NCBI GenBank assembly: GCA_964188305.1
Contig: OZ076889.1
Strand: one strand, 5' to 3'
DNA length: 64,000 nt
Source: Podarcis bocagei
Lineage: Eukaryota
Notes under the pieces: model-generated
What the model was told of the DNA's origin: nothing
Seen by the model: the letters and a program-made list of their open reading frames with translations, nothing else
Database searches by the model: none
Part shown: positions 1-64,000 of the stretch, one piece after another
Layout: every line of letters starts with the position of its first letter
How positions within the stretch are numbered: the stretch's first letter is position 1
Made by a program: the position numbers and the translations under genes

Positions 1-403
1 GCTAACAAGCGGCCTCCCCAGCAGAACTGCTTCGAAGTGCAGCTGCCCAGCCGCCACAGACACCAGCGGGCGTCGCTCCTGAGGCGCCTCCGAGCCCCTG
101 CTGTCACAACTGCCCTTCCTGAGGTCAGTTGCCGGCAGCTCCATGGTGGAAATCCGAACTGTGGCTCTTTTTCCCTCTTCCACACCCCTACCCCAGAATA
201 AAAGATTGCTGCGCACACAACAGAGAAGGGGCTTGGCTCAAGCAGCCGCCCGCCTCACTTTTCACCCCCAAGCCTGGCTGAGTCGCAGAAACCATCACGT
301 GTGTGCGCTATGCCAGCTGCCTGGATTCCCAGACCATCCACGGCCGGATCTAGAAGGCAATTGGGCCTGATCTGGCCCGTGGACCTTAGTTTGCCGACCC
401 CTG
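1..403. mobile_element. hAT-like non-autonomous DNA transposon, right end (truncated by window edge)
   Basis: Ends in agtttgccgacccctg (388-403), the reverse complement of CAGGGGTCGGCAAACT, a typical hAT-type terminal inverted repeat. The interior is GC-rich. Confidence 0.5.
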
Positions 404-671
404 AATTAGACTATCGGGTACGCTTAGCATTCCTTTCAAAATTGGCAAAGCAGACATGGGGAGCAGCTGAAAGGGGAAGGGGTGCTGGGACTTGGTGATC
501 TAGTTTCCTAGATATGTTGAAGTTTAAGGAGGTGGTACTTGCAGTTGTCAAGATCTGTGCAAGAAAAGGTCACAGAGTTGTCATCACTCCATAGCTCATT
601 TGTTGTTACAGTAAATGAAGGGGATGGGAATGGGAACTTTTGATTTTGATAAAGTAGAACTCCTCCCAAAA

Positions 672-735
672 GGAAGGGAAGGGAAGGGAAGGGAAGGGAA
701 GGGAAGGGAAGGGAAGGGAAGGGAAGGGAAGGGAA
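672..735. repeat. (GGGAA)n pentanucleotide microsatellite
   Basis: Visible tandem gggaa units; explains the FPSLP-repeat ORF 596..793. Confidence 0.95.
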
Positions 736-1162
736 AGGGGGTTGGTGAATAATGTTCTGGCTTATTCATGTTGTGGTTTAGCATGATGGGCAAACTTCAT
801 GTATGTGAATAAAGATGGGGAGCATAATAGGCTCAATCAATCCATAGGATCTATTTATTAATTTATTTAACAAAATTTATATACTGCTTGATTATAGAGA
901 AACAGCAACCTCTAAGCTGTTTGCAAAAAATACTAAACATTAAATTTCCCATTAAAAACAGTTAGAAGCAGGTATTTAAAAGCATCAACAAGATTCTTAA
1001 AATGAACAAAAGAGATTAAACGCATTTAACTTCTACATGTCTGGATAGGCTTGCCTAAACAAAAATGTTTTAAGCAGGTGCTGAACAGATTACAGCAAAG
1101 GTGCCTGCTTGATGTCAATATGAGGGGAGTTCCGAAATGTAATATTATGTAGTACTTTTGAA

Positions 1163-1419
1163 CAGTGGCATAGCAAGGTCAGATGGTACCCGGTGCGGAA
1201 AATTTCTTGTCCCTCCCCCCACACATATTGAAATTCTTAAAAGAAGGAAAAATAAGATACAGTGGAAAGTGTAATTTTTGGGTTTATTTACTTAACATTG
1301 TGAGCATAAGCACTTAAAACCGTTTTTTCCTAACTTTGTTCTCTGCAAATTTTGAAATCACATCATCAATTCCTTTTGCTACTTTGTTTTCAATTGACAA
1401 GATGGCTAAGCCAGAGAGC
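1163..1419 (-). mobile_element. hAT transposon 3' remnant (C-terminal dimerisation-domain fragment plus putative TIR)
   Basis: Minus strand 1419-1314 reads LSGLAILSIENKVAKGIDDVISKFAENKVRKKRF*, resembling hAT transposase C-termini. A cagtggcatagc TIR-like end is at 1163. Confidence 0.5.
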
Positions 1420-4400
1420 TTTGCCGATCTCAACCTGATGCCCTTTCTGATTCTGCTGCCAGTCTTTCTCTTCCTGCCTCCACTCCCCGAAAACGTTTGC
1501 TATGCATCTAGGCCTGTGATATAGCGAAGACCAAAGAAAGGGAGAAAGGGCTGGCCTTCCTGTTAGGCAGGGAGACGAGGCTGCTTCAGGTGCTAAAGTA
1601 GGGGGGCAGAAGAGCAAAAGAGCAAAACCCAGCTGGGAAAAGAGGAATCTGCTTCAGTCTTGCTCTGTCGTAAGGAGCTTCCCAGGACCTTCTGAGCAGA
1701 GGCACATCAGATATGGAAGCTAGGAGCTAAATGGCACCTTAAACCTAGGTTATGGGCGCAACAACAGAATGTCTAGGCATACTTTTTTATAACGAATACA
1801 AAGCTGAAAATGAATGAACTGCAGCTAAAATCTTATGTTTGTTTTTCACATGCTCTAGTCCTTCTCCTGCCCACCCCACTAATATTCTGAAGAGGGTCTC
1901 TTCTCCATTCTTCAGAGAGTGGCTGGAAGTGGGGAGGCAGAAAAAGGTCCTCCTTTCCTTCCACTCTGCAGTTTTAATCTGAAATCTTAGGCGCAGTACT
2001 GCGACCAGAGCTCAGAAACTGCTTGCGCTAATGAAATTCCCTGTTGCAAAATGCGCCTAGAACAATGGGAGTTTCGAACGCTGGCCCCAGACTGGGGACT
2101 GCTTCTTGGATTATACTGGTCTGTTGATTTTTTGAAAGGTGTTCTTAAAACATCAGCACCAAATAGAATCTCTGGAGGAAACTGAAATCATTGGGGGATG
2201 AGGAAGAAGCAGAGGGGACCAGGGAGGCTGGTGGGGCTCAAGACCAGAGAGGAGGGGGAGCAGGAGCCAGGGGGGCAGGGAGGGTCTTGGCCAGAGCCAT
2301 CACAGGTTGCCTGGGGAAAGAGTGGCAGGCTCTGAGCAGCCTCAGTTTCCCCCACCTGTGAAACTGGACCAGCTGGGCAACAGGCTGTCGTGTTCACCCC
2401 CGCTGCAAACAAAAAGGCAGCACCAAAGGGAGGACAGTATTGTGACTTTATTGCATTGTATAATTTTTTTTAAAAATGAATTTGTCAGTGTTTGTCTTAT
2501 TTATGTTTATATGATGCTGTGTTTTATGTTAGAGATTGCAATAATGCTGTTTGTGATTATTGTGAAACACTTTGAGCTCAACATTTGTTTTTGGACAAGC
2601 GAAATACAAATATTAAATCAAATCAAACCCTGCTTTTCTTCCTAAGTTGCCTTTTACTTTGTATTTCTTTATTCAGCCTTTTTTTAAGGTGCAGAGGGTG
2701 ACAGTGGACTACAGCAGCCCTGCCATGTAGTCTGCTTTCTATACTGCACAGTGGGCAGCCTGAGGGAGTAACATAAAACAACGCTGTTGTGTAGACCACT
2801 TGTATTATTATGCTCTACTGCGGTTTGGAGGAGGATCGTGGCTGAGAAGGGTTTACAACAGCCACTCTCATTTTGCCCCAAGGCAGCTTGGTGCATGTGG
2901 CTGAGAGGTGGGCTGGCAGTAGGGGGCTCACAGCAACCCTGCAGTGCAGGCCACACTTTCTCCCCACAGGAGAGCTCTTTTCATAGCTCTGTAACTGGAA
3001 TTCCATGCAGGGAAGGCATGCCTCTGAGCATATACAGACCACAATCCCAGGCCCCAACACCCCATAGGGGTTGGGGGGGGGGAGTGAGTGAAAAAGTTGC
3101 CTCTGCTGCCTTCGGTCCGCCCATCCTTTTTGTCTCGCTTATCTTTGCTGGTATGCCTCCGCCCAAAGCCAAACTTCAAAGGCCCCTAAGGAGGTGCAGG
3201 GCTGCTGGGAGTAACCATCTGTCTCTCAAAGGGTGATGGGGGCTCCTCTCACCATGAACCCCAAGAAGAAAAAGGGCAGAACGCCTTCTTTGATGCTTGC
3301 ATGGCGTGTGACTTCTTTCTAAAAGCCCCTTTTCACATGACACTGTGCCAGGATTGGGGCCTCACGCCCCAAGACGGTGGGGGGGAGCGGGGGGGGGAGA
3401 GAGAAGCTTCATTTTGAAATGCACCATTTGTTTAAGGGGCATTTTTAAAAAGAAAGAAAGTTGTTTAAACACTAAGAAATGGGATGATAAGCTCTGGGGT
3501 TTGTGCCTCTATATGGATTCCAAGATACCTGATTGTTGGAGTTCAGAGGAATCCCTCATCTGGATCTTGTGTAGAAATGATTTTTCTTCACCGGAAGAGC
3601 GAGTTTCAAAGTTTTACTGCAGAACCGTCTTAAATACGAGTTACAATAAGATAAACATTACGAAATACCAAAGTAACACAATGCAAACAGTTATAGCTGA
3701 ATCCACCATGGGGGTAATGGACCCCTCAAGGCTTCTCCCCACCCCGCCATTTCCACTCCTGGAAAACCAGGGAATCTGCTGAATGCATTCCCGGTTCAAG
3801 GTGACATGCGCACAGCGGGCTCCCTGAGGAGGAGGCAGAGGCTGGGCTCCAGGGTCAGTGTCCTGGAGGTTCGGGCTTGCGCTGACCTCTCCCCACCCTC
3901 AGCCTCCACCCCCACCCTGCCCCGCTTCTCCTTTCCCGCCAGGGCAACCAGCGGCGGGGGCAGAAGGAGCGTGCCAGCGTTGTTTGCCCAAAGCCGCTGC
4001 TTTCTTTCGGGGACCGGGAGCAGGTGCGTTCAGCCGTCACCCCCCTCAAGATGGCACCCGGCCCGGCCCACCCCCCTTTCTCCACCACTGCTTTTGAAGG
4101 CTAATACCATTGTCCATTACCTGGACCAAAAACCTTTGAAATTTATTTTTTCAATATTTTTGGCAGTTTACATATGCTTATTCCAGTGCAAAGTCTCTCA
4201 ACAGAACTGAAATGAGTTCAATATCTTGGTTCTGCATTATGGTAATACTTTTTGAGGGATGGCATGGGGAGTGGGGTGGTAAGAGTCTTGCTGAATATAT
4301 CTTGTGTTCAGGGGGCATTTAATAGGATAGAAGTAAACGTGAAAGTCCTGACCTAGAGGAAATATTATAGTGTGGGCTTCCTTTTCTTTTTTTTTGAGAG

Positions 4401-4679
4401 AGAATCACTACTTTTCCATTGTTTGGTATCTCAGTAAGATGGTTAAATGCATCCTCTTCTAACGATAATTTTGGATATGTGATCCTGAGCATCTAATTAC
4501 TCCCACTTAATGTGTTATAGGAAATGCTTTTTTGACACCCTTGAGTCTTCCAGATTGAAATTCAGATCGGTTGTACTGTGCCCATAAAAATGGGGCACCT
4601 AAGATGTGAATGTGCTGGATTTTTACTTTCATCAGCCCTTTCTGGTCCTAACAATTATTATTTTGTATTTCATTTGCAG

Positions 4680-4711
4680 GCAGGCAGAAGTCCTGAAGGC
4701 TGACATGACGG
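4680..4711 (+). CDS. SMG7: SMG7 coding exon 2 (RQAEVLKADMTD)
   Basis: tttgcag|G...ACGG|gtaat, 32 bp; peptide matches the SMG7 N-terminus. Confidence 0.93.
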
Positions 4712-4769
4712 GTAATGAGCTTTGTTTTTCATTTCAAATCAGCCAGAAACTTGGGTGGTCTGCTTTCCA

Positions 4770-5016
4770 CAATTGCTGCCTCTGGATGTGAATGGGACCC
4801 GTTCCAGAGCCCTGTTCGCATCCTGAAGCGAACGCAACCCGCGTCTGCGTGGGTCGCAATTTGCTGCTTCTGCACATGCGTGTGATGTCATTTTGAGCGT
4901 CTGCGCATGCACGAGCAGCGAAACCCGGAAGTAACGCATTCCATTACTTCCGGGTCGCTGCAGAGCGCAACCTGAAAATGCTCAACCCGAAGCTACTTCA
5001 ACCCGAGGTATGACTG
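4770..5016. mobile_element. Tigger/Tc1-mariner-like MITE, degenerate left end
   Basis: Right end cccgaggtatgactg followed by TA; internal palindromes such as cccggaagtaa...ttacttccggg. Confidence 0.5.
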
Positions 5017-5432
5017 TAAAATACATGAACTAGGATCAGTAAACTGTGTTTTTCCTTTTAATGTGTGCCCTCTACTTCTGACAATGCTTCTGACAACTTT
5101 GAAATCTGCCCCCCTTTCTGCACCCAAAACACAAGAGATGTACTAGCATAACTCGCAAAATGGTGTTCGAGAAATTCAGAGCTAGGATAATGTGCCATCA
5201 TTATTGCAGAGTAAGCAATTTAATACACTGGTAAATTAATACAGTTTCCACATTTCCTTCACCCTGAGAAGTTTCAGACCAAAATCTTGCATTCCAGGGT
5301 GTTTTCAGCTGCAGCCTTTGCTGATGTAGAAAGGAAAGTGTTGTATCTCGGTGAATCCTCTTTTGAGGAAATGGCAAGGAAAATGCGGTTGTTGTGCTGT
5401 CCTAATAAAACCTTGATCTTCTTACTACTCAG

Positions 5433-5550
5433 ATTCAAAGTTGGGTCCAGCTGAGGCCTGGACATCCAGACAGGCTTTGCAGGACTTATACCAGAAAATG
5501 CTGGTAACAGATTTGGAGTATGCATTGGACAAAAAAGTGGAACAAGATCT
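5433..5550 (+). CDS. SMG7: SMG7 exon 3 (SKLGPAEAWTSRQALQDLYQKMLVTDLEYALDKKVEQDL)
   Basis: ctcag|AT...CT|gtaagt, 118 bp, phase-compatible with neighbours. Confidence 0.96.
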
Positions 5551-5980
5551 GTAAGTATCTTAAACTTGGGCATGTACTGTTTGTCAAAGAGATCCCTGAA
5601 ATTTTGGGCAGAATTAATGGCATATTCAGAAGATATTCTTTTATCTTTGAGTACGTCAGCTTAAAAAGTTTAACTGCTCTTAACGGAACTTTCAAGGTAT
5701 CACTTGGGGAATTATTTTGAAAAGGTGAAGTTTGACTGGAAATGTGGTTTGACATAAACCATAAATAATTCAGTGATTATTTTATTTCATTCTTTATATT
5801 ACATGTGGCTGGTAGTAACATGGGACAAATGTGTAATATAGTATTGAGCTAAAAGTATGTATTGTTATTTGGATGAACTGTTCACACGTGAAGCTGTTTT
5901 ATTGAAGGAGGCAGGGTTGTAAAGAGTGAGGCCTGCAGAGTGTCCCACATTGGACACTAAACTTCTCTTTCTTCCTATAG

Positions 5981-6113
5981 GTGGAATCATGCCTTTAAGA
6001 ATCAGATCACAACTCTACAGGGTCAAGCAAAAAACCGATCAAATCCAAATCGGAGTGAAGTTCAGGCTAACCTCTCTCTGTTCTTAGAGGCAGCTAGTGG
6101 CTTCTACACACAG
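5981..6113 (+). CDS. SMG7: SMG7 exon 4 (WNHAFKNQITTLQGQAKNRSNPNRSEVQANLSLFLEAASGFYTQ)
   Basis: tatag|G...CAG|gtgagt, 133 bp. Confidence 0.96.
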
Positions 6114-6913
6114 GTGAGTTGAGGGATTGCACTATGAGCATGGGGCATGGAAATGGCATAACTTCCATGGCACCAAATAGGTTTTGTATGTTTCTTTGCC
6201 CCCGCAAGATGTGGTAAAGACTACCCACCTAAACACCCTTAAAAGGGGAATAGACAAATTGACCAAGCTGTCAGTTGGTGCTTAGTCATGATGGTTGTAT
6301 GTGACCCCACAGTTTCAGAGGCATCCATCTTAAAATTCAGTTGCAGTGGGAGATGGCTGCTTGAGTCTTCCCATAGGCACCTGGCTAGCTACTGCAAAAC
6401 AGGATGCTGGCCTTTGGTCCAATCCAGAAGCACTTGCCTTTCGTTCTTACATGCATGTATATTCCATTTTGCTTTTTGCAATATCTCTCTTTTATAGAAA
6501 CATTAGGTACCCTATGGACATAACTGATACTGAGTTAGACTATTGGTCTGCCTTGTTTGACATTGTCTCCCCATAACTGCTTGCAGCTCTTCAAGGTCTG
6601 CCTCAGCCCTGCAGTCAAGAGAGTCATTTAACTGGAAATGCCATGAATTGAATCAGACCTTCTGCATTCAAATCATGTGTTTAGCCACTGACGTAAGGCC
6701 TTTCCCCTAATATTAGCTGAGGAGAGGTGAAATGAGTTTAGAATGATACAACATGACCTCTGTGTCCTTTAGATTTTCATGAACTTCTAAATCTTATATA
6801 GAAGTGAAGGTGGGCTTAAGGATAACACTCAAAGTTGACCAATTCCTTCAGGCTTTTCTACCTGATTGCTAGTTTTGCTATAACTATTAAAATTGATTGG
6901 TTTCTAATTTTAG

Positions 6914-7085
6914 CTACTGCAGGAGCTGTGCACAGTGTTTAATGTAGATTTGCCCTGTCGTGTGAAGTCCTCCCAACTGGGAATTATCAGCAATAAACAG
7001 ACGCACACCAGCGCCATTGTGAAGCCACAATCTAGCTCCTGCTCATATATATGCCAGCACTGCCTTGTCCACCTTGGAGACATTG
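6914..7085 (+). CDS. SMG7: SMG7 exon 5 (LLQELCTVFNVDLPCRVKSSQLG...CQHCLVHLGDI)
   Basis: tttag|CTA...ATTG|gtgagt, 172 bp; 14-3-3-like/Est1 TPR domain. Confidence 0.96.
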
Positions 7086-7167
7086 GTGAGTACCATGAAC
7101 ACAGACAGTAGAATCTGCAGGAGGAAGGTATACATAAGCTGTGCAGTGACAGTGGAAAATAGAGTTT

Positions 7168-7527
7168 ATAATAATAATAATAATAAATTTTATTTATATC
7201 CCGCCCTCCCCAGCCAAAGCCGGGCTCAGGGCGGCTAACAACAATAAAATAATCAATCAAATAATCACACAATCTAAAAATATTTCATTATAAAAATTAA
7301 TTAAATCAAATTGATGGCAACCAATTAAGTAGAATTATGTGCAGGTTGCCAGAGGAGGGAGTCAGGCTGCGCCCTGACCAAAGGCCTGGTGGAACAACTC
7401 TGTCTTGCAGGCCCTGCGGAAAGATGTCAGGTCCCGCAGGGCCCTAGTCTCTTTTGACAGAGCATTCCACCAGTTTGGAGCTGCAGCCGAGAAGGCCCTG
7501 GCTCTAGTTGAGGCCAGCCTAACCTCT
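7168..7527 (-). mobile_element. L2-clade LINE 3' fragment
   Basis: (TAA)n tail and tatcccgccctccccagccaaagccgggctcagggcggctaa terminus; the same terminus appears on the + strand near 46405-46470. Confidence 0.7.
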
Positions 7528-7726
7528 TATGTCAAGTATTAATAGCAATATGTAATTGTAAGGAGAGAATAGGAGCACCTGCCAGGTTGGAGTAAACAAG
7601 GCTCCTAGTCCAGCTCTATGTAGAATAATTGTCCACAAAACCTATTTATTTTAGAAATGGTGGGGTGTAGCACATTGACTAGTAGTGTAGAATGTTCTGT
7701 TTCAGCAGTTCTTCTTGATTTTTCAG

Positions 7727-7798
7727 CTCGCTACAGAAATCAGACCAGCCAGGCTGAGTCCTACTACAGGCATGCAGCTCAGCTTGTCCCATCCAATG
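7727..7798 (+). CDS. SMG7: SMG7 exon 6 (ARYRNQTSQAESYYRHAAQLVPSNG)
   Basis: tttcag|CT...ATG|gtgagt, 72 bp. Confidence 0.96.
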
Positions 7799-8111
7799 GT
7801 GAGTTTATGGAATGCAGTCTGTGTGGGTGAGCTTGCCAATTCTTGATCAGTTGTTTGCAGCATAATCCCACTGGTTCTGAGGAGCTTCGTTTCCATCTTC
7901 ATACTCTACTTCAACACTGAACTCCATGGAAGAAGGATGTCCATATACCACATTAATTCTATGGGATTGGCAATAGATAATAGAGCTAAAATGTTCATAC
8001 CTCATATCAACTGGATATTTATTTCATTATCATTCTTTTAATTTTTCTCCAGAGGGATCTCCATAGTGGCTTCCATTAAACAGTTTAATTGTATTTTATT
8101 ATCTATTAAAA

Positions 8112-8483
8112 GGGACGCGGGTGGCGCTGTGGGTAAAACCTCAGTGCCCAGGGCCTGCCAATCGCATGGTCGGCGGTTCGAATCCCCGCGGCGGGGTGAG
8201 CTCCCGTCTTTCTGTCCCAGCTCCTGCCCACCTAGCAGTTCGAAAGCACCTTTAAGTGCAAGTGGATAAATAGGTACCACTTTATTGCGGGAAGGTAAAC
8301 GGCGTTTCCGTGTGCTGCGCTGGTGCTGGATCGCCAGAGCAGCTTCGCCACGCTGGCCACGTGACCCGGAAGTGTCTGCGGACAGCGCTGGCCCCCGGCC
8401 TCTTAAGTGAGATGGGCGCACAACCCTAGAGTCGGACAAGACTGGCCCGTAAGGGCAGGGGTACCTTTACCTTTACCTTTACC
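8112..8483 (+). mobile_element. Sauria SINE, full length
   Basis: gggacgcgggtggcgctg head, B-box ggttcgaatccc, (ACCTTT)n tail, 12-bp TSD tatctattaaaa at 8100-8111 and 8484-8495. Confidence 0.9.
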
Positions 8484-8905
8484 TATCTATTAAAACCACC
8501 TACATATTTCCTCCCTCTTCAGGAAAGCTCTGCCATTCCATTGCTTCCAAACATGTCCAGTCCCCTGCTCAGGCTCTTCCTTTCTGTTCCTCCACCCCCT
8601 AAGTGAACCCTTTCTTGAATCAGAAAAAAACTTGCATTGCATCTGGAGATGTGTCCCGTGGCACAACCTGCTCTCTACATGTCCCTTTGCTTCAGTAAGT
8701 TATAACAGGAATGTTAGCAAGCCAGTTTTTGAAGCAATCCTCATTACTACATTAGGACTGACCTGCTTATTATTGACCATGGTCAAAAACTGTTACTCCA
8801 ATAGTAGCTGCTGCCTAGAATATGGCAAAATAACTGGCTTGTACTTACAGAGTGAGTCCTTTACTTTATCAGAAACTTTTCTTCCCTTTTAAAAAAAAAC
8901 TTTAG

Positions 8906-8941
8906 GTCAGCCTTACAATCAGCTGGCTATTTTAGCATCCT
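8906..8941 (+). CDS. SMG7: SMG7 exon 7, 5' part only (GQPYNQLAILAS); remainder lies in the N gap
   Basis: tttag|GT CAG CCT TAC AAT CAG CTG GCT ATT TTA GCA TCC T, then Ns. Confidence 0.9.
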
Positions 8942-9073
8942 NNNNNNNNNNNNNNNNNNNNNNNNNNNNNNNNNNNNNNNNNNNNNNNNNNNNNNNNNNN
9001 NNNNNNNNNNNNNNNNNNNNNNNNNNNNNNNNNNNNNNNNNNNNNNNNNNNNNNNNNNNNNNNNNNNNNNNNN
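8942..9073. other. Assembly gap (132 N)
   Basis: Run of n characters. Confidence 1.
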
Positions 9074-9479
9074 TAGGTAGTGAGATATCATTTATAAGCT
9101 TCAGGCTATTGCTACAATATAAATCTTTTCTCCAAGATGCTGCAATACTTATATGTGTGTCTTTTATAAGTAGTTCTCAAAGAACATCAAGTTACAAGTA
9201 AGTAATTTCTTTTCCTCTGTGCCTCCTACAGGTTAATAGTAGCAACAAAACATTTATTCTGCCCCTGTGATTGTAAATTTGATGTGACAGTGCCATTGAA
9301 TTTTCACACAAATTAGTTACAGACAGGGCAAGGTTTTGATATGTCAGTATACTTACGTTTTTGCAAAATGGGCTACAAGTATTTGCCGGAACACACAGTG
9401 GTTAAAAATAGAGGTGCAGGAGTGCATACAAGCTCTGCTGCCAGTGTCCCCACCCCAGACTCCTCTCAAACTTGTCAGA

Positions 9480-10260
9480 GTTCTTTATAATGTGACTGAA
9501 ACCACCTTGGTTGTGCTGGCCAGTGATCTCCCATGGGCTAGGGACAGAGGTGAAAGCTGTTTCCTGGTTCTGGATTTCTCAACAGCTTTTGATACCAACA
9601 TAGACCTCCTAAAAAACCTCAACAACTTTGACTCCCTAAAAAAACAACACTCAGCCACTTTGGTAGATCACTGCCAGTTTTTTAATAGTGGGAGTAGATC
9701 TCAGTCTCTTGAAAGTTGGACATGTCTGATCTATATGAAGCCGCTGGAGAGATAATCAGGGAGTTTGGGCTGGGTGCTCACCAGTACGCAGATGAATCCC
9801 TGCTGTATCTCTCGTTTAAATTGGAACCAGTGAAGGTTAAGAACATCCTGTGTGAGTGTCTGGAGGTGGTTGGAGGATGGATGGTGGTTAACTGATTGAG
9901 GTTGAATCCCGACAAGACAGAAGTACTGTTTCCGGGGGTCAGGTGTGGAGGACTCCCTGGTCCTGAATGGGGGTCACTGTGTCCTTGAAGGACCAGGTCC
10001 ATAGTCTGGGGGTCATTTTGGACTTGCAGCTGTCCTTGGACAGCAGGTTAATTTTGTGTCTAGGGTGGCTGTCTCTCAGCTCCATCTGATACGCCAGTTG
10101 AGACCCTGCTTGCCTGTGCTTTGTCTCTCCAGAGTGGTATATGCTCTGGTTATCTCCTGCTTGGACTACTGCAGTGCACTCTGTGTGGGGCTACCTTTGA
10201 AGGTGACTCAGAAACTACAACTAATCCAGAATGCGGCAGCTGGACTGGTGACTGGGAGCT
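9480..10260 (+). mobile_element. Degenerate L2-clade LINE reverse transcriptase fragments
   Basis: Peptide remnants ETTLV..DRGESCFLVLDFSTAFDT, LNPDKTE and LDYCSAL..GLPLKVTQKLQLIQNAAA. Confidence 0.7.
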
Positions 10261-10672
10261 TGCTTTTCACCTTCCTAACTCCATTGCTGAAGCCATTTCT
10301 CTATTTTATTCTGCAGCAACCACTTTCTCCCCTGTGTCCATCCTGCCTCTCCTTTCTTTTGTGCAATTCCATTATGCACAAACCACCCCCATAGTAACTT
10401 CCTGCATCTTTCTCCCCCATACACAATGCAACCACTAAGCACCATTTTCACCTTCCACCAAGTTATGAAGCCACCACCCCATCCTGTTCTTCAGACCCTT
10501 TCATGCCCCTGCTTTCATCTTCAGCCCCATGCCCATTCCCCCTACTCATTTTTTTCAAGTCCCCTTTGTACCCTCTTTCTCACATTTTTCCTCCACACTC
10601 CTTTTTTCAAGTCTTCCTTACAGAGATCACCCCATTTTTTTGTCTTCTCCCTCATATTGTGCTGCCCCCCCC

Positions 10673-10687
10673 GTGTGTGCGCGCGCA

Positions 10688-10718
<31 letters not shown>

Positions 10719-10719
10719 A
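10673..10719. repeat. Alternating purine-pyrimidine (GT/GC/CA)n tract
   Basis: gtgtgtgcgcgcgcatgcgcgcgcgcacacacac... Confidence 0.9.
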
Positions 10720-10921
10720 AAATCACTTTCACTCTCTTCTATTTCTTCCTTCCTCCTTTCTTAACTGTCCCTGGCACCCCCATTTCCATACTTCTTCCTG
10801 TTCCCTTCTGTGCAGCCTCCTTCATGCATGCACACAATACTGGCATATGCCACTGTATCCTTAAGATTAATAGAATATTAGCTTGTTCATTTAGAGAAGG
10901 TTAAGTGCAGCTGATGTTGGC

Positions 10922-11030
10922 ATTCATCTGTCTTGAGGGACAATGGAGTGCACTTCCAGGGGTGAAGTCAAACTGCTTCCAGGGGTGAAGTCAAACAGCG
11001 TCTTTTGTAGCTGTGGAGACCAGTAACTTG
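10922..11030. mobile_element. Unclassified interspersed repeat; second copy at ~59525-59780
   Basis: Shares catctgtcttgag..acaatgga..ccaggggtgaagtcaaactgct with 59527-59580; carries a local ~23-bp tandem duplication. Confidence 0.55.
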
Positions 11031-11038
11031 CGGAGACC

Positions 11039-11285
11039 AGAGCCAGTGTGGTGTAGTGGTTAAGAGCGGTGGACTCGTAATCGGGTTTGTGTCTCCCCTC
11101 CTCCACATGCAGCTGCTGGATGACCTTGGGCCAGTCACACTTCTCTGAAGTCTCTCAGCCCCACTCACCTCACAGAGTGTTTGTTGTGGGGGAGGAAGGG
11201 AAAGGAGATTGTTAGCCGCTTTGAGACTCCTTCGGGTAGTGATAAAGCGGGATATCAAATCCAAACTCTTCTTCTTCCTCTTCTT
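11039..11285 (+). mobile_element. tRNA-derived squamate SINE with (CTT)n tail
   Basis: A-box-like tggtgtagtggtt head, L2-like agccgctttgag 3' part, ctcttcttctt tail. Confidence 0.7.
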
Positions 11286-12228
11286 GTAACTGCTTGCTCC
11301 CACATTGTTTTTGGTGTGTTAGCAGCACCAAAGTGACCTCTTTGGGGCACAAGCTATATTTTCTAAATTACTTCATTGAATCTGGAACTTCATGTATGAA
11401 GACAACACATGATACCAGGAGTGAAAAATGTGTGGGAAGGTACTATAGAATATTTGGGTGGATGGGTATATCCTCACAGCTCCTTCATTCCTCTCCCATA
11501 TTCTCAGGGTCTTGCTTTATCCAAACCTCTGCTGCCATTTTAAATCCTGCCTTATCTTTTGCTTCCCCTCCACTATCCTGATTTCATGCAAGTCCAGGAT
11601 TGGGATGTAACACTCCAAATCCTCCAAAGGGGATGGCACAATGACAGCTTTATATTTTTATGTCTATAGGAAGATTGGTAAATGAACAAACTTGTCCAAA
11701 TGAATATATTTCCACCTACTTACTTGCATTTCCAAGTGGTGTACATAAAACAATCCACAGAAAATGGAACAAACAACAACAATTTTATTATTTATACCCT
11801 GCCCATCTGGCTGGGTTTCCCCAGCCACACTGGGCGGCTTACAGTAAACCAAATGCTACCTTAAAATGCCTGCTGGAGTGGTTAATTCCCAACAGTGAAG
11901 TGTTTTCTGCTGGATGGAGGCAACTTTTATTATTACTGCTTCTGGATTGTTGTCTGGGGAACACAACATGCCCTCAGGTTACACAGAGTGGCTGTCTGTG
12001 GTCTACACAAATGATTGAATTCTTTTAATTTGAGAGTTTCTAAATGTTAATACTGCTTTTTATCTTCAGTCTTGGGAAAAACTATCAATCAGAGCTACAG
12101 CCTCTCCTGTTTCAGAGACTCCAACTTTCTTAAAAGAGGGTGCTAGTCAGCAGCATGCATTTGTTTTGTGCCAGGGTTAGCTTTACAAAGACTAAAATTC
12201 GTGTGTTTTTTTATCTCCTTAATTGCAG

Positions 12229-12364
12229 TCGTGATGAGGTGAAGACTCAATGGGGAGTGTCTGATTTCATTAAGGCATTTATAAAATTCCATGGCCATGT
12301 GTATCTGAGTAAGAACTTGGAGAAATTGAACCCTCTCCGTGAGAAATTAGAGGAGCAGTTCAAG
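12229..12364 (+). CDS. SMG7: SMG7 exon 8 (SRDEVKTQWGVSDFIKAFIKFHGHVYLSKNLEKLNPLREKLEEQFK)
   Basis: ttgcag|TC...AAG|gttggt, 136 bp. Confidence 0.96.
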
Positions 12365-12400
12365 GTTGGTTTCACAGGATGTGCCCTGCTTTTCATGCTG

Positions 12401-12545
12401 AATCATAGAACTATACAGTTGGCAGGAACCACGAGGGTCATCAAGCCCAGCCCCCTGCAGTGCAGGAATCTTCTGCCCAATCTTTTGCTTGAACCCACAA
12501 CCCAGAGATTAAGAGTCTCATACTCCACCAACTGAGCTATCCAGC
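12401..12545 (-). mobile_element. tRNA-Lys(CTT)-derived SINE with CR1-like 3' tail
   Basis: Minus strand reads GGATAGCTCAGTTGGTGGAGTATGAGACTCTTAATCTCTGGGTTGTGGGTTCAA (tRNA-Lys-like), then a CR1-type end ...ttctatgatt. Confidence 0.7.
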
Positions 12546-14054
12546 AGCTTGTGTGGGGACTGGTACTTTGTTCCCTTGCTCTGAAGGAACACAGATACTC
12601 CTTTTATTTATCGCCCACCTCATGCTTCTTAAAAATCTGGTGAGAATGCATTGATCCATGTTCTTTTGTGACTGAAATAAGATTAATAAGGGCTTGAACC
12701 ATGAGCCTTGTGGAGTGTCCCACTTATAGACTCTGCCAACAGACATCTATCTGTAGTAAGAAATCATAAGTGAAAGACTAATTCTTTCTTGTATTTTTTT
12801 CCTCCCATTGGCTGATTGAACTGAAATTGTACTCCTCCTCCTGATTTTGGGTCTGGCCTACTGGTTCTTTCTTCTTAGCTTTTTATTAGTGTTAAAAGTG
12901 CTTAGGGTTCTGTTTTGTTGTGGTAGTGCACGTTGCCTTGAATACAGGTTTCTTGTAGAAAGACTATTATTAAACTTCAATAACAATAATTATAAATATC
13001 AAGCACACAAGCCCAAGGGGAAAAAATGCTTTTGTATTCAAAATTGAAGTGCATGCAGGAGTACTAGGTCACACATTGAGATTTTGTGCTACGGTTTATG
13101 ATGGTTGCCCCTATGCAGCTTGGAAGACGAGTGAAGTACAGATCGAAGAGGATAACAAAATGCCATTTTCACATGTTGAATTCGTGGTCTAAGTGCATTA
13201 ATGCAGCAGCAGTGCTTTGTCCAGCCTGGGCTAGATACTAGGAAAAGCACTGCAATTCTACCGTACCTGCACACAGGAGAACAGTCTGCATAAGTGTGAC
13301 AATTACAGCAGTGATTATTCCAGCTGGAATTTGAAGTCCTAGCCAGAAAGTGCACCGTGGCAATTAGTCTGGCTTGCTATCTCATTCATGCACCTCTGTT
13401 CTCCAGACCGCAGGCAAAGCTGTTAAATATGGAGCAAAGAGTTGAGCTAGATGAGCCTGACATTTCCGCAGGGACAGAACATCTTTGGCCCTTAGGTGTT
13501 GTTGGACTCCTATCAGCCAGCATAGCGAGTAGTCATGAATGATGGGAGTAGTACCTATAGTCCAGGAGTAGCCAATGTGGTCCTGGAGTGGTAAAGGTTC
13601 CCTCATCCCTAGTATCATCTGTCAGCAGAGAAAGTGGATTGCCACTTTCTCCATAAGTGTGAAACATCAGAAACTTGCAACATGCCCATTGTTGCAACTG
13701 TTAAGGGTGTGAGTGAAGGGAGATTCATACATTGCAAGGAATTAGGGAGCCAGGGAATAAAATAATTCCCTGCACTGCTCAGATATATATTGCATCCACC
13801 TGTGTTGATTCCTGTCTGAAGACCACCTAGAGGTAGGCACCAGGCAGCAGGTTTCGCCCTTTTTGCACAATGCTCCTCCCATAAAAGCATGTGGCAGCCA
13901 TGCACTTCTGTGAGAAAAAGCAAAGAGGTGCCTCAAAAGACACCCTTAGGGCAAGGCTACACCTATAGTCCGTGTCCTTACTCACCAGCAGTCAAGCCTG
14001 TTCCTCTATGCATTGTCCCATTCTGAGGTGTATGTTCTTCCTTTTTTGTTACAG

Positions 14055-14217
14055 AGGCTGCTGTTCCAAAAAACCTTTAATTCTCAGCAATTAGTCCACA
14101 TTACCGTCATCAACCTGTTTCAGTTGCATCACTTACGAGACTTTAGCAATGAGACTGAGCAGCACAGTTACAGTCAGGATGAACAGCTCTGCTGGACACA
14201 GTTGCTGGCTCTATTCA
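14055..14217 (+). CDS. SMG7: SMG7 exon 9 (RLLFQKTFNSQQLVHITVINLFQLHHLRDFSNETEQ...WTQLLALF)
   Basis: ttacag|AGG...TTCA|gtaagt, 163 bp. Confidence 0.96.
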
Positions 14218-14431
14218 GTAAGTACTAAAGCTGACAGATCTTGGAGCAAAACCTATCCTGTTGTGCTGCAAGGCTGTAAGGATGATTGTTACATAGTCAA
14301 GTCTGCTGGAAACTAGATATGAGATTAGTTAGTTCACTTGTTGACTACTAGTCAATTTCTCTTGAGCCACACGAGGAGGAGGAGGAGATGCTGCGCTTGC
14401 AAGATAACTGCCCAGCCAGGTGATTCAAATA

Positions 14432-15274
14432 CAGTGGTGCCTCGCAAGACGAAATTAATTCGTTCCGCAAGTCTCTTCGTCTTGCGAGTTTTTCGTCTTG
14501 CGATGCACGGTTTCCCATAGGAATGCATTGAAAATCAATTAATGCGTTCCTAGGGAAACCGCCTTCAGACCAGGTCCGGGGACAGTCTGTCCCCGGACCT
14601 CTTCTGAAGGCTGGGGGGGGGGGGATAAGGGCTTTTCTTCCCACCCCCAGCATTTTAAAAAACCCCGGGACAGCGGAGGACTTCTCCGCTGTCCGGGCAA
14701 TCTTAAAATGCTGGCGGGCGGCATTTTAAAATCGCCCCGGGACAGCGGAGGACTTCTCCGCTGTCCGGGGCGATTTAAAAGCCCCTGGGAAGGCAGGCAG
14801 GGGGGACAAAGACTTTTGCCCCCCGCCAGCCTTCAGAAGGTGTTCCCGCCCCCCCCGCCCCGCTTCGGAGCACCGTTCCGAAGCGGGGCGGTGGGGGAAG
14901 GTGTTCCCACCCCCCCCGCCCCGCTTCGGAGCACCGTTCCGAAGCGGGGCGGTGGGGGAAGGTGTTCCCACCCCCCCGCCCCGCTTCGGAGCACCGGGAG
15001 AAGCGATCTCCCCGCAGCCCCTTGCTTCAAAAGAGGTCCGGGGGCAGCGGGAAGCGCTTCCCGCTGTCCCCGGACCTGGGGCTGTGGGGAGAAGATCGCT
15101 TCTCCCCGCCGCCCCTTGCTTCAAAAGAGAAGACTCGCTGTCCCCGGGGCAAGCTTCGTTTTGCGAAGCAAGCCCATAGGGAAATTCGTCTTGCGAGGCA
15201 ACTCGAAAACGAAAAAACCTTTCGTTTTGCGAATTTTTCGTCTCGCGAGGCGTTCGTCTTGCGGGGTACCACTG
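14432..15274. mobile_element. Tigger-like (Tc1/mariner) non-autonomous transposon with GC-rich internal repeats
   Basis: TA|cagtggtgcctcgcaagacg ... cgtcttgcggggtaccactg|TA; internal direct and inverted repeats. Confidence 0.85.
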
Positions 15275-15751
15275 TAGTTATTGTTTTATGGGACAGGATG
15301 GGAAATAGTAAATTAGAAGCATCCTGTTGCTCCTAGTGATGTTAACTGTTTCTGAGCTGCTTCTGTGGTGGCTGGAATAGCATCAACAACTCTTAATACC
15401 TCCCCCACCTCCTTAGCCTGTTAGGAAGAGAAGTAGGGTGATCACACAACCTGACGTCTGCCCATCCCTGCCCTAGCTTAGTGGGGATCCTGAATGCAAC
15501 AGTATCGGAACACCCATCAGCTGTCCATAGCTCTCTTACTATCAGAGAACGCTTTAAATGTATTCATGTCCAAATCAATGTGTTATAGTCTAACTGTGTA
15601 CCCATGGAATCAGCTTGTAGACTCAAGTTCTTCCCAGTTGCCACATATACTGGGTTGCACACGTATAACTCTACGACACAGCGGCAATAGCTGCTGTCCA
15701 GCTTTTGATAAATTAAAGTTTGGTTTGTAACATTATTATTAGTTATTTGTA

Positions 15752-15992
15752 CAGTGGTACCTCGGGTTACATACGCTTCAGGTTACATACGCTTCAGGTT
15801 ACAACTCTGCTAACCCAGAAATAGTACCTCGGGTTAAGAACTTTGCTTCAGGATGAGAACAGAAATCGTGCTCCGGCGGTGCGGCAGCAGCAGGAGGCCC
15901 CATTAGCTAAGGTGGTGCTTCAGGTTAAGAACAGTTTTAGGTTAAGAACGGACCTCCGGAACGAATTAAGTACCTAACCCGAGGTAGCACTG
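15752..15992. mobile_element. Tigger-like MITE
   Basis: TA|cagtggtacctcgggtta ... taacccgaggtagcactg|TA. Confidence 0.85.
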
Positions 15993-16164
15993 TATACCGT
16001 ACTTCACCTGTAAATCTCAGGGCGGTTCACAGCATACAAATATAAGATACAAGATAGAAACAAAAAATAAATAATAAAAACAAGAACAAAAAACAAACCA
16101 ATAACCCCTCCCCCTTTAACCTGTATGGTGTACTTGGTAAAAAGTAAATTGAAACCACATTGTA

Positions 16165-16379
16165 CAGTGGTACCTCGGGTTAAGAACTTAATTCGTTCCG
16201 GAGGTCCGTTCTTAACCTGAAACTGTTCTTAACCTGAGGTACCACTTTAGCTAATCGGGCCTCCCGCTGCCACCACACCATTTCTGTTCCCATCCTGAAG
16301 CAAAGTTCTTACCCCGAGGTAATATTTCTGGGTTAGTGGAGTCTGTAACCTGAAGCGTCTGTAACCCGAGGTACCACTG
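16165..16379. mobile_element. Tigger-like MITE, same family as 15752-15992, opposite orientation
   Basis: TA|cagtggtacctcgggtta ... taacccgaggtaccactg|TA. Confidence 0.85.
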
Positions 16380-16643
16380 TATAGTATTAACTAGTGATTG
16401 AAAGGACTGTAACCCACTAAATGCTATATGTCTGAAACATTTCTGCAGTCATCTTTGCCTTCTGTTGATGAGGACCTAATTTTTTGCTATCTACTGCCTG
16501 CATATTGTCTTTTTAAAGTGTTTTTCACAGGGAAACCTAATCCAACTCTGCCCCTTGAGAACTGGGGGTGGATAAAGTAGCAAAGCATACCCAAATGTAT
16601 AATGCTTGCTGATCATCATGAGAGCATATATCTTTTCTTCCAG

Positions 16644-16800
16644 TGTCTTTTCTTGGAATCCTGTGCAAGTGTCCTCTCCAGAATGATTACCAGGAAGAGT
16701 CTTGGGGTTCCTATCCCCTTCCTGCACTTAAAGTCTCAATGGACTGGCTGAAACTTAGACCCAGCGTATTTCAGGAAGCTGTGGTTGATGAAAGACAATA
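16644..16800 (+). CDS. SMG7: SMG7 exon 10 (MSFLGILCKCPLQNDYQEESWGSYPLPALKVSMDWLKLRPSVFQEAVVDERQY)
   Basis: ttccag|TG...TA|gtgagt, 157 bp. Confidence 0.95.
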
Positions 16801-17027
16801 GTGAGTCTTGTGTTTTCATGGGTGTTCCCCCCCCCCCCTATTTGTCATTTGGATGAAATGGTGTACCAATGAAGAATTTGTGAAAGAAGTTGGACATTTG
16901 AATAGGTGCTAGTATAGCAAACTGACATGAGTTTTGAACTGGAAGTCCCTGGTACAAATCTTGTCTCTGCTGTGAACATTCTCCAGTGGTCCTAGGCAAG
17001 CCACCACATTTTACTTGCAACCCTGTA

Positions 17028-17959
17028 CAGTGGTGCCTGGCAAGATGAAATTAATTCGTTCCGCGAGTTTTTTCATCTAGCGAATTTTTCGTCTTGCGAA
17101 GCACGAAATCCCATAGGAATGCATTGAAATTCAATTAATGCGTTCCTATGGTCAAAAAAAGTCCTAACAAAGCCAAATTTGGTACAACAAGAGTTTATTA
17201 AGTGCTCTTTAAAGTCACACATACTGTAAAGAGCATTTCAAAAATTGAAGGAACAATAAATTAAGTTTCTAAACATGACAGAAAAACATTTAAAAATCAA
17301 CAAAGTGTACAGTACATTTTCTAAGACTCTGGGGGACAACTCGAAGAAGGTTCCTCTTCCACTCTTTGCTTCTTGCTGAAGAACCCCCTCAACTGTTCCC
17401 CCAGCCGCCCACCACACAGAAATTCAAATCCAGATTTTTTTTAAAAAAACAGCAGAGTGGCCCAATGGTCACAGAAAATCATAAAAATGCAGGGGGGGGG
17501 GGACACACAAGCTTCCAGATTCTTGCAAACCCCTCCTCAACTGTTCCCCCAGCCACCCACCACACAGAAATTCAAATCCAGATTTTTGTAAAAAAACAGC
17601 AGAGTGGCCCAATGGTCACAGAAAATCATAAAAATGCAGAAAAAACACACACAAGCTTCCAGGTTCTTGCTAACCCCTCCCCAACACCAAGTCCTTGAAT
17701 TCCAAACACCCCAACCCAAAATCCAAAACCCCCCAAAAAAGTTTTAAAAGTTTAACTACCACACCGCATTCTATGAGTTGCTCCTCGAAGTCAAGTCGCA
17801 ACTGTATTAACGGTGTTAAGAAAAAGGAAACAAACTTGCAAGACGTTTTCGATTTTTGTCTTGTGAAGCAAGCCCATAGGGAAATTCGTCTTGCGAAGCA
17901 GCTCAAAAAACGGAAAACCCTTTCGTCTAGCGAGTTTTCCGTCTTGCGGGGCACCAATG
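17028..17959. mobile_element. Tigger-like non-autonomous transposon with ~150-bp internal tandem duplication
   Basis: TA|cagtggtgcc ... cgtcttgcggggcaccaatg|TA; ends resemble 14432-15274; duplicated unit at ~17387-17537 and ~17535-17680. Confidence 0.8.
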
Positions 17960-18053
17960 TATCTGCAATATCTGCAAAACATTTCAGGGTGGTGGTAAGG
18001 ATTACTGAGCCAATGAATACACAGGTTTATAGTAGAAACTTATTTCCTTTGTA

Positions 18054-18319
18054 GGGACGCGGGTGGTGCTGTGAGTTAAACCACAGAGCCTAGGACTTGC
18101 CGATCAGAAGGTTGGCGGTTCGAATCCCCGCAACGGGGTGAGCTCCTGTTGTTCAGTCCCTGCTCCTGCCAACCTAGCAGTGCAAAAGCACGTCAAAGTG
18201 CAAGTAGATAAATAGGTACCGCTCCAGCAGGAAGGTAAACGGCGCTGCTCTGCTTCGCTAGAAGTGGCTTAGTCATGCTGGCCACATGACCCGGAAGCTG
18301 TACGCTGGCTCCCTCGGCC
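18054..18319 (+). mobile_element. Sauria SINE, 3'-truncated
   Basis: gggacgcgggtggtgctg head and B-box; no ACCTTT tail. Confidence 0.85.
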
Positions 18320-18514
18320 TGTGCTGCTGGGTCCAAAACACATTGCTAGCAAATGGGTATGACGCTGGAGACCATGGGTGGGGATGCTTCTGAAAAGCAG
18401 GTAAGATTCAGTGAGCAGTTAGCTTACACAGAACTGAAGGTTGCAGTGATCCCCACCCTTACTGACAACTTCTGTTATAGGCCCAGTTAGCACTCGGAAG
18501 CAGTTACAGAGGAA

Positions 18515-18866
18515 GTAAGGAAGTAAAGGGACCCCTGACCATTAGGTCCAGTCGTGACCGACTCTGGGGTTGCGGCACTCATCTTGCTTTATTGGCCAAG
18601 GGAGCCAGCGTACAGCTTCCAGGTCATGTGGCCAGCATGACTAAGCCGCTTCTGGCAAACCAGAGCAGCGCATGGAAACGCCGTTTACCTTCCCGCCGGA
18701 GCAGTACCTATTTATCTACTTGCACTTTGTGCTTTTGAACTGCTAGGCTGGCAGGAGCAGGGACCGAGCAACGGGAGCTCACCCCATCGCGGGGATTTGA
18801 ACTGCTGACCTTCTGATCGGCAAGTCCTAGGCTCTGTGGTTTAACCCACAGTGCCACCCGCGTCCC
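18515..18866 (-). mobile_element. Sauria SINE
   Basis: Reverse complement of the same subfamily; ends ccacccgcgtccc. Confidence 0.85.
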
Positions 18867-20315
18867 ATTTAAACATTACTAACAGGCAATTTCTGACAAA
18901 CTTTTGATTATTTTCTTTTCAAGTGTCCTCTGAACTGTTGTAGAATTTCAGTCCTTCTCTGGAGGATATTTGGTGAAATGGCCTCCCCAATTTTGCCATG
19001 TGCAAAATTTGGATGCCACTGTGCATCCAGTTGTAATATTTTAATGTCATTGAAGGAAGCAATGGGATTGGCGCCTCCTCCCTCCAGCCCTCTGCTCCTA
19101 GCCCATCGCTTCCTTCATCCACCAGTACAAACAGTAGAGTTTCATACATTAATTAACCTGAAATCTCTGAGTTTTCTGAGAACAACTATTTAGAATTTCC
19201 CATGTGTGCACACAAGTATTGGATTCCCTCCCCCACTGCCTTTTCCACTAGTGCCCACATACAGTGTGGAGAGTTCTGGAAGGCCTTATCATTCAGCTTC
19301 ACTCTTTATCCCGCTCTGAGGGTGCAGTATGCTTTGTAAACATGAGGTTTGGGAAATGCTTTGCAAAGTTAAAGATAAAATAATAAGATTAAAAGATACA
19401 ACCACAAACTTAGCCATTCCAAATCAGCATTATAAAGCAATGACCCAGCTAAAACAATCAAGAATTTTAAAAGCTTGATGTCAAAATGCCATCAACATAG
19501 GTGCCAGGGCTACATAGTTAAAATATTTAGGTGTATACCTTAAAATGTAGAATGTGAATGCAGTGCATGTTTGTAGATACATGCATCATACAGTTGTCGG
19601 GGAGCAATGGCAAGCAGAGGTATGTGTCTGCATAATTTGTGACATGACTAACTATGCATTACCAGTCATATTCTTAAATGAAACAAGAACAACCTCAATT
19701 GGTTTGATGCTGTCCACATCTTGCTTCCAACAGGATCTTCATTAAACCTGGCTTTTGAAACAGCTTTCAGTACTTTTTGACTGTGTAACTTGCAAGTAAA
19801 CAAAGCTATAAACCTTCCAAAGTCAAATTGATATTCTGCAAGAGAGAGTTGCAAAGCCTTCCCATTACAAGATGCTACATTATGTACAGTCATGAGGTCT
19901 GGCAGCAATTACATTTCATTCAGCCCTGTAAAACAGAATTCTTCCACTTGACGCCTGCATGTAACAATCTTTGGTTGTTTTTGTTCAAGGGTTCCATGTG
20001 GTTGCCAGTGTTTGGGCATTCTATAAAATTCTACTAGTGTGTTAATGTTTAGGGCAAATAGTGAGCTGGCACAATCCAGAAAAGTAAATTTGCAAAGGCT
20101 GTTCTTAGTAAGAGGAGATGTAATATGTAACAACAAGGGCACTGTGGGTATTGCAGATAAAATATGGATTTGGAGAAGACCTGATAGGCCGGAAGTGGAG
20201 GTAGCAGAGGCTGTTCAGGCACAGAGGGAAGTGTATCAAAGGAAGGAGTGGGAGAGCTGTGAAAGCAACCATTGGCATATTACACAAATTTAAAGTTGCT
20301 CTTCTTGCCTTGCAG

Positions 20316-20386
20316 TATTTGGCCTTGGCTGATTTCCCTGCTAAATAGTTTTCAGCCTCACGAGGAAGACCTCTCCTGCCCTAATG
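20316..20386 (+). CDS. SMG7: SMG7 exon 11 (IWPWLISLLNSFQPHEEDLSCPNA)
   Basis: ttgcag|T...AATG|gtaagg, 71 bp. Confidence 0.95.
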
Positions 20387-20439
20387 GTAAGGTATTCAGG
20401 TTTAAATTACTGTGTTGGTAAATAAGACCAAGAACAGTC

Positions 20440-20595
20440 TCCCTAGGGAGGCTGTGAACCCCTTTCCTTGGAGGTTTTCAAGCAGAGGTTGGATGGCCAT
20501 CTGTCATGGAGCTGTAGCTGGGATTCCTACATTGCAGGGGTTGGAAATAGATGATCCTTGAGGCACTTTCCAACTCTACAATTATTTGATTCTGT
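20440..20595 (+). mobile_element. CR1 LINE 3' end fragment
   Basis: ttccttggaggttttcaagcagaggttggatggccatctgtc ... ttccaactct ... gattct, typical CR1 terminus. Confidence 0.65.
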
Positions 20596-20814
20596 CTTAT
20601 TCGTCCATAGCCTGATGATTGCAGCCTGATGTACACTGCTTAGACAACTGTGGTTGATCAGTGTGCAAATAATTGAAATAAATGTTGAAATAAATTATCA
20701 GTTTGTGGTAATGCAGAGGTAGGTTTATTCACTGGTAGCACTGGTGCTATAGAATCTGTATTGACATTCTACAGTCTTTTGAAGATGCCCCTGATTACAC
20801 ACACAATTTTCTTT

Positions 20815-21142
20815 TTAAAAAAATAATAATAATTGATTAGAGTAAAAACAGCACCTTAGGTAGTACGTTCATTTTAATGGTTGAGATTCTGCCCAACAGT
20901 GAAAGCTTCATCCAACCCCAAATCTCCATTTCTTTCCTGATCTCTTTCCATAGTTTAATATAATTATCTTGAAATAAATTGAGATACCTCACTCTCACCC
21001 AAATCCCCATATATTTTACTTTTTATAACCTATTTTTAGGCGTATCTTTTCTAGGGTCTTTTTTGACTGCTCATCCATGCTTTTAACCAACATTTTTGTT
21101 TTATCTGTATATATTTTGAAACCTGTGCAGATTGATCAGTAT
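20815..21142 (-). mobile_element. L1-clade LINE fragment, downstream half (interrupted by Bov-B)
   Basis: Minus-strand remnants GFKI..DKTKML, KVKYMGI and LSLLGRISTIKMNVLPKVLFL. Confidence 0.7.
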
Positions 21143-21433
21143 TGTTTTTGTTTAGTTGTTTAGTCGTGTCCGACTCTTCGTGACCCCATGGAGCAGAGCA
21201 CGCCAGGCACACCTGTCTTCCACTGCCTCCCTCATGCTGGTAGCTTCGAGAACACTGTCCAAACATCTCGTCCTCTGTCGTCCCCTTCTCCTTGTGCCCT
21301 CAATCTTTCTCAACATCAGGGTCTTTTCCAGGGAGTCTTCTCTTCTCATGAGGTGGCCAAAGTACTGGAGCCTCAGCTTCACGATCTGTCCTTCCAGTGA
21401 GCACTCAGGGCTGATTTCCTTAAGAATGGATAC

Positions 21434-22186
21434 TGTCAGGGGTTTAGGTGCAGAGGCACGGGCAAGGGAGGAAACAGAGAGCGAAGGGGAGGAGACAGAG
21501 GAAAGGATGAGTGATGACGACGACCCGAGATCTCCCAGTCTTTCCAGTGAATCAGAGGATTCACAGAAAGGAGCACCAGTGGCCAGGGCAAGAGGGGAGT
21601 CTAGGGAGGCACCCCAGGAAGATAGAGCCAGAGGAGACTCAGGGGGAAGCAGCTGGGAATCGGGACCAGCGTCACCGCCAGGAAGCAGGGAAGAGGAAAG
21701 GACCCAGGGGGGAAGCGCTGGCAGCTCACCACAGGAGGGAGGGCAGGAGTCAGGAGTGGCCACACCTCCATCGGGGAGCGAAGAAACGGTTAAGAGGAAA
21801 GTGGAAGGTTGGGCGCGCGCGCCAAGTTCAAATGCAGAGGAAGGCGGCGCAGTGAGCAGCCCCGAAAGGGAACCAGGTCCTAAAGCCCGGCGCAAGGAGG
21901 CAGAAGGGTCCGGGTCAGCGTCAGAAGAATCCCGGAAGGAAGAAGCCCCAGGGGGTAGAGGGACCCAGAGGAGGACAGTCAGGAGGAAAAGGTGGAGCAA
22001 GGCTAGGATATTAAGTTGGTGCGCACGGGGCGGAGACTCAGACGGAGCCTCGCCGATCTAGCTAGTAGACGTAGAGTTGCAGACAGCAGCGTGAGAATGG
22101 AAACTGTAATTCAATAAAGACTTTTACTTGATGACCGCTGGCTAGCGTGATCCTCTGTGAGCTAGGATCTTGAAGCAGCTCTGACA
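21434..22186 (+). repeat. 5' LTR (753 bp)
   Basis: No difference from 27226-27978 found by eye; TATTAA at 22009-22014, AATAAA at 22113-22118. Confidence 0.96.
22009..22050 (+). promoter_or_regulatory. Predicted LTR core promoter (TATA-like box and initiator) and transcript start near 22040-22041
   Basis: TATTAA lies 31 nt upstream of an Inr-like CTCA|GAC; the start region is complementary to the PBS position. Confidence 0.55.
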
Positions 22187-22188
22187 GT

Positions 22189-22198
22189 AGGCTCCGTC
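22189..22198 (+). promoter_or_regulatory. Primer binding site, self-priming type
   Basis: AGGCTCCGTC is the exact reverse complement of GACGGAGCCT (22041-22050); there is no TGG tRNA-type start after the LTR. Confidence 0.7.
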
Positions 22199-22277
22199 AC
22201 GACATTGTGGGCATCTGCAGCCTCGAGGAGGGGAGAGAAACAGGCGCCCACTAGCGAGCTCACGAACGGCAGGAGAC

Positions 22278-23342
22278 ATGACGGCTGAGCAGCAGATAGA
22301 GGACCTCAGAAAAGCAGTGGCACAACTGAACGCCGAGGTTCTCGCATCCAGGAAGAGAGAGGACGAGGCAGCTGCCGCCTGCAGGGATCTCCAGGTCAGG
22401 TTAGACGTACTGGCAAAGCAACCACCCCGGCAGGAGGGAATTGGGTTGGCGAGACGGACAGGCGGGCTGCTCTCTCACTTCGATGGGAACCTGCAACAGT
22501 ATCCCAACTTTAGAGCCGACGTACTGTGCGCACTGCAACTGTTGCATAAAGACTTTAGAGATGAACAGGAGAGAGTGGGGTTCATCATGTCCCATCTGCA
22601 TGGGGAGGCGAAAGCATGGTTGCGCAATTTATGGAGAGATAACGATCCGGCGCTCCAGAATGCGGATGCCTTTATTAAAGCGATGGATGGGTGTTTCTTA
22701 TCAAGTATTGACATTGATCTTGCACGGAAGGAGGTGCATGGGCTGAGACAAGGGAGGGCCAGCGTCAGACAGTATCATGCACGCTTTTTCGCTTTGGTCA
22801 GCGCCCTGGAATGGGACAGAGATTCGGCTCCTGTAAGAGACCTCTTTTGGGAAGGACTGCACAACTCGATTAAAGATGAGATAGCGAGGGGGGAGAGACC
22901 CCGAACCACCCAGGAGGTCGTTCAGAGGGCACTGGCCGTGGGGGTGAGGCTGGAAGGACGTCCGTGGAGCAAGGACGAAGGACGTGGAGGGCGCGAACCA
23001 GCCGGGGGCCCCTCCTTCTTTCCCAGAGAAGCAGCGCGAGCGCAATCCACGCCTCCGCCAGGAGGAGGAGCCGAACCTATGGAGGTTGGAGGTGCAAGGG
23101 CTCAGTCAGCAACCAGAGCCCTAGCACCGGCAGCCGTGCAGGCGAAGCCTCCTAGAGGGACCAGGAAGTGTTACGTCTGTGAGCAGCCAGGACATATGGC
23201 GAAAGAGTGTCCCCAGAGGCCCCACAAGCTTACTGCAGCCTCAGCAATGGTGACTGCAGCAACGCAGCAGGGAGGACCACAGCAGGGAAACGACGATGTC
23301 TGGCTGGAGGAAGAGGCACTGGGGCCCAGCCAGACGTGTTAG
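22278..23342 (+). CDS. gag: Gag (coiled coil, capsid, CCHC nucleocapsid), 354 aa
   Basis: FDGN, LHGEAKAW, LRQGRASVRQY (major homology region-like), EPMEVG, and zinc knuckle CYVCEQPGHMAKEC. Confidence 0.93.
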   Translation: MTAEQQIEDLRKAVAQLNAEVLASRKREDEAAAACRDLQVRLDVLAKQPPRQEGIGLARRTGGLLSHFDGNLQQYPNFRADVLCALQLLHKDFRDEQERVGFIMSHLHGEAKAWLRNLWRDNDPALQNADAFIKAMDGCFLSSIDIDLARKEVHGLRQGRASVRQYHARFFALVSALEWDRDSAPVRDLFWEGLHNSIKDEIARGERPRTTQEVVQRALAVGVRLEGRPWSKDEGRGGREPAGGPSFFPREAARAQSTPPPGGGAEPMEVGGARAQSATRALAPAAVQAKPPRGTRKCYVCEQPGHMAKECPQRPHKLTAASAMVTAATQQGGPQQGNDDVWLEEEALGPSQTC

Positions 23343-23357
23343 TGACGCAGTCCCCAG
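23285..23357 (+). promoter_or_regulatory. -1 programmed ribosomal frameshift signal (slippery heptamer and pseudoknot)
   Basis: G GGA AAC in the gag frame (23285-23291); stem 1 is 23298-23307 with 23326-23335; stem 2 is 23319-23324 with 23352-23357; pol is in the -1 frame. Confidence 0.85.
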
Positions 23358-26300
23358 AAATTTTACAGCCAGTGAACCCCCTCCCGCCCAAACCAGTAGT
23401 GAGGCTCACAGCATCTCTCCAGCTGCCCAATGGAATCACCATGGACGTACCAATCACCATCGACTCCGGCAGCAACGCGGACTTTATAGGGCAGGAATTT
23501 GTCGACAGGCACGCTGTGCAGTTGCTGCCGGCCACACTGCCCCTGCAGGTTGTCACGGTGGATGGCAGGGAGCTGCTAGGGGGGCAAGTGGTGAAGCAGA
23601 CGCCACCAATGGTGATGCGACTTGGGAATCACAGGGAAGTCATCAGCTTCAACGTCACTCAACTGTCTGACACGCCCATTGTATTGGGTATGAGTTGGCT
23701 GGACAAGCACAGCCCAACGATGGCTTGGTTCCAGAGGCAGCTGGTCTTCGGCTCTTCCTTTTGTGCTGAACACTGCATCGTACCCAGGCAGGAAGGAGAG
23801 GAAGAGGAGTCACAGCTGCTGCTAGGCACGCTGCAAGCGATTCCCCACAAGTACGCAGAATTTCTGGAAGTTTTCTGCGAGAAGGAGGCGGACAGGCTAC
23901 CCCCTCACAGACCATATGACTGCAAAATTGACCTGCTGCCGGGGGCGGCGCTGCCTAAAGGGAAGCTGTATTCCATGTCTGAGGACGAACTGCAGGAACT
24001 CAAAGACTTCATCGATCATAATTTGGAGCGCGGTTTCATCTGGGAGTCTAAGGCAGTGGGAGGCAGTCCTGTATTCTTTGTTAAGAAGCGAGACACGCCC
24101 CAAAAAAGACTCGTAGTGGATTACAGGATTTTGAACAGTGTGACCAAGCCGTCGGACTTCCCCATGCCCCGCATCGACGACCTCCTGGCGAAGGTACGGA
24201 AGGGAAAGGTGTTCACCAAGTTGGACCTGCGGGGGGCGTACAACCTCATTCGCATGCGGGAAGGTGATGAGTGGAAGACAGCCATGTTCACGCCACTGGG
24301 TACCTACGAATACAGAGTTATGCCTTTTGGACTGCAAAATGGCGCTCACGTTTTTCAAGCATTTATGCATCACGTGTTGGCGGGACTTCTCTACAAGACG
24401 TGCGTCTGTTTCTTGGATGACATCCTGATCTTTTCGGAGTCGCAGCAAGAACATGACAAGCACGTCAAGGAAGTGCTGGGCAGGCTAAAGCAACACAGGC
24501 TCTACGCCAAGCTGGAGAAGTGCCAATTTGACGTGCCGGAGGTGGATTTTCTGGGCTACAAGCTGTCTGCCAAGGGGCTCGCCATGGACAGCGCCAAGGT
24601 TCGAGCGGTGTTGGATTGGAAGAGCCCACGCAACCGGAAGGAGGTCCAACGGTTTGTCGGCTTTGCGAACTTCTATCGCAAGTTTATCAAGGGCTTCGCG
24701 ATGCAGACGGCGGCCATCACTGACACCCTTAGCTCCAAGAAGAAGAAGTTCATCTGGACAGAGCAGGCGGAGCAGTCCTTTCAGGCCCTCAAGCGTCTCT
24801 TCGCGTCGGAAGAGCAGCTGCTTCATGTCAACCCCAGCATGCCGATGAGGGTGGAGACAGACGCTTCGGACAGAGCAGTGGGGGCGGTCCTGCTGCAGAA
24901 GGACCCGCAGGGCGTGTGGCGGCCGGGAGCGTTTTACTCCAGGAAGCTCAGCAAGTCCGAGCAGAACTACACCATATGGGACAGGGAGTTGCTGGCCATT
25001 CATGCAGCGTTCAAGGCGTGGAGGCACTTTCTGATCGGCGCCAAGCACACGGTGCAGGTTTGCACGGACCACAAGAATCTGGAACACTGGCGCACGGCAC
25101 AGTTCCTGAACCAGAGGCAGATACGTTGGGCTGAGTTCTTTGCGGACTTCGACTTCCGAATAGAGTATGTCCCGGGGGACACCAACATCATGGCAGACGC
25201 TCTCTCCCGCAAGCCACAGTATCTGGAGGACGCAACACCAGCGGCCGCCATGCACATCTTTGCACCGACAGTGTGGGCGTGCGCCGCGGCGACCGTGGAC
25301 CTAGAGGCGGTGCGGCGAGCGTTGCAGGGGGACTCCTTCGCACAAACGAAGATGGCAGAGGTGCGAGGGGGCAAGGCAGCGGCCGACGGTTTCCAGCTAC
25401 GAGATGGCTTGCTCATCCGTAAAGGGGCCATCTACGTGCCGGGTGACGAACTTCGAGCCAAGGTGCTACAGCAGCTGCACGACGCACCCACGGCCGGGCA
25501 CTTTGGCAAGGAGAAGACGGTGGAATTAGTAGCCAGGGATTTCTGGTGGCCTGGAATGAGAGGGGAGGTCGCAGACTACGTAGCGAGGTGTGACACCTGC
25601 CAGAGGGCAAAGCCGGTGCACAAACCGCCGGCTGGACTGTTGGAGCCGCTGCAAACTCCGGTCGAACCTTGGGAAAGGGTGGCCCTGGACTTTGTCACGG
25701 ATCTGCCCAGCTCAAGGGGCAAGACGGCAGTGTTGGTGGTGGTGGACCTGTTCTCCAAGATGGCGCATTTCATTCCGTGTGCTAAGGTGGCCACGGCGGA
25801 GCAAACCGCCAAACTGTTCATAGACCACGTGTTCAAGGTTCACGGTCTGCCACGGTCTATTCTGTCCGACCGCGGGCGGCAGTTCATCTCGAACTTCTGG
25901 CAGAAACTGATGGGCTTCCTAAACGTCAAGATCAATCTGGCGTCGGCGAGACACCCGCAGACCAACGGGCAAGCGGAGCGAGCCAATGCCATCATGCAGC
26001 AGTACCTGAGATGTTATGCAAACCAACAGCCTGCGACGTGGGTAGATTACCTGCCGCTTGCAGAGTTTGCCTACAACAACACGAAGCACGTATCCACGGG
26101 CGTCACGCCGTTCTTCGCCAACAACGGGCGGCACCCTAGAACCTTTCCGGGACTGGAATGCAGGGGAGAAGGGGAGCCGCAGTCAGCAGATGCGTTCGCG
26201 TCGGAGCTGCAGGAAGTCCACGATCAGCTGAGGCGCCACCTGGAGCTGGCTAAACACGCATACAAGGTACAAGCGGACAAACACAGAAGGGTTGGCGAAG

Positions 26301-26908
26301 AGCTCCACGTGGGAGACTGGGTCTGGTTAGCAGCCCACGCAGTGCCGGCCAGGTCGTTGGCCAAGAAGAAACTAGGGCATAAACAACTGGGGCCCTACCA
26401 AGTCGAAGAGCAGGTCAACCCGGTGGCTTTCAGGCTGGCGCTTCCGGAGGGTTCCAGAATGCATCCGGTGTTCCACAGATCGGTGCTCACTCCCTACAAG
26501 GCACCGCACAGGTTCCAGGAACCCGGAACGGCGCCGAGTCCACTCAGAGAAGGAACGGGGCACGCGGGAGTAGCACAGGAGGAGCGCATCAACGAAGTCA
26601 CGGAGATTTTGGACTCCAGATGGGGGGAAGAGGGAGTAGAATACTTTCTCGCCAGGGAGGGCACCCCGGCCAGTGCGAACAGCTGGGTGCCGGGCTACGC
26701 TTTAGACGAACCTCTGCTCAAAGACGAGTTTCATGCCCTCTTCCCACATAGACCTATGCCAGCAGACTTTTTCGACGACTGGCTTTTCACGCCCACGCTT
26801 TCGGACAGCACGTTCAGGGGGTTCGACTCGGACGAGGAACCAACACGAGACGTCCGTTCCCCGGAGGGGTCACCCTCGGGATCTGTCTCAGAACCCTCGT
26901 ATTGGTGA
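23291..26908 (+). CDS. pol: Pol (protease, RT, RNase H, integrase, chromodomain-like), expressed as ~1543-aa Gag-Pol by -1 frameshift
   Basis: IDSGS protease; KLDLRGAY, MPFGL and FLDD in RT; TDAS, ELLAI, TDHKNL and ADALSR in RNase H; HHCC, D-D-E and GPY in integrase; EVTEILDSR...SWVP chromodomain-like region. Confidence 0.95.
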   Translation, partial: RRCLAGGRGTGAQPDVLVTQSPEILQPVNPLPPKPVVRLTASLQLPNGITMDVPITIDSGSNADFIGQEFVDRHAVQLLPATLPLQVVTVDGRELLGGQVVKQTPPMVMRLGNHREVISFNVTQLSDTPIVLGMSWLDKHSPTMAWFQRQLVFGSSFCAEHCIVPRQEGEEEESQLLLGTLQAIPHKYAEFLEVFCEKEADRLPPHRPYDCKIDLLPGAALPKGKLYSMSEDELQELKDFIDHNLERGFIWESKAVGGSPVFFVKKRDTPQKRLVVDYRILNSVTKPSDFPMPRIDDLLAKVRKGKVFTKLDLRGAYNLIRMREGDEWKTAMFTPLGTYEYRVMPFGLQNGAHVFQAFMHHVLAGLLYKTCVCFLDDILIFSESQQEHDKHVKEVLGRLKQHRLYAKLEKCQFDVPEVDFLGYKLSAKGLAMDSAKVRAVLDWKSPRNRKEVQRFVGFANFYRKFIKGFAMQTAAITDTLSSKKKKFIWTEQAEQSFQALKRLFASEEQLLHVNPSMPMRVETDASDRAVGAVLLQKDPQGVWRPGAFYSRKLSKSEQNYTIWDRELLAIHAAFKAWRHFLIGAKHTVQVCTDHKNLEHWRTAQFLNQRQIRWAEFFADFDFRIEYVPGDTNIMADALSRKPQYLEDATPAAAMHIFAPTVWACAAATVDLEAVRRALQGDSFAQTKMAEVRGGKAAADGFQLRDGLLIRKGAIYVPGDELRAKVLQQLHDAPTAGHFGKEKTVELVARDFWWPGMRGEVADYVARCDTCQRAKPVHKPPAGLLEPLQTPVEPWERVALDFVTDLPSSRGKTAVLVVVDLFSKMAHFIPCAKVATAEQTAKLFIDHVFKVHGLPRSILSDRGRQFISNFWQKLMGFLNVKINLASARHPQTNGQAERANAIMQQYLRCYANQQPATWVDYLPLAEFAYNNTKHVSTGVTPFFANNGRHPRTFPGLECRGEGEPQSADAFASELQEVHDQLRRHLELAKHAYKVQADKHRRVGEELHVGDWVWLAAHAVPARSLAKKKLGHKQLGPYQVEEQVNPVAFRLALPEGSRMHPVFHRSVLTPYKAPHRFQEPGTAPSPLREGTGHAGVAQEERINEVTEILDSRWGEEGVEYFLAREGTPASANSWVPGYALDEPLLKDEFHALFPHRPMPADFFDDWLFTPTLSDSTFRGFDSDEEPTRDVRSPEGSPSGSVSEPSYW

Positions 26909-27853
26909 GACGATAGGCCGGAGGAGCAGTTCCGCAGGAAGTGGCTGGACTGTTCCGGCCGAGCAACGCCGCCTGGAGGAAGTGCGGGAGAGACGGACAT
27001 GGACATTTTCGGGGACGACCCTGGTTTCGAGCACGGCGGCACAGAGATGGAAGAGGAGGTGACTGTCGTCAACGAGAGCAGAGAGGAAGACCTGGAAGAG
27101 TTCCGCTGGAGGCCTGCCACGGGAAGCGACCGATATCCGACGTTCGTCCCTTTGCAACAGCAGCCCCCAGCTCCAGCACCGGAAGGAGGGGAGGGGGGAC
27201 TGGGGGGCTTCGAGGGGGGGATGGATGTCAGGGGTTTAGGTGCAGAGGCACGGGCAAGGGAGGAAACAGAGAGCGAAGGGGAGGAGACAGAGGAAAGGAT
27301 GAGTGATGACGACGACCCGAGATCTCCCAGTCTTTCCAGTGAATCAGAGGATTCACAGAAAGGAGCACCAGTGGCCAGGGCAAGAGGGGAGTCTAGGGAG
27401 GCACCCCAGGAAGATAGAGCCAGAGGAGACTCAGGGGGAAGCAGCTGGGAATCGGGACCAGCGTCACCGCCAGGAAGCAGGGAAGAGGAAAGGACCCAGG
27501 GGGGAAGCGCTGGCAGCTCACCACAGGAGGGAGGGCAGGAGTCAGGAGTGGCCACACCTCCATCGGGGAGCGAAGAAACGGTTAAGAGGAAAGTGGAAGG
27601 TTGGGCGCGCGCGCCAAGTTCAAATGCAGAGGAAGGCGGCGCAGTGAGCAGCCCCGAAAGGGAACCAGGTCCTAAAGCCCGGCGCAAGGAGGCAGAAGGG
27701 TCCGGGTCAGCGTCAGAAGAATCCCGGAAGGAAGAAGCCCCAGGGGGTAGAGGGACCCAGAGGAGGACAGTCAGGAGGAAAAGGTGGAGCAAGGCTAGGA
27801 TATTAAGTTGGTGCGCACGGGGCGGAGACTCAGACGGAGCCTCGCCGATCTAG
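26909..27853 (+). CDS. In-frame continuation of pol / ORF3 spanning PPT and U3 (314 codons; first ATG at 26999 gives 284 aa), acidic low-complexity protein with a basic cluster
   Basis: Same frame as pol, separated by one TGA (26906-26908); ends at TAG 27851-27853, 51 nt before AATAAA. Confidence 0.45.
   Translation, partial: DDRPEEQFRRKWLDCSGRATPPGGSAGETDMDIFGDDPGFEHGGTEMEEEVTVVNESREEDLEEFRWRPATGSDRYPTFVPLQQQPPAPAPEGGEGGLGGFEGGMDVRGLGAEARAREETESEGEETEERMSDDDDPRSPSLSSESEDSQKGAPVARARGESREAPQEDRARGDSGGSSWESGPASPPGSREEERTQGGSAGSSPQEGGQESGVATPPSGSEETVKRKVEGWARAPSSNAEEGGAVSSPEREPGPKARRKEAEGSGSASEESRKEEAPGGRGTQRRTVRRKRWSKARILSWCARGGDSDGASPI
27212..27225 (+). promoter_or_regulatory. Polypurine tract
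   Basis: gagggggggatgga directly before the 3' LTR TG. Confidence 0.85.
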
Positions 27854-27978
27854 CTAGTAGACGTAGAGTTGCAGACAGCAGCGTGAGAATGGAAACTGTA
27901 ATTCAATAAAGACTTTTACTTGATGACCGCTGGCTAGCGTGATCCTCTGTGAGCTAGGATCTTGAAGCAGCTCTGACA
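27226..27978 (+). repeat. 3' LTR (753 bp)
   Basis: Copy of 21434-22186; AATAAA at 27905-27910. Confidence 0.96.
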
Positions 27979-28478
27979 GATACGTTTGATCTTCTTGCAG
28001 TCCATGGGACTCTCAAGAGTCTCCTCCAGCACCAGAATTCAAAAGCATCAATTCTTCGGCGATCAGCCTTCTTTTTGGTCCAGCTCTCACTTCCATACAT
28101 CACTACTCAGAAAACCATAGCTTTAACTATACGGACCCTTGTCAGCAAGGTGATGTCTCTGCTTTTTAAGATGCTGTCTAGGTTTGTCATCGCTTTTCTC
28201 CCCAAGGAGCAGGTGTCTCTTGATTTCGTGACTGCTGTCACCATCTGCAGTAATCTTGGAGCCCAGGAAAGTAAAATCTCTTACTGCCTCCATTTCTTCC
28301 CCTTCTATTTGCCAGGAGGTGATGGGCCCAGTGCCCATGATCTTAGTTTTTTTGATGTTGAGCTTCAGACCATATTTTGCTGTCTCTCTTTTCAACCTTA
28401 TTAAGAGGTTCTTTAATTCCTCCTCAGTTTCTGCTATCAAAGTTGTGTCATCTGCATATCAGAGGTTGTTGATATTTC

Positions 28479-28883
28479 TGTTGGGATACTGCTGGGGAGA
28501 TGGGGGCATCAGGCAGGCCCCCAGCTGGCTCCAGCCTTGCTAGCAGCCGGGCGATCTCCAGTACAGCATCAATCAGTGACACGAGCCTCAGATAGGTTTA
28601 GAGACTCGGCATGCTCTTATCAGCAGAGTGAATAAATCTTCTCACAGTGGAAGAGGCAGACAAAGTCATGTGTAAGCATTATTTACAAGCGTTTATTCAG
28701 CATAGTTCAGCAACAAAGGAAAAACATGTCTGCTTCCCTTCGTGTCCAAGCACAACAGCATCAACACAAAAGCAATATACAAACGGAAGTTCCCAGCAAG
28801 CCTGTGCTGGAAGTAAACAGGCATGTGACACACAACAGTCATGCCTGTTCCCTTTTAAGGTAGAACGGAACTATATCCTAACA
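28479..28883 (-). mobile_element. Solo LTR of a second, unrelated family (405 bp) inserted in Bov-B
   Basis: TGTTGGGATA...TATCCTAACA (9/10 inverted repeat); flanks atttc/gtttc (4/5 TSD match); removing it rejoins Bov-B IAGRN|INNL. Orientation is tentative, from a minus-strand AATAAA at 28692-28697. Confidence 0.75.
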
Positions 28884-29837
28884 GTTTCTTCCGGCAATCT
28901 TAATTCCGGTTTGGGATTCATCCAATCCAGTCTTTCGCATGATGAATTCTGCATATAAGTTAAATAAGCAGGGAGACAAAATACAGCCTTGTCGTACTCC
29001 TTTCCCAATTTTGAACCAATCAGTTGTTCCATATCCAGTTCTAACTGTAGCTTCTTGTCCCACATAGAGATTTCTCAGGAGACAGATGAGGTGATCAAGC
29101 ACTCCCATTTCTTTAAGAACTTGCCATAGTTTGCTGTGGTCGACACAGTCAAAGGCTTTTGCATAGTCAATGAAGCAGAAGTAGATGTCTTTCTGGAACT
29201 CTCTAGCTTTCTCTGAAATCCAGTGCATGTTTGCAATTTGGTCTCTGGTTCCTCTGCCCCTTCGAAATCCAGCTTGCACTTCTGGGAGTTCTCGGTCCAC
29301 ATACTGCTTAGGCCTGCCTTGTAGAATTTTAAGCATAACCTTGCTAGCGTGTGAAATGAGTGCAATTGTGCGGTAGTTGGAGCATTCTTTGGCACTGCCC
29401 TTCTTTGGGATTGGAATGTAGACTGATCTTCTCCAATCCTCTGGCCACTGCTGAGTTTTCCAAACTTGCTGGCATATTGAGTGTAGCACCTTAACAGCAC
29501 CATCTTTTAAAATTTTAAATAGTTCAGCTGGGATGTCATCACTTCCACTGGCCTTGTTATTAGCAGTGCTTTGTAAGGCCCATTTGACTTCACTCAAGGT
29601 CTGGCTCAAGGTCAGCAACCACACTACCTGGGGTGTATGAGACATCCATATCTTTCTGGTATAATTCCTCTGTGTATTCTTGCCACCTCTTCTTGATGTC
29701 TTCTGCTTCTGTTAGGTCCTTACCACTTTTGTTCTTTATTATGGTAATCTTTGCACAAAATGTTCCTTTCATAGCTCTAATTTTCTTGAACAGATCTCTG
29801 GTTTTTCCCATTTTATTGTTTTCCTCTATTTCTTTGC

Positions 29838-30120
29838 ATTGATCAGTATAAATTGCTTTAATTCCTGCTGAGAAATTATTACCTATCTCCATCGTCTCTA
29901 ACACTTTGATCATAAATGACCAAGAGATATTATCAAAAGCTTTCTCAGCATCCTAGAAAAGTAAAGCTGCTTGTTTTTCATTTTTTACTTCCGGGTACTC
30001 AATTAAATTAATTACATTTCTTATGTTGTCTTTCCTTTGTCAACCTGGTAGAAAACCTTCTTGGTCGCTAACTCACTTAAAACTTTTTTCAACCTGTTGG
30101 CTAAAATTGCAGCAAATAAA
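29838..30120 (-). mobile_element. L1-clade LINE fragment, upstream half
   Basis: Minus strand reads AALLFLGAEKAF-like DAEKAFDNISWSFMIKVLETMEIGNNFSAGIKAIYTDQ. Confidence 0.7.
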
Positions 30121-30562
30121 CAATTTTCTTGACTTAACTCTCTTACTTGTTGTATTGCTTTAACATTTCTGTTATAGTGTGTGTATTAGCAATGTTAACG
30201 GCTTTGTGTATCTTTATTTTTATTCTTTTGTAAACTGCTTTTGGAAGCCTACTCCAGCATTAAATAGTATATAAATTAATAACTAATAACCACATTCATC
30301 TTATACTAAACTTTAACTGAGGCCAAAATAGGAGGGTACAAGCAACGTTAAGCATTTTTATATATTCCATTTATCTGAGAATGCATTGTAAAGGGTTGCA
30401 CTCAGTGTTTCTATGATTCTGTGATTCTCTTCAATAGAAATTCATGAGACTTGAAAGTGCTTGACTTTCACTGTGTTGGATCCTAATTTAATAGGGGGTT
30501 AGCCCTGGTGAGGAATGCAGTCCTGTATAGTTATTCTTCTTTTTTCTCTGATTGTTCACTAG

Positions 30563-30623
30563 CCACCCCTCTCCCAGAAGAGTTTGAGCTGCAGGGATTC
30601 TTAGCTTTGAGACCCTCTTTCAG
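30563..30623 (+). CDS. SMG7: SMG7 exon 12 (TPLPEEFELQGFLALRPSFR)
   Basis: cactag|CC...CAG|gtgagt, 61 bp. Confidence 0.96.
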
Positions 30624-31939
30624 GTGAGTCACTGCTGGAGGTTGCAACTTTTTGTTTGTGACGGGTTACATTGATAATCTTGCTGTTTGGAAGAAAATGT
30701 GAGAAAAGGAGGAGAATCTAGGCAGCGTGATTCCATTTGTCATAGAAAGATACCTCTCTTCCAGCCCAATAGAGACTTTGGTTTGGCAATGCAGTTCCCA
30801 CAATCACTTCAATAGCTGCAGGTGTTTGTGGGGAAGGGGGGGGAGGCTCGGTTAATTTCATTGTACACAGGTTGTACATTGACAATAAAGGCATTATTAT
30901 CATTAGTCTAGGAGTGTCACTATAATAGCTTGAGATATCCAAGTGTGCATGTAAATCCATGCATGACAGCTTTTTATTTTGGAATATATCTTAGGAAAAA
31001 TTCCAAAATCCAGTACTTGTGTATTTTCATGTTTTGATATTTATTGTTAGCATGGAGAAGACATGGAGGACAGGAGCAAGGATGAGACACTGGAACTTTG
31101 ATGCGACAAGAGTCTGAAAGTTAACTGAAAAGTGGGGATTAACAATTGGTGGCCTTTGGGGCAAATCTGGCCCTCTCTGTTGCCAGCTCAGACGTTGGGG
31201 GCTTTCAGACACTTCTTTGCCCTCAGAGTTTTCTAAGGGCAGGTTAGAAGCAAATATTGGGATCATGCACTCTCCCTTGCTCCTGCCATAATAGGAGGAA
31301 GTACCAAGTGAACTTGGGGTGATTTCTATTCTGCAGTGCAGTACCAGGAATAGTCTGTGTTCAAATAAACGCCAGATTTCTCTAGTTAATTGAGGGATAA
31401 GAAATACAAGGACCCAAAGTCCACTCCTGATCTGCCCTTGTGTTACCATCGCCCTCTGGGGGATGGTAACATCTGGCCAGGCCTTTATACTGCAATGCTA
31501 AGCTTACCCACCTGGAAGTAAACAGATTTAGGAATCGGGTGTAAGGGATCTTACCTTTTTAAGGGATGTGAATTGTTTTGTTTGTTTCTCTAGCGCCATC
31601 TGTATACATGATCCTTTACAAAGGACAGATTTCACAGGCCCCTACTCCAACAGACTTGCAATCTTAAAAGAAGAGACAAGGTTTTATATATAGCTGGAGA
31701 TTTTGCCCTCTGCTGTGAAACATAGAAACATATTGTGTTGATATTTATCTGTGAAACACTGTCACAAACTACCTTTAAATAGCATTCTAACCTTCTCAGG
31801 TTGGTATACAGACTGAAAATAAATCTATCAGAAGTCTCATTTAAGCTCCACCAACTTAGTTTGGTCTTGCATACATCTCCTTGTTGCCTGCCTTTCCATT
31901 TCAATCCGACTTCTATTCTTTGTTTATGGCAACAACTAG

Positions 31940-32059
31940 GAACTTGGATTTCTCGAAAGGCCATCAGGGGATTTCAGGAGACAAAGAAGGGCAGCACCGG
32001 CAAATACGGCAACAGCGTCTGATCTTCACAGGCAAATGGATTGCTGACAACCAGCCAAG
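31940..32059 (+). CDS. SMG7: SMG7 exon 13 (NLDFSKGHQGISGDKEGQHRQIRQQRLIFTGKWIADNQPR)
   Basis: aactag|G...AAG|gtatct, 120 bp. Confidence 0.94.
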
Positions 32060-32614
32060 GTATCTGCACAGCTGCTGGCATCACCCATCACTCTTCTGTG
32101 CATCATATTCTTCTCTGCTGCTGCTTGCTGCTATTGACATGAGTTGAACATTATTGGAGCTTAAATGAAGATGTGCGGTCTGACACTATTTTTAACACAG
32201 TTTAAGGAATGTGTGGCAACATGGTAGTTACAAAAAATGTACATAATTTTAAACACATCAATTTTTAAAGGTGTGGGCAGCTTGCTTGGCACTTAATACA
32301 GTGCCAATATTTAGCCAATATTCCACCACCTCTCTCTGGTCAAAGGAGCCTCCTTGTATCAATAGGCCAAAGTGGGTGAGGTGGTCTCCCTGGCTGCTTT
32401 AAAAGCTTCCTTCTTAGGCTAACTTGCTGACTAAGAGTACAGACTGCTTGCTCACCTTTGTGTCACCTCAATTCACAGAAACTGTGTCTGACATCAGAAA
32501 GCTTGTATGCTTGCTTTCTATTTAATTTCTATTTTATTTTGTGCATGAGATGGTTGGTTTGTACCTGAAGATTTAATCACTAATGTGTCAATTCCTTTTG
32601 TCTTTCTGTTAAAG

Positions 32615-33047
32615 GCTGATCCAATGTGAAAATGAGATTGGGAAACTTCTGTTTTTGACAGAGATCCCAGAATTGCTGCTTGATGACTATAGTGAATTGA
32701 AACAGAGTCACATTCTGCAGGAAGCAGCAGAGCCACAGTTTGCAGACGGGAGCCCAGGACTTAAGTCAGTGCTGTCAACAGGTCGAAACCTGAGCAGCAG
32801 CTGTGATGCAGGAGATAAGCCAATGGTGACATTCAAAGAGAACATTAAACCTCGAGAGGTAAACAGGGAGCAAGGCCGAAGCTATCTGACTAAGGAAGTG
32901 GGTAGGGAAAGAAGGGATTATAGTAAAGGAATAACAGCCAATAAAAATGATGGGAAGAAGGACAACAACAACAAGAGGAAGAATGAGATCAAGAAATGTG
33001 GCATGGAAAAGATGCAGGAAGCAGGGAAGCAGAACGTAGCCGTGCAG
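32615..33047 (+). CDS. SMG7: SMG7 exon 14, long form (LIQCENEIGKLLFLTEIPEL...GKQNVAVQ)
   Basis: ttaaag|G...CAG|gtgaga, 433 bp; possible internal in-frame donor after 32897. Confidence 0.93.
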
Positions 33048-33595
33048 GTGAGACGTTTTGCATGGTATCATCCCAGTGAAATTTGCCGTGTGGTCATTTG
33101 AATTAGTTGCTTTTGCAAATCTGCGCAGGCCTCTTCATGCTATAGCAAGATTGATGACCTTTATTTGGAGATTAAACAAGGTGATTCACATGTTACACTC
33201 TCAGTGAGGATGGAAGGAAGGGTCCCTGAGGCATCATTTGGTTACCACAATTTCAGACAACCGGACCCCCCTCACCCTTCACCTTGCTCTTCACTTCTGC
33301 CAGGGAAATAATTGCTGCCCACTTACCCTTAAAACACCACCTCACATACTGACAGAAGGGACCAAAGGAAATAGCTGCTTTGGTTCTTTCTGAAATTGGC
33401 TGCTCTTGTTTCATTTGGGAGGGGGAGCTAGTAAGTGAACTGCAGATCTTTCCTTAACAGAAGCTGGGGATAGAATTAGAATGAGTCTCTTCTACGTTGA
33501 CTGTCTGTACTGGCAGTAGATGATACAGGCATAGAGAGGCTTCTGCAAGTGTGGTCCCTCATTAGGAGGGTAATTTGTGAATTGTACTATATTAC

Positions 33596-33967
33596 GGGAC
33601 GCGGGTGGCGCTGGGACGCGGGTGGCGCTGTGGGTAAAACCTCAGCGCCTAGGACTTGCCGATTGCATGGTCGGCGGTTTGAATCTCTGCGCCGGGGTGC
33701 GCTCCCGTCGTTCGGTCCCAGCGCCTGCCAACCTAGCAGTTTGAAAGCACCCCCGGGTGCAAGTAGATAAATAGGGACCGCTTACCAGCGGGAAGGTAAA
33801 CGGCGTTCCGTGTGCTGCGCTGGCTCGCCAGATGCAGCTTGTTACGCTGGCCACGTGACCCGGAAGTGTCTGCGGACAGCGCTGGCTCCCGGCCTATAGA
33901 GTGAGATGAGCGCACAACCCTAGAGTCTGTCAAGACTGGCCCATACGGGCAGGGGTACCTTTACCTT
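33596..33967 (+). mobile_element. Sauria SINE with duplicated 5' 17-mer
   Basis: TSD tactatattac at 33585-33595 and 33968-33978; (ACCTTT) tail. Confidence 0.9.
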
Positions 33968-35432
33968 TACTATATTACAGTGGGATTTTATTTTCTTACT
34001 TTAACCACTGCCAACTTCTTTCATCATTCAGCATCACTGTTGATGTTCTTTGGCATTCATTGATTGATAAGGCTGATAGACATGAATTCTTTTGGTATTT
34101 GTTCTTTGGTATATTCTTCTCCTTCCCACACCAGCAAAAGAATAGCTTTAATCAGTTTTCAGTTTTAGTCCTCTATGATGCTTTGTTAATGCTGAAACTG
34201 TAGCTATTGCTGTAGCTGTAGCTATTGAAGAATTAGTCTTCAACTGCCCTCTTAGTTTCCAAAAATATTTTTGACCTTTTCAACAGTAAATTGTTTCGGC
34301 ACCAGTTATATTTGTTTGTATCTTTTCATCACTTTTCTGACAATTGAGGAAGTGTTTTAACTTCCATATTTAAACAGGGTTAGGTTAAGACAGTTCTTTC
34401 AGTGTCCTAGAGAAGGACAAGAGATAGAAACTTGTCTAGTCTCATTCGCCCTGTTTTTTTTAAATGACTTGGTTATTCAAAGGAAAGCATATAGGAATTA
34501 AGGCGGCTTAAATGGTCTCTTGCCTGCTCACGTGAAGACTTCGTCAACTGGAAGACAATTCCTCTTTTTTCTTTCCTTATTGTGTACAATAAATTTGTGA
34601 AATAAAAGAATGGTTAACAGGTGAATAAAAAATACTGTGGGCTAGTAAATTTGGGGAATTTCTTTGTCAGGCTGAAACTAGAACCTCTTAAATGTATTTT
34701 GAGGAGCTTTTTCCTTTCATCTCTTGTCTCAAATGCTGGCCTGTGGTCCTTTTTGAGTGATTTTTTTCCTTGCACCCAGAAAAAGTGGTACTGACTCACC
34801 TGCTCCTTCAAACATTTTTACAAGAAGAAGGGAGACTCAGGTGGGTCAGTACCTCCCTTTTTTCTGGGCGCACAGGGAGTAGCACCACTTGAAAGGGCTG
34901 AGTCATAGGCCAACATTTGAGGCAAGAGGTGAAAGGACCACAATCAAAGTATTGCCATAAAAGGAACACTGCAACATACCTATGTCCTCAAGGAAATAAT
35001 ATTCTTAGCAAGGTACAGGACATGTAATGCAGGGAGATGTAAGCTTAGCATTAATCTTAAACCATTTAGCAATCCTTTGGTATCTGAGTATTTTATTTAA
35101 TCTCTAGCTAAGAACCGTGATGATTCCTCCTTAATCTTCAAATTCTCCTGTTCAACCACTTGATTCTGCTATTTATTGCCTAAGTGGCTTATAAAAAAGT
35201 AACATTAAGGACTTTCCCTCAGTCTCAATATAACAGATCTGTCACTTTTGAGCCTGCAGCTGATGGTGAAAGAAATGGAGTTTGTATTAATACAAGGCAG
35301 TGAGGATCAGACACTAACTTCATTCTATGGCCCGTGCCATTTGTACTGTAGAGGCTGTGTTCAGTGCAGAAGCAGGATCATGCTCAACCCACCTGTCCTG
35401 CGGGTGGGCCCGCCAGGCTTCCTTGTCTTAGA

Positions 35433-35567
35433 TCAGCCTTTCTCAAACTTGAGTCCCCAGATGATGAGAACTACAACATCCATCATCCTTTACCACTGGA
35501 CCTGCTAGCCTAGGTATGATGGGAGTTGTAGTCCAACAACATCTGGGGACCCAAGTTTGAGAAAGCC
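35433..35567. mobile_element. Short palindromic non-autonomous DNA transposon; related copies near 13470-13615, 44045-44190 and 63020-63085
   Basis: ctttctcaaacttg...tccccagatg..actacaac / gttgtagt..catctgggga..caagtttgagaaag inverted arms. Confidence 0.65.
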
Positions 35568-35589
35568 CATATTAGATGTAACATTTATA

Positions 35590-35952
35590 GGTAAAGGACC
35601 CCTGGATGGTTAAGTCCAGTCGAATTTGACTATGGGATGCAGTGCTCATCTCCACTTTCAGGCTGAGGGAGCCAGTGTTTGTCTGCAGACAGCTTTCTGG
35701 TTCATTGGCAAGCATGATTAAACCACTGTGGCACATGGAACACTGTGACACGTGCCAAAGCACACAGAAATGCCATTTATCTTACCACTGCAGTAGTACC
35801 TATGTATCTACTCACATTGGTATGTTTTCAAACTGCTAGGTTGGCAGGAGCTGGGCCAAAGCAACAGGAGCTCACCCCGTCGCGCGGACTCAAATTGCAA
35901 CCTGCAAGCTCAAGAGGCTCTGTGGTTTAGACCACAGCACCACCCGTGTCCC
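35590..35952 (-). mobile_element. Sauria SINE, older and diverged
   Basis: Reverse-complement SINE; TSD tgtaacatttata at 35577-35589 and 35956-35968. Confidence 0.8.
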
Positions 35953-37335
35953 TATTGTAACATTTATATGGAGCTTGCAGGCATAAAATCCCAACATGCA
36001 TAATGTACAAAAAATTGTACCTAGCATGTAAACATCTGACATGCCTAGCAGATGTGGCAGATGAGTGCAATTCCCCCCTTAAGGTTAGCACCTCTACACC
36101 CACAGTATTGTATAAACAACCGTTCTTCAACTGGTGAGTTGAGACCCACTAGTGGATTGTGGCCTGATCCAAGGTGGTTCACAACAGAGACTCTACTATC
36201 ATGCAAATATATGGTAAAAAAGGAAATGGGTCCCCAGATGCATCTTTGAGTCAAAAGTGAGTCCTAGGTCTGAAAAGGTTGGGGATGCCTAAGCCAAGCC
36301 TGATGGAAGCTTACATTCCTTGCAGAGACATGATGTTTCTAGTTAGAGATTTGTTACACTTCACTGGAAGTAGAGTAAAAAAGGGGGAAAATCCAGTGGT
36401 TAGATGAATGCTGAAAAACCTTTTCTTAAAAAAATCTTGTTAATTGTTGGCTCACACTACCTTTGCATTTTAATACTCCTCTTCATGCGCATTCAGTGGT
36501 GGTATATTATTTTATATGATCTCTAGCATGCTGAAACTGCTACAAAATACTCCTTGTCATTTGTTTTTGGTGTGCAGAAACAGTTAGCACTAATTTTGTA
36601 ATAAAAATGTATTTCAATGAGAAATGTCCCTATTGTCTTCAGTGGAGCTTACTCCCAAGTAAGTGAGTGTAGGGTTGCAATCTAAAGTGATCTTTTAAAA
36701 ATCCTTGCATAATAGATTTATATGTAAAATGCACACGGCACACAGGTTAATTTGTGCCAGAGCAGGAAAGTAAAGGTGTTTGAGCTATCTTTTGAAAGCT
36801 GAGCTTATCTCCTGTTTCTCAGACAAATAGGCTGGAGTTTGCATTCATGGAACCTAGACTATCTGTCAGCAGGGAGTGGAGGTGAGTTTTGTCCTTCTAG
36901 TTTCACATGCTCTGTAGCCGTGAGCAAAACTACTGGGACAAACCCTTCCCCTATCATGTTCCCAAGATTGGAAGGAAGCCAGGGCTTTGCTTTGACTCTG
37001 TTTCCGAGGCCCTCCGAGTGCAGATCCGAAGGAAGGTTCTCTGCATCTCCCCTGTGGGGAGAAGGGCCAGGGCTGGATTCCCAGCATTGCCTTGCAACCC
37101 TAGCTCTAAGCGGGAGAGGGGAGGGGATTGGCCTGGACCTCATACTGAGTTTTGAAGGTGGCCACAAATTTTGGCTTGACTATCAGGGAAACCCAGCAAT
37201 TTTGGGTCCCTTCTGTATAGCAAAGGGGGAACTAGAATTACTTGGAAAGAATCAATGCCTTGTAATCATGCTTTAGTTTTACCATAAGAAGGTGTGGACA
37301 GGTAATATTAATGCTTAAATGGCTTGCCTTCCTAG

Positions 37336-37480
37336 GTAAAATCCCAGACTGAGTTGAGGAAGACTCCCGTGTCTGAAGCCAGGAAAACGCCAGTCACTCA
37401 GTCTCCCAACCAGGCCAGCAACTCCCAGTTCATACCCATCCATCACCCAGGAGCTTTCCCTCCTCTTCCAAGCCGGCCAG
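37336..37480 (+). CDS. SMG7: SMG7 exon 15 (VKSQTELRKTPVSEARKTPVTQSPNQASNSQFIPIHHPGAFPPLPSRPG)
   Basis: tcctag|GTA...CCAG|gtaaaa, 145 bp. Confidence 0.95.
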
Positions 37481-38328
37481 GTAAAAGCCATGTGCTCTGT
37501 ATTAAAATCATATCTATCCTTGTTTAAAACTCATGATGTTGTGTGCTGATGCCTTCCACCTATCTTTTTCTATGTAGGAAAATAAAACAGAAAAGGTTTC
37601 TTTGTAAAAATGCTCTGACTTCCTTTAACTGGAACACAAGTGGGCATGATAGATGCCTAGCACTGTACTATATTGCATGATCTTTACCCAGGTGCATAGT
37701 AATGATCTCTCTGCAATGTTTAGATAATAGCACATGTGTGTTTTCTGCCACAGGTGCACAGAGTGGAAAGCCACCTCACACATAATTTTCTCAATGTGCA
37801 TACCTATGGTGGAAAAGACAATTCTGCTGTCACGAAAAGCTTACCTTTTTGTCACAGATATTAATCTTGGTGTTTGAAAAAGTAATGTGCAGAACAGGCA
37901 GCCCATAATGTGACAAAGTGTTTGCTTTGTGTGTAGTATACAGCTGCAAAGATGAAAGCCATCACTGTGGGTCTGAGAGGATGTGGCACCCCACTCCATC
38001 CTGGAATCCTTCCCCAAAAGGGGTTGGAACTGGAGCTGCAGGCTTGCTTGTATACATGCCCCCCCCCACACACACTCCCACTTCTCTTACTGCAGAGATG
38101 AATGGCTGAATAAATGGCTGAATCAGATGCTGATTTTGAATGTGGGTCTCCTTAAATCTGGCAAGAGTGGGACCAGGGAGGAGCCAAAGGCCCATTCACA
38201 GGGGAGAATCCTGGAAGAGGAGACCGGAAGTAACACTTGAAGAGCCCCCTAAGCATTCCGTGCGTGAAAAAGTAGTTTCCTTTTTAAAAGAAATGTCTGT
38301 TTGTCTGTCTTTCTTTTCTTTTCCCCAG

Positions 38329-38633
38329 GCTTCCCACCTCCCACCTATGTTATCCCCCCTCCTGTGGCTTTCCCTATGGGCTCAGGATATACTTTCCCAG
38401 GTGGCGTTTCTGTCCCAGGAACCTTTCTTCAGTCTGCAGCTCATTCACCTGCAGGAAACCAGGTGCAAGCTGGGAAACAATCCCACATTCCTTACAGCCA
38501 GCAGCGGCCCTCTGGACCAGGCCCAATGAACCAGGGACCTCAGGCACCATCCCCTTCTCAACAGTCCCTTGCATCCTTACCAGCTCAGGCAACAGCACAG
38601 GCTGCAAGCCAGTTGCAGGTCCAGGCTCTGGCC

Positions 38634-38669
<36 letters not shown>

Positions 38670-38732
38670 TCCCCTACAAAAGCTGTTCAGGCCTTAGGGA
38701 AGAGTCCTCCACACCACTCCGGATTCCAGCAG
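38329..38732 (+). CDS. SMG7: SMG7 exon 16 (FPPPTYVIPPPVAFPMGSGYTFP...PHHSGFQQ)
   Basis: ccccag|GC...CAG|gtgagc, 404 bp; proline/glutamine-rich. Confidence 0.95.
38634..38669 (+). repeat. Coding (CAG)9(CAA)2CAG repeat, 12 Gln
   Basis: Counted directly from the sequence. Confidence 0.95.
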
Positions 38733-39852
38733 GTGAGCTTTAAGGAGAAGAAAGTGCCAGAGGGACCCGGTCTGGGCTAGATTGCATCTGTAGGTGCAAA
38801 TCTGGTTTTTGGTCAGGGAAGTGCAGGTTCTTTGCTCAGATAAGAGTAGCTCTGATGGAAAGGTGCAAGCAAGGATGGAGAGAAGGAATGGGCAAGCAGA
38901 TGGGGAGAGAGTACAAATAAAGTATGAGCCTAACTGCAATGTGGGGCCAGGGCAGCAGTGCAGGAGCCTGTGGACTTCCTGTTACTCCTTTGAAGGCCTC
39001 CTCTCTGCCCAAAAGTGCCTGAGAGAAGAACAGCTTTTAATCCTTTTAAGTTTGACCGAAGCTTTCCCTGAAGCTCCTTTTAAATTTGGGGTGGCTAGCC
39101 TTTTGAATATTAGGGTTCCTATAGCTTTAATAACCTTACAGAGTTTCTGTAAGGTTTGCACCTGTAGATCACATGTGAGCACTTGAAAGCACTGTACTGT
39201 TGTTTTTATCATATATGATTATTGTTATATCATTAGAATTATTAATTAAAAGTATTTACTTACTTATATTATTTATCTAGTATTATGCCCCTTGCATCTG
39301 GGAGGGAATTTTGGTAGGTACAGCCCTTCAAACCGCGGAACTTTTGCATGGCCAAGTGCCTGCATGAAATCCTTTCCCTTTAATAACAGGTGAAGCCTCA
39401 TGTTGGATGGTTCACCTGTTGTGTGGGTTCTGAAACATTTCCTTGGATTTTCTCCGGAACACGAGGTCTCAAAATGAAAGCCATAAGCTTTGCAGCTCAG
39501 TGGCACAGAATGTGCAGCCTTGCTCAAGTACATTACGCATGATCAGGTGGTGGCATGTTGTGCTCTCAGATCAGGTGGTGCACAGAGAGTGTAGCAGGCC
39601 TTTTTGGACAGTGAGGAACCAATAGTATTTTTCTGTACAATGTTGCTTGTGGAATCTACTTCATCAAGTCAAGGGGTTCAATCAGCTAATCAACTCCAAA
39701 GCAGAGAAACAAAATTGCAGGCTGTTTTTGGCAGAAAGAGAATATGCAGCTTGCCACGGTTGGTCTCTTGGTAGCTAGAAACCTAAATTAGTCAGATGCT
39801 CTCCCGTTTTGCATAATGAATTGTGCTGAACACAGAGGCGCTTGTACTTCAG

Positions 39853-40227
39853 TATTCCCAGGCAGACTCCTCCAAGCAGCTGTGGAATCCTCCTCAGGTC
39901 CAAGGCCCGTTGGGGAAGATCATGCCTGTGAAGCAGCCCTACTATCTTCAGGGCCAAGACCCCCTAAAACTGTTTGAACAGTCCATGCAGCCTCCCCTCC
40001 TGCAACAGCAGCAGCCTCTGGAGAAGAAGATGAAGCCTTTCCCCATGGAGCCATATAGCCAGAATCCCTCAGAGGTTAAGGGGCCAGAGTTTTACTGGGA
40101 CTCCTATGGCATGGCTGATAACCGCATCATGATGGCGCAGCAGCAAGCTAACATGGACCGCAGAGGGAAACGCCAGCCAGGAGTCTTCCGCCCAGAGCAG
40201 GATCCAGTGCCTAGGATGGGTTTTGAG
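39853..40227 (+). CDS. SMG7: SMG7 exon 17 (YSQADSSKQLWNPPQVQGPLGKIMPVKQ...DPVPRMGFE)
   Basis: cttcag|TAT...GAG|gtaaat, 375 bp. Confidence 0.93.
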
Positions 40228-40591
40228 GTAAATGTGTGATTAATTGATGATCTTCAGGAAAAGGAGAGTGGTTCTCCTTTGAGTGATAGATGTCTCCAAG
40301 TGGGTTTAGCTCCTCCTATTACTCAAAGGCAAGAAACACTGTAACTTCAGAGGAAGTTGCTTTCAGTGCAGCAGTTTGTGGTGATTCACAGGATTACCAA
40401 TTAGTAAAAACAGATTAATCTCTAGGTTGTTGATTCTATTGGGGAGGGGGTGTGCGCGTGCATTTTTAAAAAACCTAAATGCATTCGAAAAGCAGTTTTT
40501 TAAAAAATCAACTAACTTGGTTTAGCATCATTTTTAAGATAACACTGACAAACCAAAACAACCTACTCAACTTTTCAAGCTATCTGCACAT

Positions 40592-40593
<2 letters not shown>

Positions 40594-40634
<41 letters not shown>
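40594..40634. repeat. (CA)n microsatellite
   Basis: Visible tandem repeat. Confidence 0.95.
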
Positions 40635-40637
<3 letters not shown>

Positions 40638-42742
40638 CGAGGGATGGTGCGTGGGGCAGGAGCCGCAAGCAAGAAACCCCCTGCCCTATCTAGGCAGCAG
40701 ACAGCTGGTAGTGACTGCAATGGCTCCTTCCTCCCCCAACAAGTGCAGCTTCAATCATCCTCTTCCCAACCGTCAAGATCGAGGGCATATAATGTACACA
40801 TGTTTTTATATTGTGAGGTACAAAATAAGAACCACAGTACATTTTTTTTTAAGATGCTGCTGAAACTGTAATATCAAATAACCCATGTAAAGCTCATAAT
40901 CTCCCACACACCACTCCATGTTTGCCTGCCACTAGGATGGAACCCCGGGGAAGTCATCTTGGCAAGGGATGTGCACTTGAATATTAACTTGGGAAAGCTG
41001 TAAAGTCTGGCTTGAGCATGGATTTCTGCCAGAACTTTACAAATCAACACAATTTGTTGAGGCTTTTCAAATTTTATCACAGAGAACCTGCAAGATTTGA
41101 ATTGTTAGATATCACCCAAGTATAACTAGAGAAAAGCAAATATAGTAATTCCCTCTGGCAGTGCTGGCTCTTGGCACAGTCTGGGAGGAAGGAGATTGAA
41201 GAAGAAACACAAGTGTCACTTAAGGTGGCAAAGTAGATGCTGCCAGAAAGCGGAAACTTGTGAAAAGGTGGAACAGGCCCAGCACTTGGCATGTGTTGAT
41301 AGGGCACTTGGTCCTTTCCAAACAAGACCTGTATTAAAAAGTGTTGGATAGAGGAATTCACACTTTGCTTGCCAGTTGTCTGCACCCCTATATGCAGGCT
41401 TCTCTGCAGAGCAGAAACCAAATGACAGTATAAATACCCTATTTGCTTTTAGAAATGGCCTTGACTTAATCTTTGGCAACTCTGAAGCAAGCAGCAGCTA
41501 TTGCTCTTGCTCTGACATTGTTTCTCACGTTCATGGAATGATCAATGCACAAACCCCCTCCCTCTTTTTTTTAATAAAATCGTCTTTAGCAGCAGTGGTC
41601 CACCACAGATCTATTGAGACAATGTTCTGTTTGAGCAGACCAATTGCATCTCTGAGTACACTGATAACTTAATCCTGATAGATGCTGGCTGTAAGAAAGC
41701 CCTGGTGTGGTGTGCTACAATGCTATCAAAGGTTAGAAGACAAAGAGTCTCCTTTTTGTGTCATCTTTTGATATTTGTTGCCCTGATTGTGCCTTCAGCT
41801 AAGCAAATGCCATTATAGCTAATCTTTCCCTATAATTTCATCCTGTAGAACGAACCTGGAGTTCAGGTTGTATGTGCAAAGACGCAGAGGCAGGAAGCCC
41901 AGATTTCAAAGAATAAAACAGAACTCTATGAGAGCTCACTGGGAACACTTTACAAGGCCACCACAGAGCCCCGTGGCTGTCTTCAAGAAGGTGGCCCAAA
42001 CAATAGCATTTCATATGCCTGGGTATCTAATTCTGTAATTTTAGGTTAGTCTCCTTATCCTTCAGTGTGGACCTCATGCCACATTTGAGGCATTTGGCAA
42101 GGAGCAATGTTGAGCAATGGGCCATTCATGGAGAAAATGGTACTGATGTAGACAGGCCAAGATAGAAGTAGTAGTTATCCACAAAAAGGAGCAAAACATC
42201 TGATCCCTGAACATGCTGTCATTCTGCACAACTTCCCACAAATTCTTGAAACTTGCTTGTGTAATATTTTTTAAAGCCCAGATTCCATGCTGTAGATGAT
42301 GAAACCTGCTTGTAGTTCATCCGGCTCTGATCATGAGCACATGATCAGGAACTGCATACAGGCACATTTTGGTTCTAACTACAGTTAACGAAGCTACTAA
42401 GATATTGGAACATTGAAGAACAAAATGCATTGATTCTCCACATATTTATTGCTGCAGTAGTGGAGATCACATTCTCCCAAAGAAGATCCCCGTAATTTTT
42501 GCTGTATGCAGATTCAAACTTAGTGGGTAGCAGAGCTGCTCCTGAAACAAACCTTGGTTTTCTTGTGCCCCTGCTCTGTTCTCTCTTTAAGCTGCTCTTG
42601 CATGCTGGCATACCTTTCCTTGCATTCCCTTTCTCTGCTTTGCATTACTGCTGGGCCCCCTTCTATTCCTTGCCTACCTGCTGCTAGTCTTGCTTTCGCT
42701 TCTTTCCTTGCTGCATCTCACTGTGCTCCTTTCTGTCACTAG

Positions 42743-42892
42743 GACCCCAAGAGCTCCCCTCTGCTTCCTCCGGACCTGTTAAAGAGTCTGGCTGCCTTGG
42801 AGGAGGAGGAAGAGCTGGTTTTCTCTAATCCTCCTGATCTTTACCCAGCTCTGCTGGGTCCTCTCGCCTCTCTTCCTGGACGAAGCCTCTTT
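42743..42892 (+). CDS. SMG7: SMG7 cassette exon 18 (DPKSSPLLPPDLLKSLAALEEEEELVFSNPPDLYPALLGPLASLPGRSLF)
   Basis: cactag|GAC...TTT|gtatgt, 150 bp, symmetric phase 0; matches the 50-aa alternative exon I recall from mammalian SMG7. Confidence 0.88.
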
Positions 42893-43938
42893 GTATGTAT
42901 TTGACTTAATTCTGCTGCTTCTCATTCTAATTTTGGCATATCTTTTTTTATTTATATTCCGTTTCCCTGAAAGGTCAGTAGGACACATGAAATCCATGTC
43001 CCTTCCTGAAATAGTTGTTAAGGGGAAATTTAAATAAGCAGAGCTCATAAGCTCAGGATCATAGATATCAGCTAAGAGGAAGTAGCTTTAACATAGCTGT
43101 AATACTTTTATCAATCCTAGGATTGCTATTTTCTTACCCAGCAACTGAGACCTTAAAAGCTCTGGAAGAGAGAGGGGCTGTTAGTAAACTTCTCCCTTGT
43201 GGTACTTCTTGTTTGGAATTACCTTGACTTTCTAGGCCTACTCCTCCGTGAGGGAGCAGGAGAAGCTGTTCCAGTTGACCTAGCTCCTGTTCCAGAGCTC
43301 TTAAGCAGGTACAGTCTCAGAATCAAAAAGCGGTAACTCTAGATGACCCAAATCCTGATTTCTTGCCTTCCTGAGAAATTCCAGGTTGAGTTACTATCTT
43401 GTACAAAACTGTATCATTTCTCTTTTATAATACAAATGAATAAGCTTGTATCTATATGGGAGGTTGGAGACTGAAACTGAGAAACAAATTTTCAGTTTTG
43501 CAGGTGCTTGGTGGGTTTTGATACTGGAATACATTACCCTGCACACCTGTGCAAAAATATACGCCACAGGTTGCATGTGGACCATTAATCCCATGTTTGA
43601 AGGATCCCCAGGCAACTTCAGCAATTAACTTATGGGGCCCACACATTCATTGAGCCCATTGATGGTGTCTAGGTCTGTGCAAGTTACCTCTGCCTATATA
43701 AGCATAAGATCAAGTATCCGTGTAGCCTAACCTCTAGAGGCCTTGTTGTCAAGTGTCAAAATATAAATGTTAATGTACCATACGGTATTCACACACTTGT
43801 CTGACAGGAGGAGTTGAATGTATTATTGAATGTATAATAAGATAGTAACATGTTCAATATAGTTTCCTTCTGAGGAAAAAGATCATGGGTTTAGGGGCTT
43901 TTATCTTTTTTTACCTTGGGTGAAATTCTAAAGCTTGT

Positions 43939-43943
<5 letters not shown>

Positions 43944-44007
<64 letters not shown>
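43944..44007. repeat. (TA)n microsatellite
   Basis: Visible tandem repeat. Confidence 0.95.
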
Positions 44008-44013
<6 letters not shown>

Positions 44014-45273
44014 CCGCGGGCACAAACATAATACAAAGGTAGGGTTGCTTGTGTTATGGTGGGGATGAGCAGGCTGTGGCTCTTTTGATGTCGTTGAACT
44101 ACAGCTCCCCTCAGGCCCAACCATCACAGTCAGGTGACTGGGCCTGATTGCAGTCCAACAAAATCTGGAGGTCCTCAGGTTTCTCACCCATGCATTATGG
44201 AAACCAAGGGAATAAGACCATTTTGATCACATCTGGGAAGTATCCACTCTGTTCTCTATAACTAGGAGGATAGGCACTTGATGAAATTTCTCTTTTCCTG
44301 TTAATTGGTCTGTTGAAATGCTTCTCCAAGGTGCCAAATGGGAATTTTGGCAAGTGCCGTTGTAGCCCAGAGGATTCTTGAAGACATCAACCAAATATCT
44401 GTGGCCATGAACTGTAGGCCAGTTGAAACATTACAGCTCCTATGCCAAAATAAGTCCCAAGCTATGCTCCTCATCTTCATGGATTGGCCTGAGCCAGTCT
44501 TTTCCACCTCAGCCAGCACTTGGGGATGTGGTACCAGTGTGCAATGCTGCCCATGTTTGGGCCAGCACAGAGATGTTGTCAGCATTATTTCTGCCACACA
44601 AAACATCACTAACAAGGAATTACTCTTTAGTACTTGAAGGGGTGTGAGGGAACGTTACATTTAATTGGCATTCATCAGTTGAGCAGGTCGCGTTGTCTTT
44701 CAGCATTGGTTCCTACCCTCTAAAAGGAGGTTGTGTGGATTAGCACAAGGAGGGCCACAAAGAACCTGGACATTTGAGTGGGGAGGATACTGTGGGTGAC
44801 TAAACTGTATTTCAAGTGTGGCTCAAGGCTTTTGATTTCTGGGAAGGTGAGGTGGTCCATGTATAAAATGCTTGATTTGTACTAAAAACAGGTTTCTAAC
44901 ATTCATAAGCACCAAATGCATTAGTCCAGGACATTTGTTTAACTGAAGTTATAAAAGGGAAGCCATCTCTGTTTGGATGATATACTTGATCCTTTATTTC
45001 TACCTACACAAAATATACTGCCTATAGAGATTCTGCCACATAAACCCACACATCTCTCTTCTGAAGCTTCAGGTACTGGTACATTACACCAGCAAGGTAC
45101 CAGCTTGGATGAGTAATATTGAATTGTTCAACTTAGTGAATAGTTCTCCATGTAGCATTCATTTAGTTTTGGTATTACTTCAGCTACCTTCCCAGTTCCT
45201 TCAAGGACCTGAGCTGAACCCTCCACAAGCCAAGGTGATTTTTGCCTATGAGGTGTAGAAAGAGTGCATAACT

Positions 45274-46473
45274 CTTGACTACTGTAATTCGCTCTATGCA
45301 GGGCTGCCTTTGAATCATAGAATCATAGAGTTAGAAGAGACCACAAGGGCCATCGAGTCCAACCCGCTGCCAAGCAGGAAACACCATCAGAGCACTCCTG
45401 ACATATGGTTGTCAAGCCTCTGCTTAAAGACCTCCAAAGAAGGAGACTCCACCACGCTCCTTGGCAGCAAATTCCACTGTCAAACAGCTCTTACTGTCAG
45501 GAAGTTCTTCCTAATGTTTAGGTGGAATCTTCTTTCTTGTAGTTTGGATCCATTGCTCCGTGTCCGCTTCTCTGGAGCAGCAGAAAACAACCTTTCTCCC
45601 TCCTCTATGTGACATCCTTTTATATATTTGAACATGGCTATCATATCACCCCTTAACCTCCTCTTCTCCAGGCTAAACATGCCCAGCTCCCTTAGCCGTT
45701 CCTCATAAGGCATCGTTTCCAGGCCTTTGACCATTTTGGTTGCCCTCCTCTGGACACGTTCCAGTTTGTCAGTGTCCTTCTTGAACTGTGGTGCCCAGAA
45801 CTGGACACAGTACTCCAGGTGAGGTCTGACCAGAGCAGAATACTGTCCCAGAAACTCCAGCGGGTGCAGAATGCTGCAGCGAGGCTCCTCACGGGGTCTC
45901 TGCCATGGGAGCATATTCACCCAGTGCTTTTCAAGCTGCACTGGCTCCCAGTGGAGTACAGGGTCAGATTTAAGGTGCTGCTTTTGACCTTTAAAGCCCT
46001 TCACGGCCTAGGACCCTCGTACCTACGGGACCGCCTCTCCCGGTCTGCCCCACAGAGAGCCTCAAGGTCCATAAATAGCAACACCCTAGTGGTCCCGGGC
46101 CCTAAGGAAGTTAGATTGGCTTCAACCAGAGCCAGGGCCTTTTCAGCACTGGCCCCGGCCTGGTGGAACGCTCTGTCTCATGAGACCAGGGCCCTGAGGG
46201 ATCTGATTTCTTTCCACAGGGCCTGTAAGACAAAGTTGTCTGCCTGGCCTTTGGCTTGGAGCTAATTTGATTCCCTCCCCCTCTTTCTTTTTCCTTTCTC
46301 CTGTGAAGAAGCTGCATCCTAATGTTTTGATGTTGTATTTTAATCTTGTTTTTTAAATTGTATTTTAATCAACTTGTTTTTATTATTGATTATAAATCAA
46401 TAATTTAGCCGCCCTGAGCCCAGTCTTGGCTGGGGAGGGCGGGGTATAAATAAAATTTATTACTACTACTACT
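45274..46473 (+). mobile_element. L2-clade LINE 3' portion, interrupted by CR1
   Basis: LDYCNSLYAGLPL before the CR1 and [28 protein letters not shown] after it; L2 terminus with (TAC)n tail. Confidence 0.8.
45316..45837 (-). mobile_element. CR1 LINE, 5'-truncated
   Basis: [23 protein letters not shown]...[12 protein letters not shown]; tail (ATTCTATG)-type; gaat on both flanks. Confidence 0.88.
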
Positions 46474-47694
46474 AACTGACCAGAGTGACTGTCAAAGTCA
46501 GTGTTTAAATCTAGTTCATTAGCAAAATTCTCAGTCTGTTCTGGGTTCCAAGGTACATAAGCAATCACAAGGTACACATGCCAGCAAATGTTTGCATTGG
46601 TTTGCTGCCAGATAATTTTAGAGTATCCTTTGCCTGCTCATCACAGTTTAGGTCTGATGTCCTGAATTACGTAGCTGGCTTTATTTGTGTAAGCAAAGGC
46701 ACATGGTTACCATTCACCTATGATTAGAAATTTGCATGATTAAATCAGTGAAGAGCATCTTTCTTTGCTGCAGATCTAGCACTCGTCAATATCAGTTCAA
46801 GGCAGCACATGATATTGCACTGGAACACACCATTGAAGGTGGGATAATATGTGTTCAGTGCTGGAAAATAATTGATTATCTTCCCCGGGCATTAAATATT
46901 TGGAAGTTCCCAAATTTCTGATAGGCAAGACTGAATTATGATTTGTATGAATTATGCAAATTGAGCAGCTTTGCATAATTCTTTTGCATAATTTATCATT
47001 GAGCAAAGAACTATAAGGGCAATGAAGTTTTGCTGCCAATGATTTCAAATATCAGCCATCCCTCTGGTTTTTGATATTTCAGCAGGCATTTGTCACTTAG
47101 TTTTGGTTGTTCCTTTAAAGACAAACAGAAACTTGCTAGGTTTTTTTAAAAAAAGGAAAGCTGGATTTCTCATGAAGGATTCTGCACCCAGTAAAATATT
47201 TTGCACTTTGTGCTCTAACGAACAAGGCAGTTTCAGGAATTATTGGGAAAACACGGCTAATTCAGTCAGTAAGTAATCACGTTTGCATGAGGGCCCACAA
47301 CACTAGTATAGCATTTTAATTAACAAACTACAGTCTAAGTGCCTTCAAGCACTGAATGATGTGTTATTTGAGGTGCTGGGACAAACCCTATTTTTAAAAT
47401 GACGTTCCCCAGGTGTTTTCCTTTTTATTTTTCTAGTCAATTTACTGAGTTCCTTCACAAATTTGCAAATACGTCCTTGCTTCCCACTTGCACTGTATTT
47501 ATTTTGCACAGTATGTTCTAAGCATCTCTGTTGTGTAACAAAAGAACTGGGCAAAAGTCTTCGCTGCATTTCCTTTTCTCACACAATTGTTTGAGCACTC
47601 TTATGATGGTTGCTAGAACCATCTGTTTTTATCCAGAAATGTGACCCCATGTTTTCAGTCAATAATGCATGTTTTTTCCTTTGGTTTTCTTAAG

Positions 47695-47775
47695 AAATCG
47701 CTGCTGGAGAAACCATCAGATCTAATGTCTCAGTCATCTTCTTTCCTGTCGCTCACGGGCTTCTCTCTTAATCAG
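47695..47775 (+). CDS. SMG7: SMG7 exon 19 (KSLLEKPSDLMSQSSSFLSLTGFSLNQ)
   Basis: cttaag|AAA...CAG|gtaatt, 81 bp. Confidence 0.94.
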
Positions 47776-49536
47776 GTAATTAACTATAGAGGTTGCTTCT
47801 CTCTCTTTTTGGACAGTGCCATCAGTTCACGTGTTAATTTTTGTAGGAGTCTGGACTAAGCTTCTTCAGATGGGAATCTCATGTTGGAGGAGGGGAAGAA
47901 TTTCAATATAAATCCTTGCCTAGTGCTGACAGTTCTGGGTTAGGGCGTTTCTTTCTGATAGGCTACTTCTTTAATTGCCTAACATTTGGAGAACTCTGTT
48001 GTGTGACATGCACACCATTCTACAACCTGAAGTGGTGCACTGCAAACACAAGCTTATCACCTCATGTACTGGGTAATAATCTCTCACAACTTTTAATACA
48101 ATTTTGAAGAAAGCTTCACAACCTGAGTCATGTGGTATTTCAATTGCTGATTTTTTTAATGTATTTTTTCCTTGGTTTTAATGTATGGTTGTAAGTCACT
48201 TTGAGTTTCCTTGGACAAGAAAAAGTTATTAACAAATATAATGAGTAAATTAAAATAAATAATAATACAAAGAATTGCAATTTGATGCTTTAACTTCAGT
48301 CTAATATGTTCATGTTAGGTTTTTTGGTTTTTTTATTCTGCAATTTGCAATTGGCTCATCGGCTAATTGTTCAAGGAAAAGATTTAAGAAATAAGGGAGG
48401 AAAAAGCCCTACGTGCTCCCAGGAGTGGGCCTGGGTGATATATTGGTATGAGTAGCAGACCACAATGTCTGCTTCCCTCAGCGGAGATCTCTGGTGAAAC
48501 AGCCACTGCTAGCAGCGCCTCTGGAGGGAGTCAAGAGCTCCTTTGGCGAGGTGCCGATCCAGCTTCTTCCTCCTTCTGCATCTTTAAACTGCTCGGCTGA
48601 GGAGTGTGCAGCTGCCCTTGCCTCAGGCAAGCAGTTAAGAGACACCCCAGCTCAGGGGCTGGCCCATCAAGCCGGCAGCTGTGAAACTGCTCAGCTGAGG
48701 GGAGCAGGGTGGCGCAAACAAGCTGCGTTGTCCCAGCCTGCGTGAAACTCTCTCAGCTCTTGAGGGAAGAGCTGGGGCAGTTTCCCCTGGTGTCTCGTGG
48801 GCAGAGGCCAATGCTTCTTGTCCATGATGTTTGGCTGGCGATACACCGCAGTGTTGAAATGCTGATAGCGCCCAGCCATACTCGGGAGCCTCTTCCCTGC
48901 ATTTCTCTGTGTGAGTCACTGTTCTGATTGAGTTTCTAAGGAGCAGGTAATTCCCCAGCTCACACCTGCCAGAGAATTTCATTTTCCCAAAGCAGAACTA
49001 TTTCAGATGAAGCAAAACATCTGTAAACATTGCATTTGCCATTTCAAACCACAAACCACATGTTCACCACCATTTTGTTTCTGTATTATTATTATTTTTA
49101 AATCCTCTTTTTAAAAATTGGGAACTTGGGTGTTGTTGTTTTTCTAATACCTCCAAATAGTTAAAATGATTAAAGGTACAAGGCTGTGTTATATCCATGT
49201 GCTGTGCTAGAATTTCCAGTGTGGTTCTAATGTGTGATTCAGGACACATGAAGTTGTGATAACTATGTCTTATCACCCAGAATTCCTTGATTCTTTTTGA
49301 AAAGATTTCCTTAAAAAAATGTAGTGAAATGCAAAAATAGTTCTGTGTCTTTAATAACAGTAAAAATCCTTTGTTAAATGGCATGTTTCTCGAGCTGTGA
49401 GAGCTGTAACATTTGCTTGCCAGCTTAGGTATATCTTCCCTGATTTTGACAGAAAAACTTACTTCACTGCCCAAATGCAATAATGTATTGGATAGGTCTA
49501 GGGAGCAGGTTTAATTTTCATCTCTTGCTCTTGCAG

Positions 49537-49693
49537 GAAAGATACCCAAACAGCATGTTCAATGAGGTTTATGGGAAAAACCTCAATGCCAGCACAAAAC
49601 CAGAGGTTGCTCCATCAGTGGCTCACCAGGAGACTTCACTCTACTCCCTCTTTGAAGGTACTCCATGGTCTCCATCTCTTCCAGCCAGTTCAG
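49537..49693 (+). CDS. SMG7: SMG7 exon 20 (ERYPNSMFNEVYGKNL...LYSLFEGTPWSPSLPASSD)
   Basis: ttgcag|GAA...TCAG|gtaata, 157 bp. Confidence 0.95.
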
Positions 49694-50189
49694 GTAATAC
49701 ACTTTCATATATGTATAACATATATTCAGATTTTTCACTAACTAGTTCAGAACCCAAGGGTGGTTTGACTTTCTTCTGTGCAGTCACACAACCCACCCTC
49801 TTTCCTTGCTGCCCATGTCCATTTTATCACTTGCTGTATTTTCTGGGAAGTGAACTGAACAGAATGCCATTTCCCCCACTCCGCATGGCCTAGCATTGGC
49901 AATTTTTTTACTTGAAAGGACAGGCAATAAGTACCAATTTGTAAGGAAGGTTTAGCTCTAGAAAGTTCCAAAGGTGCGGAACAATTATGCCTTGACCAAA
50001 GAGTTTCCCACTCAAAGATTGGTCATGTCAGCTACTTGTTTTGTCATGTAAGCATTATAAATCCATTTCCCAAATTGCTACAATTTCAGTTTTGTTAGTC
50101 TGCTTGATATGTAAGAATGCTGCAATGAAGAAACGAAGCCAGGCAAAGACTCAAAAGACAGCAGTGAGAAGTCTTCTTCTTTTAGATGG

Positions 50190-50885
50190 CAGTTAAATGA
50201 CATGATATTACACAACACAGAAATTGTAAATAAGGGGCAACGCTCCCTACAAGAGTTTTTTTACCTCAACCTTAACAAAGAAACAGATTTAAATATAGTA
50301 TGGGATACTAGTGAGGCAGTAATGAGAGGTTTTTTTAATCAAACAAATACCAAAAAGAGGGGGGGATGACAAGAGATTTTGAACACATTAATTATCAAAG
50401 AGAAGGAATTAAATATAAAACCAGAGAATAAAGAAACTGCAGACTACCGAATTATTACAAGCAAAATTCTCAATGTTGGTGAAGCAAGAGATTGAAATGA
50501 AAATGAAATTAATGAAACAAAAAAACTTTGAATCTGCAAATAAGCCAGGTAAATTGTTGGCTTGGCAACTTAAAAAGGAAAGGAAAAATAAGATAATAAA
50601 TAAAATTACTGATGAAGGGAAACATTTGATAAGCCTGAAAGAAATAAGAAAGGTATTTGTAAAATTTTACACAGCATTATATTGGTGTGCGAAGGAAGAT
50701 CCTGAGAAAATTGAATCTTATGTAAACGGCTGTAATATACCTAAAGTTTCTAAAGAGGATTTGAGAACGTTAAATGCATCCATATCAATGTTGGAACTGC
50801 AGTTGGAGATAAGTTGAATGAAGATGGATAAAGCACCAGGCCCAGATGGAACTACTGCAATTTAATATAAAAAGTTCAAAGATGT
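50190..50885 (+). mobile_element. L1-clade ORF2 fragment
   Basis: WDTSEAVMRG, FESANKPGKLLAWQLK and KAPGPDG motifs, with stops and frameshifts. Confidence 0.75.
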
Positions 50886-50965
50886 GTGTGTAGACTCGAA
50901 AAACAGCAATCTGTGCTTTTGGGGGTATTGTGTTGACTTTGTTCTCTAACCTTCTGTTCTAATAG

Positions 50966-51136
50966 ATCATTCAACACCAGCTAGCCAGTCTCCTCATTCC
51001 TCTAACCCAAGCAGCTTGCCAAGCTCTCCTCCAACCCACAACCACAATTCTGTTCCATTTTCCAACTTTGGGCCCATTGGGACTCCAGACAACAGGGATC
51101 GGAGGGTCGCAGATCGATGGAAGACTGATAAGCCAG
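50966..51136 (+). CDS. SMG7: SMG7 exon 21 (HSTPASQSPHSSNPSSLPSSPPTHNHNSVPFSNFGPIGTPDNRDRRVADRWKTDKP)
   Basis: taatag|AT...CCAG|gtgagc, 171 bp. Confidence 0.95.
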
Positions 51137-51215
51137 GTGAGCAGGAGGTTCTAGCATGAGGTATCATTTCAGTGGTTTGTTGGATCACTTGCTTGTTAAC
51201 CTTTCTCCCTTTCAG

Positions 51216-51364
51216 CAATGGGAGGATTTGGCCTGGACTATCTCCCAGCAACATCTTCCTCATCAGAGAGTAGCTGGCACCCAGCCAGCACTCCCAGTGG
51301 TACCTGGTCAGCCCATGGCCCGTCTGTAGAGGATTCGTCAGCTGTGCTTATGGAAAGCCTGAAG
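51216..51364 (+). CDS. SMG7: SMG7 exon 22 (AMGGFGLDYLPATSSSSESSW...AVLMESLK)
   Basis: tttcag|CA...AAG|gtaggt, 149 bp; preceded by a 79-nt intron. Confidence 0.95.
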
Positions 51365-52717
51365 GTAGGTTATATATTGGGGCACCAGGACAAAACATTG
51401 CAAGAGTCATTTGGAAGGTTGAGCTGGTGGTTTTGCTTCTTACTGCAAAATAATACAAATGTTCCTTCCGCTGACAACATCTTGAGAACCTAGGAAGAGC
51501 CACCTGTTCCAGCTCCCTTTATTCCACAGTGGCCACCCACATAGTGATGGGAAGCCCACAAGCAAGAAAGGAGAGGGCAACAGCGCTCTCCAGTGTTATT
51601 TCCCAGTGACTGGTATTCCGTGGGCATCTTGCATTCTTCCACAAGAACTATATTCTGGACTGGTTGTTGATTAAAACTTGGGTAGTCAAGCCTTAATTAC
51701 AGATTTAGACTCCTCTTTTAGGTATCAACATGTTTTATTGCTTTCCTGATCATTTTTATATGGATAAGCTATTCTGACAAAGAATTTAAATTATTTTGTG
51801 ATGGCTAATTCTTCTTTTTAACTGCTTTTCAAAATAGTAAGTTAGTGGGGCGCTATTGCATTATTGAGTATTCCCTGTTCAAGATTTTAGCTGCTGTATT
51901 CCTCTTCTCTTCCTTCAACATCAGCCCACATTTCATGGCCACTGAGCATGCTTAGTTTGAATTGAGGATTCCCCCTCCTCAAGGTTTTATTTTAAAATGT
52001 ACTCCTGCAAGTCTGCTGATACCTTCCCCCTTGTGCATAAGTGCTGCAGTTTGACTACAACAACACTTCCATTCACAACCTGAACATCTGAAATAGTATT
52101 ATTGTCCTGGTTGATGCCTGATTCTTAAGAGGCCATGTTTTGAGTTTAGCAAGAGCTGAAAGGCCAATAGCATTTGCTCTGTCCACTAATGTGCTCCCAT
52201 TTGAACTGAGACATCAGTGGGCTCCTTAAATCACTTCCCTGGAGAGTATACAGCAGTAGGAAATTGAGGAAGAGCCCTCTCCTAATTATTCAACTGAGTC
52301 ACTCACTCAGACTAAGGCAAAAGGCTGGACAGAGGTGGTAGAGCAGGGATGAGGAACCACCCCACCCCACCCCAAAGTTGTTGAACTTCAACTCCCATTA
52401 GCTTTAGCCAGTGTGGCCAGAAACAAAGGTTGAAGTGCTCATTTCTGTTTACACTGGGGATGATGCAGTTAAAGACCTGTTTGCCTGTACCTTGCCTCAT
52501 GAAAGCAGTTGAGGGTGCTGCAAAGTAGGCGGGGAATTGGGATGGGAGACTACACTGGGGGTGGGGGGAAGCCGGTTGCCTACTGTTGCAGTACTGTAGA
52601 AATGAGAGGGGGTGACGAGAGCATGGAAGAAAGTTCACTTACTTTGACCGTTTTGGCATTTTCTCTTGCTACTTTCGCTTTCACGTTAGCGGATGTTTGG
52701 TGTGTGCTTCTTTTTAG

Positions 52718-52831
52718 TCTATCTGGTCCAGTTCGATGATGCACCCTGGACCTTCTGCCCTGGAGCAGCTGCTGATGCAGCAGAAGCAGAAGCAGCAACG
52801 TGGGCAAGGTGCCATGAATCCACCGCACTGA
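52718..52831 (+). CDS. SMG7: SMG7 last coding exon (SIWSSSMMHPGPSALEQLLMQQKQKQQRGQGAMNPPH*)
   Basis: ttttag|TCT...CAC TGA; matches the canonical SMG7 C-terminus. Confidence 0.96.
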   Translation, partial: SIWSSSMMHPGPSALEQLLMQQKQKQQRGQGAMNPPH

Positions 52832-54195
52832 GAACGAAAGGGTGGCAACCTTTGCAACCGAAAAGCTCCATACATCATGGCATGTTGGGTTTGCAGGACT
52901 GTCTCACACGGCCCTGTGCGCGTGGCAGCCCTCTCTTCTGTTCCTTGCCGTCAGGAGGGCGTAAGTGCTCCACCAACCCACTGAGTGTGCACGGAAATGT
53001 CTGCAGTGCAACGGAAAACCAACACCAGGAACTCTCCCATCCCTCCGGGGCCCTCTGGAGGGAGAGAGGGACTGCTGTTTGTCTCACGGTAACCCGATAT
53101 CACCGCCTCTCACCTTCTCCATCGTGCATGTCCCCAGCCATGTGGGAAAATAAAATGCTGAGAATGAAGAGCAGATGGGAGAAGCCACTGAGAACTTCTC
53201 GATCCTCCTCCTCAGTTCTGGGGAAACCAATAGGAGTCTATTACCGATAGCTTTGCTGACTGAGAATGTAGTTGAAATTTATTCCTATTATTACTCTCTC
53301 AGTTGTAAGGCCACACTGAATTCTTCCATACACAGATGTGCTTTGTAGTCAGTGTGTAGCAACCCCTCCAGTCGCTGGTCCAGCCCGAGGTGGGTGGGGA
53401 TAGATTGGGTGGGGGTGCTAGCGTCAGTCTCCCAAGTTAGGTAAGGAGTTTTGTGAAGGAGAATCTGCCCCCTCCAGCACCACTTCCACCTTTTTCTCAG
53501 AGGTTGTCCCTGGAAGAACCCCAAGCGGGAGAGATTCCAGCACTGAAGTGCAGTGGTCACTGCAGGGCTCTCCGTTAGGGCAAGCAAACCACTGCTACGG
53601 GGTTTTAAGTTAAATGGTTCAGATTCCTGTACATTTTATGATAGTGTAGTGACCAGCCTCATGAAATGGCAAGCTGGTCTGTGCATTCACAGCCTGACTC
53701 CCTTTTTATGTAGGTAGATAAAAAGCTTTGTGTCTTTCCCCCCACCCTACCCCACCCCCTTTCTCCCTTCCCCTTCTTCCCCTTTCCATGCTGGTTGCTT
53801 GTAGTTTTGTTCTTCATATACAGCATCCCACAGTCATAGCAGGATAATGGGGAGTAAAAGAGCTAGTCTGGACAAGGATGATGTGTGCAATCCCTCTCCC
53901 TAGAGGTGTAGGCCCACTCCACAGGCCTGCACACACCTGTAGCCACAAGGTTTTTGGAACGGAAGTTCAAGGCAGCAGAGGACACATCACATGGAACCCG
54001 CGCACAGAAGCCAACCGTCCTACTTGCCCCTACAAGGGTGCACAATGGGGACAAAGGGTTCCACTGGATATATTTATTTGCGCAGAAGGAAGACTGCAAA
54101 TCTTCTTGCATAGGATAAAAGGACAGCATTTATTTTTGTTTCCCAGCGTAGTTACGGAAGCAACCTAAATACAAGAAACTGCTGCAGTCGCAGGA

Positions 54196-54228
<33 letters not shown>
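54196..54228. repeat. (GT)n(GC)n repeat in SMG7 3' UTR
   Basis: Visible tandem repeat. Confidence 0.9.
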
Positions 54229-54229
<1 letters not shown>

Positions 54230-54762
54230 CTGTCAGTTCAGGATCTGCAAGCTGGGAAATGGCTGCAGAGCAAAGCACATCCAGGGTCCAGAGGGGACAT
54301 TGTGGAGTCGGGGAGCAGCCCCATATAGACTTGATATAAAAGGGAAGATGTATGCATAGTGCTCTGTCTAGGATAGGAATTGGACCCCCTTTGCCTCCCC
54401 ATGCTAGCAGTGTTGCTGCTCTGCATCACATCTCTAAACGATGTTCCTCCGAAGCAAAAGTCTCAAGGATTAAGTTCCTGCCCTGGTTGTAATCTTCAGC
54501 TGAGACCCTCTGTGCTTATTTGATGCCCTGTCCCTGCTTCCAGCCCACCCTTCTTCCAGTTTGTGTATTTGAGCTGTGCATCGAGGCAGCTGCAACATTC
54601 CAGCGTTTGAACCACCACCGATTCTTGCACCCTAGGCAACCTGACCAGGTTCCTCAGCAGCGCCAGAGTCCCAGCCCATAGGCTCCTATTTCTGCATGAG
54701 AAGTCTGGTGTTTAGAATGTTTTTCTTGATCTTTTGAGCAGGGCTCCCTATTCTCCTCCCCC

Positions 54763-54764
<2 letters not shown>

Positions 54765-54806
<42 letters not shown>
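54765..54806. repeat. (AC)21 repeat in SMG7 3' UTR
   Basis: Visible tandem repeat. Confidence 0.9.
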
Positions 54807-54809
<3 letters not shown>

Positions 54810-54938
54810 TGTCAGGAGCCTCAAGGGAAGGGAAGATCCTCCCCCCCAGCAGAGAAAACTGGTTTGTGTCGTAAGCTTCTTTTGTGTTTTTGTCTGTCTG
54901 TGCGAGACCTGCAGCTGCTGAACTCAGCTTTGCCTTTA

Positions 54939-54944
54939 ATTAAA
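54939..54944 (+). terminator. Likely distal SMG7 polyadenylation signal (ATTAAA); proximal AATAAA at 53149-53154
   Basis: Hexamer followed by a GT/T-rich downstream stretch; gives a ~2.1 kb UTR. Confidence 0.55.
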
Positions 54945-55388
54945 CCATGTTCTCTACAGCCAGCCTTGTGTAGTTACATCTTCTTTCACCACTGAGCTGC
55001 AATTGAAAACTGTATTGTTTCTCCGCCCCCCAAAAGAGGAAGTGCTAAATTATGGTATCTTGCTCTGTTCAGTAGTGAAAGGGGTTTATAGTGCAATGAA
55101 AGCTTTGACTGCACTTAAGCATCTAGGTGGGGACAAGTCCAGAGCAGACTAGGTTGCAGCCTCGATGCCAAGCAAAATATTAGCTCCTGTTTGATTTCAG
55201 TTGGTGATGACAAAATGCTAGAGGCATACACATTACTAAATAGTTTTCCAGAACTTGGATACTATAAATATCTAATGTTAACTCTTTGGAACTGGAGTGA
55301 AAATGCCAGCCCTTTTTACTAAGGAGTCATTTCATGATTTCTTTAAATCTGAGTGGTAATACAGAGACACACTATAGAGCAATGCAGT

Positions 55389-55394
55389 TTTATT
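55389..55394 (-). terminator. Candidate NCF2 polyadenylation signal (AATAAA); another at 55476-55481
   Basis: tttatt on the + strand about 0.7 kb after the NCF2 stop. Confidence 0.5.
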
Positions 55395-56160
55395 GATAAA
55401 ATAACAGAACTGCAGCTTTTTTGTGGAAACTTCAAACATCTAAAAGTTACTGAGAGCTTTACTGGCTTTCAAGGATTTATTAAGCATTTCAAAATGTAGC
55501 TGTCATTCTGGAAAGGCATTGCAGAGTAACTAAACCGCTGATTATTAATCACCTGGAAGCTGAATTCTTGTAAACCAACTTTTCATGACTGTTAACTAGG
55601 ATTCCCAGGTTGTATCCCAGAGACACACATGCAGTTAAGAAAAACAACCAAAACTCTTTGGCCGCAGGACATGAGAGGCCTTGTAGCTTCTCCTGCACCT
55701 TTTGTTTCATCTTGAATAAGGTGCCCTGATTGATAAATAAGGTGTTACCCTTATAACAGCAAGAGGATGCAGAACAGACTTCAGAAGCCAAGGGTGATTC
55801 ACCTTAGATAATTTAAAGCTGTGTGCATGTCCTCTATAGACCTGGGAACCCCTACCAGAAACTGAAATGGACAACCATGATGTCTGCTATTGCTGTAACT
55901 ATTATGACTGGACATAGAAGGATCAACCCAACAGTTTTTTCATATAACCAATTTGGCTCATGCCTTAGCTAGGAGATGAGTTTTTAAAAACCCAGTGCAG
56001 ACCTCAATGGATATTCATTTAAGCAGAATATAATTTTTTTAAAAAACCCAATCCCTAGAAGATTCAGCAAACATGGATGAAATGTCTTATAATGGGATGA
56101 GTTGCCTTCAGAGGAAAACGCATCGGGGTCCTCTCGGTTCTTTGTAGGGTTTTGAGCTTG

Positions 56161-56270
56161 TTACACTGTAGAAAGAGATTTGGGATCTTGGCTGCTGTCT
56201 TCTTCAACAAAGGCTGTGGGGAAAATGCCAACTTTTCCATTGCACTCCCCTTCCAGCCAATCATCATTCA
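56161..56270 (-). CDS. NCF2: NCF2 last coding exon ([36 protein letters not shown]), end of C-terminal SH3
   Basis: ttctag|TG AAT...GTG TAA; SH3 W..G...G.FP motif. Confidence 0.92.
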
Positions 56271-58831
56271 CTAGAAGATGAAATAACATTGTGTTAGAGT
56301 CACAAACTTAATCCATTAATGGGCAAGAATCAGGAAGAGGTGGAATGTAAAGAATCCAACCAGAATCTGCAGTGCCTTCGAGAAATGCAACCGAGATGTA
56401 AAGGAGAATGGATCTCCTTGTGCCTCTCATAGTTTTGTAGCAGAGGGAATTTTTGAAAGTACAACTTCTCTTATCCCAACATGACAAGCTGCACTTATCA
56501 GTTGCTTCACAACTCCTGAAGGTACAGAGGCCGTGACCCCTCTTGTTGCTAGGTACCTTTCATGTCAGAACAAGGACTGGGAATAATGGAGAGCCAGATC
56601 ATCTGCTCAGTACTTGATACTCATAAAGGACTAAGAATTATAATTGTATGTGTTTTTGTACAGTTAAGTAGGTACAGTTAAGACTAACCATCTTCATCTG
56701 TTAACATTGTTACATCTGTTAACATCTGAAATATTGCCTCTCAGCCCTGATTATTTTGAGAGAGGAAGCTTTTTGCCTCCCTCAAGCTGTGTTGCTGAAA
56801 ATGCCATCCAGGGCTGCACTGAGTAGACTGTGTCTGGAGCTCTTTGGCTCTTCCAGTGCCAATATAGTCTACCTTTAGAGAAACTGAAATTAAAATAATG
56901 GGGTCTTGTTAGAAGAAAACCACTTGCAGCATAAATGGCAGGTGAAAATTCAAAGAATGAGGTTGCAGAAATAACTTGGAGAATTATTGAATCATTACAA
57001 AGTCTAAGGTCCAGATACACGTAAGCATAACAAACCTGCCACAGGTTGCAGGACTCCCCTGCAAGTCTTGCTGAGAAGTCATAGCTGATACACCAGAAAA
57101 ATAAGGACCTTCTACAGCAACGGCTTTCAGAACAGAGAGTCCCTTCAATAAGATGTTTGGGGAAGCACCTGAGGAAGAGTACCTTGGCTTCTTTGGTACT
57201 TTGCTATCTTACAGTGGGTTCCCTTAACAGCCTTATCAAAAGAGTGGGTAGTCTTTGAACTGCCCTTCTTATTTTATCTGCGGATGGAGAATATGATGAG
57301 ACACAGAATTATCCAGGTGGAGGCAGACAAGTTCTGTTAGAATTTTCAAAAGCACACTCACCCATCTACTTTGGTATTGTGAAACTAGGATGTCTGTTTA
57401 GCATAAGTAATTTCATATGGAACAGGAAGTATACTGAGCAACAAATTGCTGTGTATATGGTTATTTTCTTACTTGTATAATGGTTTTGTCCTGAGCTCTA
57501 TTCTGCCATTTCCTGACATGCAAAGATGAGCATAAGATGGTTGAACTTTCATATAGGATATATTCCACAACAAGATGTAATTCCCCCTTCCCATTGGCCT
57601 GTGAAGCTATTCTTCCCCTCTACATGGGGCAACCCTCATGGCTTCAAGCCACTAAATGTGTTCTTGATGGTTCCTCAAGCTCTCTTGACCAGCATAGTTT
57701 TGTGTGATAAGATGCCAATGGCCAAAACAGAATATGGAGTTTTGTGACAGCAGGAATTTGTTTCCTACCAGTGGAAGCCAATTTGCTTTCAGGTGACTGC
57801 TGATTGAATCAGTGATTGTTTCCCAACCTACAAAACACAATTGAATTGAGAAGTGTGGGAAAGTGTTATACAGTGATGGTCGTGAATTCTCCAATAAATG
57901 TTAGAAGTTCAAGCTTGATTCCCAGGAAGAGGCAGCTGGCTATTCTGCCATGCATGCCCAGCCTTAAATTGTCAGATTACAGCCTAGCAATCATGTTTGC
58001 TACTTTAAAACACATGAGCAGTGTAGCTGAACTATAACTCCCACCATCCTTGGCCGATGGGCCACAACTCCTGTAGGGCCACAGGTTTTACACCACTTCT
58101 TTAAAGGTCACAAGGTAGCAAGAGAGAATGCAGCTGCAACACCTCCTGCTCCATTCCTTCGCTGATCTTTGTGTCTGCCCTTTTTCCAGTACTTGCTGGA
58201 ACGAGCATGAGCATTGGGACTACACCATAGCATAGGTGAGTGAGATGACCAGTGGGGGAATTAGAGCAGGATGTCTAGAATCCTCCTGCATCAGATGGTT
58301 TAAAGCTAGAAGCAGGACCTCCAGGTTGCAGTCTGGCAATTCTGCATCTCTTGGTCCATGGGAGCTAAAAAGGAGAAGGAGCCCAGAAGAGAAGGGCAGT
58401 AGTGGCTGTAGAAGATGCAAGGGGCCCATAGTTGCCAGTTACCGACTTCAGCAGCTTGGTGCTCTACTGATGATGGTGGGGTCCAAAATGGATTAGCAAG
58501 TGGTACCAGCACCACTTTCTGAAAGAGCTCTTGACCCTAAGGAAGAGGTCTTCTGCATGGTTCTTGGACTTAGAAACCTCGGTACACGTGCCTGATACAG
58601 GTCATAGCCTTCAAGTACTGCATGTTCACACCCTTGAAGAACACACAGTGAATATAGCAAATTATAGGTTAGAATTGATACGTCAAGAAAATGAATTTGC
58701 ATCCTTGAAGTTCTCTCAATAGATGGAGTTATGGCAACTTTTGCGTAATGTCCCTAGAACAAAGGAATTGTGTAGGGTGGTAGACCCCCCATGTACGGTT
58801 AGTAAGGTTCTCTGATTTAGGGTTAGTTTAC

Positions 58832-58994
58832 CTTTAGCCAGAACAAGTATTGTCTCCCCCTGTTGGAATTCCAAGTCCTCTGGCTGGCTAGCTTCATAAG
58901 TATACCGTGCTACAACCTGTTTGGCATCTGTCTGTTTTGTTATCTTCTGCTCAGCCTCCTTTCCATCTTCCATATTTAGATTGTCTTTGCCTGC
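58832..58994 (-). CDS. NCF2: NCF2 penultimate exon (...VVARYTYEASQPEDLEFQQGETILVLAK), start of C-terminal SH3
   Basis: caccag|GCA...AAAG|gtaaac, 163 bp, phase 0 to 1. Confidence 0.9.
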
Positions 58995-61580
58995 CTGGTG
59001 TAAGAAACAGCCAGTTCAAACATCTCTTTAGATTAACAGTACATTAAAAAAACAAGCAAGCCTCCCACGTTCTTCATATCTATCTAATACTGCTGTAAAA
59101 ATGCAAGATTTTCAGTTAATCTTGCACCCGCAACTGGAAAATCTTCATCAGGATTAACAGAAATGAAGTCATTCACAGAGCCAGTATTAGGCCTCCTCTC
59201 TCATGTTTGTATGCTGAAGTTCAGCAGAGCCCTGAACTTTTTTTAGAGGGGTTGGGGCAAATGGTTTGGAAACATCAGGTGTCTGAGGCACAATTCCACC
59301 CCTTCAAAGCAGGAAGGGCTGTGTTTACAATGGGCAAGAGAGAGCTACCTCCTATCAGAGGAGCCTGCCCACTATGTTTCTGTATGACACTCTGTTCTGG
59401 GCATTCAGGTAACGCCGTGTTGGGAGTGATCAAAATATCAAGTTGTGTGCAGCGGATTTACCCACCTGCAGGGGCATCTGACAAGAAATGTCCCAAGTCC
59501 AGAGCAATGAACTGTGCAGAAAAATCCATCTGTCTTGAGAAACAATGGATTGTGTCTCCAGGGGTGAAGTCAAACTGCTGAGCTAGCAGCAGCCAAGTGA
59601 CCTCTCCAGGGTGCAAGCCCGGGCAGTGTGTCTGGAGATCCTGGGCTGTCCAGACGACAAGACCACTCTCTTGGCCTTGCTGATGTGGTCCAAAGGAAAG
59701 CAGAGCAATATCTTTGACACCAGCTTGGCTGCAAGAGTTGCTGGAAGGAGGCATACAAGGCGCCACCCAACCATCTTAGATACTCTTAGCCTTTTCTTCC
59801 CCCAAAGATGTCCCACAAGGCAGCAGAGGTGAGGATCTGATGGACTACCTTTGCAGGTGAATGAGCCCCATCTGCCTCTCATTTCCCTCTTCAGCACACG
59901 CAGAAAAGGCATGCAAGCCAAGTCCCTAACTTGCCGAGGGTTTGAAACTCATAGGCTACCCTCATCTGGTTTAGCCAGCCGGTCAAAGCTGTTCCCTGGG
60001 GTATGGCCACTGTCATATGCTGACAGCTTCTACGAGTTTGGGAATTACTGGAACAAATAAGATGGAGTATTTGTTTTCTTGGGGTTGTTTGTAACTATGA
60101 TATGAGCCAGTTCTAAGACTCCCTGCCCTAAGATTCCCTAATTTTACAATGCAGATCAGAGCTTAGAAGAGAACTCCAAAACCTCAAACCCACTTATGAA
60201 TATGCTATTCAAATACAATTCCACTCTTAATTTTATATATTTTATGTGCAAGCCTCATCCCACTTCCACGTATCCCACCTTAGTCGCAATTGTATGGGCA
60301 AGGGAAAAGAAGAGTTGTGTACAAAAACTGGTGTGCTGATAAGGGGAAAGAGGTGAGAGTTGCTAAGAAGGCAGCAAACAGCTCAGCACAACACTTCTAC
60401 CAACCTTGCCATCATCTCCTGGTCCCTTGCTGTGCAAAATGTGCACCAAACCTCTATAGGTTCACACTTCTTGAGGCCAGCTTATTAAGGAAATGATCGG
60501 TTTTCAATTTCTTTCACACACAAGCTGTAGATTCCAGAATATTCCTGGAATGCTGGCCACCAGATAGGAGCTAATTTTTACTGATGGCTTTGGAAATCTC
60601 TTGAGATTTATATCCAGGACTATTCTGCCCCTTGGAAATACAAATGTCAGATCAAGAAAATAAAACTTGTGCTTTAGAGTTGTATGCTTTTGCCTAATGA
60701 CTGGGATCCAAAGAACTGTGCAACTAATTGTGCAAGACCAAGGCAGCAGTTTTAGGCTTGTATTAAATAGAAACTTCCTGCCATGCCAGATGGCAACTTC
60801 TTTCCAAAATGCCTGCAGTTCAGTAGAAATCAAAAGTTCAACTGGACATGCCCATTCAGCAATTTTGGATCTGTGTGTAATTTTCATGCATGTAATTTGG
60901 ATGCTTTTTCCACCCTGAACTGCGAGTGTTTTATTCAATGAAGGCAGGGTGATGGCAAGCAAGAGAAGAGGTAAGGCAAAGGTGTTTTTTAGTACTTTTG
61001 CAGGTGGTATACACAGGTTTATTTTCACACACACACTTTTTTCTTCTTTTCTTTTTTTGTTAGACTGTGAATCAAGTTGGCAATGGCCATGAAGTGAACT
61101 TAGTTTGATTTGAACCCAGGTTTCCAAGATTACACTTGGTACACACTCCACTGTGGGCACAGTTAGGGGACAAAAAATGAAAGCTATGCTGCAGTTCTAT
61201 CTGTTCCAATCAATAGACTGGGATATTTTCAAATATTTATCCACCAACATCACTGATGCCATCAAGTCTATAAACTATAAAAAGCTAAATATAAGCAATA
61301 TTTAATTAAAGTGAATGGCTTTTTTTAAAATAAAAAAAACCCCAATTATAAATATTAAAGTGCTTGTCAAGTATCCCATTGCCAGTGTTCTCGTAGGCCA
61401 GATTGCAGGAAGAAAGGAGGAAACAGGGCTTCTTTCTGAGTGACTGAGCAGGAAAACACCTGCACATTTCGCTATTCTGGTTAACAAGGGTTAATAAATA
61501 GAAGCTGGACTTTCAGCAAAGGGCTCTGAAATATTTTGGGGAAGTGGGCGGAGATTGCCTTCTGCTCCAGTATTGCCTAC

Positions 61581-61695
61581 CTGCTCACTGCTGCACCACA
61601 ATGTCAAGCACTTGTCCTTGGCATGACTCCACACGGTCTCCATCCTGCTATCCTCACTGAGCAGCACCAGCTCCTTGGTGTCTGTAGGTCGGTAG
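61581..61695 (-). CDS. NCF2: NCF2 exon, PB1 C-terminal half (YRPTDTKELVLLSEDSRMETVWSHAKDKCLTLWCSSEQ)
   Basis: gttcag|C TAC...CAG|gtaggc, 115 bp. Confidence 0.9.
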
Positions 61696-61790
61696 CTGAA
61701 CAACAGACAGCAGAAACAAGTGAACACAGAAGCATCCCTCTCCTCAGTCGAGGTGGATTTGGCAAAGGGAGGCCAGGGCGCATCTCCTAC

Positions 61791-61936
61791 CTCAGTTTCG
61801 TGTGCTGGGGTGAGAGTCCCAGCTTCAGGCACACTTTCTCCAAGAGGCTGCAGTAAGACATCTCAGGGCTCCCTTGCAGGGCGATGGTGTATTTGTAATG
61901 CACTTTGACAATGTAGGGGGTGTCCAGGCCAATGAA
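61791..61936 (-). CDS. NCF2: NCF2 exon, PB1 N-terminal half (FIGLDTPYIVKVHYKYTIALQGSPEMSYCSLLEKVCLKLGLSPQHTKLS)
   Basis: ctacag|TTC...AG|gtagga, 146 bp; KVHYKYT p67phox PB1 motif. Confidence 0.9.
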
Positions 61937-62070
61937 CTGTAGGAGGAGGGAAATGGTACAAGGAGTGCCATGGTCTTTTAATTTTTCAAAAATAAGTTGA
62001 AATGTGTTCTCAGGATCCTGTTCAGCAGAAGGGAAAGAGTGCTTAATTTCTGAAGCAAATGGTGATGTAC

Positions 62071-62102
62071 TGGGAACTCTGCCATGAGATGGAATCCTTG
62101 TC
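62071..62102 (-). CDS. Candidate NCF2 micro-exon (GQGFHLMAEFP)
   Basis: ttaaag|GA CAA...CCA|gtacat, 32 bp, phase 1 to 0 as expected for the small exon preceding PB1; the donor is weak. Confidence 0.25.
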
Positions 62103-62261
62103 CTTTAAAAATCTAAAGTCTGTATATGCTCAGAGGCAACTTGTTATTTATTTACAGTCTTTACAACACCACCCAATTGCAAAATTCTATGGGGTGCTCA
62201 TGCTATTACAATGATAGCCCATAAAAATACAACGATAGCCCATAAAAGCAAAGACTAAATA

Positions 62262-62626
62262 GTAAAGGTAAAGGTACCCCTGCCCGTACAGGCCAGTCGT
62301 GTCTGACTCTAAGGTTGTGCGCTCATCTCATTTAAGAGGCCGAGAGCCAGCGCTGTCCGGAGACACTTCCGGGTCACGTGGCCAGTGTGACGAAGCTGCT
62401 CTGGTGAGCCAGCACCAGCGCAGCACACGGAAACGCCGTTTACCTTCCCGCTATAAAGCGGTACCTATTTATCTACTTGCACTTAAGGGTGCTTTCGAAC
62501 TGCTAGGTGGGCAGGAGCTGGGACCGAAAGACGGGAGCTCACCCCGCCGCGGGGATTCGAACCGCCGACCATGCGATCGGCAAGTCCTAGGCACTGAGGT
62601 TTTACCCACAGCGCCACCTGCGTCCC
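62262..62626 (-). mobile_element. Sauria SINE, full length, very similar to 8112-8483
   Basis: TSD aaagactaaata at 62250-62261 and 62630-62641. Confidence 0.9.
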
Positions 62627-63379
62627 AATAAAGACTAAATAAGGAAGTAGTAAAATCAGTATAACTAGGGTCCAGTAAAACTAAGGGCCAGTAAAAGCAA
62701 AAAGCTCCTCACCTTGCCCCCAAAAAACCAGGGGAGCATCTCACAGTCAGTGTGTTCCTACCAAAAAGGCCTTCTGCCTCATAGACACACACCACACCTG
62801 ACTTGGCTGCCACACACAGTAAAGATCACCAGAACATGGATAATGGAAACAAGACCCTCTGTCCAGGTAGGTCGCATATCAGTCTAAGCTGCTAAAATGT
62901 GTTCCGAGGTCACTGGGCCTCTAATCACACTGCTGGGTTACAAAGCACCTCTGGGTGGCAAACATGACCCTTTAGTGCAAGACTGGAGAACCTACGAGCC
63001 CCGCAAATCCCTTCAGCCTCAGTCAGGGGTAATGGGAACTGTAGTCCCAACAACATCTGGAGGAACACAGGCTCCCTATCCCTGCTTTGGGGGGCTGGGG
63101 GAGCAACAAACCCCATTAGAACAAATTGAATACCACCCACAAACATCCATCTAGTCTGGGCTGAGCCACAGTTTAGTGAGCCTCAACCAGTCCGTTACTG
63201 TGCCTAGGCGCTGATTTAGCACACCCTGTGCCACACCTGAGTTTGATGAAAGAGAGAGAACACTTAGTGTCACTCGCATCTTGGTGACATCTCAGTCGAA
63301 CTCTGGATTACCTCTTCCAGTGGTTTCAGGCAGCTGTTAAAGGGCTTGGGTGATAAAGCAGAACCCTGTAGGACCCCAA

Positions 63380-64000
63380 AGCATAATTACTGGGTGGGGA
63401 AAGGGAGGGACTTGTTGATACCAAGCCCAGAGCTATACCTTCTGTAGCTGGTCCTCCAAGGAGCAGAACCACTGCAGAAAGTTACCTCCAACATGAATAT
63501 TACAGTCCAGAGGGATATCCTGGTATGACAAGCCATGGAGAGGTCCAAGAGAATCAACAGGCTTGTCTTTCCCACTCTCTCTCATGGCAAAGATCATCCC
63601 ACAGGATGGCAAATCGGGCTTGAAAGCCAACTTAAATGGATCTCGAACATCAGTGAAATCAAAGTTAGTTGACTGGTAATCCCTAAGGTTTTTATTTTAA
63701 ATTTTGACTTCAAGGATAATTGGCATGGTTAAAGGATGAGTGGCTGGGCTACAAAACCAAGGGTAACTGCAAGAGCTATTTCTTTGTATGCCATTTGTTT
63801 ATCAATACAGAAGCTTCAGCCCAGTATACCTGAAGGAGTGTCTCTACCCCCATCGTTCAACCCGGACACTGAGGTCCAGCTCCAAGGGCCTTCATTGCAA
63901 GAAGTGTGCGTACAGGAACCAGGAAGAGGGCCTTCTCAGTAGTGGCGCCTGCCCTCTGGAATGTCCTCCCATCAGATGTCAAACAAGTAAACAACTATCT
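63380..64000. mobile_element. Degenerate L2-like fragments (minus near 63380-63620, plus near 63780-64000)
   Basis: GKTSLLILLDLS remnant on the minus strand; gccttctcagtagtggcgcctgccctctggaatgtcctccc (AFS..AP.LWN.LP) on the plus strand. Confidence 0.5.

Follow-up and report, generated by a model that had tools for sequence, protein, structure and literature searches.

Two short segments of a lizard retrotransposon, at positions 22041-22050 and 22189-22198, likely constitute a cis-acting self-priming module of the Tf1/sushi type in a recently inserted chromovirus. The DNA analyzed was a 64-kb stretch from Podarcis bocagei (the window), and features lie on its plus strand unless stated otherwise. 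Downstream of the 5' LTR, which ends in CA, the sequence begins with a 2-nt spacer, GT (22187-22188), followed by a primer-binding site (PBS), AGGCTCCGTC (22189-22198), that lacks TGG. A complement search identified this PBS as the exact reverse complement of GACGGAGCCT (22041-22050), a putative self-primer corresponding to the predicted first bases of R. The pairing had been proposed in the first-pass annotation, and its letters and coordinates were correct, with an exact match over 10 nt. This is the longest complement that the post-LTR bases have within the LTR. The bases beside both 10-mers are mismatched (A/A and C/C on one side, C/T and G/G on the other); the duplex is therefore exactly 10 bp, and its energy is -19 kcal/mol. 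TGG was absent from 22187-22207, the 21 bases that follow the 5' LTR, and occurred earliest at 22208. A site for the tRNA 3' end (CCA) is therefore absent, as had also been claimed. No tRNA genes were detected by ARAGORN in the 64-kb window. Separately, the LTR/PBS junction (22185-22192) reads CA/GTAGGC, a passable splice-donor-like sequence overlapping the spacer and the PBS.

The element containing these segments (21434-27978) is an intact, sushi-like Ty3/gypsy retrotransposon. A direct repeat search with base-by-base comparison identified a 5' LTR (21434-22186) and a 3' LTR (27226-27978), each of 753 bp (TGTCAG...CTGACA), that were 100% identical, with 0 mismatches. The same 5 bases border both LTRs as a target-site duplication, GATAC (21429-21433 and 27979-27983), and a polypurine tract, GAGGGGGGGATGGA (27212-27225), adjoins the 3' LTR. 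With identical LTRs, a target duplication, and open gag and pol frames, the element was confirmed to be intact, as first described. The insertion is very recent, because the LTRs are identical and the frames intact. The family is apparently active. Searches with blastn and tblastn found no further copies elsewhere in the 64-kb window, and no Rfam families were found in 21434-23400. Three other features of the window were recorded. A 255-aa open reading frame on the minus strand (28878-29645), ~0.9 kb 3' of the element, matched RVT_1 (E = 6e-24) and is a fragment of another retroelement. Two 170-nt direct repeats, 82% identical and located one on each side of the element (18054-18223 and 33613-33782), are probably copies of an unrelated interspersed repeat. 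Positions 8942-9073 consist of 132 consecutive N (an assembly gap or masked sequence).

The coding region has the organization of a chromovirus-type Ty3/gypsy element. The gag frame (22278-23342; 354 aa) contains Pfam matches to Ty3_capsid, Retrotrans_gag, DUF4939, and zf-CCHC, and PEG10 was its sole match in the PDB. The pol frame (23207-26908; 1233 aa), in -1 relative to gag, encodes protease (PR), reverse transcriptase (RT), RNase H, and integrase (IN; H2C2, rve, and SH3_Tf2-1), with a degenerate chromodomain. The Pfam matches along pol follow the Ty3/gypsy order PR-RT-RNase H-IN, and the best solved-structure relative of pol is Ty3 Gag-Pol. A slippery heptamer, G GGA AAC, identical to that of PEG10, lies in the gag frame at 23285-23291, within the gag/pol overlap; the gag stop codon is at 23340-23342. 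At the pol C-terminus, a Pfam Chromo match was obtained with E = 0.0075 and 16.6 bits, under the cut-off of 25.1. This region (26590-26740; pol residues ~1128-1180) could be aligned with chromodomains of related elements column by column. At the three positions of the aromatic cage it has N, R, and T, so that the cage is lost, and a Podarcis family with 61% identity keeps only the W among its cage residues. These residues suggest that the chromodomain of the lizard element probably no longer reads methyl-lysine.

The nearest pol proteins were from Podarcis muralis, with identities of 93, 90, 87, and 85%, followed by other Podarcis families at 61% and 51% and by Anolis at ~50%. Chromodomain-bearing elements of fish, frog, fungi, and charophytes showed 41-45% identity to pol. 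Homologues of gag (59-87% identity) were found as proteins of Logan contigs. A quick maximum-likelihood (ML) tree was constructed from 851 columns of RT-RH-IN, in which Tf1 and sushi-ichi sequences were not included. The lizard element grouped with squamate, fish, and frog sequences (SH-aLRT 97). In this tree the vertebrate clade was sister to fungal chromoviruses, with a support of 100 for the joint clade, and Closterium, Lolium, and Oryza fell outside the vertebrate and fungal clade. The grouping of these protein sequences places the lizard element in the vertebrate branch of the chromovirus cluster shared by fungi and vertebrates.

We then related the complement to the transcription signals of the LTR. 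The LTR contains a single TATA-like motif, TATTAA (22009-22014), an initiator-like sequence, TCAGACG (22038-22044), and a single poly(A) signal, AATAAA (22113-22118). The first-pass annotation had placed the complement of the PBS about 31 nt after TATTAA at an initiator-like sequence; it starts at 22041, 32 nt after the first T of TATTAA and inside TCAGACG, in agreement with that description. The predicted transcript start, and with it the U3/R border, would be A22040 or G22041. Counted from the first T of TATTAA, these bases lie at a distance of 31-32 nt, and the initiator pattern fits A22040 as +1. From the position of AATAAA, the R/U5 border would lie roughly at 22130-22145.

Next, relatives of the element were searched for the same layout. 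With the gag alignment, scans of viral contigs and of metagenomes gave no match; pol likewise gave none in viral contigs. A pol alignment retrieved 80 loci from metagenomes, distant relatives with 34-44% pol identity, which are probably fungal; the fungal clade that is sister to vertebrates in the ML tree is the one holding these loci. LTR-like repeat pairs were present in 28 of the 80. In several lineages the post-LTR bases complemented the locus's own LTR: over 13 nt in L019, over 12 nt in L044, L077, and L080, over 10 nt in L046, and at 11 of 12 positions in L041. The L014 group (L014, L021, L035, L052, and L065) showed 8 nt of exact complement, with 11 of 12 positions and one mismatch or G-U in L021 and L065. 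The spacers after the terminal CA in these fungal relatives were 0-2 nt long; that of L044 was GT, as in the lizard element, and those of L046 and L014 were CT. The target of the complement began 32-34 nt after the TATA box in L019, L044, L041, L077, and L080, compared with 32 nt in the lizard element. The primer sequences differed among these lineages and from that of the lizard element, and the complementarity has therefore been kept while the sequence changed. The same test gave nothing convincing in L029, L032, L011/L042, and L045/L071; several of these loci, whose LTRs are 89-95% alike, are older copies. Thus, conservation of the pairing across related families, which the first-pass annotation had suggested checking, was observed in several fungal lineages with differing primers and was unconvincing in the four sets just named.

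We estimated how often such a complement arises by coincidence. Of the 10-mers taken from other parts of the element and the window, 0.06-0.1% had a complement in the LTR. When random internal sites were sampled with five start offsets each, 2 of 500 gave an LTR complement of at least 10 nt, and the chance of a 10-nt complement at any LTR site was accordingly estimated at 0.004. Outside the element, 2 of 57,475 window positions complemented the 60 nt after the TATA (~3.5e-5 per position). Because the complement is rare and is located just after the LTR's one TATA-like motif, the joint coincidence of a 10-nt complement at CA+2 that targets the predicted transcript 5' end is of the order of 1e-4. 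These values bear on the explanation that the 10-nt complement is fortuitous and that the true primer is another molecule, such as a host tRNA half or internal tRNA fragment that pairs with 22187-22205. Half-tRNA and internal-tRNA primers are known from other LTR elements (PMC6317226), ~0.1% of positions have a 10-mer complement somewhere in the 753-bp LTR, and many features had been inspected in the first reading. However, the match lies exactly at the canonical CA+2 and targets the predicted transcript 5' end, a combination with the joint chance given above; the same geometry is found in relatives, TGG is lacking, and half-tRNA priming has been reported in Ty1/copia lineages, not in chromoviruses (PMC6317226). 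We therefore regard a fortuitous match as improbable.

A second explanation retains self-priming and derives the primer from an internal position of the transcript. With a transcription start upstream of 22040, the primer would be cut on both sides or carry a 5' tail, a variant of the Tf1 scheme. In favor of this reading, the transcript start is a prediction from sequence, and in L046 and the L014 group the 50 nt upstream of the complement contain no TATA. We nevertheless consider it unlikely, since the sole TATA-like box of the lizard LTR lies 32 nt upstream of the site, the initiator-like TCAGAC is at the site itself, and the same 32-34 nt spacing is found in four fungal lineages.

The predicted structure of the leader was consistent with pairing of the two 10-mers. 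In folds of RNA from 22040 or 22041 to 22205, 22240, or 22290, the pairing probability of primer and PBS was ~1.0. The MFE structures also contained, flanking the primer:PBS duplex, a 9-bp helix with one G-U, formed by a 5' arm (22072-22080) and a 3' arm (22175-22183) located in U5, 5 nt before the PBS. This predicted helix is a possible counterpart of the U5-IR helix. The first-pass annotation had proposed a different adjacent helix, 22055-22063 with 22160-22169 and one bulge. Its arms are present as letters, but the helix is absent from the RNAfold MFE structures, in which 22072-22080 with 22175-22183 is preferred together with a local hairpin (22149-22154/22164-22169). A central duplex and one flanking helix were thus predicted, and the third duplex of a three-duplex "pretzel" leader was not found by folding. 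The whole leader was no more stable than shuffled sequences (z = -1.2). A structural role, in which the paired 10-mers would form a long-range stem of the 5' leader (for packaging, dimerization, or translation control) and would not supply a primer, is improbable. Retroviral leaders do carry stems between U5 and PBS-flanking sequence, and folding predicts a closed R-U5 domain. In retroviruses, however, such stems lie beside the tRNA site and leave it in place, whereas here the paired 3' arm takes up the primer site itself and would leave no room for another primer; the 5' arm is located at the predicted end of the RNA, as it is in Tf1 (PMC10085805).

Two leader helices of the fungal loci L014 and L065 (25-32/113-122 and 35-39/106-112) join R with sequence downstream of the PBS, and both keep their pairing between the two loci. 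Their arms are GAAAGTAG/CTACTTTC versus AAATCGAA/TTCGATTT for the first and TGATT/AATCA versus TGACT/AGTCA for the second. These sequence changes represent natural covariation, in keeping with a "pretzel" leader.

Priming from the element's own 5' end in the manner of Tf1, the reading given by the first-pass annotation, was the best supported, in view of the exact complement, its canonical position, the family placement, and the geometry of the relatives. We infer the transcription start, RNase H cleavage, and priming itself from these features, as follows. Transcription would start ~31-32 nt after TATTAA, at A22040 or G22041, and the first 10 bases of R would fold back onto the PBS two bases beyond the 5' LTR. 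The element's RNase H, whose domain is present in pol, would cut the RNA immediately 3' of the duplex. The freed 3'-OH of U22050 would then prime minus-strand DNA through GT, U5, and R. Later steps would proceed as in other LTR elements, with strand transfer via R and plus-strand priming from the polypurine tract, and integrase would likewise remove the two extra bases.

The literature describes close precedents. Tf1 is primed by the first 11 nt of its own mRNA after an RNase H cut, and its type of leader combines a primer:PBS duplex with further flanking helices (PMC10085805 and PMC4600332). Self-priming is described as common in Tf1/sushi elements, vertebrate ones included (PMC10085805, PMC6317226, and PMC4600332, each citing Butler et al. 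2001), and active chromoviruses are on record in reptiles (PMC3670739). The lizard element resembles Tf1 and Tf2 of Schizosaccharomyces pombe, as well as Tj1, Tosmo, and Tcry1 of other fission yeasts, in that the PBS after the 5' LTR complements the predicted start of its own mRNA. It shares with Tf1/Tf2 the absence of a tRNA site, an LTR ending in CA, and the order PR-RT-RH-IN with a C-terminal chromodomain region. In contrast to Tf1, its duplex is 10 bp and not 11, its leader has one predicted flanking helix versus two, its chromodomain lacks the aromatic cage residues, and its host is an amniote. Its gag and pol are split by a -1 frameshift, unlike the single open reading frame or in-frame stop of Tf1/Tf2 and their relatives. 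The Tf1 mechanism has been shown experimentally, whereas that of the lizard element is deduced from its sequence.

Among vertebrate elements, the lizard element resembles sushi-ichi and other Tf1/sushi members in being a chromovirus-type Ty3/gypsy element and in having a gag akin to mammalian PEG10/RTL. For the sushi-ichi group, self-priming was likewise deduced from PBS-to-LTR complementarity, together with a "pretzel" leader (Butler et al. 2001, as cited in PMC10085805, PMC6317226, and PMC4600332). Unlike sushi-ichi, the lizard element belongs to a lacertid lizard host lineage, with its nearest proteins in Podarcis muralis. The fungal metagenomic chromoviruses (L019, L044, L077/L080, L046, and the L014 group) have the same arrangement, in which the terminal CA is followed after 0-2 nt by a PBS that complements their own LTR, but their pol is 34-44% identical and their primers are AT-rich, 8-13 nt long, and unrelated in sequence. 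In contrast to tRNA-primed LTR retrotransposons, the lizard element has no PBS starting with TGG within a few bases of its LTR.

Long open reading frames were also observed across U3 on both strands, at 26999-27853 (plus) and 26731-27792 (minus), with LTR copies at 21156-22061 (plus) and 21152-22000 (minus). The plus-strand frame has its ATG after pol and its stop codon just beyond the putative self-primer. No Pfam matches were found in the U3 frames. These frames may be compositional, because the region is strongly purine-skewed (GC skew of ~0.3, AT skew of up to 0.57).

Self-priming here is a known mechanism of which the element is a good example, and it is expected for Tf1/sushi elements; it is not new, because self-priming is a published hallmark of the group, vertebrates included. 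A broader reading is possible, though doubtful: a family that is mobile today would be the closest living, experimentally approachable amniote self-primer with a gag resembling the PEG10/RTL ancestor, and a 10-bp GC-rich duplex together with a junction doubling as a splice donor for the U3 frame could make it a variant, and not a straightforward copy, of the Tf1 scheme. With this analysis, U3, R, U5, and the PBS are cleanly annotated in a lizard retrotransposon family that is apparently active. The documented range of self-priming now includes an amniote element of very recent insertion, and the overall picture is unchanged. In practice, the lizard element is useful as a well-defined candidate in which the 5' end and cDNA intermediates could be mapped in a vertebrate.

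Follow-up and report, generated by a model that had tools for sequence, protein, structure and literature searches.

In the Ty3/Gypsy retrotransposon analysed here, the pol reading frame continues through the polypurine tract (PPT) and the whole U3 of the 3' LTR, evolves there as protein under purifying selection, and is broken by a TGA only in the copy carried by the window, i.e., the whole 64-kb stretch of DNA under study. Taken together with a predicted tail of about 370 residues, which would act in import or tethering and would bias insertion towards chromosome ends, this is the reading considered probable here. The clade to which the element belongs has accumulated at telomeres and subtelomeres through independent young insertions, and, if the proposed targeting is true, it represents a vertebrate LTR retrotransposon homing to telomeres and subtelomeres that now accounts for a third of the DNA at the ends of these lizard chromosomes.

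The element and its surroundings

Among the Ty3/Gypsy chromoviruses, the family is a young one of the Tf1/sushi type, with lacertid lizards as hosts, its reverse transcriptase (RT) tree being built from copies of this genome only. The TG..CA ends of the LTRs, the target site duplication (TSD), the presence of gag and the pol order protease, RT, RNase H and integrase (PR-RT-RH-IN) are those of Ty3/Gypsy elements. The window copy has two identical LTRs of 753 bp each on the plus strand (5' LTR, 21434-22186; 3' LTR, 27226-27978), with the 5-bp TSD GATAC on both sides (21429-21433 on the left, 27979-27983 on the right). Between them lie, on the same strand as all of the features that follow, gag (22278-23342; 354 aa, with a Ty3 capsid and a zinc knuckle) and pol, which runs from 23183 to the private stop at 26908 and encodes the protease, RT, RNase H and an integrase with H2C2, rve and SH3 domains. 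A candidate -1 frameshift heptamer (23285-23291), located where gag and pol overlap and with a predicted stem-loop (fold -22.7 kcal/mol) after it, is present in 7/7 other copies checked, and this slippery heptamer, combined with the pol frame of the other copies, would give a Gag-Pol of about 1858 codons. One element (L034, G000:C9:2045135-2053004) has gag and pol fused in a single frame of 1889 codons, its relatives having the -1 overlap.

The C-terminal chromodomain of the integrase, as found in Tf1/sushi elements, is present in a degenerate form (26594-26734), given that the comparison with HP1 produced an E value of 0.0022, the Pfam Chromo match remained below the cut-off (E 0.065), and the three aromatic residues of the HP1 type I cage align to non-aromatic residues in the window clade. 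Past the stop codon (TGA, 26906-26908), the continuation of pol (26909-27853) would form a tail of the integrase that is acidic and rich in Ser and Gly, contains short conserved motifs and has at its C-terminus a basic motif with Trp, and a Pfam search of this tail matched no family. The continuation takes in the PPT (27212-27225), which is in frame with pol, and all 606 nt of the U3 (27226-27831), including a TATA-like site at about 27800-27807, and ends within the segment made up of R and U5 (27832-27978), where the RNA start (27832), the TAG (27851-27853) and the AATAAA signal (27905-27910) are found.

The element interrupts a decayed LINE that has frames resembling RT (window 21152-21433, 27979-28458 and 28878-29711), which we take to be RTE/BovB-like, and further pieces are located nearby. 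MITE-like short elements with long terminal inverted repeats are located at 15750-16381 and 18054-18867 of the window, and partial relatives of these elements at 15155-17961 and 33613-33782.

Continuation of pol past a private stop

As the first-pass annotation had described, 314 codons are open after the pol TGA (26909-27850), up to the TAG. This frame crosses the PPT/att junction at 27226, takes in 208 codons of the 3' LTR, and contains both an ATG at 26999 and a basic cluster, while its TAG is located 51 nt upstream from the AATAAA at 27905 and just inside R, 19 nt from its start, given that the RNA begins at 27832. The annotation had also warned that a T-poor LTR would favor open frames, which holds, as T makes up 10% of the U3, and it had suggested a composition-preserving shuffle. 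The outcome of this shuffle was divided. The whole frame is rarely open by chance (7/5000 dinucleotide shuffles for the same frame, and 22/5000 for any plus frame), but the LTR part alone, helped by its composition, is only modestly unusual, being open in 55/5000 shuffles in the same frame and in 160/5000 in any plus frame. The low T content and the last of these counts are what would favor a chance origin of the open frame in an LTR poor in T and rich in purines. This reading was nevertheless rejected, given that the shuffles of the full frame, the dN/dS values, the codon-position bias and the stop counts presented below, together with the length changes that preserve the frame across LTRs of 61-97% identity, leave it next to no probability.

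Two explanations had been offered for the stop itself, either a recent nonsense change within a family encoding a Gag-Pol of about 1860 aa, the integrase of which ends in a long tail, or the existence of a separate ORF3. A first search scored 40 matches among 2243 candidates, and 30 of these were fetched, including the window's own copy. The codon at 26906-26908 is a sense codon in all 29 of the other copies aligned, 28 of which are open through to 27851. When the tail was used as the query of a protein search, 126 matches were scored of 19,532 candidates, and among these the 314-aa frame was found in the window copy only, with 125/125 others being longer (1541-1556 aa in 112 of them, counted from the listing). 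Given that the codon in question lies outside the tail query, the ranking of this search did not select for a sense codon. The TGA is thus a break private to the window copy, and the other copies have a single frame that extends from the protease to 19 nt inside R, as the first explanation supposed. The proposed route to the stop through a CpG change (CGA to TGA) is ruled out, however, since what sets the window apart from all 29 other copies is base 26908, the third of the codon.

The second explanation, in which the 314 codons would form an ORF3 reached by readthrough, by reinitiation at the ATG at 26999 or by splicing, in a manner similar to nef or sag, has become superfluous and was rejected, given that the stop is seen in no other copy examined and that pol runs into the frame without interruption in all of these copies, rather than the frame having a start of its own and a spliced or internal RNA. 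The frame does follow a TGA in the window copy, the ATG is found in most close subfamilies, a donor-like sequence is present 3' of the 5' LTR, and the depth of the sense RNA climbs over the tail. Yet this methionine is absent in P0004 and P0006, RNA support was obtained for 0/15 of the joints listed, of 185 in all, and the rise in depth fits 3'-biased libraries and solo LTRs, which leaves a separate gene of this type highly unlikely.

Selection on the U3 as protein

The U3 evolves as protein in the pol frame, under purifying selection, and the tail is almost certainly coding. The LTR set was composed of 40 chosen stretches plus the window, which resulted in 60 LTR rows (one LTR entered twice) with identities down to 61%, and dN/dS was calculated pairwise between natural copies from nucleotide alignments. 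Despite the varying length of the U3, 41/60 rows stop 53-57 nt before the AATAAA. Across 10 pairs that include all 20 two-LTR elements, considering only the differences common to both LTRs, the U3 dN/dS was 0.38 in the pol frame, while the two remaining sense frames had 1.50 and 0.97, which is the signature that had been predicted for a selected product. In these same pairs, the substitutions at codon positions 1/2/3 numbered 117/119/226. Stop gains or losses in the U3 numbered 1 in the pol frame versus 16 and 36 in the others. Similar values were obtained from 11 non-overlapping pairs picked for open frames (0.42 versus 1.19 and 1.04 in the other frames), and the stretch of these pairs that lies outside the search query had a dN/dS of 0.45.

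The differences that arose after insertion, i.e., those between the two LTRs of one element, had a dN/dS of 0.85, with 52/36/43 changes at the three codon positions, and 3/12 of the post-insertion indels were multiples of three. Among the 15 calls of indels shared by both LTRs, which are non-independent, 11 were multiples of three and the other four are one compensating +2/+1 pair, in line with the check on U3 indels that the first-pass annotation had proposed.

Along the polyprotein, dN/dS forms a gradient from 0.19 in the RT-RH region through 0.22 in the integrase core, 0.27 in the chromodomain and 0.37 in the internal part of the tail to 0.39 in the U3. The selection on the tail is weak (about 0.4) and could have a compositional cause. 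In one of the 20 two-LTR elements (L049), an identical U3 stop occurs in both LTRs, so that this element moved without the full tail in cis. Part of the conserved C-terminal motif coincides with the TATA-like site and the self-primer, and some of the conservation is therefore at the DNA level.

Selection might instead have acted on the antisense frame, which shares the wobble position, or on mere openness, e.g., through the avoidance of a long 3' UTR. An antisense frame of 372 codons (26731-27849) is also open in the window copy, with a dN/dS of 0.54, and the stop is always near the poly(A) signal, both of which speak for this alternative. However, antisense stops are present in L040, L046 (both LTRs), L047 (both LTRs) and L048, where the sense frame is open, for which reason the antisense ORF was rejected, and this frame also has no early Met. 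Stop avoidance alone would not produce a dN/dS of 0.38, and the termination of gag already leaves a 3' UTR of 4.6 kb, so that either form of this alternative is most improbable.

RNA start and self-priming

The RNA evidence was obtained from the raw reads of two single-cell RNA runs of one sample. The adapter-tagged reads starting at 27832 numbered 46 and 34 in the two runs, with the sequence directly before this position being, presumably, the template-switch adapter; they come from many subfamilies, and are evidence of transcription, not of translation. Weaker adapter ends at 27252 and 27819, beside G runs, may be artefacts. The start at 27832 places the whole of 27226-27831 in the U3 and the TAG in R, and implies that the full-length genomic RNA would include the 3' U3, while the 5' U3, being upstream from the RNA start, would act only as a promoter.

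The site that follows the 5' LTR (22189-22198) is not a tRNA primer-binding site (PBS). Its complement, 10-13 bases long and in four covarying versions, is found about 140 nt before the end of the LTR in 26/32 rows. The PBS is complementary to the first 11 nt or so of the RNA, an arrangement that agrees with the self-priming of the Tf1/sushi elements, as described in the accessible text of PMC6317226.

The tail and the chromodomain in related families

Hydrophobic residues make up 9-12% of the tail, and its short motifs vary little or not at all among 11 diverged copies. An AlphaFold2 model based on an 11-row alignment had a mean pLDDT of 37.6 and left the chromodomain itself unresolved. For this reason, the model is uninformative on the order or disorder of the tail.

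The frame also passes through the PPT in the sister clade (67-70% RT identity, LTRs of 411-444 bp), where it stops at LTR nt 299-332 in 9/10 of the LTRs checked and ends in a similar basic, Trp-containing motif, with a U3 dN/dS of 0.56 versus 1.26 and 1.45 in the other frames. A further young family, L161-L163, has 54% RT identity and an intact cage, and its frame extends about 115 codons into the LTR (3 copies). This family is a chromovirus with a single ORF of 1564 aa, the LTR-encoded tail of which ends in an Arg-rich motif that, we assume, resembles the nucleosome acidic-patch binders. The cage is also intact in the older elements L114 and L115, in which the frame stops directly after the chromodomain. 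The idea that a tail is found only once the cage has been lost was rejected, since L161-L163 have both a tail and an intact cage. Three lacertid lineages of the Tf1/sushi type have the layout, which may thus represent a trait of the group that has been overlooked. One ENA record (P0012) has a more distant integrase with an acidic tail, a PPT/att-like junction peptide and a terminal basic motif. The protein searches matched only Podarcis records and contigs, and, as they were length- and word-limited, absence from other vertebrates is not implied.

Enrichment at chromosome ends

The counts at the chromosome ends refer to the best-scoring hits, not to all copies, on the contigs other than C19 and the unplaced ones. 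On this basis, 35/114 hits of the window family and 39/98 hits of the sister subfamilies are found less than 1 Mb from the end of a chromosome-scale contig, where 2.6% would be expected. The corresponding counts in the controls were 3/35 for other SH3_Tf2 elements, 3/52 for Copia and 7/121 for the young intact-cage chromovirus (L161 family; Fisher 4e-7). At least 100 telomeric hexamers are present in 31 of the 40 terminal 10-kb segments, and the clade is found in 28 of the 40, where it covers 132,497 of 400,000 terminal bases (33%). The distant tailed sister clade covers 160 bases of these segments and the intact-cage family 0, and the genome-wide coverage of the young subfamilies is roughly 0.4%.

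Both ends of at least seven chromosomes are occupied, beside telomeric arrays, and CRM-like centromere targeting is not favored, given the copies found next to these arrays at both ends of many chromosomes. Several copies are located within telomeric arrays, but only 12/1824 LTR ends directly abut them, which indicates a bias towards a region rather than towards a sequence. Nesting, in copies of the family or in a shared subtelomeric repeat, affects many of the end-proximal copies. Parsing was possible for 16 of the 17 end-proximal copies fetched, of which 14 have identical LTRs; the 16 have 16 different TSDs, so that an origin of the end clusters by segmental duplication was rejected for these copies. 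About two thirds of the copies are dispersed, and the window's own copy is 2.6 Mb from the contig end.

Some other repeats were observed in these regions. The flanks of L164, L168, L170 and L175-L178 contain a diverged repeat that is common to several subtelomeres (70-90% identity) and into which the element has been inserted repeatedly. Satellite arrays of 186/362-bp and 501-bp units were found in L142 (end of C2) and L147 (end of C7), at contig ends without long telomeric arrays, and are centromere candidates. Contig C19 of G000 (96.5 Mb) has a large share of the hits for every LTR family searched, many of them identical and with shared stops, and has the appearance of a repeat-rich W chromosome with amplified blocks.

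A possible role of the tail

By analogy with the CRM group A, Ty5 and Ty1 elements, the integrase tail likely represents a nuclear-import and chromatin-tethering arm through which insertion would be biased to the chromosome ends. The -1 frameshifting would yield a Gag-Pol of about 1858 aa, the tail would remain on the mature integrase, mostly disordered and displaying its short motifs, and these motifs, perhaps together with the altered chromodomain, would dock onto a protein associated with telomeres or subtelomeres. A motif found in the window clade immediately past the chromodomain looks like a TRFH docking motif. When a host gene with a TRFH domain was searched for, one match was returned (E 0.42), which contains a stop.

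The different parts of this proposal are not equally likely. The tail probably carries import or tethering motifs, and integration targeting is the somewhat likelier cause of the end bias. It is doubtful, on the other hand, that the U3-encoded part is the targeting determinant, and it can be suggested only tentatively that an element without a cage docks on telomeric chromatin via the motifs of its integrase tail, for which its own promoter DNA largely codes. What links the tail to the end bias is correlative and comes from one genome. The L161-L163 family has an LTR-encoded tail and is not end-biased, and the tailed sister clade is nearly absent from the terminal segments, so that such a tail is insufficient for the bias. 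The altered chromodomain, or the motifs specific to the clade that come right after it, could just as well be the determinant.

The existence of tailed families without an end bias is also in line with an alternative to which somewhat less than an even chance is given here, i.e., that the tail is a real protein with a general role, such as nuclear import, acidic chaperoning of nucleic acids or histones, or particle assembly, and that the pile-up at the ends arises otherwise, through the altered chromodomain, nesting into earlier copies or the tolerance of subtelomeres to insertion. The many nested end-proximal copies are compatible with such an origin, and the dN/dS of 0.4 and the low hydrophobicity of the tail fit a compositional constraint. 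However, the Copia and chromovirus controls are equally young and are not piled up at the ends, which argues against mere tolerance, and the near-invariance of the short motifs between diverged copies also stands against a purely general role. For the targeting arm, which is the reading preferred here, the families with and without a tail, and with the cage intact or lost, constitute natural controls within one genome and, if the targeting is real, it bears on the build-up and turnover of lizard chromosome ends.

Whatever the role of the tail, the whole U3 promoter, including the TATA-like site and the self-primer, doubles as selected coding sequence. Given this, the LTRs of such elements should not be treated as non-coding, and the solo LTRs carry a ready-made frame of 200 codons.

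Comparison with known systems

The U3 is overlapped by coding sequence in HIV (nef), MMTV (sag) and the foamy viruses (bel2), in which separate accessory genes are expressed from spliced or internal RNAs. The lizard element is similar in that the coding extends over the U3, but differs in that its frame is continuous with pol. As precedents, which is how the first-pass annotation had cited them, these genes fit in their overlap with the U3 and not in being separate genes, and the CRM group A of plants, as presented in the accessible text of PMC3059260, is closer.

A polyprotein that reaches into the 3' LTR is already known from plants. The CRM group A polyprotein extends into this LTR, and the LTR-encoded end of the integrase is described as a putative targeting domain in the available portion of PMC3059260. 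The lizard element shares with this group the chromovirus organization, the extension of the polyprotein into the 3' LTR and a localized chromosomal distribution (PMC3059260). In CRM group A, however, a CR motif replaces the chromodomain and the distribution is centromeric (PMC3059260), whereas the lizard element retains a cage-less chromodomain remnant followed by about 370 residues, in which no Pfam family and no CR motif were recognized. Its frame spans the whole promoter region up to R, it has a self-primer rather than a tRNA-Met primer-binding site, its host is a vertebrate, and its bias is to both ends of the chromosomes.

The order PR-RT-RH-IN, the SH3 and chromodomain after the integrase core, the self-priming PBS, the TGT..ACA ends and the AATAAA near the LTR's 3' end are all shared with the Tf1/sushi elements, as described in the accessible parts of PMC6317226 and PMC3601003, while the absence of the cage residues sets the window clade apart. 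A coding U3 is not mentioned in these parts of the two papers, and the terms "ORF" and "reading frame" have 0 occurrences in that of PMC3601003. The literature searched, outside the scope of which were the subscription journals, repeat databases and supplements, contained no account of a U3 that is coding throughout in a self-priming chromovirus of a vertebrate or of an end-biased vertebrate LTR element, and the available text of a centromere atlas preprint (10.64898/2026.09.17.752431) does not mention lizards.

Finally, short C-terminal integrase motifs are described for Ty5, in which one tethers integration to the silent chromatin near the telomeres via Sir4, and for Ty1, in which it lies inside a bipartite NLS (PMC4700185 and PMC7459421, in the text accessible). 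Both are copia-type elements with an internal integrase end, according to these same texts, whereas this end is LTR-encoded in the lizard element, and about 90% of the new Ty5 insertions are targeted (PMC4700185, PMC7459421), versus about a third of the copies of the lizard family found at the ends. The end bias of this family thus offers a testable vertebrate counterpart to the targeting of Ty5 and CRM.
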